Shown here: in pieces, positions 1-64,000 of the stretch
Layout of the letters: every line of letters starts with the position of its first letter
Numbering within the stretch: the first letter of the stretch is position 1
DNA from: an uncultured Bryobacteraceae bacterium
Lineage (GTDB): Bacteria > Acidobacteriota > Terriglobia > Bryobacterales > Bryobacteraceae
Direction: 5' to 3'
Assembly (NCBI GenBank): GCA_964245395.1
Contig: CAXTMN010000001.1
Span: 56,552-120,551, forward strand
DNA length: 64,000 nt
The notes under the pieces: model-generated
Database searches by the model: none
What the model saw: only the letters and a program-made list of their open reading frames with translations
Told to the model about the DNA's origin: nothing
Program-made: the position numbers and the translations under genes

Positions 1-76
1 GGAGATGAAGTGATTCGTACCTGATTTTGGCGCACTCCGGGTATGATGCGTGCCCAGGACCCGGTGCGGGAGCGAA

Positions 77-772
77 TCAGGCGGCGGTTTGGATGCGATT
101 CGTCTCTGGGAGAAGCTCGATTGGAGGCGCAACCGGCTGTTCTGAGCTGTCGCCTTTGCCCTGGCGAGTGCTGGCGGCTGCCTGGTAGTGACTAATGCGC
201 GCTTTTGTGAGCTGAAGACGAACTTCGTGGAGTTCCTCCCTGCGGATTTCGGCGGCTTGCTGACGCTTTTCGGCCGCTTCACGACGGACTTCTGCGGCGG
301 TAACCCGTTTTTGCGATTCGAACCCAATTTGCCCTGACACTTCGGCGGTGCTCTTCAGGCGGTCGGCCTGGATCTGCCGATATTGATCCAGAGTTTTGTC
401 GAACGATCGCTGGTGAGTGGTTTGGTAGCGCAGGAAAAGAGCAAGCTGCTTCGGGTCGTAGGTTTCGGGCTTGTCGGGATGGAGGCACAAGTCCTGAAGA
501 AGAATGGAACGCTGAACGAGCCAGTAGTGTTTGGTGATGCTTTCGATGAGTAGACGTTCGGTGACGGTGACAGGCTTAAGGTCGCCAATGAAACGTTCTC
601 GCAAGGAGTTATATTCTTCCTGCCGTTCCCAGCTCATCACTTTGAAGGTGTTGCCGGTTAGGCCAAAGCGGTAGTTGTTCTGGCTGGAGGCGGCTTTGCC
701 AGTGCCTGTTTGAGGGCCGGTTGAATTTTCGGCGTTGAGGCGATTTGCGGCGATCTGAGCGGCGGTGGACAT
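77..772 (-). CDS. hypothetical protein (charged helical C-terminal half)
   Basis: 231-aa ORF. The N-terminus reads MSTAAQIAANRLNAENSTGP and the C-terminal half is rich in R/E/K/Q (AEVRREAAEKRQQAAEIRREEL). No catalytic motif recognised. Confidence 0.5.
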   Translation of the reverse strand: MSTAAQIAANRLNAENSTGPQTGTGKAASSQNNYRFGLTGNTFKVMSWERQEEYNSLRERFIGDLKPVTVTERLLIESITKHYWLVQRSILLQDLCLHPDKPETYDPKQLALFLRYQTTHQRSFDKTLDQYRQIQADRLKSTAEVSGQIGFESQKRVTAAEVRREAAEKRQQAAEIRREELHEVRLQLTKARISHYQAAASTRQGKGDSSEQPVAPPIELLPETNRIQTAA

Positions 773-919
773 GAAGAAAAGCTCCTGAGACGCGAAAAAG
801 CCGGACAGGAGGTGATCCTCGTCCGGCTTGATGCGAAAAGTGGGAGGCTCGGCGGCCGTCCTGATATCAGGATACAGGACCGTGGCAAGCGTTTCCGTGT
901 AAGTTGTTGAAAGAAGGGG

Positions 920-954
920 AAAAACTACCAGTGACTGCTCGCGGTCACTGGTAG
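920..954 (-). terminator. rho-independent terminator downstream of the 1090..1995 ORF
   Basis: Read on the minus strand: perfect 11-bp stem ctaccagtgac/gtcactggtag, 8-nt loop, followed directly by TTTTT. It lies about 135 nt after the stop of the 301-aa ORF. Confidence 0.6.
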
Positions 955-1089
955 CGCTTCGGCTGAGTGCCTCAGGAAGGCGCTTCAGATTCTTTCGGGT
1001 AGCTAATTCGGCGTTCCGGTACCGTCCTTCACTGCATGATTAAGCCATGGCCCGAAACGGTGCAGATGTTGTGTATGACAAGGCCGGTC

Positions 1090-1995
1090 CTATTGTTCCA
1101 ATAGCATTTGCGGAGGACGGTCTGAGTGAAGGACTTCTAAGACTTTCAAGACGTCCTGCTGTACGCTTACTACCTCGTTATCGAAGCCATATCGAACCGT
1201 ACTCCTAACGAGCGCTTTCAGGGAGTCACCAGGGAATAACACAATCCCTCCGCTTCGGAAGGCATTTAGCCATTCCAGATCACCGACCCTTGCGGCTACG
1301 ATTCGGCCGTCATACACAAATTCCCACATTGACTCACCTAAGAAATCGGGCTTTTTGACACGAAGTATCATAGGCCCTTCGCTGGCCATCTGCTCCCTAA
1401 CGAGCAAATCATCTATCTGTTTCGGAGATACGGAGAATGAGAGGTTTATGTCAATAACTTCGAGCTGTGTAAGATATTTAGCTGCATCGTTTTTCGTAAG
1501 CACCGATGGCGCATCTCCGAGCGTTTTTAACGCACGAGCGATCTCCAAGGTTGGTACTGGGCGATACGTAGGTATTCGAAGCACATCAGTTTCTTCAGCA
1601 TTCTGAAGCAAGTTCGATTGAAGACCGGCTAGTTCCGACGTGGACTGGATGGTGGTTCGTTTGTCTATGAAGTTAATCAGAGTTTTCTTTCCCTGAACCA
1701 AATATGCGCCTATAAGTTTCTTGTAGTCGCCGCTCTTAAGCGCTTCACTATCGATAGACTCTAGGGTGTTCTTTAGCCAAACCAATATGGACCCGGCCTC
1801 AATGTCCTCCAAAAGAAGAATGGGCTGGATACGGGGATTGATAGAAGAAAGAAGTACTCCGTCTATGAATCCGAACGAATCTATGTATGAAGTCATTGCG
1901 CGGAATACACGAGAGGGGGCGGCGCTGTTTCGCTCAAAGTCTATTTCGATACCAAACTCGTCGAGTCCTCGTTGACCAACAACAAGTGCCGCCAT
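1090..1995 (-). CDS. hypothetical protein, partner of the RusA-like ORF
   Basis: 301-aa uninterrupted ORF, 38 bp downstream of and co-oriented with 2034..2666. No recognisable motif. DNA looks more AT-rich than the window average (by eye, not computed). Confidence 0.6.
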   Translation of the reverse strand: MAALVVGQRGLDEFGIEIDFERNSAAPSRVFRAMTSYIDSFGFIDGVLLSSINPRIQPILLLEDIEAGSILVWLKNTLESIDSEALKSGDYKKLIGAYLVQGKKTLINFIDKRTTIQSTSELAGLQSNLLQNAEETDVLRIPTYRPVPTLEIARALKTLGDAPSVLTKNDAAKYLTQLEVIDINLSFSVSPKQIDDLLVREQMASEGPMILRVKKPDFLGESMWEFVYDGRIVAARVGDLEWLNAFRSGGIVLFPGDSLKALVRSTVRYGFDNEVVSVQQDVLKVLEVLHSDRPPQMLLEQ

Positions 1996-2033
1996 TTATG
2001 TTCTAGACCCGGTTGAATGTTATCAGAGCAATC

Positions 2034-2666
2034 TCAGATTAGGCGCCCACCAACAAAGATGGCTGAGGGGTCTACCACGCTTACTCGAATCACAAGATCC
2101 ACATCGTGAATGCCTTCGTTAGACTCCTGCGGAGTTAATAGGCGATCCGTCGTGACAGAAATTTGGGTTACTAATGCATCATCCTCAAGCAGGCAATGGA
2201 ACGGGTTTTCATCTGGTTCAATTTGGAACCCGCCAAGCTCGGGGAATGTATCCGGCATTCTTAGGCCATCCATGAGCACTTTGATGCGGTTGTCTAGGTC
2301 ACCGCCAGATCTAATCAGATTCCCTGGACCATCCCTTCGCAGGAACAAGATATCAAGCGAACAAGTTAAGCCCCCTTCCTTGGTGACTAGCGGCACGAAC
2401 CTACCACCGAACCTCTGATGATCGTCAGCTATGTGCTCGATCCAGGGCTTGGTGTCAGGCACCCCGGCCGGTACTCGGTGGATCTGGCCGAGAAGTTTGT
2501 AATAGTGCAACTCACTTTGTCGCTTCAAATCAGGGTGTTGTTGCCATAGCTCTCGCAATTGCTTGTGAAAATGCTTTCGTAGTCGATGCTTGTCCTTTAC
2601 CCGGCTGCCTCCTTTCCCGCTCGCCGCAGCTGGCAAAGGGCCCTTATAGATCAGCCTGAAATCCAC
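2034..2666 (-). CDS. RusA-fold (Holliday-junction resolvase-like) nuclease-related protein, atypically long
   Basis: 210-aa ORF with a GTG start. The motif GGDLDNRIKVLMDGL, then about 25 aa, then LLEDDALVTQISV matches the RusA acidic-cluster pattern D-x-D-N-x2-K-x3-D-x-L ... D-D-x2-V. It has an N-terminal extension and an internal insertion relative to the ~120-aa RusA. Confidence 0.5.
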   Translation of the reverse strand: MDFRLIYKGPLPAAASGKGGSRVKDKHRLRKHFHKQLRELWQQHPDLKRQSELHYYKLLGQIHRVPAGVPDTKPWIEHIADDHQRFGGRFVPLVTKEGGLTCSLDILFLRRDGPGNLIRSGGDLDNRIKVLMDGLRMPDTFPELGGFQIEPDENPFHCLLEDDALVTQISVTTDRLLTPQESNEGIHDVDLVIRVSVVDPSAIFVGGRLI

Positions 2667-2726
2667 GAAGCTACCAGTTTCAGGTTCATAGTCGTAATAT
2701 GCGAAGTTGTGACGTGTGTAAGCGCA

Positions 2727-3167
2727 TTAGACTACTGATTTAGTGTTTGTGTTGTCACGCCGCGGCGTCGAACCGGTCCTACTTCTTGTGAGCGTATCTG
2801 AAAGCCGGTGTAGGATCTTCGACGTTTGGACGCCCTTGGTCAAAAGAAAACATCCCTTTGCAGCGAGATTATTCGCTTTCATAAGGTGCCGGACGATCTC
2901 TGCCTGCGTAGCACCTGGAACGATCACAAACCGCTTTTCATAGTCGTGGATCAGCAGCATTAACACGCCAACTAGCTCTTCTTGTTCAGGCGTGAGGTGG
3001 TCCTGGTTGACTAGTGTCTTTAGCAGCTCGATAAAACGCTCATTGTCCTCGTCGTCCCTGATGATGTGTGGCCGTGTCTGCATTAGTAGTGAGCCGTATG
3101 TCTCATTAATTGCGCTGTTCAGAAAACTCCCTGCTTCTCCTGCTCCCTTTTTTGACTTTTCTTCCAC
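2727..3167 (-). CDS. higA: HigA-type antitoxin (HTH)
   Basis: It lies downstream of the HigB-like ORF, which is the toxin-first order typical of higBA. The IIRDDEDNERFIELLKTL...VGVLMLLIHDYEKRF segment is typical of HigA partners of the HigB_toxin family. The true start may be the internal ATG at 3083, because the 3167 start overlaps higB by 49 nt. Confidence 0.65.
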   Translation of the reverse strand: MEEKSKKGAGEAGSFLNSAINETYGSLLMQTRPHIIRDDEDNERFIELLKTLVNQDHLTPEQEELVGVLMLLIHDYEKRFVIVPGATQAEIVRHLMKANNLAAKGCFLLTKGVQTSKILHRLSDTLTRSRTGSTPRRDNTNTKSVV

Positions 3168-3538
3168 TCATTCCGGTCGTACTCAGCATGCTTCATGAGC
3201 CGTTTGAAGAAAATCATCTTGTGTTGATAGTTGATCTGTACAACCAACCGGAACTGATTGCCGCAAATATTGAAGACCGTGTATATTCGACTCCCGATAG
3301 TGATGCCATCGGCATCTGGATAGATCTTTCGAATATCCTCCAGGCTGCCCCATTTCCGTTTTCGATGCAACTCTTTCTCATGAATCAACTTCAGTTGCTG
3401 CGGCCCGATGCTTGTTCTCTGAGCATGCCGCCACAGAGCCGAGATAGGCGCCGAAAGATCCTGATGCGGCATCCTGAGAATCAACGCCGTTGCACAAAGA
3501 ACCTGTTTGCAGTATTCGAGTTCCCGTGGATGTATCAC
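3119..3538 (-). CDS. higB: HigB-family toxin (RelE-fold mRNA interferase), N-terminus atypically long
   Basis: The C-terminal core VFNICGNQFRLVVQINYQHKMIFFKRLMKHAEYD matches the HigB_toxin signature (GN-x-YRL...THAEYD). The ORF is 139 aa versus about 100 aa typical. Its N-terminal part contains the 57-nt patch shared with 14193..14249. Confidence 0.7.
   Translation of the reverse strand: MIHPRELEYCKQVLCATALILRMPHQDLSAPISALWRHAQRTSIGPQQLKLIHEKELHRKRKWGSLEDIRKIYPDADGITIGSRIYTVFNICGNQFRLVVQINYQHKMIFFKRLMKHAEYDRNEWKKSQKREQEKQGVF
3434..3490. repeat. 57-nt patch, 56/57 identical to 14193..14249
   Basis: Manual alignment: cagagccgagataggc[g/a]ccgaaagatcctgatgcggcatcctgagaatcaacgccgt occurs at both sites in the same orientation. 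Confidence 0.9.
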
Positions 3539-3715
3539 GCTCTACCCGTAGATGTGAGCCTCGGCGCGGATAGATCATGTGTGACGGCGCAGCGTGAAGT
3601 AGGCGCATCTGGTTCGGAGGTATAGACGTGCTCGCATTTAACTAGCGAGAAATCCCCTTCGCACAAATGTAGGTTCGTGGATGCGAAGGGCTGTTATAGA
3701 CAGCCATCGCAAGAG

Positions 3716-4068
3716 TCACTGACGCCGATGCACCGGCTGAATCACCTAAGAAAAAGTGTTCTTTTCGATCGCAAAGCGGTCGAGCGAGATACGAAAAGGC
3801 TGCGAGTGGCTTGCGCATTCGCTTCACACACTCTCCCAAATTGAACGCCCCTCTGGAGCATTGGCAGCAAGACACTTTCGTGGCCCGGTGGCCCGACCGC
3901 TCCATGGATGCGGACGCCTACATCACCTTCTCGCTCAACCCCGACGGAACAATCGAAAGCGCCAAAATGAAGCCGGTCTCTCCGCTCACCGACTTCAGTT
4001 TCGACTTCCAGCATATAGCCCTAAAACCGGTGCCTAAAGACGCTGCCGCGTGGTAAGTGGCGGGATTT
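3716..4068 (+). pseudogene. internally deleted copy of the serine-hydrolase gene 5686..7350 (5' ~77 nt fused to 3' ~270 nt)
   Basis: 3716..3792 matches 5673..5750 (start region, MHRLNHLRK...). 3795..4068 matches 7089..7362 with about 4 mismatches (LRIRFTHSPKLNAPLEHWQQDTF...KPVPKDAA). The two parts are out of frame with each other. Confidence 0.85.
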
Positions 4069-4197
4069 CGCAGCCGGGTGATTGGTGAAATTCCGCCGAT
4101 TATTAGGAAACCCTTGGCGACCAAGCAGGAATAACCATACCTGGCTCTCAAAGGTCCCGTCGATCACCTGGATTTAGTAAGCGATACTCGGACTGTA

Positions 4198-4434
4198 GTG
4201 GCGCCAAGCGACACATCGTCGAAAGTGAACGAAGTCTACTTCCAACGACTTGGGGCAATGACTCCCGCCGAACGAGCACGCCTTGGTGCTGCGCTTTGGG
4301 AGGCTGGGCACGCTCTTCAATGGGCTGCGGCCCGCCGCAGGCATCCGGAGGCTGATGAGGCCGAGCTTGCATTTCACGTGGCAGTCACCCGTTTTGGAGC
4401 AGAACTGGCGCGAGCGGCTTATCGAAAGGCGTGA
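4198..4434 (+). CDS. small helical protein, putative partner/antitoxin of the downstream nucleotidyltransferase
   Basis: 78-aa ORF. Its stop overlaps the next start by 4 nt (ATGA), suggesting translational coupling. Confidence 0.5.
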   Translation: MAPSDTSSKVNEVYFQRLGAMTPAERARLGAALWEAGHALQWAAARRRHPEADEAELAFHVAVTRFGAELARAAYRKA

Positions 4435-5012
4435 TGGCGCCCGCCGACGCCTTCGACATCCTACGCGTCGCGCTGGAGCAAGCCAGGATTCGGTACGCAA
4501 TCGGAGGCTCCTGGGCGAGCACCGCTTTCGGTGAGCCTCGTTTTACAAATGATGTAGACATTCTGGCGGACGTGACGCCGGAAAATTTAGAGGTGTTTCT
4601 TCGCCATTTGCCCGCGACATTCTACGCCGACGGGGAGGAGGCACTCAACGCAATTGGCCGGGGCAGACCTTTCAATGTGATTCATATGCCCACGGTACTG
4701 AAGTTCGATCTGTTTCCTTCGAGTGCGTTCCCGATAGGCAGTGAAGAACTGAACCGCGCTGTTTTGTTGGAAGATACTGGGCTGTCGAAAGGGCCAGCGT
4801 GGTTCGTCACACCAGAGGACATTTTGCTCGCTAAATTGTATTGGTTCAAATTAGGCGGTGAGGTATCCGAGGTGCAATGGCGCGACATAACGGGCATTGT
4901 TCGCGCATGCTCTGCGACGCTCGATCGTGCATATCTCGAGCGTGCCGCCTCGCAGTTGGAGGTTTGCGCTATGCTGCACCGATCGCTTGGCCAATCTGAA
5001 CTGGACGGATAA
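4431..5012 (+). CDS. minimal nucleotidyltransferase-fold protein (MNT/DUF6036-like)
   Basis: YAIGGSWASTAFGEPRFTNDVDILAD fits the pol-beta NTase motif G-[GS]-x9-13-D-x-D. Length is 193 aa. Confidence 0.6.
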   Translation: MMAPADAFDILRVALEQARIRYAIGGSWASTAFGEPRFTNDVDILADVTPENLEVFLRHLPATFYADGEEALNAIGRGRPFNVIHMPTVLKFDLFPSSAFPIGSEELNRAVLLEDTGLSKGPAWFVTPEDILLAKLYWFKLGGEVSEVQWRDITGIVRACSATLDRAYLERAASQLEVCAMLHRSLGQSELDG

Positions 5013-5112
5013 ACTCGTGAGCGACGGCAGATGCAGTTTAATTGCGAGCGTCGTTCCGTATCTTCGATTACCAGATGTATCCTGGCAGAACTTGATCGGA
5101 GTCTTCTCTAAT

Positions 5113-5627
5113 GTGCAGACGGTTCTTCAATGCTTTTTGGTGGCCCTCTTAGCCGCCAGGTTGGACGCACAGTCGATATTGGAGAAGCTTAAACAGTCGG
5201 ATCATCCCCAAGGCTAGGAAGCGCTAGCGCACAGGGATCAGGTAAGCCTTGAAGGCGACGTGCGCTGGATCCAAGATCAACTTGGATTACACCGCCCTAC
5301 TCAGCTACTGCTCCTCGACGAGAAACATTGCATACTTTCCCTGGATTTCCCTATTCGTTTGCTGTTTCAGATGGTCGACAGGCACTGATCGTGGTTCCGG
5401 TGGATATCGGAAGCCTGGCATCTGGGGTGGAAGGATCCAAGGAATTGAGAGGGGATTTGATGCTGTTCCATGAGGCCGGACATATCTATGCCGATGCGGC
5501 CAAGTTAGAAAACATTCATGATGCGCTCACGGATTTGTATGCTGATCTTTTCGCTACATCGTACATTCGAGCAAAAGCGGCCGGATCTCTCCTCCGTTCT
5601 CAGGATAGGTCCGCCTGGAAAAGGTAA
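5113..5627 (+). pseudogene. decayed secreted HExxH (zinc-metallopeptidase-like) protein gene
   Basis: GTG start followed by a signal-like VQTVLQCFLVALLAARLDAQS. There is an in-frame TAG at 5215..5217 and a frame change near 5330. The downstream part carries LFHEAGHIY. Confidence 0.4.
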
Positions 5628-5685
5628 TCTGCCGCGGTTCTCTCGCCTGGTGGCGGGTCCCCTTCGCAATCGTCACTGACGCCAG

Positions 5686-7350
5686 ATGCACCGGCTGAAT
5701 CACCTAAGAAAAACTATTCTTTTCGATCGCAAAGCGGTCGAGCGAGATACTGTGCTGATAACTGCCAATCCATCCGGGCTACGGAGTACAAAATATGCGC
5801 CTCTCATCCAACTCTGCCTTTTTGCTCTAGCGGTCTTCCCCATATGCGCCCAAGAGTATCTCGACAAAGTCGTCGAACAAGCCCGCAAAGAATTCAACGT
5901 GCCCGGCATCGCGGTGGCCATAGTGAAGGACGGCAAAGTGGTTATAGAAAAGGGTTATGGCGTGCGCCGTCTCGGCAACCCTGCACCAATCACGACCCAT
6001 ACCATCTTCGGCATCGCTTCTAACACCAAGGTTTTCACCTCAGCCGCTCTCGCCATGCTTGTCGACGAAGGTAAACTCGCTTGGGACGACCGCGTCGTTG
6101 ACCGCCTTCCCGGCTTTCAAATGTCAGATGCCTACGTCACTCGTGAAATGCGCATTCGTGACCTGCTCTGTCATCGCAGCGGCCTCCCGTTAGGCGGCGG
6201 CGATCTTATGTTTTGGCCCGGCACTGACCTCACGTCTGATCAAGTAAATTACCGGCTTCGCTTCGTGCCGCTCGAGACAAGCTTCCGCAGCGCCTATGCT
6301 TATGACAACATTCTTTACAACGTCGCCGGCGCCGTCTTGAAGCAAGTGTCTGGCGAGTCATGGTCCGACTTCATCAAGGATCGCTTTTTCGCGCCGCTCA
6401 ACATGCACGACAGCAAGACCAGCATCCGCGACATTGATGATTCAACCGACGTTGTCGCGCCGCACGCCATGGTTGATGGCAAATTGCAAGCTGTTGCTCA
6501 TGGCTCGCTCGACAACAACGCACCCGCTGGCGCCATTGTGTCCTCTGTAGATGATATGAGCCGCTGGATGATGGTGCTGCTCAACAAGGGCGACCTGGGC
6601 AATGGCAAGCGTCTCTTAAGTGAAAAGCAAGCCCGCGTTCTATGGACACCGCTCACCATTCTCCCAGTAGGTGAGTCGCCCGCCGAACTCGTAGAAGTGC
6701 ATCCCTATTTCGCGGACTACGCCATGGGCGAAGTCCTGCGTGACTATCGCGGACATTTGCTCGTTTACCACACCGGCGGCCTGCAAGGCATGGTCAGTAT
6801 TGTGGCCATGTTGCCGGAGTTGCACGCCGGTGTCGTGGTTCTCACCAACCAGGAATCCGAAGCCGCCTTCCAATCTATCGCCGATACCGTGTTCGATCAT
6901 TACCTCCAAGCGCCGCCCAAAGACTGGGTAACCGCCATGGGTAAGGTGGTCAAGCGCCACATGGACGAAGCCGAGAAGACAGTGGCAGATGCTGGGTCTA
7001 AACGCGACGCGTCATCGAAGCCCTCAATTCCTCTCGATTCTTATGCCGGACGTTACCGCGATCCCTGGTATGGCGACGTCGTGATCGAAAAAGGTGCGAG
7101 TGGCTTGCGCATTCGCTTCACACACTCTCCTAAATTGAACGCCCCTCTGGAGCATTGGCAGCAAGACACTTTCGTGGCCCGGTGGCCCGACCGCTCCATG
7201 GATGCGGACGCCTACATCACCTTCTCGCTCAACCCCGACGGAACAATCGAAAGCGCCAAAATGAAGCCGGTCTCTCCGCTCACCGACTTCAGTTTCGACT
7301 TCCAGCATCTAGCCCTAAAACCGGTGCCTAAAGACGCTGCCCCGTGGTAA
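5686..7350 (+). CDS. beta-lactamase-family serine hydrolase with C-terminal DUF3471-like domain
   Basis: S-x-x-K motif in FGIASNTKVFTSAAL. N-terminal hydrophobic signal LCLFALAVFPICAQE. 554 aa. The true start is uncertain. Confidence 0.8.
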   Translation: MHRLNHLRKTILFDRKAVERDTVLITANPSGLRSTKYAPLIQLCLFALAVFPICAQEYLDKVVEQARKEFNVPGIAVAIVKDGKVVIEKGYGVRRLGNPAPITTHTIFGIASNTKVFTSAALAMLVDEGKLAWDDRVVDRLPGFQMSDAYVTREMRIRDLLCHRSGLPLGGGDLMFWPGTDLTSDQVNYRLRFVPLETSFRSAYAYDNILYNVAGAVLKQVSGESWSDFIKDRFFAPLNMHDSKTSIRDIDDSTDVVAPHAMVDGKLQAVAHGSLDNNAPAGAIVSSVDDMSRWMMVLLNKGDLGNGKRLLSEKQARVLWTPLTILPVGESPAELVEVHPYFADYAMGEVLRDYRGHLLVYHTGGLQGMVSIVAMLPELHAGVVVLTNQESEAAFQSIADTVFDHYLQAPPKDWVTAMGKVVKRHMDEAEKTVADAGSKRDASSKPSIPLDSYAGRYRDPWYGDVVIEKGASGLRIRFTHSPKLNAPLEHWQQDTFVARWPDRSMDADAYITFSLNPDGTIESAKMKPVSPLTDFSFDFQHLALKPVPKDAAPW

Positions 7351-7362
7351 GCGGCGGGATTT
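7089..7362. repeat. parent copy of the ~270-nt direct repeat shared with 3795..4068
   Basis: Manual alignment shows about 4 mismatches. Confidence 0.85.
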
Positions 7363-7383
7363 TGACCAATGACTACCCAACAG

Positions 7384-8724
7384 CTAATCGATCTGCAGTC
7401 CTATTCTTTCGAGAATGCCTGTGAAACGGTGGTCTTCGCGTAAATTTACAAAGTGGGGATCATACCTCAGGTAGATGACAGCACCATCGCCCTCCTTGCA
7501 GGCACGATCCAGGCACTCGAAGGCGGCATCGCGCTCATTTAAATAGGAGTGTATTGCAGCGAGCGCATAAGACCATCGAAAGCCCGGCACTTCAGGTTTC
7601 TCGAGAAGTTCTTCAAGAAGTGTACGCGCTTCCTCATGCCTTCCTAGCAAAGCGTTCACCATCGCTAGAGTCGCGGCGCCGCGAGTGCTGGTCCCGGACA
7701 GCGCAATAGCCTTGGCAGCCTCGTTTAGAGCTTCGGCGCTCCGATTCAGACGTGCATAGATGATGGCGAGCAACTGATGAGCCGCAAGGAAATTCGGCTC
7801 CAGGTATTCGAATTTTAATAACTGGGCGAAGGCCTCTTCGTATCGGCCGGCATGATACAGCACGCCAGCAACGTGATAGGCGACGGGACACGAGAGCGGA
7901 TCGATTTCCGCAGCCAATAGAGCATGCTTAAGTGCGTCCTCGAAGCGACCTGAGATCAGCAAGAAATGACTGTATGCAAAGTGGCCTGGCATCGAGTTTG
8001 GAGCCAGTTCGATGGACGTCTTGAATGAATTGTCGGCTCCCTTGCGGTCACGGTCAAGTGTAAGTCTTAGCATTCCTAAGACCGCGTGAGCCGGAGCGCA
8101 CCAGGGATCGAGACTCAGCGCCGTCGTGGCAGCAGCCTTGGCGCGAGGGAACGCATCCGTGCCGGGCAAGAAGCCGAAGCCGGCATACAAATAAATGTAT
8201 GCCAGCACGGCATGGGCCTCAGGGTAGGCCGGGTCTGCGGCGACTGCTTGCCTTGCATAGCTCAGAGCATTCGCGACTGCGCTTGGCACCCATTGGCTGG
8301 CGGCGTGCCAAGCCCGTCGCACGAGATCCGCCGCTTCGATATTTTCATTCAGGCTGGACGCGGGCTGTGAGACTTTAGCGACTCGATGATGTACACGACC
8401 GACAAACCGGTAACCGTGTTTCGACACCGTCTCTATGTATTGAACGTTCGAGTGCTGTGCCAGAACACGGCGCAAATCAGATACAACTCGCGCCAGGGTA
8501 ACGTCTTCCACAAACGTGTCCGGCCAGAGTGCGCGATGCATCAGCTCTTTCGAAAGCAGGCTTTCGGCATGGTCGATAAGCAGAATCAGAGCGTCCAGAA
8601 TTTTTGGAGGCACCGCGACGCTTGCGCCCGCAAAAGAGAGCTTCCGGTTGCGCGCGTCGAGCGCAAACCGGTCGAACTCATAGACGTTCGGCAAAGCGTC
8701 TGTGCTGTGTTCTTCTACCCTCAT
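7384..8724 (-). CDS. winged-helix (OmpR/CadC-type) DNA-binding protein with TPR repeats
   Basis: The N-terminus YEFDRFALDARNRKLSF...ETVSKHGYRFV is a trans_reg_C-type domain. The C-terminal ~300 aa are TPR-like (AYPEAHAVLAYIY, repeated A-x-x-x-F/Y-x-x-A-L). Confidence 0.75.
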   Translation of the reverse strand: MRVEEHSTDALPNVYEFDRFALDARNRKLSFAGASVAVPPKILDALILLIDHAESLLSKELMHRALWPDTFVEDVTLARVVSDLRRVLAQHSNVQYIETVSKHGYRFVGRVHHRVAKVSQPASSLNENIEAADLVRRAWHAASQWVPSAVANALSYARQAVAADPAYPEAHAVLAYIYLYAGFGFLPGTDAFPRAKAAATTALSLDPWCAPAHAVLGMLRLTLDRDRKGADNSFKTSIELAPNSMPGHFAYSHFLLISGRFEDALKHALLAAEIDPLSCPVAYHVAGVLYHAGRYEEAFAQLLKFEYLEPNFLAAHQLLAIIYARLNRSAEALNEAAKAIALSGTSTRGAATLAMVNALLGRHEEARTLLEELLEKPEVPGFRWSYALAAIHSYLNERDAAFECLDRACKEGDGAVIYLRYDPHFVNLREDHRFTGILERIGLQID

Positions 8725-8918
8725 AAAAAGCTCAACAAAAAGTCAATAAAACTACAAGCGTATCTCAGGCACCTCGCCTTATGCTAACTAGCGCTAGGTT
8801 GCTTTTTGAAGTCGAAAGAAGCCGCGATTCGCAACCTCTTTCAAACGTCGAAGCGATTCGCTCTCGAGACTAGAGAAGCAATCAGCTGCACTCCTGAACT
8901 GAAGAAGAGGAAATCAAC

Positions 8919-10028
8919 ATGACATATACTCCGAATCGGAGAACGGCTATGGGGGCTGGTCTCCGTTGGATCGCTTTGTTAGCAGGCTACGCCGGGCCTG
9001 TCCATGTACAACCGCTCTGGGCACAAGAGCCCAGGCAGAACAACTGGCGCTTTTGCCAGAAGTGCCAAGTAATGTTTTTCGATGGCTATCCGACGAAAGG
9101 GACTTGTGCCGCAGGCGGCGCGCATGAGGCCGCGGGATACAACTTCAATCTGACCCATGACGTTACCGAATCCGGCACTGGGCAGAAGAACTGGCGGTAT
9201 TGCGCCAAGTGCGAAGCGATGTTCTTCGACGGCTATCCGGACAAGGGCAGATGCCCGAATGGCGGTGGCCATCAAGCGTCGGGCCTCAATTTTGTCCTTA
9301 CACACGATTTGCCCGAAAGCCCAACTAGCCAGAAGAACTGGCGTTATTGCGGCAAGTGTCACGCAGTGTTTTTCGACGGCTATCCAACGAAGGGTGTCTG
9401 CGCGGCGGGTGGGACACATCAAGCCGCTGGCTTGAACTTTGTTCTCCACCACCAAACCGACTATCCGGCCAAGGTTGATCACCTATCGCGGCAGAACGGC
9501 CCACTCCAGGACGTCTTCAAGACAATGTGGAACGAAGCCGGCCGACCAATCGTTGCCGACAAGGTGCAGCAGGCGGTCAACGGCCGCAGCTTTGCTAAGG
9601 GCGTCAATGGTTACCAGGCGCATGCGAGCATGGGTGACATCGCTGTCAGTTGGAGAACTCTCGGACCGAATCGTCTCTCCGTCCAATTGAATGTGCCGGG
9701 GAACGACTGCGAGTTTCATGCAACGACACCCACCGTCCTCGGAAAGTTCGCCGACCCTGCTTTCCGGGTCGGGTTTGGCTTAGCGGTCAATATCGACATG
9801 GGCGTGCGCAACGCGAAGCCGCCGATTGATCTTAACGTGTTTGATGTGAGGACCACGAACGCGAGCGTGCATGGCTCCAATGCAGTTGGAACGTTAGTTG
9901 AAACAGTAGCGGACTTCTTTACGAAGGGTGAGTTCAGCCGCAACATCACCAGTCAGATCAACGGTGATTTTAGTCTGAAATCGCAGATTGCTCAGTCCAT
10001 TGGGTCTGCACTGGATAAAGTCTGGTGA
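8919..10028 (+). CDS. secreted protein with three 49-aa Cys/His repeats plus an unknown C-terminal domain
   Basis: Signal-like N-terminus (NRRTAMGAGLRWIALLAGYAG...AQE). Three copies of Q-x-NWR-[FY]-C-x-KC-x2-[MV]FFDGYP-x-KG-x-C-x2-GG-x-H-x-A-x-G-x-NF-x-L-x-H. About 190 aa of unassigned C-terminus. Confidence 0.7.
   Translation: MTYTPNRRTAMGAGLRWIALLAGYAGPVHVQPLWAQEPRQNNWRFCQKCQVMFFDGYPTKGTCAAGGAHEAAGYNFNLTHDVTESGTGQKNWRYCAKCEAMFFDGYPDKGRCPNGGGHQASGLNFVLTHDLPESPTSQKNWRYCGKCHAVFFDGYPTKGVCAAGGTHQAAGLNFVLHHQTDYPAKVDHLSRQNGPLQDVFKTMWNEAGRPIVADKVQQAVNGRSFAKGVNGYQAHASMGDIAVSWRTLGPNRLSVQLNVPGNDCEFHATTPTVLGKFADPAFRVGFGLAVNIDMGVRNAKPPIDLNVFDVRTTNASVHGSNAVGTLVETVADFFTKGEFSRNITSQINGDFSLKSQIAQSIGSALDKVW
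9036..9458 (+). repeat. 3 x 147-nt in-frame tandem coding repeat
   Basis: Protein repeats start at residues 40, 89 and 138 of the 8919..10028 product. Confidence 0.8.
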
Positions 10029-10177
10029 TCGCTACAGACGATCGCGATTAGGCGCTGTGAAGTGCTAGCGAGGACGATGCCCGGCATTGCGGGTCGCTGC
10101 TGGTTCGAAGAGCACCACCGTTTTTCCTGTTGGGATCGTAAACGTCGATCGTGAAAGTGCCAGAATATCAACGCGCA

Positions 10178-12088
10178 TCACAACTTTCGCAGCAGTACGA
10201 GCGTTAAATCATCCCGGGCCTCCGGGTCATGAATCCACTTTTCGACGGTGCCAGTAACCGCAGTGATGATATCGTCGAGCGGCTTGTTACCTTCGATCAC
10301 TAGTAGTTCGGCCAGACGAGCTTCGCCGAACTCCTGCTCTGCCGCGTCGAAGGCCTCGGGAATCCCGTCGGAGAAGACGGCGAGAAGATCGCCCGTCCGT
10401 AATAGGAAGTCTTGCTGCTCGTACTTCACATTGGGCAGCAGGCCTACCACCATACCGTCGCCTTCGAGCGTAGCCGCGCGTCCATCGCGCACGAGGATGG
10501 GCTTCAGGTGGCCCGCGTTGGTATAGGTGAGCCGCCCCGTATCATCGTCGTAGACCGAACAGAAGAACGTGGCGTACTTTTCCGCTGGGGTGTTTTCGTA
10601 GAGTTGCTGACTGATCAGCGCCATTAGTGTCGCGGTAGACAACACAGAATCAGAAGAATCTCCGCTGAACTTCAGTCGTGCGTGCAGCGCCGATTGAATG
10701 CTTGCCATGAGGAGTGCCGCTGAAACGCCCTTTCCCGAAACGTCCCCGAGCGCGATTGCTGTCCACCGGTCATCCAGACGCACATAGTCGTAATAATCGC
10801 CGCTTACAACCCGTCCAGGAATGCATATGCCGGCCATCTCCAACGTCTTGAGTTTCGGCACGGACTTCGGGAACAAGCGCAACTGGACTTCTCGCGCGAT
10901 CTTCAGTTCAGCATCCAGCTTCTCTTTCTTCTTCACCTCGCCAATCAACTGACGAATTTTCGCGGTCATGCTGTTGAACGACGCAGCCAGTTCACTTAAC
11001 TGATGTTGACCCCGCACAGGAATCTGATGCGAGAAATCTGCTTGCGCTACTTGTAGCGTTCCCCGGTAGAGGTCGTCCACGGACCGCGTAATCGCCCGCG
11101 TGAGCCTCAAGCTGGAGAACAAAGAGACAACTTCCACGATCAGAAGGAGGCTGCCGACGACTACCACCAGGGAGAGCGCAATCGACGCCATCGGGCCAGT
11201 CACGCCCCGGGCGACCAGCAAAGAAGGCCTGGATGTTAAGGGTAGTAGAACGTCCTCTCTTCCGGAGGAAGCTTGCGCCGTCCAAGCCAGCACGCCGGCG
11301 ATCGGCATATCCCACCAGCTCCGAGGCAGCCCTAATCCGGAGGGCACGATCTCTTTCCGGACACCGTTTTCAACTACAGTCATCCTGCTACCGGACGGGC
11401 CCCATGTAACATCAGTGCGGTCGTCGCCGTGCAGCACGGCGGCAACGGAGACAACCCCTGGAGTAAGCGACGCCAAAGTCTGGTCATCCAAAGGAAGATA
11501 GGTGAACGCTTCCGTGTTCCCATCGCGCACATTGGCAGCGATGTAGTAGTGCCCGCCAGCCTCAAGCAGATCACCGAATCCGGGAGGGATCCAAGCCGGC
11601 GCGTTCTGGAAGCGGCCGTCTGGAGGCAACCGGAGGGCAGCGCCATTGGCACGGACCACCACAGCTTCCAGCCTCGGCACCCGCTGACGGATTCCATCCA
11701 ATAGATCCGCTGTTGCCCCGTGAGAGGCTGCGAGGCTCAGATTCTGCGCCGCGGAGCGAACGCTTTCGATGTGCGCTTCTAGCTCTCGGCGGACACGCTC
11801 TGTGGCGAATCGTCCGAACAGCAACTCGGCCGACAGCGTCAGCATCAATCCGATGAGGAAAATGGGAAGGACGCCAAACAGAAAGAAGGTGACAAGCAGC
11901 CGGTTGCGAACACGCCACAGCAATTCCTTACGGAACGCGATGTAGCACACGATTAGCGCCAGCAAAACGAATCCGGAGTGCGAAGTTCCGACGGAGAGAG
12001 AGGAGAATACGACGACACCCAGGGCCAAGACCGTTAGAGCTAGCGCGACGCGTTGAAAGAGAGTTCTGCCGCGCAGCCATTGCTTCAT
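10178..12088 (-). CDS. membrane sensor with HAMP domain and PP2C/SpoIIE-type Ser phosphatase domain (RsbU-like)
   Basis: N-terminal TM helices. The HAMP-like segment is SLRLTRAITRSVDDLYRGTLQVAQADFSHQIPV. The phosphatase domain shows AREVQLRLFP...GDYYDY...GDVSGKGVSAALLMA. Confidence 0.8.
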   Translation of the reverse strand: MKQWLRGRTLFQRVALALTVLALGVVVFSSLSVGTSHSGFVLLALIVCYIAFRKELLWRVRNRLLVTFFLFGVLPIFLIGLMLTLSAELLFGRFATERVRRELEAHIESVRSAAQNLSLAASHGATADLLDGIRQRVPRLEAVVVRANGAALRLPPDGRFQNAPAWIPPGFGDLLEAGGHYYIAANVRDGNTEAFTYLPLDDQTLASLTPGVVSVAAVLHGDDRTDVTWGPSGSRMTVVENGVRKEIVPSGLGLPRSWWDMPIAGVLAWTAQASSGREDVLLPLTSRPSLLVARGVTGPMASIALSLVVVVGSLLLIVEVVSLFSSLRLTRAITRSVDDLYRGTLQVAQADFSHQIPVRGQHQLSELAASFNSMTAKIRQLIGEVKKKEKLDAELKIAREVQLRLFPKSVPKLKTLEMAGICIPGRVVSGDYYDYVRLDDRWTAIALGDVSGKGVSAALLMASIQSALHARLKFSGDSSDSVLSTATLMALISQQLYENTPAEKYATFFCSVYDDDTGRLTYTNAGHLKPILVRDGRAATLEGDGMVVGLLPNVKYEQQDFLLRTGDLLAVFSDGIPEAFDAAEQEFGEARLAELLVIEGNKPLDDIITAVTGTVEKWIHDPEARDDLTLVLLRKL

Positions 12089-12325
12089 CGCCGTATGATA
12101 ACCCGCAAGTTTCGCAGCAGATCATCCGCAAGGACGAACAATTAGCTACAAGATCACTGGATAGATCTTGCCCCAGGCCAAGGATAGATCAACGGCGACT
12201 AACTATGGCGAAAAACCTCTGACGGTATTGCAGTCGCTGCACAATGAGCAGTGCTGGGGCTTCAAAAGCATGTGCTTGAGCCGCCCGGCGATAGCGGGCC
12301 AGCGCCCGTGAGACCAAAACAGGAC

Positions 12326-12886
12326 TTAGGACCTCCTGCCGAAATCTACGTTGCCGGACTCGACGGTCGAGGCCCTCCGCCCCGACGCCGTCTGGTATTT
12401 CCAGTAAAGGTTTGTGTGTGCGATGACCTGGTCGGGTGACGGTGCTCCCCACGCCGTATGATCCTCCGTCGTGTGGGCATCGCCGACTAGGTCCACGTCA
12501 TATCCCCTAACGAACGCGCCGTGGAGTGTCGAACGGATGCACGCGTCGGTCTGTGCGCCGACAATGACGAGCCGCCCGACACCGAGGTTCGACAAGACGG
12601 TTTCAAGCGTGGTGTCCTCGAAAGCATCGCCGTAGTTCTTTTGGACGAGCGGCTCGTCATCCGCTGGCTCCAGTTCGGGAACGATCCGCCAGTCGTCGCT
12701 TCCATTTGCAAGCTGTTCGCCGGAATGCTGGACCCAGATGACAGGAACCCGTTCCCGCCGTGCCCTCTCGACAATGCTGCCTATGCTCGCGACGACTGCG
12801 TTGCGCTCATAAGCCTCTTTGATCACGCCATTCTGCACGTCCACGACGAGAAGCGCGGTGTTTGGCCGTTTTTTAAGTGTGCTCAC
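12326..12886 (-). CDS. isochorismatase-family cysteine hydrolase
   Basis: ALLVVDVQNG near the N-terminus, plus LVIVGAQTDACIRST containing the catalytic Cys. Confidence 0.8.
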   Translation of the reverse strand: MSTLKKRPNTALLVVDVQNGVIKEAYERNAVVASIGSIVERARRERVPVIWVQHSGEQLANGSDDWRIVPELEPADDEPLVQKNYGDAFEDTTLETVLSNLGVGRLVIVGAQTDACIRSTLHGAFVRGYDVDLVGDAHTTEDHTAWGAPSPDQVIAHTNLYWKYQTASGRRASTVESGNVDFGRRS

Positions 12887-12959
12887 GATCTTCGGTTACT
12901 CAGGCCGATGCATGTTTCCGCTCACGCAGGCGGCTGTTGGCCTCGTATAAAGTCTAATC

Positions 12960-13502
12960 GTGACCACTGAACAACTGAGATGGTTGGCCGCCTACAATGG
13001 TTGGGCGAACGCTCGGCTTCTCGAAGCCGCGACAGCCCTCACCGAAGAAGAGTTTAAACGCGACCTGCGGGCGAGCTTCGGCTCGCTCAAAGGGACACTG
13101 CTTCATCTTTTATGGGGCGAACGAGGATGGCTTCGATTCTGGCAAGTTGGCCACTTTATCGCGCGGCCTACTTCCGATAAGCAACATGACTCCGCAAGCG
13201 TCTGCACCGCGTGGGCCAGCCACGAGGAAGCGTATGAGTCCTACATATTTGGTCTGACACAAGCCGAGCTCGATACCCGGCGGACGCTCGATGACACCAT
13301 TTATACGTTGGGTGAACTCGTTCAACACGCTCTCAACCATTCCACTTATCATCGCGGACAGGTCGCATTACTCATACGGCAGCTTGGGCATGCACCGCCG
13401 GCGACGGACTACCACGACTTCTTGGCGGAGGCACGCGCTAAAACCGCAAGATCTTTTCCGGGAGTCGCGGCGAACATGTCCGTGAACCCCATGAAGCGGT
13501 AG
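12960..13502 (+). CDS. DinB-family protein
   Basis: WANARLLEAA..., HLLWGERGW and HSTYHRGQVALLIRQLG are typical of the DinB/YfiT helical bundle. The last ~30 codons run into the opposite-strand GNAT remnant. Confidence 0.75.
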   Translation: MTTEQLRWLAAYNGWANARLLEAATALTEEEFKRDLRASFGSLKGTLLHLLWGERGWLRFWQVGHFIARPTSDKQHDSASVCTAWASHEEAYESYIFGLTQAELDTRRTLDDTIYTLGELVQHALNHSTYHRGQVALLIRQLGHAPPATDYHDFLAEARAKTARSFPGVAANMSVNPMKR

Positions 13503-13738
13503 CTAGGTGAGTCCCGCTCGACTGGGTACGCTTCGAGACTGGTGGCTCCTCGCAACCGAGCATAGCCGACAGCTGCCTCTATGAGCTGACTGGTGAGATC
13601 CTTTCTCCGATATTCACGCTTGATAAAAAAACATGCGAGCGACCAGACTCGTTCTGTTGTAGATGAATCCACTCCGCCAAGCGGCCGATACGTTTCACGC
13701 GGCGCGATCGAGCACCACGCGATCGGGCGATCTCTCAC
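13409..13738 (-). pseudogene. GNAT N-acetyltransferase remnant (truncated at both ends)
   Basis: CFFIKREYRRKDLTSQLIEAAVGYARLRGATSLEAYP is a GNAT acetyl-CoA-binding motif-A region. Only about 109 codons remain, and the 3' end overlaps the DinB ORF convergently by 94 nt. Confidence 0.55.
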
Positions 13739-13809
13739 GTCATGTAGGTCCGGGAGTCTTATTTGTTTCGTCCCTTAGAGCTTCTTGAGATAGCTCCTTG
13801 CAAGGTAGA

Positions 13810-14415
13810 CTAAAGCTTTTGTGCTTTGCGGCGAAAGAGCGCAAGCACTCCGAGAGCCGGTGCGAGTAAGAGCAAGGTAGCGGGTTCGGGAGTTACTGAG
13901 CCGGTGCTGACACTTACATTGTCCAGGGAGAAGTAACCGAGATCGTTTTGTGAGGTGAACTGAAGCAGAGCTGAGTTGGCTGTACTCGAAGTAGACAACG
14001 TAAACGAATAAGGAGTGAACGATGACACGGGAGCATCGGTCTCAGAGAAAAATGTCTGTCCGCCGAAGGATGCCGAAAAGAGATTGGTAAAACCGGCAAG
14101 TGGAACCGAGTCTTGAGCGAGCGAGAAGCTGATGAAGTAGTAGTAGCCAGGCTGAACGGTGAGGGTCTGACTGAGGGTCAGGGGATTGAGCTCAGAGCCG
14201 AGATAGGCACCGAAAGATCCTGATGCGGCATCCTGAGAATCAACGCCGTAAAACTGTGACGCAAAGGGCGAACTAGTTACAAGTCCGGCCGTTGTCCAGC
14301 TAGTGAGATCGCCCGTTTCGAAGCCGCCATTGGTAACGAGCTCATCGCCGAAGACATTTTTGACGCCAAAGAATGCACAGACAATTACTGCCAAGATACC
14401 GACTTGCTTACACAT
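13810..14415 (-). CDS. PEP-CTERM sorting-domain protein
   Basis: N-terminal signal peptide. The C-terminus is VTPEPATLLLLAPALGVLALFRRK (PEP motif, TM, basic tail). Confidence 0.85.
   Translation of the reverse strand: MCKQVGILAVIVCAFFGVKNVFGDELVTNGGFETGDLTSWTTAGLVTSSPFASQFYGVDSQDAASGSFGAYLGSELNPLTLSQTLTVQPGYYYFISFSLAQDSVPLAGFTNLFSASFGGQTFFSETDAPVSSFTPYSFTLSTSSTANSALLQFTSQNDLGYFSLDNVSVSTGSVTPEPATLLLLAPALGVLALFRRKAQKL
14193..14249. repeat. 57-nt patch, 56/57 identical to 3434..3490
   Basis: See 3434..3490. Here it encodes YGVDSQDAASGSFGAYLGS of the PEP-CTERM protein. Confidence 0.9.
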
Positions 14416-14501
14416 AGTTTTGATTTACCCTCGATCCGGTCTTCAGGATACGGAATGAAGATTACAACTGAGTTAGAGATTGAGTACTGCAGTACAAATC
14501 T

Positions 14502-15521
14502 CTACTTACTAACAGAGCCGATGCCTATTTCGGAGGGACTGTCGAATCGCAGCGGAAGCGGGTACAACAAGCCGCCATGAACCTGAAGCTGGTTGGGGCC
14601 TCGCGGGATGTGCAAGGGCGAGTCCTTTCCCAGATCCCGATCGTAGATCTCTCCATAGTTGCCTAGTGCATGAATGACGTTCACGGCCCAGTCCTCTGCG
14701 AGGCCCAGCTTGCTCGCGTAACCCTTGGTGACGCCGAGCAAACGTTGAGTCTCATACTCGTCGTTTTTGATTTTTAAATTCACATTTGCCCTGGTGATGC
14801 CTTCTGCCTCTGCGTGCAGCAAGGCCTGCATGGTCCATTGGACGATGGCAGCCCAAGCGGCGTCATTCGCCAGATAAACCGGTGCGAGCGGATCAGGGGC
14901 GATTGTTTCCGGCAAAATTTCATAGTTGTCGGCAAGACGGCGAAAGGCCACACGCATGTTGGCCAACTGAGTCACATCACTTGCGATTGCCTGGCAGTTG
15001 TTGGTGACGAACGCTGCCTCCATCTCGCCCTGTTCTTGAAACGGGAAGGGGCGGTAATCGAACTTTGTCCTGCTCATGTAGTCATGCAGATTGTCTGCAA
15101 CGGCAGTTTGATCAAGAAAGCAGATGCGGCGGCCGCTCAAGTCGTTCACCGACTTCACATGAAGGATTTTGGGAACGATAAAGCCTTGCGCGTCCCAAAG
15201 AATGGGATATCCGAAACTGAGGCCACCCGCGACCGTGTTACCGAAATCGGGTGTTCCTGTGGGCACGAGGGCGACCTCACCTTTGCGTAAGGCCTGGAGG
15301 CTGCCCGGCTCGTCGGGATAGGCGGTTAACGTCACCTTGGCGTGCGGTCCAAGAACAGCGACCGCTACCGCGGTACAGAGATCGGCATCAAACTGGGCGC
15401 GATTACCGTGGCCGTCGCCCTTCGAGTACTCAATCAGATCGCGGTTGATACCGCAGGAGAGAACCTGGGTGGCTCGTACTTTATCAAGCACGGAACCTGC
15501 AAAGCTGGAAGAACAGAGCAA
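14502..15521 (-). CDS. AapJ-like amino-acid ABC transporter substrate-binding protein (orphan)
   Basis: LSCGINRDL...DADLCTAVAVAVLG...GNYGEIYDRDLG...RGPNQL resembles general L-amino-acid binding proteins. No permease or ATPase genes are nearby. A signal peptide is only recovered if translation starts at ATC 15563, which has AGGAG 7 nt upstream. Confidence 0.7.
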   Translation of the reverse strand: MLCSSSFAGSVLDKVRATQVLSCGINRDLIEYSKGDGHGNRAQFDADLCTAVAVAVLGPHAKVTLTAYPDEPGSLQALRKGEVALVPTGTPDFGNTVAGGLSFGYPILWDAQGFIVPKILHVKSVNDLSGRRICFLDQTAVADNLHDYMSRTKFDYRPFPFQEQGEMEAAFVTNNCQAIASDVTQLANMRVAFRRLADNYEILPETIAPDPLAPVYLANDAAWAAIVQWTMQALLHAEAEGITRANVNLKIKNDEYETQRLLGVTKGYASKLGLAEDWAVNVIHALGNYGEIYDRDLGKDSPLHIPRGPNQLQVHGGLLYPLPLRFDSPSEIGIGSVSK

Positions 15522-15630
15522 CCCAGTGAGGAATATCAGCGCGATTGGCTTGAAGAGGGAGATAACGTTGCTCCTGGAAAGAATGGAAGAAGGGGCCGAT
15601 CACTTCGGCCCCACCGTCAGCTTGAGCGAC

Positions 15631-17649
15631 CTAGGGAACCCAGGTTCCGGAGGTAGGAATACCGGGTGCAGTTGTCGGGCGCGGGTTGAAGTTGGCTGGT
15701 ATCGGATTCGGAAGGTTTGCATCCGTGGGAGTGATACCGAGTACCGCGCAACCGTTATTGCCGTAATGAGGTAGGGTTTGGACGACTGCGGGATCGATGA
15801 TGGCGTAGGCGCCGGGGAGAATCGGAGAGACGCCTGTTAGTCGATTGTTGTCGAACGCGGAGAACAGATCACCAACCCCTGCCACTAAGTCGTCGGCAGG
15901 CCCGAGGTTGGACTGGTTGAAGAGAGCGACGCCGTCTTGCCGGGCTTTCAGCTCATCGGGCAAATCAGCGAGCGGGATCAGGTTGTGCAGCTCGTCTATG
16001 AACTTGATGATGGAGCTGTGCTCCGTCGCTTCGTGGGAGATGGCGTGGACGACGCTGTACGGCGAAATGATTAAGGCAGGTATGCGTGGACCTTGCGCAA
16101 GAGGCTGACCCTGTGGATCGAGCTCGCGGTTAACGGGTTGAGTATGGTCGTAGAGGCCGTCGGTTTCGTCGTACGTAATGATGATGGCGCTTTGTGACCA
16201 GTACGGGCTGCTGGCGATGGCATTGATTGAATCAGCAAGCATGGCTTCGGCGATTTGGCTATCCGAGTAGCCTGGGTGATCATCGTTGCCGGCGAAAGTG
16301 ACTTTCTCGTTGGCATTTACGCCCACGGGAACGAGGCTGTCGATGTTGTTGTATCCACCGCGGACATAGAACACACCGCCGCTCGCAGGCAGCGTTTGAT
16401 TTTGGATCGCAGTGTAGAAGTCACCCAATCCGTGGAGATTTCCTGTCTCGACAGGATTATTAGCCAAATAGCCGAAATATTGAGGGGCGTTATGATGCGC
16501 GATGTAGTCTCCTCCGGCAGCGCCGTCTGGAGTGTTTGGGCCGACTGGGGGAGTCTGATTCGGCTCTTCGTCATAACCCTGCTGGTACCAACCCCAATTG
16601 ATCGAGGACTGACGATGGGCGGCGATCTTTTCAATGTCGCCTTGCACATCGATCAGATCAAAGGCAGGGTTCAGATCCTGAGCGGTGATGGCGTTGATCT
16701 GATTTCCCATGAAAGAAAGAGGGAGCGAGGCGAAGGTCAGGTTTGCAGAGGGGTTGGAGGTATGACCTGGTTCAGGCTGCTGGATGGGATTGTTCAATGT
16801 CAGCGATGAGCCCCAATAGGGGTCAGGATCACCGACAAGGGGCAGCGACATATTGCCGGCCAACACGTTGCTACCCTGGCTGGGATGCTCGACCCACTGG
16901 GTTTCACCAGACTGTCCGGCGATCATTGCGATGGCGTTTGGAGTGGATGGGCCGATGATGGTGTCGAAGAAATTATCGAGTAAGGTGAACCGGTCAGCGT
17001 AATTCCAGAGAAAGCCGGCGACGTCGCAGTCGATGTGACCCATAACCGCCTCGCCCGCCTGAGCGTTTGCGAGCGAAGGCGTGGTTGAGGGAACACCGTT
17101 GACGAGAGTGATGCCTTCGTTGTCGAGGGCATAACCATCATTTTGAGCCATACCGTTTACATAATGAAGTGATTTGTTCAGACCTGTGTGAGAGTGGTCC
17201 ACAGAGACGATATCAGCCGGATACAGCAGCACCTGGTTCCCATTCACATCGGTAACTGCGTTGGGAATCTTAAAGGGGTGAATGGTTGTTACCTGGCCCG
17301 AGGGCGTAACGAAAGGCTGGTTGAATCCGGCGGGATTAGCGGGCGAGCCATCCGCCTGCTGATAGATTCCGTTCGCGCCCGGGTAGGAACCGAAGTAGAA
17401 ATCAAATGAACGATTCTCCTGGAACAGAACAAACACATACTTAATTTTCTGTTGCAGCAGAGCCAGTTTCTGAGCGTGAGTTAGTGGCGCTTCAGCTCCG
17501 GGTTGAATGACATAAGAAGGCACCGGCGCGTTAAAAGGCGCGATAGTAATCGGAGCAGGCGTTTGACAACTCGCTACGACCGGTTGCAGTGTGATACCGG
17601 TAACAGCCAAACAGACGCCGTACAAGTTTTTGCAGTTGCGGCTTTTCAA
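15631..17649 (-). CDS. phosphoesterase-family protein (phospholipase C / acid phosphatase AcpA type)
   Basis: Signal peptide. YVFVLFQENRSFDFYFGSYPGANG is the family hallmark. 672 aa. Confidence 0.8.
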   Translation of the reverse strand: MKSRNCKNLYGVCLAVTGITLQPVVASCQTPAPITIAPFNAPVPSYVIQPGAEAPLTHAQKLALLQQKIKYVFVLFQENRSFDFYFGSYPGANGIYQQADGSPANPAGFNQPFVTPSGQVTTIHPFKIPNAVTDVNGNQVLLYPADIVSVDHSHTGLNKSLHYVNGMAQNDGYALDNEGITLVNGVPSTTPSLANAQAGEAVMGHIDCDVAGFLWNYADRFTLLDNFFDTIIGPSTPNAIAMIAGQSGETQWVEHPSQGSNVLAGNMSLPLVGDPDPYWGSSLTLNNPIQQPEPGHTSNPSANLTFASLPLSFMGNQINAITAQDLNPAFDLIDVQGDIEKIAAHRQSSINWGWYQQGYDEEPNQTPPVGPNTPDGAAGGDYIAHHNAPQYFGYLANNPVETGNLHGLGDFYTAIQNQTLPASGGVFYVRGGYNNIDSLVPVGVNANEKVTFAGNDDHPGYSDSQIAEAMLADSINAIASSPYWSQSAIIITYDETDGLYDHTQPVNRELDPQGQPLAQGPRIPALIISPYSVVHAISHEATEHSSIIKFIDELHNLIPLADLPDELKARQDGVALFNQSNLGPADDLVAGVGDLFSAFDNNRLTGVSPILPGAYAIIDPAVVQTLPHYGNNGCAVLGITPTDANLPNPIPANFNPRPTTAPGIPTSGTWVP

Positions 17650-17761
17650 GACTTACCTCCATTGGGCATGATCCCGGTTACGGGTTACAAGTTGACAACA
17701 AACTTGTTACAAGGTGGGAATCTGGGTTACACGTTGCGTGGGACGAAGAAGTACGAGGGTG

Positions 17762-18703
17762 TTACGGAACTTGAAGGTCCGACACATAAGCCGCGAAACG
17801 GTCTGCTATCGGCTGACGCCCTTGCCTGGGTCGAACCATGTAGGTGCGCGACTTAAGCGGGAGCCAAGGCAGAGTGTGAAACCTGAGGGAACGTGGAGCA
17901 CAGTTGCGAGAACTGGACGCCACGAGACCCACGCCAAGTCCACTTTCGACCAAGCCCAGAAGCGTGTTGGGTTCGGTAACCTGCTGTACCACTCGAGGCA
18001 TGAAGCCGGCCTTTGCACAGGCGGTCACAAATCGGGCGTGCCTCTCCGGAGCGATTGCCTGCGATAAGAGAATCCATGGGGCGCCATCGAGGTCGGTAGG
18101 GGCGATGGTGCGCTTGCGAGCTAAAGGATGCGTTGCGGAAACGACCAGGAGGAACGGCTCCTCGGAAACGCATGTTGTCTCAATGGCATTCACGGTGGAG
18201 GGCATGGAGACGAAACCAAGATCAACTTGCCCAGACTCGACAGCCTCCATCTGGGAAGCCGACCTCATGTTACGAAGCTCTAAGGTGGCGTCAGGGAACT
18301 CCGCGCGGAACCGGCGTAACAACTTGGGCAGAATACCGCTCCAGATGGCGCTACTCACGAACGCAACGGAGAGCGTTCCGGTCTTACCGAGCGCCCGCTG
18401 CCCTGCTTCGTCACGAATCTTATGGGCATGAGCAAGGAGATTCCGGGCTTCGCTGAGCAGCCACCTCCCTGATTCGGTCAAACGGATGCGCTGCCGTTCG
18501 CGCGCGAATAGCTTCAACCCGAGTTCCGTTTCGAGTTGGCGAATCTGGCGGCTCAGTGGTGACTGGGAGATATGGAGTCGCTCCGCGGCTTTGCCGATGT
18601 GTTCCAATTCCGCGGCCGTAACGAAGTAATGGAGCAGGCGCAAATCCAACGTTAAGACCTCGGTTGTCTTAACTAGAGCATATCCAGTCTTTGACAGCAA
18701 CAA
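17762..18703 (-). CDS. LysR-family transcriptional regulator
   Basis: LDLRLLHYFVTAAELEHIGKAAERLHISQSPLSRQIRQLETELGLKLF is the HTH region. The likely real start is TTG 18649 (MDLRLLHYF). Confidence 0.85.
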   Translation of the reverse strand: MLLSKTGYALVKTTEVLTLDLRLLHYFVTAAELEHIGKAAERLHISQSPLSRQIRQLETELGLKLFARERQRIRLTESGRWLLSEARNLLAHAHKIRDEAGQRALGKTGTLSVAFVSSAIWSGILPKLLRRFRAEFPDATLELRNMRSASQMEAVESGQVDLGFVSMPSTVNAIETTCVSEEPFLLVVSATHPLARKRTIAPTDLDGAPWILLSQAIAPERHARFVTACAKAGFMPRVVQQVTEPNTLLGLVESGLGVGLVASSSRNCAPRSLRFHTLPWLPLKSRTYMVRPRQGRQPIADRFAAYVSDLQVP

Positions 18704-18738
18704 TCGAAAAGCTCCATGATGCGTAAGAGAGTGAGCTA

Positions 18739-19971
18739 ATGCGGAAAAGAACGGCTGGAATTATGAGGATTTTCGGTTGCATCGTGGCAGCACTGTTGCT
18801 GCACTTGGGGTCCGTCGCCTCTGCAGAGCAACTTCCGACTTTTTCGGCGAGCGGGCCCGATGCTGTTACTTATGGCTCAGAGGAACAGTTCCCTGTTGGT
18901 TCTCCCACAACCTTCTTCGAAAAAAAATATATGGTGGGAGCGTTCAGCCATTTCGATCTTCTCTTCCCCGCGCGCACGGTTCCAGCGGCTCGCCAAGTGT
19001 GGAAGTTTCAGCGTTCGGCGACGCCTCCGGAAATCACCTACGTTCACGCCGGTAGCCGCTTCTCTGTGCAGGATTATCTTTCGCGCCTGCCGGTCACAGG
19101 GCTGTTGATCGCCAAGGATGACCAAATTTTGTTTGAAGGCTACCAATACGGACGCAACGATCGAGACCGCCTTACCTCGCAGTCCATGGCCAAGTCGATC
19201 GTCGGGATGTTGATCGGGGTGGAGCTTTCTGAACAGACTCTTGGCGCCGTGACGGACCCCGCTGAAAAGTACGTGCCTGACTTAAAAGGTTCCGCGTACG
19301 GCAAGATTGCGATCAGAGACCTGCTCCACATGTCCTCCGGGATGTCTTGTGAGTCGCAGGAAACAGCACTGGAGACGATCAGCCTTCAGACTCTTGCCCG
19401 TGACTGCAAACAAGTAGCTCCCACAGGTACTCGTTATCAGTACTCGGCCGCAGACACGGGCTTGCTGCGTATGATCCTCGGGCGCGCGGTACAGATGCCG
19501 CTGGCCGGTTATCTGCAGGAAAAGATCTGGGGGAGCATCGGCACAGAAGCGAAGGCAACATGGACGATCGACGCCTCGGATCATGAAGTCCCATACTGTT
19601 GCTTTAATGCGGTGCTGCGCGACTATGCCCGGTTCGCAAGGCTGTTGGCTTTCGACGGTGCTTGGAATGGGAAGCAACTCATTCCGCGGCAATGGGTGCT
19701 GGAAGCGACGGCTGTGAAGGACTCTGACCCTCACCTTGCTCCGGGCAAGTCGACGCGATTTTTCGGTTACGGTTATCAGGTGTGGATCTTTCCGGGAGCA
19801 AGGCGAATGTTTGGTCTGCTGGGAGCGAACGGGCAGCGTATCTTTGGGGATCCGGAGTCGAAGTTGATCATGGTTCAGACAGCGGTGATGGAGAAAGCGA
19901 TCGATCCGCAGAGAGACGCTGAGATGATCGCGCTGTGGATGGCGCTGATCCGTCGTTTCGGGGCGGGATGA
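18739..19971 (+). CDS. beta-lactamase-family serine hydrolase
   Basis: Signal peptide. S-x-x-K motif in LTSQSMAKSIVGML. Transcribed divergently from the LysR gene. Confidence 0.75.
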   Translation: MRKRTAGIMRIFGCIVAALLLHLGSVASAEQLPTFSASGPDAVTYGSEEQFPVGSPTTFFEKKYMVGAFSHFDLLFPARTVPAARQVWKFQRSATPPEITYVHAGSRFSVQDYLSRLPVTGLLIAKDDQILFEGYQYGRNDRDRLTSQSMAKSIVGMLIGVELSEQTLGAVTDPAEKYVPDLKGSAYGKIAIRDLLHMSSGMSCESQETALETISLQTLARDCKQVAPTGTRYQYSAADTGLLRMILGRAVQMPLAGYLQEKIWGSIGTEAKATWTIDASDHEVPYCCFNAVLRDYARFARLLAFDGAWNGKQLIPRQWVLEATAVKDSDPHLAPGKSTRFFGYGYQVWIFPGARRMFGLLGANGQRIFGDPESKLIMVQTAVMEKAIDPQRDAEMIALWMALIRRFGAG

Positions 19972-20828
19972 GGGCAGGTGCTGCCAGCAGGACCGCATAT
20001 GGAGTTGCCCTACGCAGGGCCGCTCATCAGATCCTGGACCGCCCACCGATTCTTGAAGATCCTGTCGCGACAAAGATAGTAGGCTACCGAGCAGCGCCGG
20101 CGCTGTCCGATACAGGCGAGATGGCAAGAGTTACTGGCAGGGGCTCGCGGCAACTGCGCGCTTTTGTGGCGGCTCGCAGCCGGTACGCGGAGGACGAACT
20201 GGCAGCCTCTTTTGCGGATGGGCTACGACAGTACGTTGTACTTGGTGCAGGCCTGGATACATTTGCCTATCGCAATCCATATTCCGGGGAATTGAGGGTT
20301 TGGGAGGTGGATCACCCAGACACGCAGGCCTGGAAGAAGGAGTGCCTTCGTGCGGCAGAAATCGCCACACCCGAGTCAGTTACGTTTTTGGCTGTGGATT
20401 TTGAGAGGCAAAGACTCGCGACGGTTTTGGAAGACGCTGCGGGGTTCGACACGACGATGCCGTCGTTCTTCTCGCTACTGGGAGTGACGCCCTATTTGAC
20501 CAGGGAAGCCCTGATGATGACGCTGGGGACTGTCGCTTTGATGCCAGCGGGAAGCAGCATTGTATTTGACTATGCAGTGCCGGCGTTGTCTCTCAAGTTA
20601 GTAGACCGGATCGCACTGAAACTCTTATCGGCGCGGGTGGCGGCGGCGGGGGAGAGTTTTCGACTGTTTCTTGAACCGAAGACTCTGGCCGCGGGCCTTC
20701 ACAAGCTTGGATTTAGCAGGGTAGAAGATCTGGGACAGCAGGAAATCAACTCGCGATATTTTCAGTGCCGAACTGACGGTCTACGGATACGGAGCGCGAT
20801 CGGCCGGCTAGTAAGCGCCCGGGTATGA
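19968..20828 (+). CDS. class I SAM-dependent methyltransferase (LCM/TIGR00027-like)
   Basis: QYVVLGAGLDTFAYR and EVDHPDTQAWK are typical of the family. The ATG at 19968 overlaps the upstream stop (ATGA). Confidence 0.7.
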   Translation: MRAGAASRTAYGVALRRAAHQILDRPPILEDPVATKIVGYRAAPALSDTGEMARVTGRGSRQLRAFVAARSRYAEDELAASFADGLRQYVVLGAGLDTFAYRNPYSGELRVWEVDHPDTQAWKKECLRAAEIATPESVTFLAVDFERQRLATVLEDAAGFDTTMPSFFSLLGVTPYLTREALMMTLGTVALMPAGSSIVFDYAVPALSLKLVDRIALKLLSARVAAAGESFRLFLEPKTLAAGLHKLGFSRVEDLGQQEINSRYFQCRTDGLRIRSAIGRLVSARV

Positions 20829-20885
20829 CCCGACCCGACCGTAGGAGATGCTGTTGAGGCCTGTGTAGGCTACTCTCGAAGAAAA

Positions 20886-21638
20886 ATGATTGAGACGGGG
20901 CTGAAGGGCAAGGTCGTGATTGTGACCGGGGCGGCGGCGGGGATTGGACGAGCTACCGCGAGACGATTTGCTCAGGAGGGGTGTCAGGTTTTTGGCTGGG
21001 ATGTGGTCGAGGCAGAGGCGGAAGGCAGCGTTTGGTTCAGTAAGGTCGATGTGACGGACGCGGGGTCGGTGGCGGCCGGTTTGCGAGGGGTGATTGAGCG
21101 AGCGGACGCGGTTCACGTTCTGGTCAACAATGCGGGCATTCTGCGTGACGGGCAGATCGTCAAGTTCAAGGGTGGGGAAGTCGCGGCGACGATGACGGAC
21201 GAGCAGTTCGATGCTGTGGTGAACGTCAATTTAAAGGGAGTCTTTGTGGCGACACGTGCTGTTGTTCCGGAGATCATTCGCAGCGGAGGCGGAGCGATAT
21301 TGAACGCCTCGAGCGTGGTGGGATTGTATGGAAATTTTGGCCAAACTAATTACGTCGCCAGCAAAGCCGGGGTGATCGGAATGACCCAGGTTTGGGCGCG
21401 CGAGTTTGGCAAATTCAAGGTAAGGGTTAATGCGGTCGCACCTGGTTTTATCGCGACTGACATGGTGAAGGCAGTACCGGACAAGATCCTGCAGACGATG
21501 GTGGATCATACGCCACTGGGCCGTCTGGGTGAGCCGGAAGACATTGCGAATGCTTACTTGTGGCTGGCTTCGGACGCGGCGTCGTTTGTTACCGGGGCGG
21601 TGATCAACGTAAATGGCGGAGTGGTAGTGGGGACGTAA
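20886..21638 (+). CDS. SDR-family oxidoreductase (FabG-like)
   Basis: TGAAAGIGRA cofactor motif, NNAG, and the YVASKAG catalytic Y-x3-K. Confidence 0.85.
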   Translation: MIETGLKGKVVIVTGAAAGIGRATARRFAQEGCQVFGWDVVEAEAEGSVWFSKVDVTDAGSVAAGLRGVIERADAVHVLVNNAGILRDGQIVKFKGGEVAATMTDEQFDAVVNVNLKGVFVATRAVVPEIIRSGGGAILNASSVVGLYGNFGQTNYVASKAGVIGMTQVWAREFGKFKVRVNAVAPGFIATDMVKAVPDKILQTMVDHTPLGRLGEPEDIANAYLWLASDAASFVTGAVINVNGGVVVGT

Positions 21639-21766
21639 GAGCTATTTAACGGGCGAACTGGCGCGCGCCGCCTACCGCCGGGACCTGAGATAGTGAAGGA
21701 GCTTTTCGGGCCTACCCGCGTATACACGGGCAGGCCCCAGCACAGGCGCAGCCGATTAGTGGCGGA

Positions 21767-22558
21767 TTAAAGAATGCCGTTGCCGTTCTTCCACTCTTCT
21801 TGAGGCGGAATTTTTTCAATGAAACCCCAGTGCTCAACGATCTTCCCGCCTTCATTTCTATATAGATCGATGAAGACACATGGTTCAGTCTTAAGCGTTC
21901 CCTTGGCGGCGATGAAAACGAAGTCTCCCTGTCCCAAGACGAACTTGATCTCGTCGATGGTTCTGGACAGACTCCCACCTCGAGTGGCTGCTTCCAGATC
22001 GCGCATGAATGCCGAGACGCCATCGCTGACGCCGGGTTCGTGTCGGACACAATAATCTCCGGAAAAATACTGTGGGATTTTGCTGTGATCCCCCTCGATG
22101 TGAACGACATCGTAGTACTCGCGGAGAATGGACTTATTCTTTTCGGTGTCCTCGGAGGGATCGGCCTGAGTTGGCCCGTCAATCTGAGTGTGACCACTCT
22201 CGTTGGGCGGCGCTGCCTTCGCCGAAAAAACCCAATGTTCGACGATCAGACCGTCCTCAAATCTGAAGACATCGAAGAAGGTGCTCTGACCGAGAATCAA
22301 TCCATCCTCTTGAGTGAAGACGTAGGGTCCGTCCTGGAAGGCGCGAATCACTTTGAGGTGATGGTTTTGACTCGGGAAACTGTGAATATAGTCCTTCAAC
22401 TCCGCGATGCCGTCAGCGACATACGGGTTATGTTGGATGTACTTCGTGGGGTTCATGTACTTTGTCGCGAGGTCTGCATCTCGATGTGCGATGCCCTCGA
22501 ACACCGTCAATACCTTTTCAATGTCAGTTGTTGCCATGATTTGCTCTCCGTTGTGCAA
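21767..22558 (-). CDS. tandem SnoaL-like (NTF2-fold) domain protein
   Basis: Two similar halves (...KYIQHNPYVADGIAELKDYI... and ...DYCVRHEPGVSDGVSAFMRDL...) are typical of SnoaL-like cyclase-fold proteins. Confidence 0.6.
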   Translation of the reverse strand: MHNGEQIMATTDIEKVLTVFEGIAHRDADLATKYMNPTKYIQHNPYVADGIAELKDYIHSFPSQNHHLKVIRAFQDGPYVFTQEDGLILGQSTFFDVFRFEDGLIVEHWVFSAKAAPPNESGHTQIDGPTQADPSEDTEKNKSILREYYDVVHIEGDHSKIPQYFSGDYCVRHEPGVSDGVSAFMRDLEAATRGGSLSRTIDEIKFVLGQGDFVFIAAKGTLKTEPCVFIDLYRNEGGKIVEHWGFIEKIPPQEEWKNGNGIL

Positions 22559-22588
22559 TGAGACAGTTTCGAAGCAGGAATTTCGGCT

Positions 22589-22978
22589 TTATGCCTGCGT
22601 CGCAGGTTTCGCACTGAAGATTCCGTTGAAGCTTTCGCGGTACTGAACGAAAACCAAGATCCACAGGAGACAGGCCACTAGACCTGGAGCAATGCCTGGC
22701 TCAAGGGTCAGGTGGAAGGCAAGAATGTTGTAGAGCACCGCAGCCAGCAGTGTCAGCGCGAGGGGCACGAAGAGACCTGCGAGGAGGAGCAGACCACCCA
22801 AGATCTGCACCGCAAAGAAGAACGCGGCAAAGTGCGAAGCGCTGCCGGCTCCAAAGAACTGGAGTGCCAGTGCATTTGCCGGTGGCGGCTGGTGAATGAA
22901 GTGGAAAAAGCCGTTCAGCCCAAAGACTATAAACAAGAGGCCCAGCAGATAGCGCGCAATGGTCGAAGCGATTCTCAT
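22589..22978 (-). CDS. DoxX-family membrane protein
   Basis: 129 aa with four hydrophobic helices. The ARYLLGLLFIVFGLNGF start is typical of DoxX. Confidence 0.7.
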   Translation of the reverse strand: MRIASTIARYLLGLLFIVFGLNGFFHFIHQPPPANALALQFFGAGSASHFAAFFFAVQILGGLLLLAGLFVPLALTLLAAVLYNILAFHLTLEPGIAPGLVACLLWILVFVQYRESFNGIFSAKPATQA

Positions 22979-23274
22979 AGGGCGGCTCCTTCAAAGCGTG
23001 CATGCGTCCGTGCGGCCTGAAAATACGTGGCGAGAAATGTTTTCCGGTCTTGACCTTGGTTCAGCACCTTGGTCCCACATGCGGTGAGAAAGGTTGCGTG
23101 CGCTCCTACCCATGCAGCGGTGATCGGGAAGATTGTTGTTGGGTTGAGATCAGGGGAAACGACCGCCTTTCCCGGGTTGGAAGCTTTCCCTTCGGTGACA
23201 AATGAGGCGGTCAGCTCACGGGAGGCGGACCGCGCGTAGAGTGGACTGGAATCAATATGAAGCAGTTTGGGCAT
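22975..23274 (-). pseudogene. FMN-dependent NADH-azoreductase (AzoR-like) N-terminal stub
   Basis: MPKLLHIDSSPLYARSASRELTASFV...NPGKAVVSPDL matches the AzoR N-terminus. Only 99 codons are present versus about 200, and the C-terminal half lacks AzoR features. It overlaps the doxX start by 4 nt. Confidence 0.45.
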
Positions 23275-23357
23275 AACGTTAGCTCCTATGCGACATGTGA
23301 TGTTTAGAGGGCTTGTGTCGCTTCAAGAGAACGAAAAGAATATTGCGTTAGCATCCA

Positions 23358-23966
23358 TTGGTCCAGCAAAGCTATTCTGAAGGTCACTTGGCCCAAACGC
23401 TCCAAGCCGCGCCAGAACCGATTGATCCCCGCATCCTACGCAGTCGTCGTATGCTTATGGATTCACTAGCTAGCCTATTGAAAGTAAAGGGTTTCGAAGA
23501 TATTTCCGTCCAGGAGATCGCCGAACAGGCGACTCTGAACCGGAACACTTTTTATCTGCACTATTCAGACAAGAACGCATTGCTGCAGGCTATGACAGAG
23601 GCCCGCTTCCGCGATCTTCTAGAGAGGCGTGGAATTTCTTTTACGAACTGCAAGGGCGCGCTTCGAGCCACAGCACTCGGGGTTTGCGACTACCTCACTG
23701 AGCTCACCAATTGCGCAGTCAAAGGCCCTTTAATACCGCTCGAAGGCTCGATCATCCCAGTGATTGCTTCAAAGTTTATGGAGGCCGCTGGTAATCATAT
23801 TTTGGCACCCGGTATCAATGCGCAGCTGCTCGCGACCACTGGAGCGTGGGCCGTTTTTGGAGCCGCACGCAACTGGTATCAGAGTCTCGACCGGGTACCT
23901 GCTGAGGAGATGGCAGATAGAATTGAAGCTTTGGTATTGCCGATGTTTCTCAACAGCTTCAAATAG
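23358..23966 (+). CDS. TetR-family transcriptional regulator
   Basis: GFEDISVQEIAEQATLNRNTFYLHYSDKNALL is the HTH region. Transcribed divergently from the azoR-stub/doxX/snoaL cluster. Confidence 0.8.
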   Translation: MVQQSYSEGHLAQTLQAAPEPIDPRILRSRRMLMDSLASLLKVKGFEDISVQEIAEQATLNRNTFYLHYSDKNALLQAMTEARFRDLLERRGISFTNCKGALRATALGVCDYLTELTNCAVKGPLIPLEGSIIPVIASKFMEAAGNHILAPGINAQLLATTGAWAVFGAARNWYQSLDRVPAEEMADRIEALVLPMFLNSFK

Positions 23967-24162
23967 CTGAAGAGTGTTGAGGCAAATGGTGGGCAGCTTA
24001 TGCACTTGCGGCAATGACGGCTGTAAGCGCAACATAGCGGATCTTCACAGCATTCCGTCATATCGTCGATGCGGCCGGGTTATTTGAAATGGAATGGGCA
24101 TGCGGATCGAATATGGAGCTTACCGTTCCCGATCCTTCAGGGAGAGCGCAGCCTTCAGATGT

Positions 24163-24440
24163 TCATTCGAACAGTTGAAGCGTCTTGATCAGGCGGCAAG
24201 AGCAGCAGACTGATTTCGACGGCTTGGATAATAAAGGAAATAGCAGGGGAATGTTGGACACTAGTCCCCGTACTTGAACCAGGCGCTCATCTGCGATCAA
24301 CTCAGTAAAAGTTTCTTCGATCGCCGTTCCGATAACTACGCCGTTCAACACTGCTCGGATCACCAGGCCGGGATCGTCGAACGTCACGGGTCCTTGGGGA
24401 TTGACGGTGAGTGCCTTACGGACTTTCTCGAACTCCCACC
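24163..24440 (-). pseudogene. C-terminal fragment of a LysR-type regulator (substrate-binding domain)
   Basis: FDDPGLVIRAVLNGVVIGTAIEETFTELIADERLVQV resembles the LysR_substrate C-terminus. No HTH or N-terminal part is present. Confidence 0.5.
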
Positions 24441-24766
24441 GCGTCATCAGAACATCTCGACCGAGATAAGCTGCCTGGCTTCGCGTCTTTGATTGCGGCA
24501 GCGATCCCGGGGACATTCCGCGTGGCGATATCGCGCTCGTTTTTACTCAAGACGACGAGCGCGATCTTCCGGCCTTGCATGTTCTGTTGACACTGGATGT
24601 TCTTGTCCGCTGTCACCATCACGTCGAACCCGGCATCTTCCGCCGTTTTCAACAGTGCTCCGTTCGTCAGCGCATTCCATTTCTGATAGGCGACCGTACG
24701 TACATCATGGCCGGTGATCAGCGAGCGCAGGCGATGCGGCAGGTTCTCGTCGAGCAGGACGAGCAT
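24416..24766 (-). CDS. DUF5615 (PIN-like/Mut7-C) putative toxin
   Basis: MLVLLDENLPHRLRSLITGHDV...GFDVMVTADKNI. It sits directly after the DUF433 gene (TAG followed by ATG, 0-nt gap). Confidence 0.65.
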   Translation of the reverse strand: MLVLLDENLPHRLRSLITGHDVRTVAYQKWNALTNGALLKTAEDAGFDVMVTADKNIQCQQNMQGRKIALVVLSKNERDIATRNVPGIAAAIKDAKPGSLSRSRCSDDAVGVRESP

Positions 24767-24991
24767 CTAGCGCGGTGTCAGTGGATCGGCGCTGCGCGCG
24801 ACAAAATCCAGGACGCTGCGAACCTGCTCCCGCGTCACGGACGGAAATTCCTGCACGACCTCGCTGACATTGAGGTCTTTCAGGTTTTTGAAGATAGCTG
24901 ACACCGGCACCCGCGTCCCGCGAAATACCCATGCACCGCTGACTTTCCCCGGCACGCGTTCGAGCGCCGGACATTGCGACCAGTCAAGCAT
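24767..24991 (-). CDS. DUF433 putative antitoxin
   Basis: PGKVSGAWVFRGTRVPVSAIFKNL is DUF433-like. The start was chosen at ATG 24991, since the longer ORF to 25093 has no supporting features. Confidence 0.65.
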   Translation of the reverse strand: MLDWSQCPALERVPGKVSGAWVFRGTRVPVSAIFKNLKDLNVSEVVQEFPSVTREQVRSVLDFVARSADPLTPR

Positions 24992-25601
24992 GGTTTGGCG
25001 TCTCCTTCCTTTTCCGATACTAGCGGAACTCTCGGGACCGCGCGATAGAGGACACAAGGGTCCTTTATGACACCCATAGTGTCCGGAATTCAATCGGTGA
25101 AGCGCAGGAAAATGATCTTCTCCGACACGGCATCAAGCTCCAACTCAGCCCGGAGCGATTGCCGGAGATCAAAAAGTAAGTCATCGAGCGATGAAGTGCG
25201 TTTCGTTGCTATCTCGAAAGCGAATTGCCTTGCCAACGACACTTGGCGGAGAGAGCCGAGCAACTGAATATCAGCGATAGCAGACGTAAAATCAGGCCGA
25301 CACCGGTTTGTATCATCCCGGTTTGCCCGCTCCTTCAAGCCTCCTATATGCCTCCAAGAGATAACTAACTGGCAGCTTTCGACGTTCACCGGCTAGGTCT
25401 CGACGCATTGAGAGGTGATGACCATACCATCCACCAAGTCCGGCAACCGCGAGGGTAACAGCCAACTGCGCAAAAAGCTTCCAGTCCATGTTGTCCGATC
25501 ATTCCATACCTGCCATGTCCCACAAAGGGTGAGTTTTGCCCTGTACCCTGCGGCCAATGTTTCAAGCCTCTTACAGGCCATAACGCACGACCTAATCAGG
25601 C

Positions 25602-26008
25602 TCACCTAAAACTCGCACGACCTGGGGCTCCGCCCTCCTCCGACTTCAATCCCAAGCGCTTCCGATGGTGCTCTACTCTTTCATTAACGCCGAACACCGT
25701 TGTGACCTTGCTGAGGGCGCCGGCAATGAGGAAGCAGAACGCGGCCGCAAGGGAAATGCCCCATCCAGAAACGGGATATGGCTCAGAGGAATGATGTAGT
25801 TGCAGCAAAATACATATGCTCCAATGCCGAAGTAGAACCGCATTTTTTGCAATTGCTGTTCAGCATATCGCTGTTTCCCCAGTTCTGTGATTTTGTCGAG
25901 ATCGCGTTTCATCTGCTTCTCGCTGATCAGGTCAAGCTTTTTCGATAGCCACACCAGGAGTGCCATGGCAGGGGTACCGAAATTCACAATGTCCGAGCGC
26001 GACGGCAA
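25602..26008 (-). pseudogene. two-TM membrane protein of unknown function, frameshifted
   Basis: The ORF 25673..26008 (…RFYFGIGAYVFCCNYIIPLS) continues in another frame as 25602..25808 (…GWGISLAAAFCFLIAGALSKV). It is in the same frame as the upstream ORF 26033..26245, separated only by a TAA. Confidence 0.3.
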
Positions 26009-26535
26009 TCTTGCGCAGGGTGAGCGCCGGTTTTACACCGTCATTTCCACCATTGCCCGCTGCTCGTCATTTGCCCGTCTATCTGCGATGGATGTAGAGC
26101 CAGAGGAAAACGTCCATTTCTTAATAGCCTTGCCTCCAGCTGGACCGCGCGTACGGCGTACGGCGTCCTCCCTATCCCTTATAACGGCCTCTCGGATGAA
26201 TATTTCCGCTGCAGTCAGCGTCTCGACGCTGCTCTCGCAAATCAAAAATATCGGTTCTTAGTATCTGCATGTCCGAATCCAATTACGCGGAAAACTTGTT
26301 TGGATGCCAGCGCGTTCATGGCACTCGGATATTCGAAATACGGCGAAGTCCATCGGGTCTCCACCCTCCTAATAATCGCCAGCACATCGCACTCCGCTTC
26401 CTGTCTTTCTTTACCTAGATCATTTCTCACTGATTCATGCAGTCTATTCATAGCTCCATTCGACAAGTACAGTCTGGACGCATAAACGGAGGAAGCCTAG
26501 ACTTGAGATTGGGTTGCTGCTTAGTAGGGCAATAA

Positions 26536-27618
<1,083 letters not shown>

Positions 27619-27619
27619 G

Positions 27620-28125
27620 CTAGAGATGAGTTGACGTTCTGGCCTGCTCGTTCCATCGCTGTGCGTTCAGGCCCCTTACGAGGAGCAACCCGTCAGCAAT
27701 ACTTCCGCTACGAATCCGAGGACCTGATTATAGGGTGATAGATGAGTTGCAAATGGCGGCGACAAGAAGCTCAGCCAACCCAAACCGGCTAATGCCATGA
27801 GCACGCCCAGGGTCCGAGGGAACTTTGGGCGTGCAGTTTAGGCCTGAATAAACGAAAGAAGAGGGCTGTTAAAGCAATGTATCAAGCGGTGGCGACGAGG
27901 CCGGCGGCTAAACCCAAGCGAAATACAGGTTCGTGCGCCAGGATGTGGTGCGCTGTCGCTTCGGCGACGCCAGGGATAACGAGTTCCTTTCATCAAGAGT
28001 CCGCCGCCTATGGCCGTGAGCAAGTAGAGCAGGTAAACGACGCCGGTGATCCTCGCCTTGGATGGAGGGGATGCTTCTGCACCTCCTCCGGTGAATCGAG
28101 GTGTGATCCTGTTGATTTTTTCCAA
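27620..28125 (-). pseudogene. DUF4386-family membrane protein gene with multiple frameshifts
   Basis: Family-typical segments lie in different frames: ARITGVVYLLYLLTAIGGGLL; ELVIPGVAEATAHHILAHEPVFRLGLAAGLVA; YIALTALFFRLF; VLMALAGLGWLSFLSPPFATHLSPYNQVLGFVAEVLL; LLLVRGLNAQRWNEQA. Confidence 0.6.
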
Positions 28126-28138
28126 TCCCTCCTGAAGA

Positions 28139-28939
28139 TTATGCGGTCGAAGCAGAGGCTCGGGTGCGGCAATATTGACGCGGGGAACAGCCCATCCCCC
28201 TCTTAAAGGCAAAGCCAAACGCGCTCTCGGATTCATAGCCGAGTGATAAAGCGATCGTTGAAACAGAATCGCGCGAATTCGCAAGCCGGTCCCCTGCGAG
28301 GAGCATCCGCCAGCGAGTCAGGTACACCATGGGGGAAGTGCCCACCTTCTCCTTGAAGCGGAGCGCGAAGGCTGATCGCGACATGCCGGCACGTTCGGCT
28401 AGTTTCTGTAATGTCCAGCGATAGCCAGGACTCTCGTGCAGCGCCGTAACGGCTGCGCTCATCTGCTTGTCTGCGAGCGCGAAAAGCCATCCAACTCCGC
28501 CCGTCAGCTGGTCCGCCATGTACAGTCGCAGTACCTCGATCAGCATCATCTGCGCGAGGTGTTCTCCGAGCAGGACCCCGCCTGGGTGTGGCTCGCGCAG
28601 TACTTTCATCATGCGCTCCAGATACCAGCGCATGGCCGCCCGATCGGAATCATTGCGGATGTGCACGATAGGCGGCAGCACTCCTAACAGCATGCTGGCG
28701 TGATCTCCGGCAAAGGTGAAGAACGCGCTGAGAGCGAGGCAAGCACCGCCACCGTTCCATGCAAAGATGCGCCCGTTCAGAGGTGCCCTAATGATGCTCA
28801 GGATGTCGACCGGAGTCACGGTCAGATCGCTCGCAAGGCGGAACGCCCGCCCATGTGGCAGCACAACGAAGTCGCCCGTTTCGAGGCGAACCGCGTCAGC
28901 AACGCCGTCCATCGACAGCCAGCACTGGCCGGAAACCAT
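28139..28939 (-). CDS. AraC-family regulator (cupin_6 N-domain + HTH); 5' end apparently frameshifted
   Basis: C-terminal AraC HTH (GMSRSAFALRFKEKVGTSPMVYLTRWRM...IALSLGYESESAFGFAFKR). The expected N-terminus DPLSDVLSLLKPRGYMSGG lies upstream at 29002..29058 in another frame. VDAGGDWSIQFKQDEGFRCFA is in the CDS frame but has no start codon. Confidence 0.75.
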   Translation of the reverse strand: MVSGQCWLSMDGVADAVRLETGDFVVLPHGRAFRLASDLTVTPVDILSIIRAPLNGRIFAWNGGGACLALSAFFTFAGDHASMLLGVLPPIVHIRNDSDRAAMRWYLERMMKVLREPHPGGVLLGEHLAQMMLIEVLRLYMADQLTGGVGWLFALADKQMSAAVTALHESPGYRWTLQKLAERAGMSRSAFALRFKEKVGTSPMVYLTRWRMLLAGDRLANSRDSVSTIALSLGYESESAFGFAFKRGMGCSPRQYCRTRASASTA

Positions 28940-29151
28940 GGCAAAGCACCTGAAACCTTCATCCTGCTTAAACTGAATGGACCAGTCTCCACCCGCATCG
29001 ACCCACCGGACATGTAACCGCGAGGTTTGAGCAGCGACAGCACATCTGAAAGCGGATCGGTAGCTATGCTGGACGATCTCGATATTAAATACGACTCCAC
29101 AGCATAGATTGTATTCGTGGAAACTTTTAACGTGGATGAGGGAGATGGCAA

Positions 29152-30114
29152 ATGCGTGTTTTTGTGACTGGCGCTACGGGATTTATCGGATTTGCGATCG
29201 TTAAAGAACTCATCGGCGCAGGGCATCAAGTAACAGGCCTGGCACGCTCGGACGCGTCTGGCAAGAAGCTGACAGATGCCGGTGCAAGAGTTCACGTAGG
29301 CTCTGTTGAAGACCTCCACGGTCTGCGCCGCGCGGCAGCTGATGCGGAGGGCGCGATTCACACGGCTTTTTACCACAAGATCTCGCACATTCCACTCGGA
29401 ACACGCCTTCGGGTGTTGTTGGGCGGGGCTCCAGGCGGAATCGTCCAAAGATTCATGGCGGCAGCCGTCGCAACCGACCGGCGCGCGGTGGAGACGATCG
29501 GTCAATCGCTATCGGGAACGGATCGCCCCTTGGTGGCCACCTTTGGAACTCTGGCCATGAAACAAGGACAACTTGCCACCGAGGATCAGGCGTACGACAC
29601 TGCCTTCTTCGGAGCAGCGCGCGCCAGGACGGAAGATACGCTACAGGAGTTGGCTTCGCGCGGCATTCGGACCTCAGCGATCCGCCTTTCACCGATTGTT
29701 CATGGCGCTGGCGATCATGGATTCGCTCCGCAGCTCATCCAAATTGCACGGAAGAAGAGGGAATCGGCGTATGTGGGCGACGGTTTCAACCGATGGCCTT
29801 CGGTGCACCAGCTCGATGCTGCCCGTCTTTTCCGCCTGGCACTCGAGAACGGACCTGCGGGAGGAACTTATCACGGTGTCGCCGAGGAGGGCATTCCGTT
29901 CCGGGAGATTGCTGGCCTGATCGGACGGCGTCTGAACGTAGCGGTGGTCAGCAAGTCTCCGGTCGAGGCAGCCAAGCAGTTCAGCTTTCTTGCGCCATTT
30001 ATCCCGATGGACAATCCCACGTCCAGCAAGTTGACCCAGGAACGCCTCGGCTGGAAGCCAACACAGCCGGGCTTACTTGCTGATCTTGAGCAGGGAGACT
30101 ACTTCAAAGCCTGA
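29152..30114 (+). CDS. NAD(P)-dependent SDR-family epimerase/NmrA-like oxidoreductase
   Basis: MRVFVTGATGFIGFAIVKEL is a Rossmann motif. Transcribed divergently from the AraC gene. Confidence 0.8.
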   Translation: MRVFVTGATGFIGFAIVKELIGAGHQVTGLARSDASGKKLTDAGARVHVGSVEDLHGLRRAAADAEGAIHTAFYHKISHIPLGTRLRVLLGGAPGGIVQRFMAAAVATDRRAVETIGQSLSGTDRPLVATFGTLAMKQGQLATEDQAYDTAFFGAARARTEDTLQELASRGIRTSAIRLSPIVHGAGDHGFAPQLIQIARKKRESAYVGDGFNRWPSVHQLDAARLFRLALENGPAGGTYHGVAEEGIPFREIAGLIGRRLNVAVVSKSPVEAAKQFSFLAPFIPMDNPTSSKLTQERLGWKPTQPGLLADLEQGDYFKA

Positions 30115-30246
30115 GCAGACTACCAGTCCGGAACAGAGGCGTGAACGCGGCATTCGGTTACCTCGACGAGAAGGTCCAGCTTGTGTAGGACCGGGGTAGG
30201 AGTCAGTGATCAAGACAGCAAGGCGTTCCAGGTATAGTAATGCTTC

Positions 30247-30609
30247 GTGCCTCGAATGCCTAGGCAACCTAAAAAGGCCTCCGGTGATGCCGAACTCCTC
30301 CAGGGAACGCTGGATCTCTTGATCCTGAGGGTCGCGGCACTTCGGCCCATTCATGGCTACGCCATTCTCCAGCGCATCGGGCAGCTTTCCAGAGAGGCGC
30401 TTCAGATTCGCCAAGGGTCTCTCTACCCAGCACTTTACAGGTTGGAAGAGCGAGGCTGGCTCAAGTCTGATTGGCAGGCAGCCGAGAGTGGGCGGAACGC
30501 GAAGTTCTATACGGTTACTAAATTGGGCCGGCGTCAACTCGAAGCCGAGAAGGCGGGTTGGAGACGTCTGTGTGAAGCCATTTCGCTCGTTCTTGAAACC
30601 GGGGATTAG
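30247..30609 (+). CDS. PadR-family transcriptional regulator
   Basis: LDLLILRVAALRPIHGYAILQRIGQLS...GSLYPALYRLEERGWL. Confidence 0.85.
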   Translation: MPRMPRQPKKASGDAELLQGTLDLLILRVAALRPIHGYAILQRIGQLSREALQIRQGSLYPALYRLEERGWLKSDWQAAESGRNAKFYTVTKLGRRQLEAEKAGWRRLCEAISLVLETGD

Positions 30610-30621
30610 AGGAGCGGAAAG

Positions 30622-31149
30622 ATGATATGGGGGTGGCTCAAGCGGCGGCGGTGGGAAGGGCAAATGGAGGCCGAGTTTCAGGCTCATCAGGAGAATCGAA
30701 TTGCGGATTTGATGCAAGGCGGACTTACACGTGAGGAGGCGGAACGACGTGCCCGCCGTGACTTCGGTTCGGTCGAGCTGGCGAAAGACGAATGCCGCCA
30801 TGAGAGAGCGTTCGAGCCGGCTGATCGCTGCCTACGCAATCTTCGTCAGGCCGTCCGCTCTCTGTCCAGGTCTCCGGGTTATTGCGCGGCGGCGATCCTG
30901 ACTCTCGCCTTGGGCATCGGAGCAAATACGGCAATTTTCACAGCATTAGAGGGAGTAGTCCTCCAGGCCGCAATGCTTACCCGGGTGCTATCCAGCTTTT
31001 CGCGCCTCCTCTACGGGGTGCGCGCAACTGATTGGCTGACTTTCGTGGCTGTATCGCTCTGTCTGTTGCTCGCCGCGCTTGGCGCGTCTTACCTGCCAGC
31101 CCGGCGTGCGGCACGACTCGATCCCATGGCCGTACTTCGCCACGACTAA
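30622..31149 (+). CDS. ADOP/MacB-FtsX-type permease reduced by an in-frame internal deletion (175 aa)
   Basis: The N-terminal leader and first TM (LRQAVRSLSRSPGYCAAAILTLALGIGANTAIF) are joined to the extreme C-terminus (LLYGVRATDWLTFVAVSLCLLLAALGASYLPARRAARLDPMAVLRHD). Family members are about 800-900 aa. Confidence 0.7.
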   Translation: MIWGWLKRRRWEGQMEAEFQAHQENRIADLMQGGLTREEAERRARRDFGSVELAKDECRHERAFEPADRCLRNLRQAVRSLSRSPGYCAAAILTLALGIGANTAIFTALEGVVLQAAMLTRVLSSFSRLLYGVRATDWLTFVAVSLCLLLAALGASYLPARRAARLDPMAVLRHD

Positions 31150-31283
31150 TCGAAGCATCGAAAGTGAGTGCTCCATGGAGAGCGGGCGCTAACGTCGTTC
31201 GTGTCCCAGGTTCGTCATGACGACTTGCCTTGGCATTCTCTGGTGTCGCGCTGCCCGGGCGATTGATAACGTATGAAGACGAG

Positions 31284-32357
31284 ATGACATTCGCACGATC
31301 GGTCCTTCTGCTAGCTTGTTTCTCACCGTGGTGCGCTTCGGGGCAGGCTCCGGGTGCGCAATTGCCGGAAGCTCCGAATCGGGAGACCGTTCAGCGGATA
31401 TGCTCATCGTGTCATCCGGCGCAGATCGTTCTCGGGCGGGGGATGACTCGTGAGCAGTGGGGCAGCATTGTCTCGAATATGATCAGCCGAGGCGCCAAGG
31501 GCTCTGACGAAGAGTTCGCTCAGGTGGTCGACTACCTTGCTCAAAATTTGCCGCCGGCCAAAGAAGGCGCAAGCCCAGTTGTAAAAGCCAAGGCTGCGCG
31601 GCCACAGAGCCTGATTGATCAAGCCGGGCCCAATGACAAGCAGGTGGTGGATGAAGACGCGGCAGCGCGCGGGAAAGCCCTTTACAAGGCTCAGTGCGTG
31701 GCGTGCCATGGAGAGCGAGCGCGCGGCGGCGAGCGGGGACCGGATTTAGTGCGATCGTTAGTAGTCCTGCATGATCGCTATGGAAACACCATCGGGACGT
31801 ATCTGGTAAAAGATCATCCCAACGCAAAATCGATCACACTGACGAAGGCTGAGATTGTCGACTTGTCTCATTTCCTGCACCAGCAAGTGGGCGACACGTT
31901 GCGAACAGGCCCGTTTAACAAGGTGCTGAACATTTTGGTGGGAGATCCCAGAGAAGGAAAGGCCTACTTCAACGGACCGGGGAAGTGCAGCCAATGCCAC
32001 TCTACGACGGGCGACCTGGCACATATTGCCAGCAAGTATGATCCTCCGGTTTTGCAATTGAAAGTGGTTTTTCCGCAGACCGCCGCATTCGGCCGGCGGA
32101 GCGTTGCGAATTCCCGCAAGCCGGTGACGGTTACAGTAACGACGGCCAAGGGCGAGAGCGCGACGGGTGTTCTGGAGGAGATCGATGATTTCAATGTTTC
32201 CTTACGCGACGACACGGGCCACTATCGTAGCTTTGAGCGTGGGCCCCAAGTCAAAGTCGAGAGGCATGATCCATATGTCGCTCACGTCGCGCTACTCGAT
32301 GAATACACCGACAAAGACATTCACGACGTGGTTGCTTACCTGGAGACTTTCAAATGA
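31284..32357 (+). CDS. c-type cytochrome with three CxxCH motifs
   Basis: Signal peptide MTFARSVLLLACFSPWCASG. Heme motifs CSSCH, CVACH and CSQCH. The stop overlaps the next start (ATGA). Confidence 0.8.
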   Translation: MTFARSVLLLACFSPWCASGQAPGAQLPEAPNRETVQRICSSCHPAQIVLGRGMTREQWGSIVSNMISRGAKGSDEEFAQVVDYLAQNLPPAKEGASPVVKAKAARPQSLIDQAGPNDKQVVDEDAAARGKALYKAQCVACHGERARGGERGPDLVRSLVVLHDRYGNTIGTYLVKDHPNAKSITLTKAEIVDLSHFLHQQVGDTLRTGPFNKVLNILVGDPREGKAYFNGPGKCSQCHSTTGDLAHIASKYDPPVLQLKVVFPQTAAFGRRSVANSRKPVTVTVTTAKGESATGVLEEIDDFNVSLRDDTGHYRSFERGPQVKVERHDPYVAHVALLDEYTDKDIHDVVAYLETFK

Positions 32358-33943
32358 AGTTTTTTGCGATCGTAGCACTGGCTCTATTCCCGCTGGTTTC
32401 TGTGCCTGGGGCCGACCCGGACGGTGGCCTGGATCCTTCCGTGCTGCTGCATCCAACAGTCGATTCATGGCCGACGTACAACGGCGACTACTCAGGCCGG
32501 CGTTTTAGCAGCCTGACTAAGATCAATGATCGGAATGTGAGGTCGCTGAGTCTCGCGTGGATGTATCAGCTTTCGAGCAGCGGCGATCCTTCGGGCGGGC
32601 GAATCTCGGCGACGCCGCTGGTGGTGAACGGGATTATGTATTTCACGGTGCCCGATAAAGTCTGGGCAATTGATGCGCGCACTGGCCACGAGGTCTGGAC
32701 ATACACGTGGACCTCAAAGGGAGGCATTCACCTGGGAAATCGGGGGGTGGGCATATCCGGCAATTCGCTCTTTTTCGAGACGCCCGATTGCAACCTTGTC
32801 TCGCTGAATTTGAAGGACGGTAAGAAGCAGTGGAATCAGGAAATCTGCGATCTCGATCAGATGTACTATGCATCTGTCGCCCCGGTGGTGATCAAGAATC
32901 ACGTCATCACGGGAGTCAGCGGCGACGATCTTGACCGGCCCGGTTATCTCGAGGCACGAGATCCGGAAACAGGCGCACTCCAGTGGCACTGGTCGGTGGT
33001 GCCGAAGCCCGGCGAGCCGGGTTCGGAAACCTGGCCGAACGCGGATGCGATGGAGCATGGCGGCGGGATGACCTGGATCTCTTCCACGTATGACCCGGAG
33101 TTGAACATGCTTTTCGTGGGCACTGGCAATCCTCAGCCGGTGGTTGCGTCGAAAGCGCGAGCAGGTTCTAATCTTTTCACGGAATCGATTGTGGCTCTCA
33201 ATGCGGATACAGGCAAACTGATCTGGTATTTTCAGCCGTCCCCCCATGACACGCATGATTGGGACGCCGTTCAAACGCCGGTTCTCTTTGACGGTGAGAT
33301 CGACGGAAAAAAGCGCAAACTGGTGGCGCAAGCGAGCCGCAATGGATGGTTCTTTGCGTTGGATCGCGAAACAGGCAAGAACTACGTCACTTCTCAATTT
33401 GTAAAGACGAACTGGGCAAAAGGCGTGGATGCCAAGGGGCAGCCCATCCCGAATCCGGTGAAAGAACCGCAGATTGCCGGCGCGCTGGTCTCGCCAAACC
33501 AGGGAGGCGCTGTCAATTGGCCGCCGCCGACCTTCAGTCCGCAGACCGGGTTGTTCTACGTCAACGCGACCCGCGCGTTCAGCCTCTATTACATTTTCGA
33601 CGATGCAGACAAGCCTGAAGGATGGGGCGGCAATGACCAGGGTGGATGGGCGGAATCGATGCTGCAAGCGCTGGACTATCGCACTGGCGCGATCAAGTGG
33701 AGCCACAAGTGGGAATCATCGGGGATTCGAGGCGGCTTGCTGAGCACGGCCGGTAACCTGGTGTTCGCCGGCGACCCGAGCACCAATCTGGTGGCGCTGA
33801 ATGCTGCTACAGGAGGAGTGTTGTGGCACGCAAACCTCGGGAAATCCGTTTCGAATGGGGCGATCACTTACGAACTTGATGAACGCCAGTATCTGGTAGT
33901 GGGCGCAGGCGATAAGATGTTCGCGTTTGTCATGAACGAGTGA
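32354..33943 (+). CDS. PQQ-dependent dehydrogenase (8-bladed propeller quinoprotein)
   Basis: WPTYNGDYSGRRFSSLTKINDRNV..., ALNADTGKLIWYFQPSPHDTHDWDA..., RNGWFFALDRETGK align with the methanol/ethanol dehydrogenase family. Confidence 0.85.
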   Translation: MKFFAIVALALFPLVSVPGADPDGGLDPSVLLHPTVDSWPTYNGDYSGRRFSSLTKINDRNVRSLSLAWMYQLSSSGDPSGGRISATPLVVNGIMYFTVPDKVWAIDARTGHEVWTYTWTSKGGIHLGNRGVGISGNSLFFETPDCNLVSLNLKDGKKQWNQEICDLDQMYYASVAPVVIKNHVITGVSGDDLDRPGYLEARDPETGALQWHWSVVPKPGEPGSETWPNADAMEHGGGMTWISSTYDPELNMLFVGTGNPQPVVASKARAGSNLFTESIVALNADTGKLIWYFQPSPHDTHDWDAVQTPVLFDGEIDGKKRKLVAQASRNGWFFALDRETGKNYVTSQFVKTNWAKGVDAKGQPIPNPVKEPQIAGALVSPNQGGAVNWPPPTFSPQTGLFYVNATRAFSLYYIFDDADKPEGWGGNDQGGWAESMLQALDYRTGAIKWSHKWESSGIRGGLLSTAGNLVFAGDPSTNLVALNAATGGVLWHANLGKSVSNGAITYELDERQYLVVGAGDKMFAFVMNE

Positions 33944-34047
33944 GCAGGAGTGGACTGGCCGTTAGAGGACATTTATTCTGACTTATCAGCAAAGCGGCGT
34001 AACAGAGGCATGCGCTTGCAACAACTCCAAAATGTCCTGGTAGAACC

Positions 34048-35337
34048 ATGGTTAAAAGAGGAGCTTCTTTGCAGAATCAGTTCCGGTTAGCCTGCGCGTT
34101 GCTTGCGGCTTCCATTCCTACTTTTGCTGCCGAACCATTCGGCCTTCACGATGGCGACCGGGTAGTTTTCTACGGAGACAGTATTACCGATCAGAGACTC
34201 TACACGGTCATCACGGAAACATACATCACCACGCGGTACCCGCAACTCGGTATTAGATTCATACACTCCGGATGGGGCGGCGATCGAGTAAGCGGGGGCG
34301 GCGGCGGTCCCATCGACGTTCGTCTAAACCGGGACGTAATCGCTTACAAACCGACCGTCATGACCATCATGCTCGGGATGAATGATGGCAATTATGCTCC
34401 CGAATCCGAGAAGACAGACCACACCTTTTTCGATGGCTACCGGCACATCGTGGATGCCGTGAAGTCCGCACTTCCCGGTATTCGAATCACTGCGATCGAA
34501 GCATCCCCCTACGATGACGTTACCAGGCCGCCGCTCTTCTCTGCCGGTTACAACGAAGTGCTGATCAGCTTTTCGAAGTGGATTTCCAACTACGCCAAGG
34601 GAGCTGGGTTGAACGTAGCCGACTTCAACACACCAATGGTCGAGATGCTGCAGAAAGCCAACGCGCTTGCGCATGAAGACGCCCTGAAGATCCTTCCAGA
34701 CCGGGTTCATCCTGGCTTTTCAGGGCACCTGGTGATGGCAGACCAGCTGTTGAAGTCGTGGAATGCTCGTCCGGTAGTCGCGGCGGTAGACATTTCGGTA
34801 AGCGGGAACTCAGCGACTGCGGCCGCTGAGCACGCGGTCATCTCGCATCTTGCCGGTGGTCATTCTCTTTCCTGGACGGAACTGGATGATGCACTTCCTT
34901 TGCCCACTGCTGAATGGGAAAAGATGTGGGGAGCCGGGCCAGTGGCCCTGGTACTGAAGTCTTCGAATTTTACTGCCGATCTGAATCGTGAACCGCTGAA
35001 AGTGAACGGTCTTACAAGCGGTTCTTATAGCGTCAAAGTGGATGGGCAGGTGGTTGGGACGTTCAACAACGACCAGTTGGCGAACGGCGTTAATCTCGCC
35101 CTTCTGGATACACCGATGACCAGGCAAGCCATGCAGGTGTACGACCTGACCGTGTCTCATTGCGACGTCCACAACGAACGGTGGCGGACCGTTGAAGTAC
35201 CGCTGACCAAGTACGACTTCCCGGCAACCGCGCCGGCGATGCAAGCGGCTGACAAGTTAGAACAGGCGATCGTTGAAAGACGGCACCAAATAGCACAGCC
35301 GAAGGAACATAGATTTGAAATTAGCCTGGTCGAGTAG
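34048..35337 (+). CDS. SGNH/GDSL-family hydrolase with extra C-terminal domain
   Basis: Signal peptide. Block I VVFYGDSITDQ, MLGMNDG, and DRVHP (catalytic D-x-x-H). Confidence 0.8.
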   Translation: MVKRGASLQNQFRLACALLAASIPTFAAEPFGLHDGDRVVFYGDSITDQRLYTVITETYITTRYPQLGIRFIHSGWGGDRVSGGGGGPIDVRLNRDVIAYKPTVMTIMLGMNDGNYAPESEKTDHTFFDGYRHIVDAVKSALPGIRITAIEASPYDDVTRPPLFSAGYNEVLISFSKWISNYAKGAGLNVADFNTPMVEMLQKANALAHEDALKILPDRVHPGFSGHLVMADQLLKSWNARPVVAAVDISVSGNSATAAAEHAVISHLAGGHSLSWTELDDALPLPTAEWEKMWGAGPVALVLKSSNFTADLNREPLKVNGLTSGSYSVKVDGQVVGTFNNDQLANGVNLALLDTPMTRQAMQVYDLTVSHCDVHNERWRTVEVPLTKYDFPATAPAMQAADKLEQAIVERRHQIAQPKEHRFEISLVE

Positions 35338-35463
35338 CGCACTGCTTTCGCTTTGGACATTTCGTAGACCCGCCACTGGCAGATTCTCAAGCTCGTTGTG
35401 CATCAGGCCCATAACAAGCGCCGGAATTGCCGTCGATTTACTGATGATCTGAAAGCCGATCGG

Positions 35464-35531
35464 CTAACGAAGAATGTATAGGAGAGTCTGACGGAAGTTT
35501 GATGTAAGACGGCTCATGTCTTTGGATCCTA
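35464..35531 (-). pseudogene. displaced 3' end of the radical-SAM gene (separated by the IS)
   Basis: After removing the IS and one TSD copy, the reading frame continues ...HYQNVG-SKDMSRLTSNFRQTLLYILR and stops at 35464..35466. Confidence 0.6.
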
Positions 35532-35590
35532 TGACCTGAACCCCTGAAACTGGTCCGAAATTCGGTAGGATTCGGAACAAGGAGAAAGGG

Positions 35591-35884
35591 ATGAAGAAGG
35601 GTCGATTCAGCGAAGAGCAGATCATAGGAATCTTGAAGCGGCACGAATCTGGGCAGAAGGTGGCGGAGCTGGCGCGCGAGCACGGGATCAGCGAAGCGAC
35701 GATCTACACGTGGAAAGGCAAGTACGGCGGCATGGAAGTAAGCGAAGCACAGCGCCTGAAGAGCCTGGAGGATGAGAACCGCCGACTGAAGCATTTGGTT
35801 GCCGATCTCAGCCTGGACAAAGAAGTTCTGAAAGCGGTGATCTCAAAAAACGGCTGGGGCTCGCAGCTCAACGGCAAGATGTAG
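35591..35884 (+). CDS. IS3-family transposase OrfA (HTH)
   Basis: MKKGRFSEEQIIGILKRHESGQKVAELAREHGISEATIYTWKGKYGGMEVSEAQRLKSLEDEN is typical of IS3/IS407 OrfA. Confidence 0.85.
   Translation: MKKGRFSEEQIIGILKRHESGQKVAELAREHGISEATIYTWKGKYGGMEVSEAQRLKSLEDENRRLKHLVADLSLDKEVLKAVISKNGWGSQLNGKM
35845..35851 (+). other. candidate -1 programmed frameshift heptamer A_AAA_AAC
   Basis: Read in the orfA frame as tcA AAA AAC, near the 3' end of orfA, as in IS3-family elements. Confidence 0.5.
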
Positions 35885-36750
35885 GATTTGCCGTGGAGCG
35901 TTCGGTATCAGCGAACGCAGACCACATGCGAGCTGTTCGGCATGTGGCGATCGAGTTGTCGGTATGAACAACAGCCAGATCGCGATGAGGAGTTGCGCGA
36001 GCAGCTGATGGCATTAGCGGAGGAGCGGCCGCGCTTCGGCTATCGGCGCCTGGGCGTGTTGCTGGCTCGTGAAGACAAGCATGTCAATCATAAGCGTCTG
36101 TTTCGCGTGTACCGCGCGGCAGGATTGAGCGTGAAGCGAAACCGGCGCAAAAAGCTGGTACGAATCGGTGTCAGCCAGCCAATTTTGAGCGCACCGAATC
36201 AGGAGTGGTCATTGGACTTCTTGTGTGACGCGCTGGCAACCGGTCGCGCCGTGCGCGTCTTAAGCGTTGTCGACAACTTCACTCGCGAGTGCCTGGCCTT
36301 AGAAGCCGATACTTCGTTCGCCAGTCAGCGAGTCACGCGTGTGCTTGACGATTTGATCGCTCGGCGTGGCAGTCCGAAAGCGCTGCGCATGGATAACGGC
36401 CCGAACTTACCTCGCGACACTTCCTGGCCTGGTGCCTGGAACGCAAGATCGCAATGCATCACATTCAGCCAGGGAAGCCGATGCAGAACGGCCATATCGA
36501 GAGCTTCAATGGCCGTCTTCGTGATGAATGCTTGAATGCAAACTGGTTTCGCAACCTGTTCGACGCTCGTCACAAGATCGCTCACTGGCGCGACGATTAC
36601 AACACTGCGCGCCCACACAGCAGTTTGGCGTACCGAACACCCAGCGAGTTCGCAGGGCAGTGGCAACGCCCTTCGTCCTCCTTGATTCCGATACCGCAGC
36701 CTGAACCGTCCGTCAAGGCTACCTTGCGCCGCGCTCACGCGCGGCCTTGA
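35846..36750 (+). pseudogene. IS3-family transposase OrfB (DDE) with additional frame disruptions
   Basis: The homologous product must be followed through three frames: ...AVER / GISERR / CELFGMWRSSCRYE...LRMDNGP / [41 protein letters not shown]. Confidence 0.75.
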
Positions 36751-36864
36751 AAAACGAACCCGGCTGCAGAGAACAACCTGATATGAGGACGAAGGGCTCA
36801 TACGACGGAGTGCTTACGTGATATTTTCAAAACTCTAACTGGACCAACTAACGGGGGCAGGTCA

Positions 36865-37791
36865 CCTACATTCTGATAGTGGATTGGAGTCGCATTGGTG
36901 GTGACGTTTGGGTAGCAGATTGGAAACTGAGCCGCATTTTCTTTGGTGAACCGTTGTGATTTGAACTTCGAATGCGTGAAGACGAAAAGGAGAGTGTCCA
37001 CTTGCAGATCCTGAGCGGCTTGTTGAGCTTCCGCTATTTCTCTATCTGAATCGTTGAATTCGAATAGAATGTACTTCCAAATCAAATGCTGTCTGCGGCC
37101 GTCTACCTTCCGCGGAGCAGCTCGCATGAAATTCATGACCAGATCAACGTCGCCGTCGACCCGATACTGCTGGTACGAGCTTTGTCTCACTCCATCGCAG
37201 GAAATAAAGATTTCGTCGAGCGGCTGCCCTCCTGTGGCCCGGTGGTAATCGAAGTTCGCGTTAGTTATTAATCTTTGACAAGTCTTAGGAAAGTACTTGC
37301 GAGCTAAACGCACGAATTCACGGAAGGCACGATTTATCAAAGGCTCTCCCTGGCCGCAGTACTCTATCTGTTCGACTCGAAATCTAGATTCCTGAACGCT
37401 CGCCAGGACTTTTTCAAACAGACGAACATCCATGACAAACGGCTTTGGGCGGTCAACGATCTGCTGTGCCTGGCTGCAGCATGGACACTTCAGGTTACAT
37501 GCAAGTGATGGCTCTATCTGAATCTTCCGGATAGTGGAATGAGAGATCGAGTCCAAGAAGGGCTGATTAGGCTAGAAAAAAGCACAACGAGGGCAGTAAT
37601 GGGGCCAAGGAACGTCGCCCGAACTGAACGAACTCCGAATGCGCTGGTAAGCCATATTCTTGAAAGCATCCTTGACAGTCCAGTTGTCATCCTGCAGCCG
37701 AGCTCAGAATAATGCCCTCGCCAGCATCGTCATCGCAGGGAATGTCTCCGTTGCTTCGAACGTACAAGGTGCTTAGGACTTCGCAATTCAT
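36865..37791 (-). pseudogene. radical SAM domain protein gene, disrupted (frameshift, in-frame TAG, IS insertion)
   Basis: CNLKCPCC supplies the CxxxCxxC cluster motif. The N-terminal MNCEVLSTLYVRSNGDIPCDDD... starts at 37791 in another frame (shift near 37700). There is an in-frame TAG at 37572..37574, and the 3' end is cut by the IS at 36864/36865. Confidence 0.65.
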
Positions 37792-37979
37792 GTTTTGGCA
37801 TCAGTTTAGCTTTGGTATTTGAGAGATCCTGATGTCACAACTGTGGCCAAACCCATTTCTAAGAGTCTTGATTCAAAATCTGTGGAAGACTCGGTTGTTT
37901 CGCCCGGCGTTTAGGCGGTATTCGAGTTGGCGGTTCATGCGGAAAGCAAACAATTGTAAAAGTAATCTGTTCGCTGCTC

Positions 37980-38999
37980 TTGAATGCTCAGTCGCGATCA
38001 TACTTACGAGATGGGAAAAAACTCTTGGTTCACGCGTCGAGGTTTTGTCGGAGCCGGTATGGGACTTGCGGCTACTCTGCGTGGTGGGCGAGCAGCACGA
38101 GCGCTCGGACTGGCCTCGGGAGACGGGTCTGCGGGCTGATACCGGAGCACGAAGTTGGTCCTTATTACATACCGAACGAACTGCTGCGTTCGGATCTCAC
38201 TGAAGAAAAAGTGGGCGTACCTCTAGGGCTTCGGTTGATGGTGCTCGATGCACACACTTGCAAACCTTTGTCTAAGGTAGCGGTTGACGTATGGCACTGT
38301 GATGCGCTGGGCTTGTACGCTGGATTCACCAAACAGAATCCCAGGGGACCTGGGGGACCTCCGCCTGGTTTTGGACCGGGCGGGCCGCCACCCAGCTTCG
38401 ACCCCCAACATCCCGGGAACCACCCGGGGCCGCTTGAAGGCATGGGCCCTCCGCCTGAAAATCACGCTACAGATAAACTAACCTTCCTTCGAGGCGTACA
38501 ACTGACGGAGGCAGACGGCGCGGTAGAGTTCAAGACCGTTTTCCCAGGCTTCTACATGGGTCGCACCAACCATATCCACTTCCAAATTCGCGTGGGGGAC
38601 GAAATAGCTGAACCGACATACCGGGCGGGCCATACGTCGCACACAGGGCAAATTTTTTTCCCAGAAGACCTGGCGGCGAAGCTGATGGGATTGCCGCCTT
38701 ATGCTGAGCACAATATTCATCGAACGACTCAAAATGAAGACGAGATTTTCATGGATCAGCACGGTGGGGAATCAATGGCACGTGTGATGCTCACGAACCC
38801 CAAGGAGATCGAAGCGGGACTCCATGCTGAGTTGATTGCTGCTGTTGATCCAGCCGCTACTCCCGGCCCTGCGCAGCGTCGCATGAGGCACGTCCGAACT
38901 CCCGGTGCACTGCCGCCGATAAAACCTCAACGTCCCGGGGAAACGGGAACTGCGACGTTAGTGACAACCTCTATTCTCGCCAAGATGACGCGCAACTGA
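37980..38999 (+). CDS. intradiol ring-cleavage dioxygenase-family protein; Tat signal out of frame
   Basis: CGLIPEHEVGPYYIPNE, VDVWHCDALGLYAGF and GRTNHIHFQI are family motifs. The Tat leader MGKNSWFTRRGFVGAGMGLAATL starts at 38011 in a different frame and stops at about 38128. Confidence 0.7.
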   Translation: MNAQSRSYLRDGKKLLVHASRFCRSRYGTCGYSAWWASSTSARTGLGRRVCGLIPEHEVGPYYIPNELLRSDLTEEKVGVPLGLRLMVLDAHTCKPLSKVAVDVWHCDALGLYAGFTKQNPRGPGGPPPGFGPGGPPPSFDPQHPGNHPGPLEGMGPPPENHATDKLTFLRGVQLTEADGAVEFKTVFPGFYMGRTNHIHFQIRVGDEIAEPTYRAGHTSHTGQIFFPEDLAAKLMGLPPYAEHNIHRTTQNEDEIFMDQHGGESMARVMLTNPKEIEAGLHAELIAAVDPAATPGPAQRRMRHVRTPGALPPIKPQRPGETGTATLVTTSILAKMTRN

Positions 39000-39174
39000 A
39001 AGTAGATGGAAAGTAGCCGACGAGAAGGAGGGGGGCTCTCGCGTCCCCCATATTCGACCTCTGGCTTCTGATAGCATCAAGACCATCGCAACCAATCTGT
39101 CTGATGGCCTGAAGATCTCGTGGGCAATTTTTCTCATTGTCTGGATCATCGGCGCGTTCACGTCCAAGAGAAGC

Positions 39175-39657
39175 GTGCGGCGTCAATCCTGGGCATCTCG
39201 CTTCGGTATGGTCGCCATCGCGATCCTCGAATATTTTCTGCTTTTTGGGGCGGCTCGCTATTTCGGGTTCGCGTACTCGAGATTCTTACCGGATTCAGTG
39301 ATGTACCTGTGGATCGGCCTATTCATGACTATCGCAGGAGTGATGTTTGCCATTTGGGCGCGGGTCACGCTCGGCCGAAACTGGAGCGGGATTGTAACGG
39401 TCAAGCAGAACCACGAGCTGATTCGCACCGGTCCTTACGCATGGGTGCGTCATCCCATTTACACGGGCATCACAATTGCAGTAATCGGAACAGTCATATT
39501 TGACGGAGAGCTCCGAAGCATCATTCTCTTTGTTGCAATACTGTTAGCACTTACTCACAAGATGAAGATAGAAGAACAATTCATGACCGAGCAGTTCGGA
39601 TCCGAATACGCCAGGTATCGGCAAAAGACGAAGGCGTTGGTGCCGTTTCTCTGGTAG
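39175..39657 (+). CDS. isoprenylcysteine carboxyl methyltransferase (ICMT/PEMT) family membrane protein
   Basis: LIRTGPYAWVRHPIYTGI plus multiple TM helices. The open frame extends upstream to about 38988 without ATG/GTG/TTG. An ATG at 39006 is in another frame, ahead of a G6 run at 39030..39035. Confidence 0.7.
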   Translation: MRRQSWASRFGMVAIAILEYFLLFGAARYFGFAYSRFLPDSVMYLWIGLFMTIAGVMFAIWARVTLGRNWSGIVTVKQNHELIRTGPYAWVRHPIYTGITIAVIGTVIFDGELRSIILFVAILLALTHKMKIEEQFMTEQFGSEYARYRQKTKALVPFLW

Positions 39658-39723
39658 CAGGTACGAGCCTCTGAATGATCTTGTCGACGTCTCGCTGAGG
39701 TCGAAGCGATCCATCGCGTTGGT

Positions 39724-41667
39724 ATGAAGAACAGAATTTTTATTTCGCTGTTGTTTATGTGCGCTGCGGCTATGGCTCAGACTGGGCCTGAGCACGAATG
39801 GACAGTACAGTCGCCGAATGGCGGTGTTGCGGTTCATGTTGCTTTACAGGGGCAGCTTACTTACTCGATTTCTTTCCACGGCCGTCCGGTGATTGTCGAG
39901 TCGCCACTCGGGCTTGAATTTCGTGAGGGGCTCGCTCTTACTGGGCCTAATCTCAGGTTCGTCAATCTCGCGAGGAGCAGCGTCGATACAAGTTGGACAA
40001 ATTTACTTGGCAAGAGTAATCCGGTTCGAGATCAGTACAACCAGGAGGTCGTAAGTTTCGGGGCGTCAGCTTCGGCCACGATGAAGCTGTTGGTGCGCGC
40101 GTTTGATGACGGGGCGGCTTTCCGGTATGAGGCAATTTCGACCGGTTCACAAGAAGCCGTAATACAGAGCGAAAAAACCGAATTCCGATTCCCCAATGAT
40201 CCGACTGTTTGGGCAGCGACTTACGACGGCTTCAGTCACCCGTACGAGCATGAGTATGCCAAAGCGAAACTGTCGAGTATCTATCCATCCAGCCTGATTG
40301 GCTTGCCTTTGCTGGTCGAGACCGATCCGCAGACCTTCGTCGGGATCACGGAGGCGGACCTGACGGATTGGGCGGGGATGTATTTGAAAACAACGGCTCG
40401 GAATGCGCCGCCTATCGTAAAGGCCGCGCTATCGCCCAGGCTGGATGGCGATGGATTGGTGAAGGTGAAGCTCCCGCACAGCTCACCCTGGCGAGTGGTG
40501 ATGATCGGCTCGAAGCCAGGGGATTTGATCGAGTCGAATCTGATCGTCAATTTGAGCCCGCCGTCGGCCATTGCGAACACCTCGTGGATTCAGCCGGGCA
40601 AAATGGCGTGGGATCACTGGTGGAGCGGCGACGTCAAGATGGACAACGAAACGGAAAAGCGCTTTATCAAGTTTGCCGGCGAGATGGGGTTCCCTTACCA
40701 GCTGGTGGATTGGCAATGGTATGGCACCTTCAACAAGCCCGGCGCTGATATTACGAAGCCCGCGCCGCAACTGAATATGCCGGAGCTGCTGCGCTATGCG
40801 AAAGAGCAGAAAGTGCGGCTCTGGTTGTGGCTGCATTCAGGCGATGTGAACCGAGCGCTAAAGGCAGGGACGCTCGATGAAGCGTTTACCGTTTATCAAA
40901 GGTGGGGCATAGCGGGCGTCAAGATCGACTTCATGGAACGGGACGACCAGGAAATGGTGAATTGGTACAGCACGGTGGTGGAGCTCGCCGCCAAGCACCG
41001 CTTGATGATGGACTACCATGGGGCGTTCAAGCCGACGGGCCTGCGGCGGACATGGCCGAATTTGCTGACGCGCGAAGGAGTTTTGGGTAACGAGTACAAC
41101 AAGGTTAGCGGGCGAGTAACACCCGAGCACAAGTTGACGCTGCCATTCACGCGGATGCTGGCAGGCCCGATGGATTACACGCCGGGCGGGTTTCTGAACA
41201 GAAGTCCAGCGGAATGGAAAGAGACGACGCCTACTGAAGTGATGGGCAGCCGGCCGCAGGAATTGGCTCTCTTTGTGGTCTATGAAAGCCCTCTGATGTG
41301 TGTTGCCGACGATCCGGATCATTACCGGGGACAACCGGGGCTGGATTTTCTGAAGGTTGTTCCGACGGTTTGGGACGAGACACGCGTCCTGGAAGGCACA
41401 GTGGGAAAGCATATCCTGCTTGCGCGCCGAAAGGGAAACGATTGGTATGTCGGCGGAATGACCGGCGACGACGAGTTTCAAGCGAAGTTACCGCTCAGCT
41501 TTTTGGGCAACAACCGGTACTTGGCAACGATTTTCGCCGATCCGAACGACCCGAATGCGAGCTATGAGCAGGTGAATCAGACGGAACAGCGAGTGACGGC
41601 GAAGGATGTCATTGATGTGAGGATGCGCCCGGCCGGTGGAGTCGCCATTTACTTTCGGGCTGAGTAG
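39724..41667 (+). CDS. glycoside hydrolase family 97
   Basis: Signal peptide. VKIDFMERDDQEMVNWY...DYHGAFKPTGLRRTWPNLLTREGVLGNEY matches the GH97 catalytic region. Confidence 0.85.
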   Translation: MKNRIFISLLFMCAAAMAQTGPEHEWTVQSPNGGVAVHVALQGQLTYSISFHGRPVIVESPLGLEFREGLALTGPNLRFVNLARSSVDTSWTNLLGKSNPVRDQYNQEVVSFGASASATMKLLVRAFDDGAAFRYEAISTGSQEAVIQSEKTEFRFPNDPTVWAATYDGFSHPYEHEYAKAKLSSIYPSSLIGLPLLVETDPQTFVGITEADLTDWAGMYLKTTARNAPPIVKAALSPRLDGDGLVKVKLPHSSPWRVVMIGSKPGDLIESNLIVNLSPPSAIANTSWIQPGKMAWDHWWSGDVKMDNETEKRFIKFAGEMGFPYQLVDWQWYGTFNKPGADITKPAPQLNMPELLRYAKEQKVRLWLWLHSGDVNRALKAGTLDEAFTVYQRWGIAGVKIDFMERDDQEMVNWYSTVVELAAKHRLMMDYHGAFKPTGLRRTWPNLLTREGVLGNEYNKVSGRVTPEHKLTLPFTRMLAGPMDYTPGGFLNRSPAEWKETTPTEVMGSRPQELALFVVYESPLMCVADDPDHYRGQPGLDFLKVVPTVWDETRVLEGTVGKHILLARRKGNDWYVGGMTGDDEFQAKLPLSFLGNNRYLATIFADPNDPNASYEQVNQTEQRVTAKDVIDVRMRPAGGVAIYFRAE

Positions 41668-41708
41668 TGACGCCCTCCATCAGATTCGAATCAATATAAT
41701 TCACTGTT

Positions 41709-42992
41709 ATGGGTGAAGACGAAGACATCGGACGGCGGGCTTTTGTCGGGGCTGCGGCCGGGCTGCTGATCCTCAGGCCCGAGACGGTTTGGGGATATCA
41801 GGCGAACTCGGCAGTACGAATTGGACTGCTGGGATGCGGGCGGCGCGGGACAGCGGTTGCGACATCATTTGCCAAGAATACTAAGGCTCGCATCGTGGCG
41901 CTGGCGGATGTGTTTCAGGACCAGCTGGACACGGCGAAAGGCGTCTTCGATGGAATCGCCAGTTCGTTGGGATATGGAGGCGTGGAGAAAGGCTCGTTGT
42001 TTCGAGGCTCGGAAGCTTACCAGGAACTGGCGGCCTCGAGCAGCATCGACTCTATTCAGATTTCGACGCCGTGCTTTTTTCACGTGGAGCACATGGCCGC
42101 GGCGGTGGCAGCGGGTAAACACGTTTACTGCGAGAAACCGGTCGGGGTCGATGTGGTGCAGGCGAAACGTGCTTTGGAGGTCGGCAAGCGAGCCGAGGGT
42201 AAGGTCAGTCTCGATGTCGGGTTTCAGATTCGCAGTGCGCCGCCTTTCGTGGAGTTAGTACGGCGTATTCACGAAGGCGCGCTTGGAAAGCTGGTGTCTA
42301 TCGCGGCACATTATTATGCGCCCGCGAGCCAGTATCCGGACCGGTCGTCGTCTCTGTCAGCTGACGAGCTACGGCTGCGGAACTGGAATTGGGACCTAGC
42401 GATCTCCGGTGACAGCATTCTGGAGCAGGACATTCACGTCGTCGATATTTGTAACTGGGTTACTGGCGGTCATCCGGTGGCAGCGTATGCGACCGGAGGC
42501 CGCAGCGTGATCTCTCATTTCGGAGACACATGGGATAACTATCAAGTTAACTACACTTACCCCAATAACATACATGCAAGCTTGACCACGACGCAGTATG
42601 GCAACAACGATTACTTTGATGTTACCGAGCAAGTGCTCGGTTCCAAGGGGTATTCGGAGTCGCCGTACTCAGGCCCGGTGAGGATTGTTGGCGAGAATGC
42701 GTGGGAGTGGAAGAGCGCCAACGAGGCTGGTCAGCCGAAGAGCGCAGGGTTTGCAGCGAACGGGGCTTTCTCGGACAATCTGGCGCAGGCAGATTCAGAG
42801 AAAGACAAGGCATTTATCGAGAGCATTGTGAGCGGCAGGTTTCACAATCAAGCCTCATTAGGCGTGGAGAGTGCGCTGAGCGCAATGCTGGCCCGGATGG
42901 CGGCGCGGAAAGGCCGGCTGGTGACATGGGATGAACTGATTGCCAGCAACGAGCAGTACAACTTGGGGCTGAACATGAGCCAGTTCAAGTAG
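41709..42992 (+). CDS. Gfo/Idh/MocA-family oxidoreductase with Tat signal
   Basis: GRRAFVGAAAGLLIL Tat leader. IGLLGCGRRG Rossmann region and EKP motif (VYCEKPVG). Confidence 0.8.
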   Translation: MGEDEDIGRRAFVGAAAGLLILRPETVWGYQANSAVRIGLLGCGRRGTAVATSFAKNTKARIVALADVFQDQLDTAKGVFDGIASSLGYGGVEKGSLFRGSEAYQELAASSSIDSIQISTPCFFHVEHMAAAVAAGKHVYCEKPVGVDVVQAKRALEVGKRAEGKVSLDVGFQIRSAPPFVELVRRIHEGALGKLVSIAAHYYAPASQYPDRSSSLSADELRLRNWNWDLAISGDSILEQDIHVVDICNWVTGGHPVAAYATGGRSVISHFGDTWDNYQVNYTYPNNIHASLTTTQYGNNDYFDVTEQVLGSKGYSESPYSGPVRIVGENAWEWKSANEAGQPKSAGFAANGAFSDNLAQADSEKDKAFIESIVSGRFHNQASLGVESALSAMLARMAARKGRLVTWDELIASNEQYNLGLNMSQFK

Positions 42993-43001
42993 CGAGCGAA
43001 G

Positions 43002-43922
43002 ATGCACAGCAACAGGCGAACGTTCGTACGGACGGGCTTACTGGGGACAGCGTCTGCGGGTCTGTCCTCCGAATCGGAGCCGAATTCGCGAGGTCCGCGA
43101 CTTGGCGTGGTAACCAAAGTGGACGCAGGAGTCAATCCAGATGAAGCCCTGGCGAAGGTAAGGCGGTTAGGATTCTCGACCTGTCAAATGGCTGTGGGTA
43201 TGGCGCCCGCAAGCTTAGCTGGGCCAATCCGACGTGCGGCGGAGAAGCATCAAGTGGCTATCACAGCGCTGATGACTTTAGGGGAAGGCCGCATGGTGTG
43301 GGATCTGAAAGATGGGCCGAAAACCATCGGGATCATTCCGCAGCCGACGCGTTCCGGTCGAATTGATGCGTTAAAGCGCGCGTCGGATTTAGCCAAGTCA
43401 TGCGGAGTGAAAGCTGTCCATACGCATTGCGGCTTTATTCCGGAAGATCCCAATGAGCCACTTTACGCCGAAGCATTGCAGGCAATCAAGGAAGCAGCGA
43501 CTCATATCAGGAACAACGGGCAAACGTTCCTGATGGAGACGGGGCAGGAGAGCCCGATTACGCTGCTGCGGGCGATCAAGGATGTCGGGTTGGACAATCT
43601 TGCTGTGAACCTCGACGTGGCGAACTTGATTTTGTATGGGAAGGGTGAACCGGTTGGTGCTTTGGACGTGTTGGGAAAGTATGTTCGAGGCATGCATGCA
43701 AAAGACGGGCTCTACCCCAGCGATCCGTATGGATTGGGGGAGGAGACGCCGATCGGAAAGGGACGCGTTCGCTTTCCTGAGGTCTTTGTGGGGCTGCGCC
43801 GCTTGAACTACACGGGGCCGATCACGATTGAACGGGAGATTTCAGGTCCGGCGCAGGAAAGCGACATAGCCAGTTCCAAGTTATATCTACAGAGATTGTT
43901 GAAACAGACCTGGGGCACTTAG
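43002..43922 (+). CDS. sugar phosphate isomerase/epimerase (xylose-isomerase-like TIM barrel) with Tat-like signal
   Basis: NRRTFVRTGLLGTASAG leader. The TIM-barrel family pattern includes ...LMETGQES...NLDVANLILYG.... Confidence 0.7.
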   Translation: MHSNRRTFVRTGLLGTASAGLSSESEPNSRGPRLGVVTKVDAGVNPDEALAKVRRLGFSTCQMAVGMAPASLAGPIRRAAEKHQVAITALMTLGEGRMVWDLKDGPKTIGIIPQPTRSGRIDALKRASDLAKSCGVKAVHTHCGFIPEDPNEPLYAEALQAIKEAATHIRNNGQTFLMETGQESPITLLRAIKDVGLDNLAVNLDVANLILYGKGEPVGALDVLGKYVRGMHAKDGLYPSDPYGLGEETPIGKGRVRFPEVFVGLRRLNYTGPITIEREISGPAQESDIASSKLYLQRLLKQTWGT

Positions 43923-45016
43923 ATGCGAACGAACCAGCGCCGGCGATACATTGCATACGCAATCAGGTACATCAGTGCGGTGAAGGAAAGAGCCCACAAG
44001 AGCGATGCGTTTAAGGGCGATGCAAGTGGAGTGAAGAAGCTCGTGTAAATGCGCTGGTGGAGGGACGTTGCATCGAGAAATTCAGCAAAGAACTCGGAGG
44101 CGAGATAGATAGCAATTGCGTTCATGCCAGTTACTAAGAAGGGCTTGAGATACCGGCCATAGTTATGCTCATCGGCAAGCCAAATGAACATGGCGAGAAC
44201 GGCGAAGTCAAGGCCTGCCATGAACGTGGCGAATGAGTCAGTCCACAGCTTCTTGTTGATGGGCAGCCAAATGTTCATGAGGAGACCGAGAGCCAGCAGG
44301 AGAGCGCTGACCATCAGAAGACGGCTTCGGCGCACGGCGAGAGGCAAACTAAGCCGCAAGACGTGACCAGCCATAATGCCCAGCAGGGTTGATCCAATCG
44401 CAGGCAACGTGCTGACGATGCCTTCGGGATCCCATGTTTTGGTCTCCGAGTAGTTGTGTGTTCCTAATATAATCCGGTCAACGTAGTGAGCGAAATTACC
44501 CTCCATGTCCAGCCTGCCGGCGGTGTAACCAGGAACGCTGATGAAGGTCATGACGAGCCAATAGGCGAGAAACAAAACGACGATGCAGAGTATCTGGGCG
44601 CGGATGCCGGTGTAGAGGTAAATGAGCGAGGCAACGAGATAACAGATGGCAATTCGCTGGAGAACTCCGAGCAGCCGCTGATGTGACAGGCTCAGGGTCG
44701 GGTACACATAGACAAGTAAGCCGAGAACATAGAGGATCACGGCGCGGCGAAAAATTCTCGGGAGTAATTGGGATGGAGTATCTCCGAGCTGCAGTCCTCT
44801 TCCCAGCGAAAGAGTGATGGCGACACCAACGATCCACAAGAAAGACGGAAAGACGGTGTCTGTTACGGTCCAGCCGTTCCATTCGGAATGCTCGAGGGCA
44901 GTATAGGAATGGGGACCACCGCCGTTATTGACCAGCACCATAAGGAGCACCGTCGCCCCGCGGAACGCATCGAGCGATAGCAGTCGTTGTGGAGGGGCGT
45001 TGACAAAGGACATCAA
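43919..45016 (-). CDS. heparan-alpha-glucosaminide N-acetyltransferase-like (DUF5009/DUF1624) membrane acyltransferase
   Basis: RLLSLDAFRGATVLLMVLVNNGG...HSEWNGWTVTDTVFPSFLWIVGV, with about 10 TM helices. Confidence 0.75.
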   Translation of the reverse strand: MMSFVNAPPQRLLSLDAFRGATVLLMVLVNNGGGPHSYTALEHSEWNGWTVTDTVFPSFLWIVGVAITLSLGRGLQLGDTPSQLLPRIFRRAVILYVLGLLVYVYPTLSLSHQRLLGVLQRIAICYLVASLIYLYTGIRAQILCIVVLFLAYWLVMTFISVPGYTAGRLDMEGNFAHYVDRIILGTHNYSETKTWDPEGIVSTLPAIGSTLLGIMAGHVLRLSLPLAVRRSRLLMVSALLLALGLLMNIWLPINKKLWTDSFATFMAGLDFAVLAMFIWLADEHNYGRYLKPFLVTGMNAIAIYLASEFFAEFLDATSLHQRIYTSFFTPLASPLNASLLWALSFTALMYLIAYAMYRRRWFVRI

Positions 45017-46389
45017 TGGCGGGCTTGGGCCAAAGTGGATTTTTCGCTTACGGGAGAGACGTCAGCGTAGGCGAGCCAGAAGCCCATCATCTCTTCGTTA
45101 CTCGGCTCACCCCAACGGATGGACTTAGTGGCATCGGGGTTTAACGGATTATTGACCGAATTGTCAAAGTAAGCCGTGGTAACTAACTTTGTTCCCTTGG
45201 GCAAAAGGAACTGATGTTGCAGAAAGTAAGTCTCCTGCCAGCGGAAATCATATTTAGGAACGTTAAAAATGAGTTCGCGATGACCGTCGGGGTAGATGGC
45301 TTCAGTTCTCATGCTCTTGCCCCGGAAATGCATGTGGGCAGTGTACGCAACGGCAGTGACATCTTTAGGGAGAACGAAACAGGAGGTCACACGATGATCG
45401 CCATCGTTGGGAGGAATCAGAAAGGCATTGTTCCAGATTTCGTACTGAGCGACCTCATGTTTGACAGGCTCTTTCGCGAAGACAAGACCGATGCTGGTGC
45501 GGTCGACAACCTGCTGATTGAGGCGATTACTGTAATGAATCTGGAACTGAAGATATGAACCGGCGGGGATGCGGAGAGCATAGCCGGCGGGCCGCGTTTC
45601 TGCAAGATGTCCGGGCAGGAAGATAGCAGGAACATGGTTGATACTGCCGGAGGACTCGCCCGGCAAGCCACTGCCGTCGGGCATAGAGCAGCCATCGTCT
45701 ACCACCGGAACTTCAGGGCGGAGATGGGTAAGCTTACCGGCCTTATAACGGTACTTGTCTCCTCCTTCCTGACTGGCGTGAGACGCAACAAACCCAGGAA
45801 CTTTGTCTGCGCTGACGACGCTGACGGTAGCGTGGTGCACGACGCGCTTATCGCCAGGGATGACCTCAGCTGAATGAACCCATTTGTCTTCAGTGAAGTT
45901 AGTGGGGACATAGATGTACTCGTAGGCATCCTGATCCCCAGCTGCAACGGCAGTTGCGGGAATGGTGAGAACGACATCAGGCTTAATGTGCCAACGATCC
46001 TGAAAGACCGGCGCCGGTGGGAGATCATCCGGATCTCCCTCTGGAGCCCCGCCTTTAGCCCAGGCAACGAGGGTGGCGATCTCAGAATCAGAGAGCCGCG
46101 GATCGTTTAGATAAGTGCCGACATGGGGATCAGCATGCCACGGGGGCATGACCCGTTGGACGACGGCCTGGCGGATCGCGGCGGCCCAGGGCCTCGCCTC
46201 TTTGTAGGTGACGAGCGACATGGGCGCGATATCGTTCGCGTGGTGACAGGTAACACAGCTTTTATAAAGGATAGGTGCAACATCTCTGGTGAAGGTGACC
46301 TGAACTTCAGCAGCCGGAGCAGCAGCTTCGAGGTAAGATCCCGCTGCAAGGAGAGAGCAGAGAGCAATTAACGAAGAACTTGGGAGCAT
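45013..46389 (-). CDS. heme c + PHM/DBH-like copper monooxygenase-fold protein
   Basis: The start was set at ATG 46389, giving the signal peptide MLPSSSLIALCSLLAAGS. CVTCHH is a heme motif. VVHHATV and AHMHFRGKSM reproduce the H-H / H-x-H...M copper-ligand pattern. The longer ORF to 46857 is antisense to the next gene. Confidence 0.65.
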   Translation of the reverse strand: MLPSSSLIALCSLLAAGSYLEAAAPAAEVQVTFTRDVAPILYKSCVTCHHANDIAPMSLVTYKEARPWAAAIRQAVVQRVMPPWHADPHVGTYLNDPRLSDSEIATLVAWAKGGAPEGDPDDLPPAPVFQDRWHIKPDVVLTIPATAVAAGDQDAYEYIYVPTNFTEDKWVHSAEVIPGDKRVVHHATVSVVSADKVPGFVASHASQEGGDKYRYKAGKLTHLRPEVPVVDDGCSMPDGSGLPGESSGSINHVPAIFLPGHLAETRPAGYALRIPAGSYLQFQIHYSNRLNQQVVDRTSIGLVFAKEPVKHEVAQYEIWNNAFLIPPNDGDHRVTSCFVLPKDVTAVAYTAHMHFRGKSMRTEAIYPDGHRELIFNVPKYDFRWQETYFLQHQFLLPKGTKLVTTAYFDNSVNNPLNPDATKSIRWGEPSNEEMMGFWLAYADVSPVSEKSTLAQARH

Positions 46390-46470
46390 GTTGCCATCTG
46401 ATGAGGATTTTATCGCAGCGCCCCGTTCTGACTGGACTATTGGGCCAAAGCAGGATAGGGTGCAGAGGGT

Positions 46471-47499
46471 ATGCGTTCCATGACGCCGGCAAGAACAGTA
46501 TTCACTTTCAGTATGGTTGTTTGCTCTTGCGCGATTCACATGCAAGCACAGCAGCTCAGCTATCTGAACAACAACCGTCCCATTGTGGATGCACACAATT
46601 GTTATCCGTACGAGGGCCGCTGGGCAGATCGAATTGACCGTGCGCTGAACACGGGTTTTCCGGTTGGCATTGAGCAGGACCTGGGATGGTACGTGGATCC
46701 AGCAACGGGGCGGGGGCGCGTGGTGGTCACACATACCCCAAAGACCACTGGCACGGAGCCGACTTTGCGAGAGTATTTTTTCGAGCGGGTACGGCCGCGG
46801 ATGGAGCGGGCGCTTGCTGAAGACGATCGGAGGCAATGGCCGTTGATCATCGTTCACTTTGACTTTAAAGACAACCAGAAGCCGCTACTGCAGGCTGTGT
46901 GGGACCTGCTTGGCGACTATCAACAATGGATAACGACAGCGACAAAAGGCCAGGACCCCCATGACTTGACGCCGTTTGAAGCGAAGCCCCTGATGGTGCT
47001 GACCGAAGACTCTGACGCGCAAGAAGAGGTGTTCTTCAACGAGGTTCCGGCGGGGTCGAAGCTGCGGCTGTTCGGCTCGGCACATACCGCGGTACCGGCA
47101 ACAAAAAACCAGCAAGAACTGATACACCTGGCAGCTACGTTACCGCCGTCTCAACTGCTAGTTGATAAACCGACTAACTATCGCCGATGGTGGAACAATT
47201 CCTGGTACGAGGTAGAGGAAGGTGGACAGCAGCATGCGGGTGACTGGAGTGTTGCAGATGCTGCCAGATTGCGCGCGTTGGTGGATCACGCGCATCGGCT
47301 GGGATATTGGATCAGGTTCTACACGCTGGACGGTTTTGCTGCGGGAACCGATCAAGGCTGGCTAAATCAATATAATTTTGGCTCGCTCGACGCTGCACGT
47401 GTTCGCTGGCAGGCGGCGATGGACGCGGGCGTAAATCTGATTGCCGGCGATCAATACGAGGATCTCTCGTTTGCGATACGTAACGGGCAGAAACGGTAA
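46471..47499 (+). CDS. secreted hypothetical protein (possibly PLC-like phosphodiesterase fold)
   Basis: Signal peptide. VDAHNCYPYEG resembles the AHN-x-Y start of PI-PLC-like barrels, which is weak evidence. Confidence 0.45.
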   Translation: MRSMTPARTVFTFSMVVCSCAIHMQAQQLSYLNNNRPIVDAHNCYPYEGRWADRIDRALNTGFPVGIEQDLGWYVDPATGRGRVVVTHTPKTTGTEPTLREYFFERVRPRMERALAEDDRRQWPLIIVHFDFKDNQKPLLQAVWDLLGDYQQWITTATKGQDPHDLTPFEAKPLMVLTEDSDAQEEVFFNEVPAGSKLRLFGSAHTAVPATKNQQELIHLAATLPPSQLLVDKPTNYRRWWNNSWYEVEEGGQQHAGDWSVADAARLRALVDHAHRLGYWIRFYTLDGFAAGTDQGWLNQYNFGSLDAARVRWQAAMDAGVNLIAGDQYEDLSFAIRNGQKR

Positions 47500-47527
47500 G
47501 GCGTCAGCAGAAGGGAGATAGCTGCAC

Positions 47528-48013
47528 ATGGTGACTGAAGCTTTGCCCGTCAGATCGCTTAAGAGAATCAATTACGCAAAGAGACTTCGGCAGCTGCACC
47601 TGTATCTGGGTACGCTGTTCGCGCCTTCGATTATCTTTTTTGCATTTTCAGGAGCCTTACAGTTGTTCAGCTTTCATGAGACGCGGCCCGGAAGCACGTA
47701 TCAGCCTCCGGCATGGATCGAACGACTGGCTCAAGTTCATAAGAAGCAAACAATGGCCTTGAAGCCGAAGAGGAGTGCGCCTGACAATCGCAGGCAAGCG
47801 CCCGAGCAGAAGAGGCCGCAGCCGGCTGACGTTCCTTCTGAAGTGAAGAGCGCGGCGGCGCTTAAGTGGTTCTTCCTGTCCATGTCAGCAGGATTGATTG
47901 TGACGACGGGGCTCGGGATTTACATGGCGTTTGCTTACAATCGAAGCGCTACAGTGACGTGGGCCTTATTGGTGGTGGGGACGATTGTGCCTGCGGCACT
48001 GGTCTTTTTCTAA
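47528..48013 (+). CDS. membrane protein (PepSY-associated-TM-like)
   Basis: Two hydrophobic helices (LYLGTLFAPSIIFFAFSGALQLF; WFFLSMSAGLIVTTGLGIYMAF) flank a basic linker. Confidence 0.5.
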   Translation: MVTEALPVRSLKRINYAKRLRQLHLYLGTLFAPSIIFFAFSGALQLFSFHETRPGSTYQPPAWIERLAQVHKKQTMALKPKRSAPDNRRQAPEQKRPQPADVPSEVKSAAALKWFFLSMSAGLIVTTGLGIYMAFAYNRSATVTWALLVVGTIVPAALVFF

Positions 48014-49503
48014 CCAAACGCAGTTTGCATGACGCCGCGGGGAGCGGATTCGCCGGTCCAGATTTCGAATTGACGCGCAGCCTGTTCGAGGAGCATCTCG
48101 GAGCCGTAAATTACGGTGCAGTTTTGTTCGAGGGCGCGCGTAACAAGCTGCGTTTCCTGTGGGTTGTAAACCATGTCGAGCACGATGCCAGCGGGAATGG
48201 CGCCCGGAAAGAGGCAGTCGTTCGTATGGGGATACATACCGACGGGCGTAGCGTGGACGAGAGCGTCGTAGCGGCTCGCTCGAGCTTCTTCAAGGGTCAT
48301 AGCCGCGCCTCTCGCGGAACGTGCGAGAGCTTGTATCCGTTTTAGATCACGGCCGGTTACGGTGACATTTGCGCCGGCATCGGCGAGGGCAATGGCGGCG
48401 GCTCGCGCTGCTCCTCCAGAGCCCACGACGAGAACAGAAGCATGAGGGAGGCGAAGACAACGGCTAAGGGGCTGGAGAACGCCATCGGCGTCGGTATTAG
48501 TCCCACGCCACTTGCCGCGTTTGCGCCAGACAGTATTCACGGCGCCGATCCGCTTGGCAAGGGGTTCGACGATATCAAGATGACGCAAGATCGACTGCTT
48601 ATGGGGAATGGTGACACTGAAGCCGCAGATGCCGAGTTCGACTGCAACGCCCATCCATTCAGCGAGCCGGGAGGGGGGGACCAGGAAAGGCAGGTAGACT
48701 GCATCGATCCGGCGGGCTTGGAAGGCGCGGTTATGAATCAGTGGAGACCTGGTATGGGAGACAGGATCGGCGATGACTCCATACACCTTAGAGTGCCTGG
48801 TGAGCTTTTCGCAACGAAAGAGCGATCGCATCAAGCGCGCGGGAATCTGCCCAGGCGCGGTGACGCCGTCCTGACAGGGAGCGGCATAGGTATATACGGC
48901 GCCGAGAGAGGGAGACAAGATGCGGGTGGGCAAGCCTGTTTCCGACATACAGAAGGCGACCAGGGGAGTTGCTCCGCTATGGTCTTTGAGAAAACGGATC
49001 AGGCGCAGATTATCGTTCGGTTTGCGGGCCGTCAGAACGATCTTGTAGACGTCAGCGGGTAGTTTTCGCAGGCGGCGCAAGACCGGATCGAGCGCCGGGG
49101 TGGTCTCAAAATTGTGATACGAGATGACCAGTACAGCTTTCTGCCGGAGCGCAGCCACGCCGGATTTTGCGAGCTCAGCAATTTCGATTTCAAGATCGAT
49201 TGCGGCTGCGCCCGCCTCGGCAGCACTTTGAAGTATGGCCAGTTGGGCCGCAGACGGACCTTCGAAATAGCCTCCACACGCTTTGGCGCGACAGGTAGCG
49301 AGGATGAAAGCGTCGGGATATTTGAGACAAAACTCGCGGATCAGGTCGAAGGCCGCGGAAGGGGCGTCCAAATAGTCCAGCCGGAATTCCAGAAACGTGT
49401 TGCCATCTTTGTATTCAGATTCTGCGGCGCGGGACAGGCCGGAAACGGTGGGAAGGCCAAGGGCAACACAAATGCGCGGAAGGGAATGCGGAAGCGACGG
49501 CAT
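48010..49503 (-). CDS. bifunctional type I 3-dehydroquinate dehydratase / shikimate 5-dehydrogenase
   Basis: N-terminal half: ICVALGLPT...LEFRLDYL...SYHNFE (AroD type I). C-terminal half: VYGVIADPVSHTRSPLIHNRAF...VVGSGGAARAAAIAL (AroE). The start was set at ATG 49503. Confidence 0.8.
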   Translation of the reverse strand: MPSLPHSLPRICVALGLPTVSGLSRAAESEYKDGNTFLEFRLDYLDAPSAAFDLIREFCLKYPDAFILATCRAKACGGYFEGPSAAQLAILQSAAEAGAAAIDLEIEIAELAKSGVAALRQKAVLVISYHNFETTPALDPVLRRLRKLPADVYKIVLTARKPNDNLRLIRFLKDHSGATPLVAFCMSETGLPTRILSPSLGAVYTYAAPCQDGVTAPGQIPARLMRSLFRCEKLTRHSKVYGVIADPVSHTRSPLIHNRAFQARRIDAVYLPFLVPPSRLAEWMGVAVELGICGFSVTIPHKQSILRHLDIVEPLAKRIGAVNTVWRKRGKWRGTNTDADGVLQPLSRCLRLPHASVLVVGSGGAARAAAIALADAGANVTVTGRDLKRIQALARSARGAAMTLEEARASRYDALVHATPVGMYPHTNDCLFPGAIPAGIVLDMVYNPQETQLVTRALEQNCTVIYGSEMLLEQAARQFEIWTGESAPRGVMQTAFG

Positions 49504-49640
49504 GAGACGCGGGTGCAGCCTAGCGGTTACAACTGGAACAGGATAGCAGGAAGATGCAGGGTCGACTGGTGCATCAGGTGCTGGTACTTCTGATTGATTC
49601 CGTCTAAAGATCCTGCCCCGAGCGCGCGATAAGGTACTCA

Positions 49641-51320
49641 ATGGAGACAATTAGGCTGTTGTGGGTGATGGTCGATTCCCGGTTTCTTGGCGCATGTCTG
49701 GCGTTATTTCTTGCCGGGGCGAGTCGGACTCAGGATCTCCAGACAAGATTCGATCAACGAGGGATTGCCCGGCTTTCTTACCGGGGCGCTGTACTGGTCG
49801 ATCTGGATAGCGGAGTGGGCGATGCTTTCTCGGTAGGCGGCTTCAAATTAGGGGATAAGTCCGGCGGTTGGGGTGCAAACGGGAAGAAAGCTGAATGGAA
49901 CGCCGCTGACCAGGTACTGACCTGGACGTGGGACTGGGGCAGCATTCGCTGTCGCTTTGAGGCACCTTCGAAAAAGGACGAGTTACGGCTCAAGATTGCG
50001 ATTGAGAACAAGAGCGCGCAAGATCTTCAAGAGATCAATGTGTATCCGCTGGGGTTGATGTTCCCGCAGCTGCCGAGCGGTTTCGGCGCTGCAAATTACC
50101 CGCAGTTTCGTAATAATCTACAGGGACCTGCGGTTCTGGAAGCTGACTATGGGTCGGGAGCGATGGTGCTAGCGAATGAGGATGCGAAGCCACTGTATGT
50201 GGGACTGAGTCCGTCGGGTCCGGCAAATCATTACCAGATACAGATTGGGACGGCAAACGACTCCAGCGAGGGATATTTGGCCAAAGCTGTGCCGCTAAAT
50301 CGGAGGGTATTCGCGGGCAAAACGGAAGAGTTCAGCGTGGTGCTCCGATTTGCACTTTCAGGGACGAAGGCGCAAGTACTGGCGGGGGACATCTTTAAAA
50401 GTTATGGCCAAGCCTGGCCGCAGACTTTGAAGTGGGACGACCGGAGGCCGATTGGAGAACTCTTCATGACCAATCCGACGACTGCTCCCCTTTCGGGTGC
50501 GAGCGCGAATCCGAGAAATTACACGGTTGCAAAGGGAACTGACATTAGAACGCCGGAAGGGGTAGCGACGTTTCGAGAATGCGTTATGCGGTACGCCGAG
50601 AACGCAGTGAGGATCTTGAAAAACATGAATGCGCAGGGCGCAATCGTGTGGGATTTGGAGGGCCAGCAGTTTCCGCAGCCGGATACGAGCTATGTCGGAG
50701 ACCCGCGACAACTGGCAAAGCTATCACCTGAAATGGACAGCGTTGCGGATGCGTTTTTCAAGACGTTCACGAGTGCCGGACTAAAGTGCGGACTGACGAT
50801 CCGGCCACAAGAGCTGGATTTCTCGGCGAGTACTCCAGTCCAAAAGGACGTAGCTGCGGGTCAGCAATCCGCATCGCTGATAGTAAAGATGAGTTACGCC
50901 CGTAAGCGGTGGGGCTGCACAATCTTCTATGTTGACTCTAATGGAGGACCGCTGGACGCGACTGCGCCGGCTGTTTTTGGCCAGGTGCAGAAAGCCTTGC
51001 CGGACGTGCTGGTGATTCCGGAGAATACCTGGCCGAAAGATCATGCGTACACCGCGCCGCTAGCAAGTTTCACCGCGCCCTACAAGCCTCTCCATACGCC
51101 GGCGGAGGTTCAGGCGATCTGGCCGCATGCCTTTACGGTGACCTATGTTGGCGATGCTCCAAACGGGGATCTCAAGAGCAATCCCAAGAATCCGGGGCAA
51201 TGGGCCGAGTTTGTCAGTGCTGTTAAGAAGGGTGACATTCTAACGTTTCGGGCGTGGTTCGATGATTCGGTGCTGAATCGGCAGGTGCGTGAGATTTATG
51301 CAGAGGCAGGCCGGCGGTAA
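49641..51320 (+). CDS. secreted hypothetical protein (possible TIM-barrel glycosidase-like C-terminal half)
   Basis: 559-aa ORF with the signal-like FLGACLALFLAGASRTQD. No firm motif. Its last ~30 nt belong to the 360-bp direct repeat. Confidence 0.5.
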   Translation: METIRLLWVMVDSRFLGACLALFLAGASRTQDLQTRFDQRGIARLSYRGAVLVDLDSGVGDAFSVGGFKLGDKSGGWGANGKKAEWNAADQVLTWTWDWGSIRCRFEAPSKKDELRLKIAIENKSAQDLQEINVYPLGLMFPQLPSGFGAANYPQFRNNLQGPAVLEADYGSGAMVLANEDAKPLYVGLSPSGPANHYQIQIGTANDSSEGYLAKAVPLNRRVFAGKTEEFSVVLRFALSGTKAQVLAGDIFKSYGQAWPQTLKWDDRRPIGELFMTNPTTAPLSGASANPRNYTVAKGTDIRTPEGVATFRECVMRYAENAVRILKNMNAQGAIVWDLEGQQFPQPDTSYVGDPRQLAKLSPEMDSVADAFFKTFTSAGLKCGLTIRPQELDFSASTPVQKDVAAGQQSASLIVKMSYARKRWGCTIFYVDSNGGPLDATAPAVFGQVQKALPDVLVIPENTWPKDHAYTAPLASFTAPYKPLHTPAEVQAIWPHAFTVTYVGDAPNGDLKSNPKNPGQWAEFVSAVKKGDILTFRAWFDDSVLNRQVREIYAEAGRR

Positions 51321-51678
51321 CCAGGCCGGTCCGATCGTGCCGGTCCGATCGTGCCGGTCCGATCGTGCCCGTCCTAGGAAGCGATCCACAGATGGCTACC
51401 AAAATGAGGCGAGTTCTCATGGTCCATAGGGAGGCAAAACAGGCAAATAGCTGGTAGAATTATCACCAACCTCGTTCTCGGCTCCATTTTGGTTATCATC
51501 GTGCACTTGAGGTGAGCGGCACGAGAAGGAATGTTCCGGCCTGAGCGCTTTCGCCCTTCGGCCCCAGGTTGATTCAAGTTTGTCCGATGCGCATTTGTCC
51601 CGCTTGTAATGCTCCCAATATGGACGGTGTCCTTGCCTGTGAGAGCTGTAGTTCTACCCTGCCTCCTGATGCAGACAC
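51291..51678. repeat. direct repeat copy 1 (360 bp + two extra 14-bp units)
   Basis: By manual comparison it is identical to 54184..54543 except for the 14-bp tandem expansion. Confidence 0.9.
51326..51367. repeat. 3 x 14-bp tandem repeat ccggtccgatcgtg
   Basis: Three perfect units here versus one unit in the other repeat copy (about 54219..54232). Confidence 0.9.
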
Positions 51679-51709
51679 AGTCGTCCGGGTCGCCGGATCG
51701 AGACCCTGA
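51587..51709 (+). pseudogene. duplicated 5' stub of the Ser/Thr kinase gene
   Basis: Encodes MRICPACNAPNMDGVLACESCSSTLPPDADTV, identical to the start of 54452..56875, then diverges and stops. Confidence 0.8.
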
Positions 51710-51842
51710 CGAATCGCCTCAAACTGCTCCAACTGCACTTCCCCGGCCAGGCCCAGCATCTCGGCTCCATGGCCCAGCCACTGGCCCAATAACTTCCTCG
51801 TTCTGGGCGTAGTAGTCGTTGGCTGCTAATGCTGCGAAGCAT
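51679..51842 (-). pseudogene. MobF/TrwC-type relaxase N-terminal remnant
   Basis: Spread over three frames: MLRSISS..., AANDYYAQNEEVIG, QWLGHGAEMLGLAGEVQLEQFEAIRQGLDP. This matches the relaxase N-terminal pattern YY...G-x-W-x-G-x-GA-x2-LGL-x-G-x-V. It is cut off at the repeat junction. Confidence 0.55.
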
Positions 51843-51900
51843 ACGTCGCTCCTCTGGTCAAAGCGCGGATCGAAGCGCGGATCGTCAGCACAGGTTTCCA

Positions 51901-52233
51901 TTACCGACCGAAGAACGTGCCCGGATCCGGACCGAAGGAGCCATCCGGAAAGCGGCGCCGGGGCAAAGGAGGGATAGTCATTCCAAATTTTTGATGCCAG
52001 CGGGTCCAGGCCTCTCCGGTAAAAACGCCACTCGGCGCATGCTCGAGGGCGTTCCGGAATTCGCTTTCGGGAATGTATTGCTCGACAACGGCTACATCGC
52101 TGGCCGATCCGTACACCATCAGGTGAACCAGTAGCGTCGGCAGATCTTGCAGAGTGTGTTCGGGGGCGTTGAACCAAACTACTTTGCGGGCAATGCGGAG
52201 TAACTCGGGCGGATAAGGCTGGGGCAAGGTCAT
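51901..52233 (-). CDS. hypothetical protein coupled to the AbiEii-like gene
   Basis: 110-aa ORF. Its ATG overlaps the upstream stop (ATGA). No motif recognised. Confidence 0.5.
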   Translation of the reverse strand: MTLPQPYPPELLRIARKVVWFNAPEHTLQDLPTLLVHLMVYGSASDVAVVEQYIPESEFRNALEHAPSGVFTGEAWTRWHQKFGMTIPPLPRRRFPDGSFGPDPGTFFGR

Positions 52234-52932
52234 TGGGTTTTCCCCTCCGTGGTGAAACCGGATTGAGCGGGCAAACTGGGCAAGTGGGCGACATTCACTT
52301 GCTGAGCCCTGCGGGCCAGGTCGCGTTGCATCGCTTTCGGAACTTGAGCCAGGGTGCCATCTCCAAAGAACTGTAAAGCCCGGATACTGAGGGCGGGAGA
52401 AAAGCGAGAGTCGATAGCGCGAGCGGCGGCCAAAGCTGTAGGAAAGTCAATGCCATGGGTGGCTAAGGCATGAAGATCGACGTAATCTTTCCAGCTGCCC
52501 CGGACTTGAACCACGCGCATTTTCATACCGGCCAGGTCCACTAGGGAAGCAACTTGCATCTGCGAACCTGTGGGACGACGGGGATTTTCTACCCGCCGCA
52601 AGGTATCAAGGCCACCGAAGAAGGCGAGTTTGACCGGAGCTTCCGCGACGCTCAACATACCCTTCCAGGTTGTTTGCTTTGTAGTGAACCCAATTCGTAG
52701 AAGTGCTCTTATCGAGCGAGCGAAAGAAAGGAAGACGCGCATGCAGCTGATCCGGGTGGAAGCCTAGGGAGGAGAAAAAATCAAAATCTTTCGAGATCCG
52801 ATGGCCCAGCTGTAAAGCGAGTGCCGTTCCACCGTAAAGCACAAATTCCGCCGGCACAGTATCCAGCTCGGGCCAAAGTGCCCGTTGCGAAGCAGGCAAA
52901 ATCTCTAGCCGGGGCGAGAAGGAGACACTCAT
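52230..52932 (-). pseudogene. AbiEii/AbiGii-family nucleotidyltransferase toxin gene, one frameshift
   Basis: N-terminal part: EFVLYGGTALALQLGHRISKDFDFF (52932 down to about 52700). C-terminal part in another frame: ...VQVRGSWKDYVDLHALA... (52742..52230). Confidence 0.65.
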
Positions 52933-53030
52933 CGGCAATCCGGAGCGAGAGCCATGCCGCAGTATAGCCGACTGTAGAAGCAATGTAAGAGAAAAAACAC
53001 TGTCATCCGTTGAAAGTGTAACCTGGAATC

Positions 53031-54103
53031 GTGCTGCGCTTGGGTGGCGGGCTTTTCTACGACACGGGACTTGGGTCAATCATCGATCCAGTGAACGCTT
53101 CGCCCTTCTCCACGTGGCGGTACGCACCCTCTCCTGCTGCTGCGGTACCGCCCGGTTCGGGCGAAAGCATTCCAGTACCCAAACTGAAACTGCCGCAAAT
53201 CATTGAATGGCGAACATCGATCAGCAAATCCGTCGGTGAGAGTTTGCAGTTTTCACTTGCCTATCTCGGATCGTCCGGCCGTTCTCTCCTGAGGCAGGAG
53301 GCGAAATTTTACAATCGGTCGTCTACACCAGTTTTGCGCGGTCGAATTATCAAGCTCTGCAAGCTCAATATACCGGTCATATCACCTCCAAGCTGTACGC
53401 GCTACTGTCCTATACTTGGGCACATTCGATCGACACTGGTTCCCAGAGCTCTTCGGTATTTCTAGACTTTCCCGGGTATAACGATCACAATGATCGAGGT
53501 TCATCCAGCTTCGATCTGCGCCATCAATTTAACGGGTCTTTCACTTATCAGCTACCCTCGTTCTCGAAGGCCGGGCGCGCTAACTTGTGGTCAAAAGGAT
53601 GGAATCTCAGCAGTACCGTGCAGGCCCATACCGGCTTCCCGTTCGATGTCACGACGGTAGACAGATCGCTGGGACTCGGGTTTGCGAACAGCAAACGGCC
53701 TGATCTCGTTTACGGTCAGCCTCTGTGGATTGCGAACAACGCCGTTCCGGGCGGCCGAGAGTTGAACGCGACTGCTTTCCAAGCTACATCGGGTGCCGTC
53801 TCGGGCACGCTGGGAAGAAATGTGCTGACAGGAAGCGGCTTGTTTCAAATCGATGCAAGCTTGCGGCGACAATTGCGCTTGTACCGGGCGAGTTCTCTGG
53901 AATTCAGTGCGACGGCGTTTAACTTATCCAACCAGGCGAGCTTTTCAAATCCAGTCAGCTATCTCGGGAGCGCCCTGTTCGGCCGTCCAATCTCTATGCA
54001 GAGCCTGATGCTTGGGTCGGGCAGCCCCACGACCGGTCTCACCCCGCTTTTCCAGTCGGGCGGCCCACGAACGGTCGAGTTGAGTGTAAAATTCAACTTT
54101 TAA
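53031..54103 (+). pseudogene. 3' fragment of a large TonB-dependent-receptor-like outer-membrane protein gene, frameshifted
   Basis: LRLGGGLFYDTG..., NYQALQAQYTGHITSKLYALLSYTWAHSIDTGS..., and the terminal ...GGPRTVELSVKFNF are typical of the C-terminal barrel of Acidobacteria-type receptors of about 1100 aa. Only about 350 codons remain, with a frame change near 53300. Confidence 0.65.
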
Positions 54104-54183
54104 GGTGTCTTAGCCCAGTCGACCCAAGTCAAATTTGCAGAACTTGACAGCACAACTTTCAGGTTTTCCCGTTCTTAAAACGG

Positions 54184-54543
54184 GAGATTTATGCAGAGGC
54201 AGGCCGGCGGTAACCAGGCCGGTCCGATCGTGCCCGTCCTAGGAAGCGATCCACAGATGGCTACCAAAATGAGGCGAGTTCTCATGGTCCATAGGGAGGC
54301 AAAACAGGCAAATAGCTGGTAGAATTATCACCAACCTCGTTCTCGGCTCCATTTTGGTTATCATCGTGCACTTGAGGTGAGCGGCACGAGAAGGAATGTT
54401 CCGGCCTGAGCGCTTTCGCCCTTCGGCCCCAGGTTGATTCAAGTTTGTCCGATGCGCATTTGTCCCGCTTGTAATGCTCCCAATATGGACGGTGTCCTTG
54501 CCTGTGAGAGCTGTAGTTCTACCCTGCCTCCTGATGCAGACAC
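54184..54543. repeat. direct repeat copy 2 (360 bp)
   Basis: See 51291..51678. Confidence 0.9.
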
Positions 54544-56875
54544 CGTTGTCCAGGACGACGACGGGCAACTCACGATAGCTGCTGTATTTACGGCGCCGTT
54601 ATCTTCTCCGGCCGCTGCTGCTGCAGCTCAGCGGGCATTTAGCGCGCTCGTTCCCGGAGATGTGCTTTGCGACCGGTACGAAATTGTCGAACGGCTGGGT
54701 CAAGGCGGAATGGGAAGCGTGTACAAGGCCATGGACCAGGAACTGGAGCGGTTCGTCGCACTGAAGACCGTCCGTCCCGATCTTGCTTCGAATGCCGGCA
54801 TGCTGCGGAGGCTGAAGCAGGAGATTCTGCTGGCGCGGAAGGTAACCCATCCGAACGTCATTCGCATACACGACATTGGCGTAGCCGACGGGCTCCGTTT
54901 TATTACGATGGAGTACTTCGAAGGCTCCGATCTTGGCTCTCATTTATATAAGAACCGGAAGCTTGGGTCTGCGGAATCGACGGGTATTGTGCGCCAGATC
55001 TGCGACGGGTTGGCTGCGGCGCACAAGCAGGGTGTCATCCATCGGGATTTGAAGCCGCAGAATGTGCTGATCAATGAACGCGGGGAAATTCGAATACTCG
55101 ATTTCGGACTGGCCCGTTCCGTCGAGTCGCCCAACCTGACACGCAGCGGCATGCTGGTGGGAACGCCGAATTATATGTCGCCCGAGCAAGCCACGGGCGA
55201 TCCGGTCGATGTTCAGTCAGATATCTACGCTGTGGGCTTGATGTGGTACGAGATGTTGACGGGCGCTTTACCGTTTAAGGGCGAGACTTCGATGGCCCGG
55301 CTTGTGGAACGTACAGTAAAGCCCGTGACGCCCCCCGGAGAGGTCGAGCCCGACATTCCGCAACACGTAAGCGACGTAATCATGCGGTGTCTTGAGATCG
55401 ACCCTGCGTGCCGTTATGGAAGCGTAACAGAGCTTATCGGAGCTCTTCGGAGTTGGGATTCGGGCACTCCGGGCCAAGGCGTACCCCGACCTGCGCTGGG
55501 GTTGTCTACGCTGCCTGTTATAGCGCCCCCGACTGACTTTGTTGCCGTCGTCCCGCTGCGCCCAGGGTTCCTCAGTGTGACTACTATGGCGGTTGCCATT
55601 GCCTGCCTTGCAGTGGCGTGTCTTGGCGTGGCGAGTTTTATTGTCTTGAAGTCTCGCGCCCATAGGGGGCCGGACCTTGCCGAATCACAGCAGTCAATCA
55701 ATCCTCAAGCGAATGAACTCATCCTTGAAGGACGGAATATCCTGGGGCATCACCGCGATCAGGCCAATGTGAGTGCGTCGTTAGAGAAGTTTCGGGAGGC
55801 GCTCAATAAGGATGGGAATGCCGTGTTGGCCTGGACAGGGATCGCCGATGGCAGCCTGGAAATGCTACGGATCACTCGCGATAGCATATGGGCAGCAAAG
55901 GCTTACGACGCCGCACGGCAGGCCCAGAGCCGGAACAGCAACCTGCCGGAAGTTCATTTTGCCCTCGGAAGTGTTTATGTTCAACAGGGCAAGGCAGGCG
56001 AGGCTGTTGCCCAGATTAAGCAGGGATTAGCGGTCCAGAAGGATTCCGACGATGGATACATGCGGCTGGGCAAAGCGTACCTGGCGTTGAACAAGCCGGA
56101 TGAAGCGATCAGCGCCTACAAACATGCGGTAGAGCTTAGCAAGTACAGCCAATATACGCACGATGCTTTAGCAAAGGCTTACCTGAAACTGGGGCGCAAC
56201 CACGAAGCTTTGAAGGAGTTCGAGCAGGAGCTCGATATCCGGCCGAATGACGCGAGTGTTCATAACGCGATGGGTGTTATTTACTCTCGCCAAAGCCGCT
56301 GGGACAAAGCCCTGGAGGAATTTAAGCTAGCCGCAAGCAATGTCAAACCGTCCGCTTCCGCTTACTCCAATCTCGGCAGCGCGTACTTTTATCTGGGGCG
56401 GTACCCGGATGCTATCCGGATGTGCCAACAGGCGATTGCTATTAATCCGAACAGTGCTCTCTTTATGGGGAACCTTGCTGACGCTTATCGACAAGCAAAG
56501 CAATACGAAAAAGCTCAACTTCGATACACACGCGCCATTGAACTCGCTTCCGATCAGCTCGACACGGACCCCAAAGACGCCGGTACGCTGGCGCTCCTGG
56601 CTTTGTATTATGCGAGGAAAGGTGGCAGGGCTGGTGTCGAGAAGGGTGAGGATTACATCCAGAAGGCGCGGGAAATAGATGCCCGCAACAACGAACTTAT
56701 GTATGACCAAGCGATTGTTTTGGCTTTGGACGGAAAAGTTGAGGAGTCGTGCGCGGCTCTAAAAGAAGCTTTGAATCACGGCTTCTCTTTAGGACAAGCA
56801 GTGGCCGAGCCGGATCTGGCGCGCGTTCGAGCGTTGCCTTCGTTTCCGGCTCTTTTGAAAACCATCAACAGCTAA
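54452..56875 (+). CDS. Ser/Thr protein kinase with N-terminal zinc-ribbon, one TM helix and C-terminal TPR domain
   Basis: CPACN...CESC; GQGGMGSVYKA; VALK; HRDLKPQNVLI; DFGLAR; TM helix MAVAIACLAVACLGVASFIVL; multiple TPR units. Confidence 0.9.
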   Translation: MRICPACNAPNMDGVLACESCSSTLPPDADTVVQDDDGQLTIAAVFTAPLSSPAAAAAAQRAFSALVPGDVLCDRYEIVERLGQGGMGSVYKAMDQELERFVALKTVRPDLASNAGMLRRLKQEILLARKVTHPNVIRIHDIGVADGLRFITMEYFEGSDLGSHLYKNRKLGSAESTGIVRQICDGLAAAHKQGVIHRDLKPQNVLINERGEIRILDFGLARSVESPNLTRSGMLVGTPNYMSPEQATGDPVDVQSDIYAVGLMWYEMLTGALPFKGETSMARLVERTVKPVTPPGEVEPDIPQHVSDVIMRCLEIDPACRYGSVTELIGALRSWDSGTPGQGVPRPALGLSTLPVIAPPTDFVAVVPLRPGFLSVTTMAVAIACLAVACLGVASFIVLKSRAHRGPDLAESQQSINPQANELILEGRNILGHHRDQANVSASLEKFREALNKDGNAVLAWTGIADGSLEMLRITRDSIWAAKAYDAARQAQSRNSNLPEVHFALGSVYVQQGKAGEAVAQIKQGLAVQKDSDDGYMRLGKAYLALNKPDEAISAYKHAVELSKYSQYTHDALAKAYLKLGRNHEALKEFEQELDIRPNDASVHNAMGVIYSRQSRWDKALEEFKLAASNVKPSASAYSNLGSAYFYLGRYPDAIRMCQQAIAINPNSALFMGNLADAYRQAKQYEKAQLRYTRAIELASDQLDTDPKDAGTLALLALYYARKGGRAGVEKGEDYIQKAREIDARNNELMYDQAIVLALDGKVEESCAALKEALNHGFSLGQAVAEPDLARVRALPSFPALLKTINS

Positions 56876-57447
56876 ACTGTTCGTTTCCTCTTCAGAAGTC
56901 CCCAACAGCCGATACCACCGAAACCAGCTACTAACAAAAGCCAAGTCGACGGTTCCGGGGAGAAGTCATTAGCTCTGCCATTGAAAGTGTTGTCCGGCAG
57001 CCATCCGCCGCTGCCGTTTGGATCGGGATTCTGTGTGCCAGGGGAGATAAAATCATTCAAGTTGATAGTGAATGGAACGCCGTTTCCCAAACCACCTGTC
57101 GCCGGGGTGGGACCTGTCAGCGAGATGTCGTATAAGGTGGTGCCTCCTGCCTGTAAGGTCGGAGCGATTTGGCAGAAGCTAAAGAACGGTCCGGGTCCGC
57201 AAGCGAAGGTGCTGTTCGAGGGGAGGTCGACGGAAAAATCCAACTTTGTCCAGTTTTGAAGACTCTCGTTCACGAAGTTAAAAATTCCCCCGCCGCTTTG
57301 GTTATCGGAAAAGGTGAAAGTAGTCGTCGTGATGGGAGTTCCGCCAGTGGGATCCTCGACTGAAAACACCGGATCTATGGGGTCTGCTTGTACAACCAGT
57401 GCGGCAGTCATGGCCAACCCCGCAATTAACAGACTTCGCATCTTCAA
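56872..57447 (-). CDS. PEP-CTERM sorting-domain protein
   Basis: Signal peptide. The C-terminus is FSPEPSTWLLLVAGFGGIGCWGLLKRKR. Confidence 0.85.
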   Translation of the reverse strand: MKMRSLLIAGLAMTAALVVQADPIDPVFSVEDPTGGTPITTTTFTFSDNQSGGGIFNFVNESLQNWTKLDFSVDLPSNSTFACGPGPFFSFCQIAPTLQAGGTTLYDISLTGPTPATGGLGNGVPFTINLNDFISPGTQNPDPNGSGGWLPDNTFNGRANDFSPEPSTWLLLVAGFGGIGCWGLLKRKRTV

Positions 57448-57665
57448 AGTTAACCTCCTGATTGGAAAATGGTCTTCTTACTCCCAGATACCCGGGCGGC
57501 CAGACCATTTACCGGTTATCCAGGGTATCAGTTTAGGCCTCAAATTTGGAGCGGAATAGTACTATTCGGAATACTCCGGCAAACCTTCTCCGGACGTCCT
57601 TTATCATGTAAGTTCAAGGAAAACCTAGGGTTCGAATTGTTCATTCGCCCATCAAGCCACAAACC

Positions 57666-58400
57666 ATGAAAGTGTCTGTCATCATTCCGGCTGCCGGACT
57701 CGGAACCCGTATGGGAAGAACCGCGCCGGAAAAGGCGGGCATCAGCCGCAAACAGTTTATGCTGCTGAATAATTCGCCTATCCTGATTCACACCATCCGA
57801 AAGTTCCTGGCCTGTTCTCTAGTGAGTGAGATCGTGGTTGCTTTGCGCGAAGAGGACCTGTCGTGGGCTCAGGAACTATTCAGGAGTCAAGGGCTGGGGA
57901 ACACAGTCAAGGCTGTTGCAGGAGGTGAGACCCGGCAGCAATCTGTCGAGAACGCTCTGGCTACAGTTAGCGCTGAAACGGAACTGGTGGCGGTACACGA
58001 TGCGGTCCGGCCATTCGTCGAGATCGAAATTATCGAGAAGGTGATCCGTGAGGCAGCCGATCATGGAGCGGCTATTGTGGGGATTGTGCCGGTGGACACG
58101 GTAAAGCAGGTGCACCGCAACAAGGTTCGAACTACACTGCCCCGGGAACGGTTGATCCTGACGCAGACTCCTCAGGTATTCCGGCTCGCTCTCATTCGGC
58201 AGGCTTTTGAAAAGGCGCGTCAGGACCTCTTTATTGGCACGGATGAATCGTCCCTGGTGGAACGACTGGAGCAGGTCGAAGTCTCGGTTGTTCTCGGCAC
58301 CGACCGCAATATTAAGATTACTAAGCCCAGCGATATGGAGTTAGCTCGACTGTACCTGGCGCTTGAGAGCTCGGCTTCGGCATTCTTTGAAAGTTCGTAG
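57666..58400 (+). CDS. ispD: 2-C-methyl-D-erythritol 4-phosphate cytidylyltransferase
   Basis: VIIPAAGLGTRMG...KQFMLL...PILIHTI, with ispF immediately downstream. Confidence 0.9.
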   Translation: MKVSVIIPAAGLGTRMGRTAPEKAGISRKQFMLLNNSPILIHTIRKFLACSLVSEIVVALREEDLSWAQELFRSQGLGNTVKAVAGGETRQQSVENALATVSAETELVAVHDAVRPFVEIEIIEKVIREAADHGAAIVGIVPVDTVKQVHRNKVRTTLPRERLILTQTPQVFRLALIRQAFEKARQDLFIGTDESSLVERLEQVEVSVVLGTDRNIKITKPSDMELARLYLALESSASAFFESS

Positions 58401-58913
58401 ATGAGAGGGATTGATCGGCTGCCCTTTCGCATCGGTCAGGGCTGGGACACTCATCGACTAGAGTCTGGGCGTCCGCTCATTCTAGGCGGCATCCACATAC
58501 CCTCTGAACTTGGCTTGGCAGGTCACTCCGATGCAGATGTTCTCTTTCATGCTGTAACGGACGCGTTACTCGGAGCGATGGCGCTGGGGGATATCGGTAT
58601 GCATTTCCCCGATACTGCACCCGAATGGAACGGTGCGGGCAGTCTTCAGTTCCTTCAGCACGCTCTGCATCTAGCGGTTGCAGAAGGCTATCGCCCGGTG
58701 AACGTGGATACAAGCGTGCTGCTCGAACGTCCCAAGCTGAAGGAGTATCGGGCCATCATTCAAGAGAGTCTGGCGAACGCTCTCGAGCTACCGGCAGCGG
58801 CCGTTAGTGTGAAGTTCAAAACGGGAGAAAAGGTCGGGCCTGTCGGGGAAGGCCGTTCCTGCGAAGCGCAAGCGGTGGTGCTTCTGGCGGCCGTCCCGGA
58901 GGTGATTAGCTAA
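58401..58913 (+). CDS. ispF: 2-C-methyl-D-erythritol 2,4-cyclodiphosphate synthase
   Basis: RIGQGWDTHRL...GHSDADVLFHAVTDALLGAMALGDIGMHFPDT. Confidence 0.9.
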   Translation: MRGIDRLPFRIGQGWDTHRLESGRPLILGGIHIPSELGLAGHSDADVLFHAVTDALLGAMALGDIGMHFPDTAPEWNGAGSLQFLQHALHLAVAEGYRPVNVDTSVLLERPKLKEYRAIIQESLANALELPAAAVSVKFKTGEKVGPVGEGRSCEAQAVVLLAAVPEVIS

Positions 58914-58945
58914 CTGTGTGGCTAGTTGAGCGCTGTTACTTGCTG

Positions 58946-60547
58946 CTATTCAACAATGGCCGAACTAAATTCCTCGTAGGATCCGGCGAAGTCTTCAATC
59001 CGGTTGTTTTCAAAAAACCAGATTCGCGTGGCGACTTCACTGACCAGATCCTCATCGTGAGTGACGAGCAGAACGGTACCATCGAACTTTTGCAGGGCAA
59101 AATTGAGGGCGTTAATCGATTCAAGATCCAAGTGGTTCGTCGGTTCGTCGAAGACGAGGACATTGGGCTTTTGCAGCATTAACTTGCAGAAGATCAACCG
59201 CGCTGCTTCGCCTCCCGATAAAGCATCCGTCGGTTTCAGGCCCTCTTCACCGCTAAAGAGCATTTGGCCCAGCAAACCGCGGATCTCTTCTTTTGAAGCT
59301 TGCGGATCGTGATCATGGAGCCACTCGGAAACGGTCGTCCCACCGCGGATACTGTTGCGGTGGTCCTGTGCGAAGTAGCCTACCTGGGCTTCATGACCCC
59401 AGGTAACGGTACCTGAATCGAGCGCCACGTCCGGATCGTCCACGCTTGGCGCGTTTGCTAGGAGAGCTTTGAGGAGGGTCGTTTTGCCACTTCCGTTCCG
59501 ACCCATCAGAGCGATTTTTTCGCCGCGCCGGACGCCACCTGAAAAACCTTTGATTACCTGAAGATCACCGTAGGCTTTGGCCACTTCCTTGAACTCCAAA
59601 GCCTGCCGGCCGGAAGGCCGCTTCATCTCGAAGCGGATGAAGGGGCGCGCGATGTTCGACCGTGCAAGCTCCGTATTCTGCAGCCGCTCGACTTCTTTCT
59701 TTCGCGAGGTCACCTGGCTGGCGCGCGTACCGGCCGAAAATCGCGCGATGAATTCGTTCAACTGCGCCACCTTCTTTTCGCGCTGAGCGTTCTCGGACTC
59801 AATTCGCGAGCGAATTTGGGTCTTCTGGAGCACCATATCGTCGTACCCGCCCGGATAGGTGATAATCGTCTGGTAATCGATGTCCGCAGTGTGCGTGCAG
59901 ACGCTATTCAGGAAGTGACGATCATGGGAGATGACGATCAACGTGCCATCGTAACGCGCCAGAAAGTCTTGCAGCCAATGAATGGACTGCAGATCGAGGT
60001 AGTTGGTCGGCTCGTCCAGGAGCAGTGCGTCGGGGTGTCCAAAGAGTGCTTGCGCAAGCAAGACACGAACTTTCTGGCCGCCTTGTAATTCGTTCATCTG
60101 ACGATTGTGCAGCGGTTCAGGAATGTCGAGGCCGTCAAGTAGCACGGCGGCGTCGCTCTCGGCCGTATAGCCGTCTTCCTCAGCAACAACCCCTTCGAGT
60201 TCGCCGAGACGCATGCCATCCTCGTCGGTTAGATCGGCTTTCGAGTACAGGGCTTCCCGCTCTTCGAGCGCCTTCCATAACGGAAGATTACCCATGATCA
60301 CCGTATCGATCACTCGATACTGATCGAAGGCAAACTGGTCCTGGCGCAAGATTCCTAATTTTTTGGGACGGACGACGTTGCCCTTTTGCGGCTCGTTCTC
60401 GCCGGAGAGCAGCTTCATGAAGGTCGATTTACCCGCTCCGTTGGGACCGGTCAGACCGTAACGCCGACCGGAGAGGAAAGTGGTTCCCACTTCGTCGAAC
60501 AAAATTTTGCCGCCGAAGCGCATACTAACATTACTTACTGAAATCAT
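58946..60547 (-). CDS. ABC-F family ATPase (two ABC domains, no TM)
   Basis: Two Walker A sites (GPNGAGKST; GRNGSGKTT), two LSGG signature motifs, and an inter-domain linker. The start was set at ATG 60547 (MISVSNVSMRFG). Confidence 0.85.
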   Translation of the reverse strand: MISVSNVSMRFGGKILFDEVGTTFLSGRRYGLTGPNGAGKSTFMKLLSGENEPQKGNVVRPKKLGILRQDQFAFDQYRVIDTVIMGNLPLWKALEEREALYSKADLTDEDGMRLGELEGVVAEEDGYTAESDAAVLLDGLDIPEPLHNRQMNELQGGQKVRVLLAQALFGHPDALLLDEPTNYLDLQSIHWLQDFLARYDGTLIVISHDRHFLNSVCTHTADIDYQTIITYPGGYDDMVLQKTQIRSRIESENAQREKKVAQLNEFIARFSAGTRASQVTSRKKEVERLQNTELARSNIARPFIRFEMKRPSGRQALEFKEVAKAYGDLQVIKGFSGGVRRGEKIALMGRNGSGKTTLLKALLANAPSVDDPDVALDSGTVTWGHEAQVGYFAQDHRNSIRGGTTVSEWLHDHDPQASKEEIRGLLGQMLFSGEEGLKPTDALSGGEAARLIFCKLMLQKPNVLVFDEPTNHLDLESINALNFALQKFDGTVLLVTHDEDLVSEVATRIWFFENNRIEDFAGSYEEFSSAIVE

Positions 60548-60637
60548 GAGAAGACAAAAAAGGGGAGAAGATTCTATTTTAGCGCGGTAACGCCGCAATC
60601 TGTCTGCTTTGCCGCACGTTTCGGGTTATCGGGAGTC

Positions 60638-61546
60638 TTACTGCTGTCCGGCAAAGGCGCTGGAAATGTTCGAGGGAGCGGCTTTCAGCTGGTCCTTCGC
60701 CCTGGTTGTATGGGAGCCGCACGTATCTGCGTAAACCTTCGTAAAAACCGCCCCGAAGAAGAAAATCTGAGCCGAGTAGTAGACCCACACAACAAGCGCC
60801 ACGAGTGATCCAGCAGCGCCATAGGTAGATCCAACACCGACGGTACTCAGATAGAGGGCGAGCAATCCCCTGCCAACACTGAACAGGCATGAGGTGGCGA
60901 ATGCCCCGATAATCACATCCCGCCAGGCAATCGGAACATTCGGAACAAACTTGAAGATCAAGGCAAATAAGACCGAAATGGCGACCATGGATATAACGAC
61001 ATTGGCCGTTTTCCCCACAATGGCAAGATGCAGCGGAACGAGCCCGCTAAAGAATCTCTCAACAATGGCAAGCCCAGCGCTCAGAATGAGCGATACGAGC
61101 AGAAGGAAGCCTAGGGCCAGCACCATTCCAAATGAAATCGCCCTCTGCCAGATGAATGTGCGCCAGGTAGAGGATTGCTGGGGCGCATCCCAAATGATAT
61201 TGAGCGAATCGCGCAGCTCAACGAATACGCCGGAGGCGCCGAACAGGAGAGTCACAAGCGCAACGATGCTGGCGATAACGCCGCTGCCCGGCTGGTGCGC
61301 ACTGTCCAACAGCATCTTTACGGTTTTTGCGCCAGCTGATCCCATCACCTGCCCAACTTGATTGAGCAGTTGCACTTCGGCGGTCTGCTTGAACACAACT
61401 CCGCAGATGGTCACTACAAAAACCAGCAAAGGCGCGAGTGACAGCAGCGTGTAGTAAGCGAGCGAGGCTCCGAGACGAGGAGCATTATGATCACTCCAGC
61501 TCGAGGCAGTCGATTTACAGATTACCTTGATTTGTTGTACGGTCAT
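60638..61546 (-). CDS. YihY/BrkB-family membrane protein
   Basis: DHNAPRLGASLAYYTLLSLAPLLVFVV followed by about 6 TM helices. The start was set at ATG 61546. Confidence 0.8.
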   Translation of the reverse strand: MTVQQIKVICKSTASSWSDHNAPRLGASLAYYTLLSLAPLLVFVVTICGVVFKQTAEVQLLNQVGQVMGSAGAKTVKMLLDSAHQPGSGVIASIVALVTLLFGASGVFVELRDSLNIIWDAPQQSSTWRTFIWQRAISFGMVLALGFLLLVSLILSAGLAIVERFFSGLVPLHLAIVGKTANVVISMVAISVLFALIFKFVPNVPIAWRDVIIGAFATSCLFSVGRGLLALYLSTVGVGSTYGAAGSLVALVVWVYYSAQIFFFGAVFTKVYADTCGSHTTRAKDQLKAAPSNISSAFAGQQ

Positions 61547-61711
61547 TTTCCTCACCTGATTGCAAAATCTATTTTCCCCCCAAGCTGAGACACTTGTAAC
61601 AAGGCAAACAGTCGTGGCGTCCACAGATTACATTAATGAGGTCAGGTCTCTTCATTCGCTGACGTCCATGCGAGCCAGTTTCTGGTTCTTTTTTTCATAA
61701 TCATACGGAAG

Positions 61712-64000
61712 ATGGGATTGTCGTTCTCTGCTTTCATAGCTCTTTCACTTGATCTTTGCTTGTTTGCGGGATCGAACCTCCTCGAAGCCCAGGATTTCGC
61801 AGGCAAAACGGTCGTTGCTGTGGAGTACCAGCCTGCTGTACAGCCCATTGATGCCCGTGACTTACAAAACGCGCAGATGGTTCATACCGGCGACTCGCTG
61901 GACTGGCACCCGGTCGCGGCCACTGTAGACCGGTTGTTTGCTAGCGGACTCTACAGGGACATTCAAGTGGATGCCGAACCAGATGGGGGTGGCGTTCGCG
62001 TGCGCTTCATCACCACACCCGAGCGGTTTATTGGACACGTTGGGGCTCGCGGCGATATCAAGGATCCTCCTAGCCGGGCAGTCATCATCAGCGACGCTCA
62101 GCTAGCTCTGGGAACTGCCTACGACGAGCAGGTTCTTGAAACGGCTCGTAAGACGGTTGAGTCAGAGATGCACGAGAACGGGCTCTACCGGGCGAAGGTC
62201 AGCGTAGCTACGATTGAAGATCCTGAGACTCATCAAGTAACAATACGATTTCTTGTTGCTGCGGGTAAACGCGCGAAATATGAGATGCCGGTCGTCCAGG
62301 GCGATTCCAAGCTCTCCAACAACACCATCGTGCGCGCGACCGGATGGCGCATTCCTCTGATCAAACGCTGGCGTCAGGTGACCGGCGCACTTACTGATAG
62401 AGGAACCGAGAACATTCAGAAAAGGTATGCCAAGATTGGGCGGCTCACTGCATCTGTCGATTTAGCCTCGATGGAGTACGATCCTGATTCGAATACTGCC
62501 AAGCCGACCCTTGATATAACGGCCGGTCCTAAGATCACCCTCAAGGCTGTGGAGGCAAAGATCTCTAAGTCGAAGCTGAAGCAGTTGGTCCCTGTGTACG
62601 AGGAGGGGTCGGTTGACAACGATCTGCTCGCAGAGGGTGGACGCAACCTCAAGGATTACTTTCAAGGCCGGGGATATCCCGATGTCGATGTGACTTACAA
62701 GCAGGAACCGGCGCAAAACGATGAGCAGACGATAAATTACTACATTGCTACCGGTCCGCGCCGAAAGTTGGTGAACGTAAACATCATCGGCAACGATTAT
62801 TTCTTAAACGACACGTTGCGCGAACGGATGTTTCTTGAGCCGAAGTCACTGGTTCTCCGCTATGGGCGCTATAGCGAAAGCTTCCGGAAGAAAGATGAAG
62901 AGACCATCAGCGGCCTCTATCTAGCAAACGGATTTCGAAATGTCAAAGTAACCTCCAGTGTGGAAACGAATTACAAAGGGAAGGAAAACGATCTTTCAGT
63001 TACATTCCGAATTAGTCAGGGCAAACAGTGGCGGGTAGCTCACCTGAAGATAGAAGGTAATTCACAGCTTGACCTTGGTCCGATTACCAATCGTTTCACT
63101 GCTATTGAAGGCCAGCCCTATGCGGAGGTCAACATCTCCACCGACCGCAACGAGATTCTCAATTACTACTATGCGCATGGGTTCCCCTCTGCTTCTTTTC
63201 GTTACGCCGCAGTGCCTGATCCGAATGCAAGCACAGTTGATCTGATTTACAACATCACCGAAGGACCTCGCGAGTTTATCCGCAAGGTAATCATCTCCGG
63301 CCTGTATCGTACCCATCCTTCTCTCGTCCAGAATCGCATCGATCTAAACGAGGGCGACCCTCTCGACATGACCAAGATCAATAACATCTCCCGCCGGTTA
63401 TCCAATCTCGGTATCTTCGCTAATGTGAATGCCGGTATCCAGGATCCGGATGGAACCAATAATTATAAGAATGTACTTTACGACCTAGATGAAGCCGGCC
63501 GTTATACGTTCAATGTCGGACTCGGATTGGAAGTCGGTCAGTTTGGCGGAACCACGAACAGCTTGTCTTCAGCAGGCGGAGCTAAGGGCGCTTCTCCTAT
63601 CATTTCGTTCAACGTAAACCGTCTTAACTTTCGCGGGATCGGTGAAACCATAGCTCTTCAGGTCCGCTATTCGAGCCTGGAGCAACGGGATTCGATCAGC
63701 TACATCATTCCTCACTTTCTGGGATCGTTAAATCGGACAGTTACCCTGACAGCCCTGTACGACACCACGCAGGATGTGCAGACGTTCTCCTCACGCCGTT
63801 TGGAGACTTCGCTTCAAACCTCCCAGCGGTTCAGTCGCGCTTCCACCTTGCTGCTGCGTTTCTCTTACCGCCGAGTTAGTACAGGCAACATCAATATTCC
63901 TTCGTTGCTGATTCCGGCGCTTTCTCAGCCGGTGCGGATCGGAATTCTTTCTGCAAGCTACATCCAAGATCGGCGAGATAATCCGAGCGATGCTCATCAC
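61712..64000 (+). CDS. bamA: outer membrane protein assembly factor BamA (partial, runs off the window end)
   Basis: This ORF is open to the window end and is not in the supplied track. Own translation: signal peptide MGLSFSAFIALSLDLCLFAG, then repeated POTRA-like units (e.g. IEGNSQLDLGPITNRFTAIEGQPY...EILNYYYAHGF), then the start of an Omp85 barrel (RYTFNVGLGLE...). Confidence 0.8.
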   Translation, partial: MGLSFSAFIALSLDLCLFAGSNLLEAQDFAGKTVVAVEYQPAVQPIDARDLQNAQMVHTGDSLDWHPVAATVDRLFASGLYRDIQVDAEPDGGGVRVRFITTPERFIGHVGARGDIKDPPSRAVIISDAQLALGTAYDEQVLETARKTVESEMHENGLYRAKVSVATIEDPETHQVTIRFLVAAGKRAKYEMPVVQGDSKLSNNTIVRATGWRIPLIKRWRQVTGALTDRGTENIQKRYAKIGRLTASVDLASMEYDPDSNTAKPTLDITAGPKITLKAVEAKISKSKLKQLVPVYEEGSVDNDLLAEGGRNLKDYFQGRGYPDVDVTYKQEPAQNDEQTINYYIATGPRRKLVNVNIIGNDYFLNDTLRERMFLEPKSLVLRYGRYSESFRKKDEETISGLYLANGFRNVKVTSSVETNYKGKENDLSVTFRISQGKQWRVAHLKIEGNSQLDLGPITNRFTAIEGQPYAEVNISTDRNEILNYYYAHGFPSASFRYAAVPDPNASTVDLIYNITEGPREFIRKVIISGLYRTHPSLVQNRIDLNEGDPLDMTKINNISRRLSNLGIFANVNAGIQDPDGTNNYKNVLYDLDEAGRYTFNVGLGLEVGQFGGTTNSLSSAGGAKGASPIISFNVNRLNFRGIGETIALQVRYSSLEQRDSISYIIPHFLGSLNRTVTLTALYDTTQDVQTFSSRRLETSLQTSQRFSRASTLLLRFSYRRVSTGNINIPSLLIPALSQPVRIGILSASYIQDRRDNPSDAHH

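Follow-up and report, generated by a model that had tools for sequence, protein, structure and literature searches.

A predicted RusA-fold nuclease family of IS1595-type insertion sequences, and a stranded copy next to a LAPAL / PDC-S42 family gene

About half of a family of putative RusA-fold endonucleases resides inside genuine insertion sequences (ISs) of the IS1595 family, and one family member, geneA, is present as a stranded, truncated yet intact copy in the genome of an uncultured Bryobacteraceae bacterium. Within the 64,000-nucleotide stretch of DNA that we analysed (the window), geneA lies immediately upstream of a second gene, geneB (Table 1). A first-pass annotation had read the two as a cassette for defence or abortive infection. 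We consider it probable instead that they are two separate accessory genes that are adjacent in this genome only, with geneA derived from an IS and geneB standing alone.

The neighbourhoods of geneA relatives establish the link to insertion sequences. A cluster of IS1595-type transposases was found at 44 of 90 loci with a geneA homologue, compared with 3 of 86 loci with a geneB homologue; among the 61 geneA loci with full flanks, the transposase lies no more than 2.6 kb from the geneA relative in 31. The transposase gene is convergent and downstream of the geneA relative in 34 loci and tandem and upstream in 8, and the encoded proteins carry the Pfam domains DDE_Tnp_IS1595 and Zn_ribbon_IS1595. 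Inverted ends of about 25 bp, starting GGTAATTAT, enclose the geneA relative together with the transposase; they form the pattern GG(T/C)(A/G)A(T/C)TAT and are accompanied by 8-bp target duplications, in elements of 1.8–4.25 kb. Both enclosing ends and a target duplication were identified at ten loci (L002, L007, L011, L016, L025, L032, L040, L045, L070 and L077), where the duplications are exact or near-exact and about 8 bp long, two of them reading as 9 bp and two having one mismatch; the element at L040, in Acidicapsa dinghuensis 4GSKX, measures 1.86 kb (5898–7756). The ends are likewise paired in a second layout (L006/L008, L048, L074 and L078).

Several copies differ in their surroundings: one 4.25-kb element occurs in two MAGs with 92% identity and differing flanks, and a single MAG holds two 100%-identical copies whose upstream flanks differ. 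The homologue closest to geneA (79% identity) itself lies within a 3.25-kb element of IS1595 type. In minimal copies of 1.8 kb, the only contents are the geneA relative and the transposase, and the divergence of these two genes is correlated (Mantel r = 0.31, p ≤ 0.0005). Other cargo inside geneA-bearing elements matched no Pfam family and was not conserved by tblastx, and clustering of all neighbouring open reading frames (ORFs) across the 90 geneA loci gave no conserved partner besides the transposase. For roughly half of the geneA relatives, no transposase lies in the vicinity.

IS1595-family elements usually generate 8-bp target duplications and contain a single transposase gene, whose product has an N-terminal zinc finger (PMC8101967). 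Most of them carry the transposase alone (PMC8101967), so that transposition does not depend on geneA across the family as a whole. IS1595 elements with extra genes resemble the surroundings of geneA relatives in their DDE_Tnp_IS1595 and zinc-ribbon transposase, inverted ends and 8-bp duplications, whereas the window copy of geneA is without transposase, inverted repeats and duplication. A literature search, with the primary IS1595 paper and ISfinder outside its scope, returned no description of a RusA-like gene for the family. The geneA-bearing elements resemble the ISNwi1 type of ISfinder, with ends GGnnATTAT and an 8-bp target duplication; ISNwi1 members measure 1.75–4.75 kb and have passenger genes and ggnnatTAT ends. 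The IS lineage with geneA-family genes occurs in Acidobacteriota, Alphaproteobacteria and other phyla.

In the window, by contrast with these elements, geneA is a solo copy. No tblastn match to the IS1595 transposase cluster was obtained in the window, and near geneA we found no IS end, either within 2 mismatches or by degenerate pattern, and no flanking inverted repeat. The earlier remark that a mobile context is lacking was thus accurate for the window, with neither transposase nor IS end, but misleading for a gene whose family is IS-borne. In-frame translations upstream and DNA alignment show that the closest IS-borne relatives have a longer 5′ coding extension; at locus L095 the upstream reading is MNIFDAPVWECNHQHSDLPRTRTFKYFEPEPGGC-MDFRL, and its ATG falls within the left inverted repeat. 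The corresponding vestige in the window, translated in the geneA frame, reads CAYTRHNFAYYDYEPETGSF and ends at the higA TAA, the left IS end and the upstream start codon being missing. The window copy of geneA is therefore truncated. Its core is intact, with all catalytic residues kept, and its GTG start has no clear ribosome-binding site or promoter.

Table 1. Features of the geneA–geneB islet, in window coordinates
Feature	Position	Strand	Description
intrinsic-terminator-like hairpin	919..955	(-)	12-bp stem, 8-nt loop, U5 tract; direct folding
geneB	1090..1995	(-)	301 aa, ATG start; NCBIfam LAPAL_fam and PADLOC PDC-S42
spacer geneA/geneB	1996..2033	(-)	38 bp
geneA	2034..2666	(-)	210 aa, GTG start; diverged RusA-fold endonuclease-like; solo copy without transposase
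vestige of longer 5′ coding extension	2667..2726	(-)	in-frame translation, DNA alignment
putative higA antitoxin ORF	2727..3167	(-)	PADLOC PD-Lambda-2_B, 3.9e-5
higB toxin gene	3119..3538	(-)	upstream neighbour of the islet; Pfam HigB_toxin, 5.1e-19; PADLOC PD-Lambda-2_A, 2.6e-16

The physical layout of the islet is largely as first described (Table 1). The two co-oriented minus-strand ORFs are both intact and separated as stated, and geneA starts 60 bp past the stop (2727) of the ORF called higA; this stop shares the geneA reading frame, 21 codons upstream of the geneA GTG. The naming of the neighbouring genes as higBA stands for higB and is weaker for higA, for which a Pfam search gave no helix-turn-helix (HTH) match and the PADLOC match alone was obtained. 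That match begins at residue 32, and the true higA start is likely the ATG at 3077, which would give a protein of 116 aa. The hairpin reported 3′ of the two genes is real (about 924–955 on the minus strand, with the U-tract at 919–923) and lies about 135 nt from the geneB stop: direct folding gives a dG of -27 kcal/mol (z = -4.4), and 0 of 200 shuffles fold equally well. A consensus terminator scan did not list this hairpin and reported nothing within the spacer. Read-through from geneA into geneB is possible, and both genes might, through mere chance of position, be transcribed together as far as the terminator (about 920–955). The AT-richness that had been judged by eye is confirmed by a GC content of 0.491 for positions 1090–2666 against 0.552 ± 0.021 for the window, placing the segment in the lowest 0.6% of equal-sized windows, and the description of the setting as a TA-rich, low-GC islet was fair. 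Together with higBA, the two genes make up a low-GC patch of horizontally acquired DNA.

Several lines of evidence support a RusA-type fold for the geneA product. The RusA protein, of about 120 aa, cleaves Holliday junctions as a homodimer; its catalytic acidic residues are D70, D72 and D91, together with K76. The acidic motifs quoted for the 210-aa protein are indeed present and constitute the conserved core of its family: across 116 diverse family members, D123 and D125 never vary, at N126, K129, D133 and D163 conservation is at least 90%, and both D-x-D-N-x2-K-x3-D-x-L and the DD motif are kept. Structure prediction followed by Foldseek, the check proposed for a RusA-like fold, returned RusA resolvases as the top named matches. 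The AF2 model (pLDDT 87.4, pTM 0.84) has RusA 2h8c as its best PDB match (probability 0.89–0.96, E 0.02–0.085), and among viral models in BFVD there were 7 matches at E ≤ 1e-3, the named top ones being RusA/Rus resolvases (probability as high as 1.00). TM-scores are modest (0.25–0.59) because of insertions. RusA (PF05866; 1Q8R, 2H8C) is thus the best structural match among PDB entries as well as viral models, and by our own reading of the model against the RusA sequence the elements follow the same order, beta1-alpha1-beta2-alpha2-beta3-beta4. The two proteins differ in size, with 120 aa for RusA and 210 aa for geneA. This extra length had been attributed to an N-terminal extension and an insertion; the extension does not hold, as the RusA core begins at residue 2, and the additional residues instead form two internal insertions (about aa 45–100 and 137–155) and a C-terminal helix.

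At the sequence level, similarity to RusA does not extend beyond a motif of some 17 residues. Sub-threshold matches to Pfam RusA were obtained for 54 of the 116 family members (best E 0.0098, about 13 bits, profile positions 77–94), the gathering score of 22.8 bits was never reached within the family, and the window protein had no match at E ≤ 1. In hhalign, the segment GGD123-L-D125-N-R-I-K129 of geneA pairs with RRD70-L-D72-N-L-Q-K76 of RusA, at a probability of 16.7% over the motif only and with a shallow RusA alignment (69–100% identity), so that we do not count this result by itself as proof of homology; the correspondence of D162-D163 with RusA D90/D91 is by inspection only. Searches of Pfam, NCBIfam, PADLOC, PHROGs and PDB sequences with the geneA sequence gave no match, and a profile search of PDB sequences was likewise without a relevant match. 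The model, the Foldseek matches and the motif support the prediction that the geneA product is a structure-specific, metal-dependent endonuclease with a diverged RusA fold. Of the original reading, a nuclease effector with a sensor partner, the RusA-fold nuclease part is supported; the joint defence cassette is not. The predicted geneA protein also differs from RusA in its home: RusA usually belongs to the replication–recombination module of lambdoid phages and prophages, and geneA relatives sit in DDE insertion sequences. No such lambdoid module was found in the window flanks examined (positions 1–7350).

The geneA family comprises 1141 homologues at 90% clustering, and a profile search of a representative library recovered 2925 representatives of 50% clusters, with no bridge to RusA among the best 150 matches. 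The family has no Pfam or NCBIfam model, and viral contigs contributed only 6 matches. For the closest geneA pairs, dN is 0.13–0.32; synonymous sites are saturated, and we therefore give dN only and no dN/dS. The genes are real and constrained, and geneA is under purifying selection.

GeneB had been described as having no motif that could be placed. It passes the NCBIfam model NF053583 (LAPAL_fam) with 76.4 bits against a cut-off of 60, the match spanning aa 53–288 of 301, and the same model is matched by 53 of 53 members of the geneB family (best 3.7e-32). The PADLOC search that had been suggested to confirm the novelty of the system likewise returned an existing entry for geneB and none for geneA: all 53 geneB-family members match the candidate model PDC-S42 (best 1.2e-11), with a weak score for geneB itself (E 0.016, C-terminal third only). 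At 301 aa, geneB is close to the profile lengths of 292 and 302. In its AF2 model (pLDDT 84.9), the N-terminal half is helical and the C-terminal domain is beta-rich and OB-like; the structural matches of this model are weak and to OB folds only. We regard geneB as an independent gene that stands alone, as a member of the LAPAL / PDC-S42 family and as a candidate defence gene. Our literature search found no paper describing PDC-S42, and PADLOC PDC entries are untested candidates (PMC11514479). The NCBIfam name is 'LAPAL motif-containing putative phage structural protein', and geneB has no literal LAPAL string. The 'structural protein' part of the name is doubtful because the geneB homologue of the Mesorhizobium phage vB_MseS-P1, gp62, is without the 'virion protein' note that two nearby proteins (a tail fiber protein and one lysozyme) carry.

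The co-occurrence of the two families bears directly on the proposal of a dedicated defence or abortive-infection module made up of both genes, in which the RusA-like nuclease is the effector and its partner the sensor or regulator. Co-orientation, the 38-bp gap and a single terminator after geneB would fit an operon in this genome, the low-GC islet adjoins higBA, and the geneB family fits a PADLOC defence-candidate model. Conservation of the two genes as neighbours had been named beforehand as a test of this proposal, and the pair is not kept together: by tblastn and profile hidden Markov models (HMMs), a geneB homologue occurs at 0 of 90 geneA-homologue loci and a geneA homologue at 0 of 86 geneB-homologue loci. 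Even the closest relative of geneB (72% identity) has no geneA beside it, and the element that holds the closest geneA relative has no geneB. PDC-S42 is, moreover, a single-gene candidate, in keeping with a stand-alone geneB, and geneA has no PADLOC match. Judged from these genomic comparisons, the module appears already largely refuted by the missing co-occurrence, and we regard it as extremely unlikely.

For geneA itself, we propose that the window copy would descend from an IS1595-family element of which the transposase, the two inverted repeats and the initial portion of the 5′ extension would have been lost. In its native IS, the geneA protein would probably be a dimeric nuclease that acts on the branched DNA of transposition intermediates. 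Two roles are conceivable: resolution of cointegrates or of Holliday junctions between IS copies, and cleavage of the non-transferred strand or a flap of the strand-transfer intermediate, the latter in the manner of TnsA in Tn7. TnsA is a second, non-DDE nuclease that works alongside the DDE transposase of Tn7 and has a restriction-endonuclease fold. The likeness is a functional analogy only: in both cases a small, separate nuclease gene stands beside a DDE transposase gene over long evolutionary distances. The predicted fold of geneA is that of RusA rather than a restriction endonuclease, its co-operation with the transposase is inferred, and most IS1595 elements are without geneA. We therefore put forward only tentatively, as possible but less than probable, that one IS1595 lineage has the RusA-fold family as its integral second nuclease, an enzyme of the Holliday-junction-resolvase type that a DDE transposon would have recruited to process its own branched transposition intermediates, by cointegrate resolution or by second-strand or flap cleavage, and that the window gene would be a stranded survivor of this strategy.

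Different origins or functions for geneA can be weighed against this proposal. The gene might be the constant part of a modular conflict system with swappable downstream effectors, such as TIR, HEPN or LAPAL proteins, that the IS merely ferries. A solo copy at locus L001 is followed at 125 bp by a co-oriented pentapeptide-TIR gene; on a Nitrosococcus plasmid, a 'nucleotide-binding protein' gene follows at 99 bp amid restriction and HNH genes; downstream neighbours include a CAP12/Pycsar-type TIR protein, an AbiU2 HEPN protein and restriction–modification genes; and the cargo after geneA in IS copies is variable. Given such solo copies beside defence-type genes, geneA possibly has a function independent of the IS, maybe in defence. 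However, the downstream neighbours are mostly unrelated (housekeeping genes such as OMP decarboxylase, signal peptidase II and MacB/FtsX, and other transposases), each defence family was seen once or twice in 44 neighbours, and neither the minimal IS, with its two genes, nor the cargo of larger copies, without detectable family or conservation, fits a conflict system, which makes this explanation very unlikely.

Alternatively, the host could have domesticated the window gene as a nuclease for DNA repair, in the role of a back-up Holliday-junction resolvase that is now unrelated to transposition and for which geneB is irrelevant. Its intact frame, complete set of catalytic residues and purifying selection, together with the many solo copies retained across phyla, would agree with such a role, for which RusA of the defective prophage DLP12 offers a precedent in that it substitutes for RuvC when expressed. 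The 5′ truncation, the GTG start without clear expression signals, the acquired low-GC islet and the lack of an orthologous, conserved chromosomal position among relatives argue against it, and we consider it unlikely. A solo geneA that came from an IS could, in any case, still serve its host as a junction- or flap-cutting nuclease, as does E. coli RusA from a defective prophage. At the other extreme, geneA may be a non-functional, decaying relic beside an active geneB, as the missing IS ends, transposase and upstream start codon, together with the weak start signals, might suggest; this seems distinctly improbable for a gene that retains 210 codons with no frameshift or stop and every invariant residue of the family, and many annotated homologues start at the same conserved internal Met/Val position.

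What appeared to be a new defence cassette would thus be two unrelated pieces of mobile-element cargo, of which geneB was already catalogued as a candidate. The by-product carries more weight: a RusA-fold family of about 3,000 clusters at 50% identity that is tied physically and evolutionarily to a lineage of DDE insertion sequences. If the nuclease takes part in transposition, it would give a simple IS a new way to handle branched intermediates, and as an integral second nuclease it would represent a transposition strategy undescribed for insertion sequences. If it plays no part, it is an IS passenger that is conserved, widespread and unexplained. In both cases, the genes of the geneA family could be named by annotation pipelines, and screens of defence islands should class them as linked to ISs, not as effectors of defence.

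The relatives of geneB have mobile surroundings of their own. In bacteria they adjoin IS1-family transposases, integrases and methylase–Mrr fusions, and two phage genomes also carry them, in their accessory ends. An IS1-family transposase adjoins the geneB relative in 15 of 85 loci. No terminal inverted repeats were found around these transposase–geneB units, one of which, 2.2 kb in length, is about 70% identical across three contigs. The HigBA pair next to the islet, a clear higB followed by an antitoxin-sized ORF, falls outside the finding, as the relatives of geneA and geneB that we examined show no link to higBA, with the exception of one phage with Phd/RelE. There, Phd/RelE lies 0.6 kb downstream of the geneB homologue, with one gene between.

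The 210-aa product of geneA, the first of two co-oriented genes downstream of the higBA toxin–antitoxin pair, matches no library model in searches of Pfam, NCBIfam, PADLOC, PHROGs and PDB sequences, and a test for Pfam RusA membership placed it outside that family. Homologues are numerous: clustering at 90% identity gives 1141 groups, none with a name and most of them from Acidobacteriota, and 2925 representatives of 50% clusters fall within E ≤ 1e-3. The AlphaFold2 model, built from 56 sequences, is confident (pLDDT 87.4, pTM 0.84), and its best PDB structure match is RusA 2h8c (E 0.02, probability 0.89; for chain C, probability 0.96 and rmsd 3.7 Å over 96 columns). Against viral models there were seven matches at E ≤ 1e-3; of the 50 best matches, nearly all that carry a name are RusA/Rus Holliday-junction resolvases. 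Sub-threshold Pfam RusA matches occur in 54 of 116 diverse family members (next commonest family, 8), all on one 17-residue motif, where hhalign lays GGD123-L-D125-N-R-I-K129-VLMD133-GL on RusA RRD70-L-D72-N-L-Q-K76-AAFD80-AL (RusA sequence verified against 1Q8R). Across the 116 members, D123 and D125 are invariant, and N126, K129, D133 and D163 are conserved in at least 90%. The modelled elements, β1 (2–10), α1 (20–43), β2 (101–110), α2 (123–135), β3 (166–175) and β4 (188–198), follow, in our own reading of the topology, the same order as in RusA. The first-pass annotation had attributed the extra length to an N-terminal extension and an insertion between the acidic clusters; the model shows no such extension and places the extra length in two insertions, at ~45–100 and 137–155, and a C-terminal helix. 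Its RusA call is upheld: structure matches, motif and conservation support both the fold and the catalytic constellation.

The same annotation had joined geneA to geneB, the 301-aa gene that follows it, as a two-gene defence or abortive-infection cassette, a reading that it made dependent on the two being conserved as neighbours. Relatives of geneB were found at none of the 90 loci of geneA relatives (84 from genomes, 6 from viral contigs) by tblastn or a geneB-family profile HMM. Reciprocally, tblastn with 29 diverse queries and a profile HMM found geneA-family proteins at 0 of 86 geneB-relative loci totalling 437 kb (80 on metagenome contigs, 4 obtained by look-up, 2 in phages). This lack of co-occurrence largely refutes the cassette. 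The nearest relative of geneB (72% identity) stands alone, adjoining a pentapeptide protein and an IS21, and other relatives likewise stand by themselves, in ordinary or mobile contexts.

When all neighbouring ORFs were clustered, geneA relatives had only one recurrent partner, a ~316-aa protein present at 44 of 90 loci and, within 2.6 kb, at 31 of the 61 with full flanks. Pfam identifies it as an IS1595-family transposase (DDE_Tnp_IS1595 and Zn_ribbon_IS1595), a type found at 3 of 86 geneB loci. It lies convergently downstream of the geneA relative at 34 loci and in tandem upstream at 8. In the convergent layout, ~25-bp inverted repeats starting GG(T/C)(A/G)A(T/C)TAT enclose both genes in elements of 1.8–3.5 kb, flanked by target duplications of ~8 bp that are exact or near-exact (two read 9 bp, two have one mismatch; six examples are tabulated). 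Elements with the tandem layout are bounded by GGGCAnTAATATACTTGAC-type ends and contain variable extra DNA besides the transposase and geneA. We take the end sequence of the geneA-bearing elements to match ISfinder's ISNwi1 subgroup, which also includes longer members 'with passenger genes'.

Mobility is evident from a 4.25-kb element found in two MAGs at 92% identity with differing flanks, and from two 100%-identical geneA-bearing copies in one Terriglobia MAG, between which identity ends precisely at base 1 of the left repeat. The DNA upstream of the second copy shares 95% identity with that downstream of the first, a hint of adjacent copies or of a target that is itself repeated. The traits of the elements agree with those described for the IS1595 family, in which target duplications measure 8 bp and the transposase, encoded by a single gene, has a zinc finger at its N terminus (PMC8101967). 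The two genes have diverged about equally (median identities 39% for geneA and 37% for the transposase) and their identities are correlated (Mantel r = 0.31, p ≤ 0.0005, 35 loci). The other content of the elements is variable and yielded no family. In this lineage, therefore, geneA alone is constantly found with the transposase.

The closest relative of the window's geneA (79% identity) sits in a 3.25-kb element, where geneA follows the left repeat and is separated by 1.5 kb of small ORFs from the transposase, which precedes the right repeat. In the closest IS-borne relatives, the frame stays open further upstream than the conserved Met/Val, across a conserved DLPRT...F.Y(F/Y)EPE stretch and as far as a start codon that lies within the left repeat. 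In their right repeat, a perfect TTGACA points towards the transposase gene, so that expression of their geneA may depend on transcription entering from the flank. The window retains in frame only the proximal part of the upstream stretch (...NFAYYDYEPETGSF-V-DFRL), and its frame meets the terminal TAA of higA 21 codons upstream of the geneA GTG, with no start codon between; that this stop lies in geneA's frame is probably chance (1 in 3). An IS end, a transposase and a flanking repeat were all searched for around this copy, and none was found. Its core remains intact and keeps all the invariant residues, and dN to relatives is 0.13–0.32 with synonymous sites saturated, indicating constraint for most of its history. 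Judged from its sequence, the window's geneA is a stranded, 5′-truncated copy.

The unannotated RusA-fold family with conserved acidic residues, linked to the DDE insertion-sequence lineage that carries it, is what deserves follow-up. We infer that the protein acts as a dimeric, metal-dependent nuclease on branched DNA and, within the element, would help the transposase to deal with branched products. One possible task is the resolution of cointegrates or junctions formed between IS copies; another, with Tn7's TnsA as the analogue, would be to cut the non-transferred strand. An essential role is argued against by two facts: most IS1595-family elements consist of the transposase alone (PMC8101967), and no transposase lies near half of the geneA relatives. 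Possibly geneA brings a benefit independent of the IS, such as in repair, defence or addiction. Some solo copies adjoin defence-type genes such as TIR, AbiU2 or restriction-modification genes; others lie beside housekeeping genes. Some transposase-less relatives have a co-oriented defence-type gene next downstream.

All 53 aligned geneB relatives match NCBIfam NF053583, 'LAPAL motif-containing putative phage structural protein' (best 3.7e-32; geneB itself 76.4 bits against a curated cut-off of 60), and all 53 match PADLOC PDC-S42 (best 1.2e-11; geneB itself E 0.016); PDC entries are computational candidates rather than tested systems (PMC11514479). In the AF2 model (pLDDT 84.9), the N-terminal half is helical, and the β-rich C-terminal domain (~171–289) has OB folds as its best structural neighbours, weak and with none at E ≤ 1e-3. 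Homologues occur at the accessory end of two phage genomes. In Mesorhizobium phage vB_MseS-P1, two nearby proteins are noted 'virion protein' and the homologue, gp62, has no such note; in a Vibrio phage, the homologue adjoins a transposase and is followed two genes downstream by a Phd/RelE pair. The recurrent neighbours in bacteria are an IS1-family transposase (PF03400) at 15 of 85 loci, usually 4–50 bp away on either side, integrases at 6 and methylase–Mrr fusions at 5. The IS1-family loci include L104, L105, L121, L150, L152, L159, L161 and L163, and a ~2.2-kb unit of transposase and geneB relative is ~70% identical across three contigs. Terminal repeats or IS ends were looked for around geneB relatives and none was found. 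We regard geneB as a stand-alone, mobile, probably nucleic-acid-binding protein and a PADLOC-listed single-gene defence candidate.

Features of the window and of loci (L-numbers) fetched for relatives of geneA
Feature	Location	Coordinates	Strand	Details
geneA	window	2034..2666	-	210 aa, GTG start
geneB	window	1090..1995	-	301 aa, ATG start
higA (antitoxin-sized ORF)	window	ends 2727	-	stop 60 bp before geneA
higB	window	3119..3538	-	Pfam HigB_toxin 5e-19; upstream of geneA
Frame upstream of geneA GTG	window	2664-2729	-	
Hairpin	window	~919-955	-	12-bp stem, 8-nt loop, U5 tract; ~135 nt past geneB
231-aa ORF	window	77-772	-	past terminator; no match in Pfam, NCBIfam, PADLOC or PHROGs
Second TA-like pair	window	4198-5012	+	78-aa and 193-aa ORFs
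β-lactamase-family gene	window	5686-7350		554 aa
Decayed partial copy	window	3677-4056		compared with 5661-7350
Repeat of upstream 39 bp and first ~22 codons	window	3704-3760		
Last ~80 codons	window	3811-4056		near identity
Target duplication	L002			ttgtagaa
Target duplication	L011			agaactgc
Target duplication	L025			ctacttag
Target duplication	L032			ctacttaa
Target duplication	L040			caaactat
Target duplication	L045			ctcagaag
Tandem-layout element	L078			2.5 kb; perfect 17-bp repeat
Tandem-layout elements	L048, L074			2.9 kb each
Tandem-layout element	L006/L008			4.25 kb
First identical IS copy	L009	5909-7869		
Second identical IS copy	L029	5909-6571		
Start codon in left repeat	L095	1931-1953		
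Start codon in left repeat	L011	5896-5920		
Start codon in left repeat	L016	2673-2700		
Transposase-less geneA relative	L001/L005	8001-9859		Acidobacteria MAG; pentapeptide-TIR protein follows; near integrase-bearing element
Transposase-less geneA relative	L098	4001-7301		Nitrosococcus halophilus plasmid pNHAL01; amid restriction endonuclease, 'nucleotide-binding protein', HNH endonuclease

ORF calls and folding confirm the layout first described for the window, with two co-oriented ORFs 38 bp apart, their distance from higA and a terminator-like hairpin (dG -27 kcal/mol, z -4.4 against shuffles), which a consensus terminator scan did not pick up. The AT-richness judged by eye also holds: GC over 1090-2666 is 0.491 against 0.552 ± 0.021 for the window, within the lowest 0.6% of equal-sized windows. 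Both genes may lie on one transcript that stops at the hairpin, either together with higBA or following it. The geneA–geneB–higBA arrangement is peculiar to this genome, and as a feature of the window the region is an unremarkable stretch of mobile-element cargo. The first-pass observation is partly confirmed, its interpretation standing for the RusA fold and failing for the cassette.

In the second TA-like pair, the 78-aa ORF scores 27.1 bits against the Pfam Rv0078B-related antitoxin, exactly the cut-off of that model, and overlaps by 4 bp the 193-aa ORF, which has no family match. The pair sits between the β-lactamase-family gene and its partial copy, which appears to have arisen by tandem duplication with loss of an internal part.

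Follow-up and report, generated by a model that had tools for sequence, protein, structure and literature searches.

A 2.5-kb mosaic of acquired DNA between duplicated 360-bp segments as an insertion scar in an uncultured Bryobacteraceae bacterium

The 64-kb stretch of DNA from an uncultured Bryobacteraceae bacterium that was analysed here (the window) carries two direct copies of a chromosomal segment on either side of a 2505-bp insert, and raises the question of how such an arrangement came about. The initial annotation had read it as the footprint of a circular molecule integrated by a single homologous crossover; our analysis identifies a genuine chromosomal insertion scar, produced by fairly ordinary recombination and not by a fresh plasmid integration. 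The left copy, B1 (51291..51678, forward strand, 388 bp), comprises the 3' end of a gene termed G, the intergenic region with the predicted kinase promoter and kinase codons 1-31, and the right copy, B2 (54184..54543, forward strand, 360 bp), runs on into the intact kinase gene. Each copy starts 30 nt before the end of gene G (49641-51320), whose stop codon it includes, spans the whole G-kinase intergenic region and ends 92 nt into the kinase as counted from the ATG at 54452 (110 nt from a TTG at 54434), in agreement with the content first described. The alignment of B1 and B2 shows no mismatch outside an array of the 14-bp tandem repeat GCCGGTCCGATCGT, present in 3.6 units in B1 (51325-51374) and 1.6 units in B2 (54218-54239). 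The length change of this array is the sole difference between the copies, as the initial annotation had noted, although it amounts to two units (28 bp) and not one. The window contains only two direct-repeat families of at least 250 nt, and the 326-nt perfect match between the copies cannot have arisen by chance. An extended -10-like box, TGGTAGAAT (B1 51452-51460; B2 54317-54325; forward strand), is probably part of the kinase promoter, with the copy in B2 as the functional one; it is kept as TGGTAAAAT in a related contig (L028), whose homology to the window begins at the box.

The two repeats separate two conserved blocks. Gene G, encoding a 559-aa protein without a Pfam family (49641..51320, forward strand), closes the left block (AroDE-G), and a Ser/Thr protein kinase with TPR repeats (54452..56875, forward strand; Pfam Pkinase, E 4e-56) opens the right block, followed by PEP-CTERM, IspD, IspF, ABC-F, BrkB and BamA genes; the kinase shares 78% amino acid identity with P0122, and the downstream synteny is conserved. 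One related contig (L027) follows the window collinearly over the AroDE-G block, with homology ending exactly at the G stop codon, beyond which lies a weak RepA_C-like fragment. In two others (L028 and L029) collinearity with the window sets in 117 nt before the kinase, B2 itself being collinear with L028 from 54317 onward, and the genes upstream of the kinase in these contigs are not present in the window. No empty G-B-kinase site, the target of the comparison with related strains proposed in the initial annotation, was found; in the two nearest relatives the G and kinase blocks are non-adjacent, and a single-copy ancestral 360-bp segment is therefore an assumption. The spot between G and the kinase is a synteny breakpoint, with high turnover between two conserved blocks.

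The initial annotation had called the insert a mosaic, made up of fragments both plasmid-like and chromosomal, and this description is right. Its first component, on the reverse strand (51688..51891), is what remains of a MOBF-family relaxase gene (TrwC type), a 64-codon pseudogene running from a GTG start (51891-51889) to codon 64. It matches positions 15-59 of 286 of Pfam TrwC (E 3e-10), whereas the NCBIfam MobF and relax_trwC matches fall below their cut-offs, and it could be aligned to full-length relatives beginning MLTIRALTGGATYASQHLSANDYY...GLDP.TGE. The TrwC/MobF N-terminal stub of the initial annotation is thus confirmed, with the correction that it is twice frameshifted and has 12 bp duplicated in tandem (51861-51884). 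The second component is an AbiEii/DUF1814-type nucleotidyltransferase gene on the reverse strand (52230..52932), a pseudogene in this strain through a 1-nt insertion at about 52636, with a frame-corrected product that matches Pfam AbiEii (E 1.8e-16). An intact gene for a 110-aa candidate antitoxin (orf110; 51901..52233, reverse strand) overlaps it by ATGA and is probably translationally coupled to it, as had been proposed. The third component is the 3' fragment of a TonB-dependent receptor gene (53031..54103, forward strand), which matches positions 499-827 of 838 of Pfam OMP_b-brl_4 (E 4.5e-49); the fragment is closer to 40% of the barrel than to the third first suggested, and is also frameshifted near 53303-53315, two frames being needed to read it. 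A further 80 nt (54104..54183) lead from the receptor stop codon to the right joint. Frame corrections are thus needed in three genes of the 2.5-kb insert; because the neighbouring kinase block of about 10 kb shows no sign of frameshifts, with full-length ORFs and three long collinear alignments to L028, these pseudogenes are considered real.

As far as can be predicted, the insert encodes nothing able to replicate, transfer or recombine. No rep gene, integrase or other recombinase was found by Pfam among the main ORFs from 43.9 to 57.4 kb or, beyond these, among the called genes of L028; no tRNA lies in the window, no inverted repeats or att-like features are present, and PLSDB contains no plasmid DNA matching the insert. 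The lack of a recombinase or tRNA in these searches weighs against a site-specific integrative mobilisable element that would have used the 360-bp segment as attL and attR and later lost most of its genes. Many genomic islands are flanked by direct repeats that include a gene end, and both the relaxase remnant and the synteny breakpoint would suit such an element; yet the copies are identical throughout a length that greatly exceeds the usual att core, and the relaxase gene is cut exactly at the repeat border, which fits an illegitimate join and not a recombinase core. We regard this origin as highly improbable.

The AbiEii-orf110 pair is not confined to this locus. For orf110 there are 184 homologues of about 110 aa (64-75% identity), and in all loci examined the gene lies directly 3' of AbiEii; it has no match in Pfam, NCBIfam, PADLOC or the PDB. 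The pair was found in unrelated chromosomal contexts and on one conjugative MOBF plasmid, and homology between the cassettes is confined to the part corresponding to window 51902-52923, which marks the pair as a widespread, self-contained two-gene cassette. It occurs mostly in chromosomal settings of Bryobacteraceae, and this part of the insert is not specifically plasmid-like. A promoter-like site, CTTACA-17-TATACT (52961..52989, reverse strand), lies within the 98 nt upstream of AbiEii; it is a consensus match that does not exceed shuffle expectation. The pair is predicted to be an addiction-type, toxin-antitoxin-like module, with the AbiEii/MenT-like nucleotidyltransferase as candidate toxin.

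The age of the structure, and its reality, can be judged from a 1500-bp contig of an independent record (ENA ERZ22860156, here L031), which matches window 53127-51616 at 98.2%. This contig carries the receptor/AbiEii joint as well as the left joint, J1, between kinase stub and relaxase; it encodes an identical orf110 protein, an intact AbiEii allele (233 aa; Pfam AbiEii, E 8.6e-17) and a relaxase stub with the same two frameshifts, but lacks the 12-bp duplication. J1 is therefore not private to our contig and predates a divergence of about 0.9% (13 substitutions in 1512 nt, 0.86%), and the mosaic is older than the split from the L031 strain. At that age about 3.1 differences would be expected between B1 and B2, against 0 observed (P 0.045 if neutral), which makes the duplication either young or mildly homogenised. 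The initial annotation had called the event recent or homogenised, which remains suitable for the duplication, but with two of its joints common to L031 the event is not very recent.

The same contig bears on whether the duplication was created by the assembler. The true chromosome might be G-B-kinase with a single copy, the insert and one repeat forming a separate small circle or the arrangement of a co-existing strain, threaded in by way of the 326 bp of identity. The source contig (140,523 bp) is evidently of metagenome type, and a graph of G-B-kinase with a B-insert loop looks like the assembled order when spanning reads are lacking. The right joint, J2, and the link of each repeat copy to its flank are seen in this assembly alone, and L031 continues past J1 into 63 nt of the repeat and stops there, as contigs do at unresolved repeats. 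Against this, J1 and an internal joint are confirmed by L031, and B1 and B2 differ in repeat-unit number, so they represent distinct molecules or places and not one sequence used twice. J1 and J2 together demand either the duplication or a 2.9-kb circle, which would be unlikely to persist without a replication gene, and an analogous older duplication (97-98% identical) lies 47 kb away, where misassembly is no issue. An artefact or a mixed population is accordingly rated improbable.

The latter duplication belongs to a geometry that recurs. Window 3727-4068 is an internally deleted copy of the hydrolase gene at 5685-7362, and the copy and the gene bracket a MenA1/MenT1-like nucleotidyltransferase toxin-antitoxin cassette (4198-5012). 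In a related genome (L033) a fragment of an RDD gene, about 137-145 nt (96%), lies upstream of AbiEii-orf110, with the intact RDD gene downstream. A further candidate (L032) was rejected, being better explained by the remnant of a tandem paralogue. The 21-kb control L028 contains no direct repeats of 30 nt or more.

How the segment was duplicated has to be read from the joints. As had been reported, B1 ends in a 40-codon stub ORF (51587..51709, forward strand) and a resemblance to the kinase persists at this end; in the stub, kinase codons 1-31 are followed by antisense relaxase sequence. The 17-nt patch of J1 (51679..51695), immediately beyond the perfect block, agrees with the kinase at 12 of 17 positions (binomial P about 2e-4), and the final relaxase codons (D P A T, 51699-51688) extend into it. 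The patch reflects either illegitimate joining at scattered microhomology or the end of a diverged kinase allele. At J2, between 54183 and 54184, no more than 2 adjoining nt resemble the G sequence. Such joints could reflect duplication and insertion in one step during replication or break repair, with no circle involved: a nascent strand would leave the kinase at codon 31-34, switch templates at microhomologies so as to copy relaxase to AbiEii and next the 3' end of the receptor, and return 360 bp behind its departure point, thereby duplicating the segment; in a variant, widely staggered breaks would be filled in with captured filler DNA. Both repeat ends are indeed illegitimate joints, the partners at J1 share patchy 12/17 identity, at least three unrelated truncated pieces in differing orientations make up the mosaic, no recombinase, inverted repeats or att-like features are present, and a replicon-less circle would not be required. 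The mechanism of comparable insertions is likewise left open in the literature (PMC2853133). However, J2 is almost without microhomology, and the internal joints could equally be older and formed elsewhere. Moreover, no substitution separates the repeats, although shared or strain-specific frameshifts have arisen in the relaxase and receptor pieces, so these pieces were probably degraded and joined before the duplication. We consider a one-step origin unlikely, though clearly less so than an artefact.

The explanation that we tentatively prefer, at not quite even probability, combines a mobile-element patch, a circle, a Campbell crossover and retention stabilised by the cassette. Campbell-type single crossover, in the style of F-primes and suicide plasmids, leaves two direct copies flanking the inserted DNA. 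The patch would be leftover DNA borne by a mobile element, which gained the resident 360-bp segment by the illegitimate joins J1 and J2; as a circle it would have recombined into the resident locus through a single reciprocal exchange between homologous sequences, leaving one repeat on gene G and the other on the intact kinase with its promoter. The topology fits: the left copy joins G, the right copy joins the intact kinase, foreign DNA lies between, and a truncated stub gene on one side faces an intact gene with promoter on the other. Unlike in typical Campbell integration, there is no replicon, oriT, functional relaxase or vector-like backbone, the insert is just 2.5 kb of mostly dead genes, and the circular partner is hypothetical, neither a circular form nor a parent plasmid having been found; a 2.9-kb circle without a replicon could have been a transient intermediate at most. 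The reading of the initial annotation is thus partly supported, its crossover being one candidate, as long target duplication and template switching give the same topology.

The resulting geometry is formally an 'insertion with long target duplication', which fits the locus equally well. This type was described from restriction-modification addiction modules that lack mobility genes and sit between duplications of 46-423 bp (Nobusato et al. 2000, via Furuta, Abe and Kobayashi 2010, Nucleic Acids Res 38:2428, PMC2853133), for which a cycle of invasion, amplification and release using the repeats was proposed (PMC2853133). Here too long duplications of host sequence enclose a small addiction-type module that brings no mobility genes; at 360 bp they fall within the reported range, and they overlap gene ends. 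Differences are that the module is a toxin-antitoxin-like cassette and not a restriction-modification system, that the known cases were defined against the empty site of a sister genome, and that the present insert adds relaxase and receptor pseudogene fragments.

The cassette itself resembles the AbiE/MenAT nucleotidyltransferase toxin-antitoxin systems (Dy et al. 2014, PMC3985639; Cai et al. 2020, PMC7450476; Xu et al. 2023, PMC10435456) in its DUF1814/AbiEii-family enzyme of about 233 aa, its compact operon of two overlapping genes, its scattered, patchy distribution and the earlier decay of its toxin, as expected of an addiction module. In contrast, orf110 lies downstream of its partner and not upstream, is unrelated to AbiEi (COG5340), and is a candidate antitoxin with no PDB fold match and no match to Pfam families, that of the Rv0078B-related antitoxins included. 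In the model of Belot et al. (2026, Mol Biol Evol, PMC13617665), toxin-antitoxin systems arrive on mobile elements at high-turnover spots, where streamlining sets in and the toxin becomes a pseudogene; these authors also reported that the chromosomal neighbourhoods of such systems are not conserved in the long term, which counts against a stabilising role of the cassette. Their systems are of other types and from another phylum, and long target duplications go unmentioned in the searched passages of the paper, but the locus resembles the model in the mobile-element remnant adjoining the cassette, the high-turnover spot, the streamlining of linked genes, and a toxin pseudogenised here and intact in the sister strain. 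In the preferred explanation, the frameshifted toxin with its partner gene still intact would represent later erosion. Recombination of the two repeats through RecA would loop out the cassette; with an active toxin, post-segregational killing would select against this loss, which would explain the persistence of the repeat-flanked structure.

Gene G (49641-51320, plus strand) and the kinase gene (54452-56875, plus strand) are separated by two direct copies of a 360-bp repeat, B, located at 51291-51678 and 54184-54543, which bracket an insert of 2505 bp (51679-54183). The two copies align without a mismatch and differ solely in the tandem repeat GCCGGTCCGATCGT, which is 28 bp longer in copy 1 (3.6 units) than in copy 2 (1.6 units), and each copy consists of the last 30 nt of G, the intergenic region and the first 92 nt of the kinase gene, counted from its ATG at 54452; the initial annotation had described both the exactness of the repeats and their content correctly. 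Copy 1 terminates in a stub ORF of 40 codons. In the entire window, just two repeat families reach 250 nt. Copy 1 is continuous with G, whose block is collinear with the relative L027, and copy 2 runs on into the kinase block, which is collinear with the relative L028, so that the insert lies between two flank-continuous direct copies, the arrangement of a Campbell-type footprint.

The components of the insert were established by six-frame translation and Pfam, and the three that had been proposed, a MobF/TrwC stub, an AbiEii gene with a 110-aa ORF and the 3' part of a receptor gene, were all recovered. Next to copy 1 lies a truncated MOBF/TrwC relaxase gene, reduced to its 5' end (51891-51688, minus strand), which was compared with its nearest full-length relatives (MLTIRALTGGATYASQHLSANDYY..GQW.GRGAE.LGL.GEV..EQF.A.RQGLDP.TGE..). 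It begins at the true start codon, comprises codons 1-64, requires two frame corrections and holds a 12-bp tandem duplication, and it is the sole mobility-related sequence in the insert. Several short database proteins lose similarity near codon 64, and a relaxase split at a recurrent recombination site was considered; these proteins look like frameshifted or fragmentary gene calls. Towards copy 2, a frameshifted TonB-dependent receptor fragment (53031-54103, plus strand) ends 80 nt before the repeat; its identity was as annotated, and its extent is approximately the last 40% of the barrel (OMP_b-brl_4 positions 499-827 of 838) rather than a third. The parent receptor gene, whose search had been suggested, was not found by exact-sequence look-up, nor was any relative of the fragment in the metagenome search. 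[quoted passage not shown] The frameshifts represent true decay rather than sequencing noise, since the adjacent 10-kb kinase block is collinear with a relative in three long alignments and its ORFs are full-length; the kinase stub, relaxase, AbiEii and receptor ORFs of the window are pseudogenes, and should be annotated as such.

The core of the insert is a two-gene cassette on the minus strand, composed of an AbiEii/DUF1814 nucleotidyltransferase gene with one frameshift (52932-52230) and of orf110, an intact 110-aa gene (52233-51901) that shares an ATGA overlap with it. The AbiEii gene matches Pfam PF08843 with E 1.8e-16 after frame correction, and with E 8.6e-17 for the intact allele on the 98%-identical contig L031; its PADLOC AbiEii match is weak (E 4e-4). 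The orf110 family is tightly conserved and comprises 184 matches of about 110 aa (64-75% identity), always located directly downstream of, and overlapping, an AbiEii gene of about 233 aa. This pair occurs in unrelated chromosomal neighbourhoods and also on pACMV1, a conjugative MOBF plasmid from Acidiphilium, and between cassettes DNA similarity is restricted to the stretch corresponding to 51902-52923. Upstream of AbiEii the window has only 98 nt before the receptor fragment, and elsewhere the upstream gene varies; as these upstream regions do not align, no common cassette boundary is definable. The recurrence of the cassette in unrelated contexts, with similarity confined to it, argues that the insert has at its core an autonomous toxin-antitoxin-like module of two genes and not plasmid backbone. 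The earlier description of the insert as a mosaic of plasmid-like and chromosomal fragments is right, but the gene pair at its core is not specifically plasmid-like, being found mostly in chromosomal contexts of Bryobacteraceae.

Similar to AbiE and MenAT systems, the cassette encodes a DUF1814/AbiEii-family nucleotidyltransferase, a putative toxin. In those systems an antitoxin of known family is encoded upstream, whereas here a known-family antitoxin of the AbiEi/COG5340 or MenA type is absent upstream of AbiEii and orf110, encoded downstream, takes the place of the conserved partner; it has no match in Pfam, NCBIfam, PADLOC or, by sequence, PDB. Its AlphaFold model is confident (pLDDT 88) and all-helical, with six helices and no PDB fold match. 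The orf110 protein is identical in the window strain and in L031, while AbiEii is frameshifted in the former and intact in the latter; a toxin-first decay of this kind would fit orf110 being the antitoxin, and we consider its family a candidate new antitoxin family.

L031 (ENA ERZ22860156, 1500 bp, about 2x coverage) is the one other contig on which the exact orf110 protein is recorded, and it is 98.2% identical to window positions 53127-51616. It carries the joint between the receptor fragment and AbiEii, a relaxase remnant with the same two frameshifts as in the window but without the 12-bp duplication, and the joint J1 between relaxase and copy 1 (51679-51695), followed by 63 nt of B up to the contig end. 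Its AbiEii is intact (233 aa), which places one extra base near 52636 in the window allele. Because the mosaic and J1 are shared by an independent record, neither is a product of the window assembly alone, and both are older than the split of the two strains (13 substitutions in 1512 nt). It could still be that the duplication itself is an assembly or population artefact; given the shared joint, we regard this explanation as very improbable. No other public contig with the repeat was found, an exact 29-mer from B having no match in JGI metagenomes. If the duplication were as old as the strain split and neutral, about 3.1 differences between the B copies would be expected versus 0 observed (P 0.045, which is less extreme if copy 2 is constrained), so that either the duplication arose somewhat later than the mosaic or its copies have been slightly homogenised. 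The proposal of a recent or homogenised event consequently applies to the duplication, with 'recent' as a relative term, and not to the mosaic, which predates the strain split.

For this Bryobacteraceae-like acidobacterium, comparative evidence comes from two informative relatives only, with DNA identities of 76% (L027) and 73-79% (L028). In L027, whose G is 82% identical at the amino acid level, AroDE-G is collinear with the window, homology ends exactly at the G stop codon, and the sequence 3' of G is unrelated to the window. In L028 and L029, whose kinase has 78% amino acid identity, collinearity extends from 54317 to the window end; it starts inside B, where a conserved TGGTAGAAT box lies 117 nt ahead of the kinase, and the genes further upstream in these relatives are absent from the window. 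With homology stopping at G on one side and starting in B on the other, the insert is located at a synteny breakpoint. B itself is the junction of the G block and the kinase block, and includes the promoter region of the kinase. In neither L027 nor L028 are G and the kinase neighbours, and single-copy alignments cover the kinase-side 227 nt of B in L028 and the G-side 30 nt in L027. The proposed comparison with relatives lacking the insert thus yielded no single-copy G-B-kinase site in these two, and neither an uninterrupted site nor the whole 360 bp as one unit is present in any of the genomes compared; a scan of the genome collection with G returned only relatives at 58-63% identity, without synteny. 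The G family (about 550 aa, no Pfam domain) is widespread in Acidobacteriota, Armatimonadota, Planctomycetota, Bacteroidota and Verrucomicrobiota, with members sometimes fused to Ig-like, beta-helix or HEAT domains. L002 and L013 possess two G-family copies, and the 30 nt of G in copy 2 were therefore considered as a possible leftover of a tandem G paralogue; this idea was dropped, the second copy in L002 being part of a 1275-aa fusion protein and the kinase stub of copy 1 remaining unexplained. The 700 nt after G in L027 (2041-2762 of that contig) contain a degraded ORF with a weak match to the plasmid replication protein RepA_C (19.3 versus a Pfam cut-off of 26 bits), and foreign DNA may have landed repeatedly in the 3' flank of G.

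A kinase-like tail beyond copy 1, as noted initially, was confirmed: 12 of the 17 nt past the perfect block are identical to the kinase (P about 2e-4), the first 9 nt being kinase codons with two synonymous changes. One further site in J1 is polymorphic, reading CGG in the window and CAG in L031, whereas the kinase itself has CAG (window) and CGG (L028). The similarity to relaxases stops after codon 64, at the border of B. On sequence grounds J1 may be a patch of microhomology or, equally, what remains of the end of a kinase allele that has diverged, and since the relaxase end and the codon-like 9 nt fit both origins, the joint does not discriminate among mechanisms. One-step template switching or filler capture is accordingly as compatible with J1 as other accounts are, and we consider it unlikely. 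Homology-facilitated illegitimate recombination (PMC3240628), which normally gives insertion with deletion and would need sister-chromosome pairing to give a duplication, was also judged unlikely. A transposon or IS insertion does not fit a duplication of 360 bp, an insert without terminal inverted repeats at its ends, and a Pfam scan without a transposase domain. The relaxase remnant might point to an integrative conjugative or mobilisable element; no recombinase was found by Pfam in the main ORFs from 43.9 to 57.4 kb or, outside that range, among the genes called in the syntenic relative L028, no tRNA is present in the window and no Rfam family was found, and a decayed site-specific element appears barely credible.

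The integration of a circle by a single crossover, as originally proposed, fits the topology, but neither a replicon, a circle nor a plasmid match was found, and the insert plus one repeat, having no rep gene and a frameshifted 64-codon relaxase, could form a circle only as a transient intermediate. We tentatively favour, at somewhat short of an even chance, a three-step account consisting of capture of B, entry by a single homologous crossover and retention by the addiction cassette. Mobile-element-derived DNA, already a degraded mosaic, would have captured B through illegitimate joins; the B-carrying DNA would have entered the resident locus via one homologous crossover; and the insert would have been retained because loop-out between the repeats would delete the addiction cassette. 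The locus adds a further example to a type of rearrangement scar that is already known, and for it the single-crossover interpretation is partly supported. Its geometry is that of insertion with long target duplication, a class described with repeats of 46-423 bp around restriction-modification addiction modules without mobility genes, for which the mechanism was left open and a cycle was proposed (PMC2853133) of invasion, amplification and release. With repeats of 360 bp around 2505 bp, the locus falls within the limits of Furuta et al. 2010 (repeats >30 bp, insert <20 kb without mobility genes), but in place of a complete restriction-modification system the insert holds a toxin-antitoxin-like nucleotidyltransferase cassette, and lacking restriction-modification genes it is an analogue of this class rather than a member as originally defined. 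It also fits the course of the acquisition model of Belot et al. 2026 (PMC13617665), which has chromosomal toxin-antitoxin systems enter high-turnover spots via mobile elements, followed by streamlining and toxin pseudogenisation.

The other long repeat of the window (3727-7362) displays the same layout. Here, a serine-hydrolase gene (5686-7350, Beta-lactamase and DUF3471) has a second, internally deleted copy at 3727-4068, which is 97-98% identical and joins 66 nt from the start of the 5685-7362 region to 277 nt from its end. The deleted copy is located 1.6 kb upstream of the full gene, and the spacer contains a toxin-antitoxin cassette composed of a MenA1-like antitoxin gene (4198-4434; Pfam Rv0078B, E 4e-6) and a coupled MenT1-like nucleotidyltransferase gene encoding 193 aa (4431-5012; PDB 8AN4, E 0.004). 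On the contig L033 of a related Bryobacteraceae MAG (JBPCOQ010000180.1, 4937-6561), AbiEii-orf110 has an intact RDD-family gene just downstream, and upstream a partial duplicate of this RDD gene (about 137-145 nt from its 3' part, at 96% identity) together with a 43-nt orf110 3' fragment. The geometry is thus seen in three instances (window 51291-54543, window 3727-7362 and L033 4937-6561), a hint that nucleotidyltransferase-type cassettes may be recurrently bracketed by duplicated host sequence; a 21-kb control from L028 contained no repeat of 30 nt or more. A bracketed PIN cassette on L032 was not counted, being better explained by a third tandem paralogue remnant.

Beside the MenA1/MenT1-like cassette lies a HigB-like toxin gene with its likely partner gene (2727-3538; Pfam HigB_toxin, E 5e-19). 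Just upstream of the HigB-like gene, a 57-nt fragment (3434-3490) is 98% identical to 14193-14249 in a PEP-CTERM protein gene (13810-14415), and host-gene debris seems to gather around toxin-antitoxin cassettes. Two small adjacent ORFs (24416-25093, minus strand), in a 2.5-kb stretch without long ORFs (about 24.0-26.5 kb), resemble by eye a DUF433-type antitoxin and a DUF5615/PIN-like toxin, and the window appears rich in such cassettes. At 51452-51709, copy 1 carries the duplicated promoter region of the kinase and, after it, the 40-codon stub, which is zinc-ribbon-like (MRICPACN...CESC). Both are directed, in antisense orientation, towards the relaxase remnant, orf110 and AbiEii; the duplicated promoter is thus predicted to be oriented against the cassette and could yield antisense RNA over it.

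More broadly, nucleotidyltransferase-type toxin-antitoxin cassettes in Bryobacteraceae might enter and stay via insertion with long target duplication, and orf110 might represent a new antitoxin family with a new fold, a proposal that we consider quite unlikely to hold as a whole. In such a cycle, the cassette would arrive between duplicated host pieces, loop out as a circle with one host-derived homology arm and re-integrate into naive same-species genomes by single crossover, and the toxin would meanwhile penalise cells that lose the cassette; this recombinase-free cycle was hypothesised for restriction-modification modules (PMC2853133).

How chromosomal toxin-antitoxin cassettes enter and why they persist is described as unclear by Belot et al. 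2026 (PMC13617665). The insert locus provides a dated snapshot, in which a cassette at a synteny breakpoint, bracketed by a long target duplication and with a toxin gene that one strain keeps whole and the other has frameshifted, is still joined to the relaxase remnant of its probable carrier element. If the bracket is general, the life cycle of long target duplication that has been proposed for restriction-modification modules would also cover addiction genes of a second class, and such cassettes would have a recombinase-free route of within-species spread.
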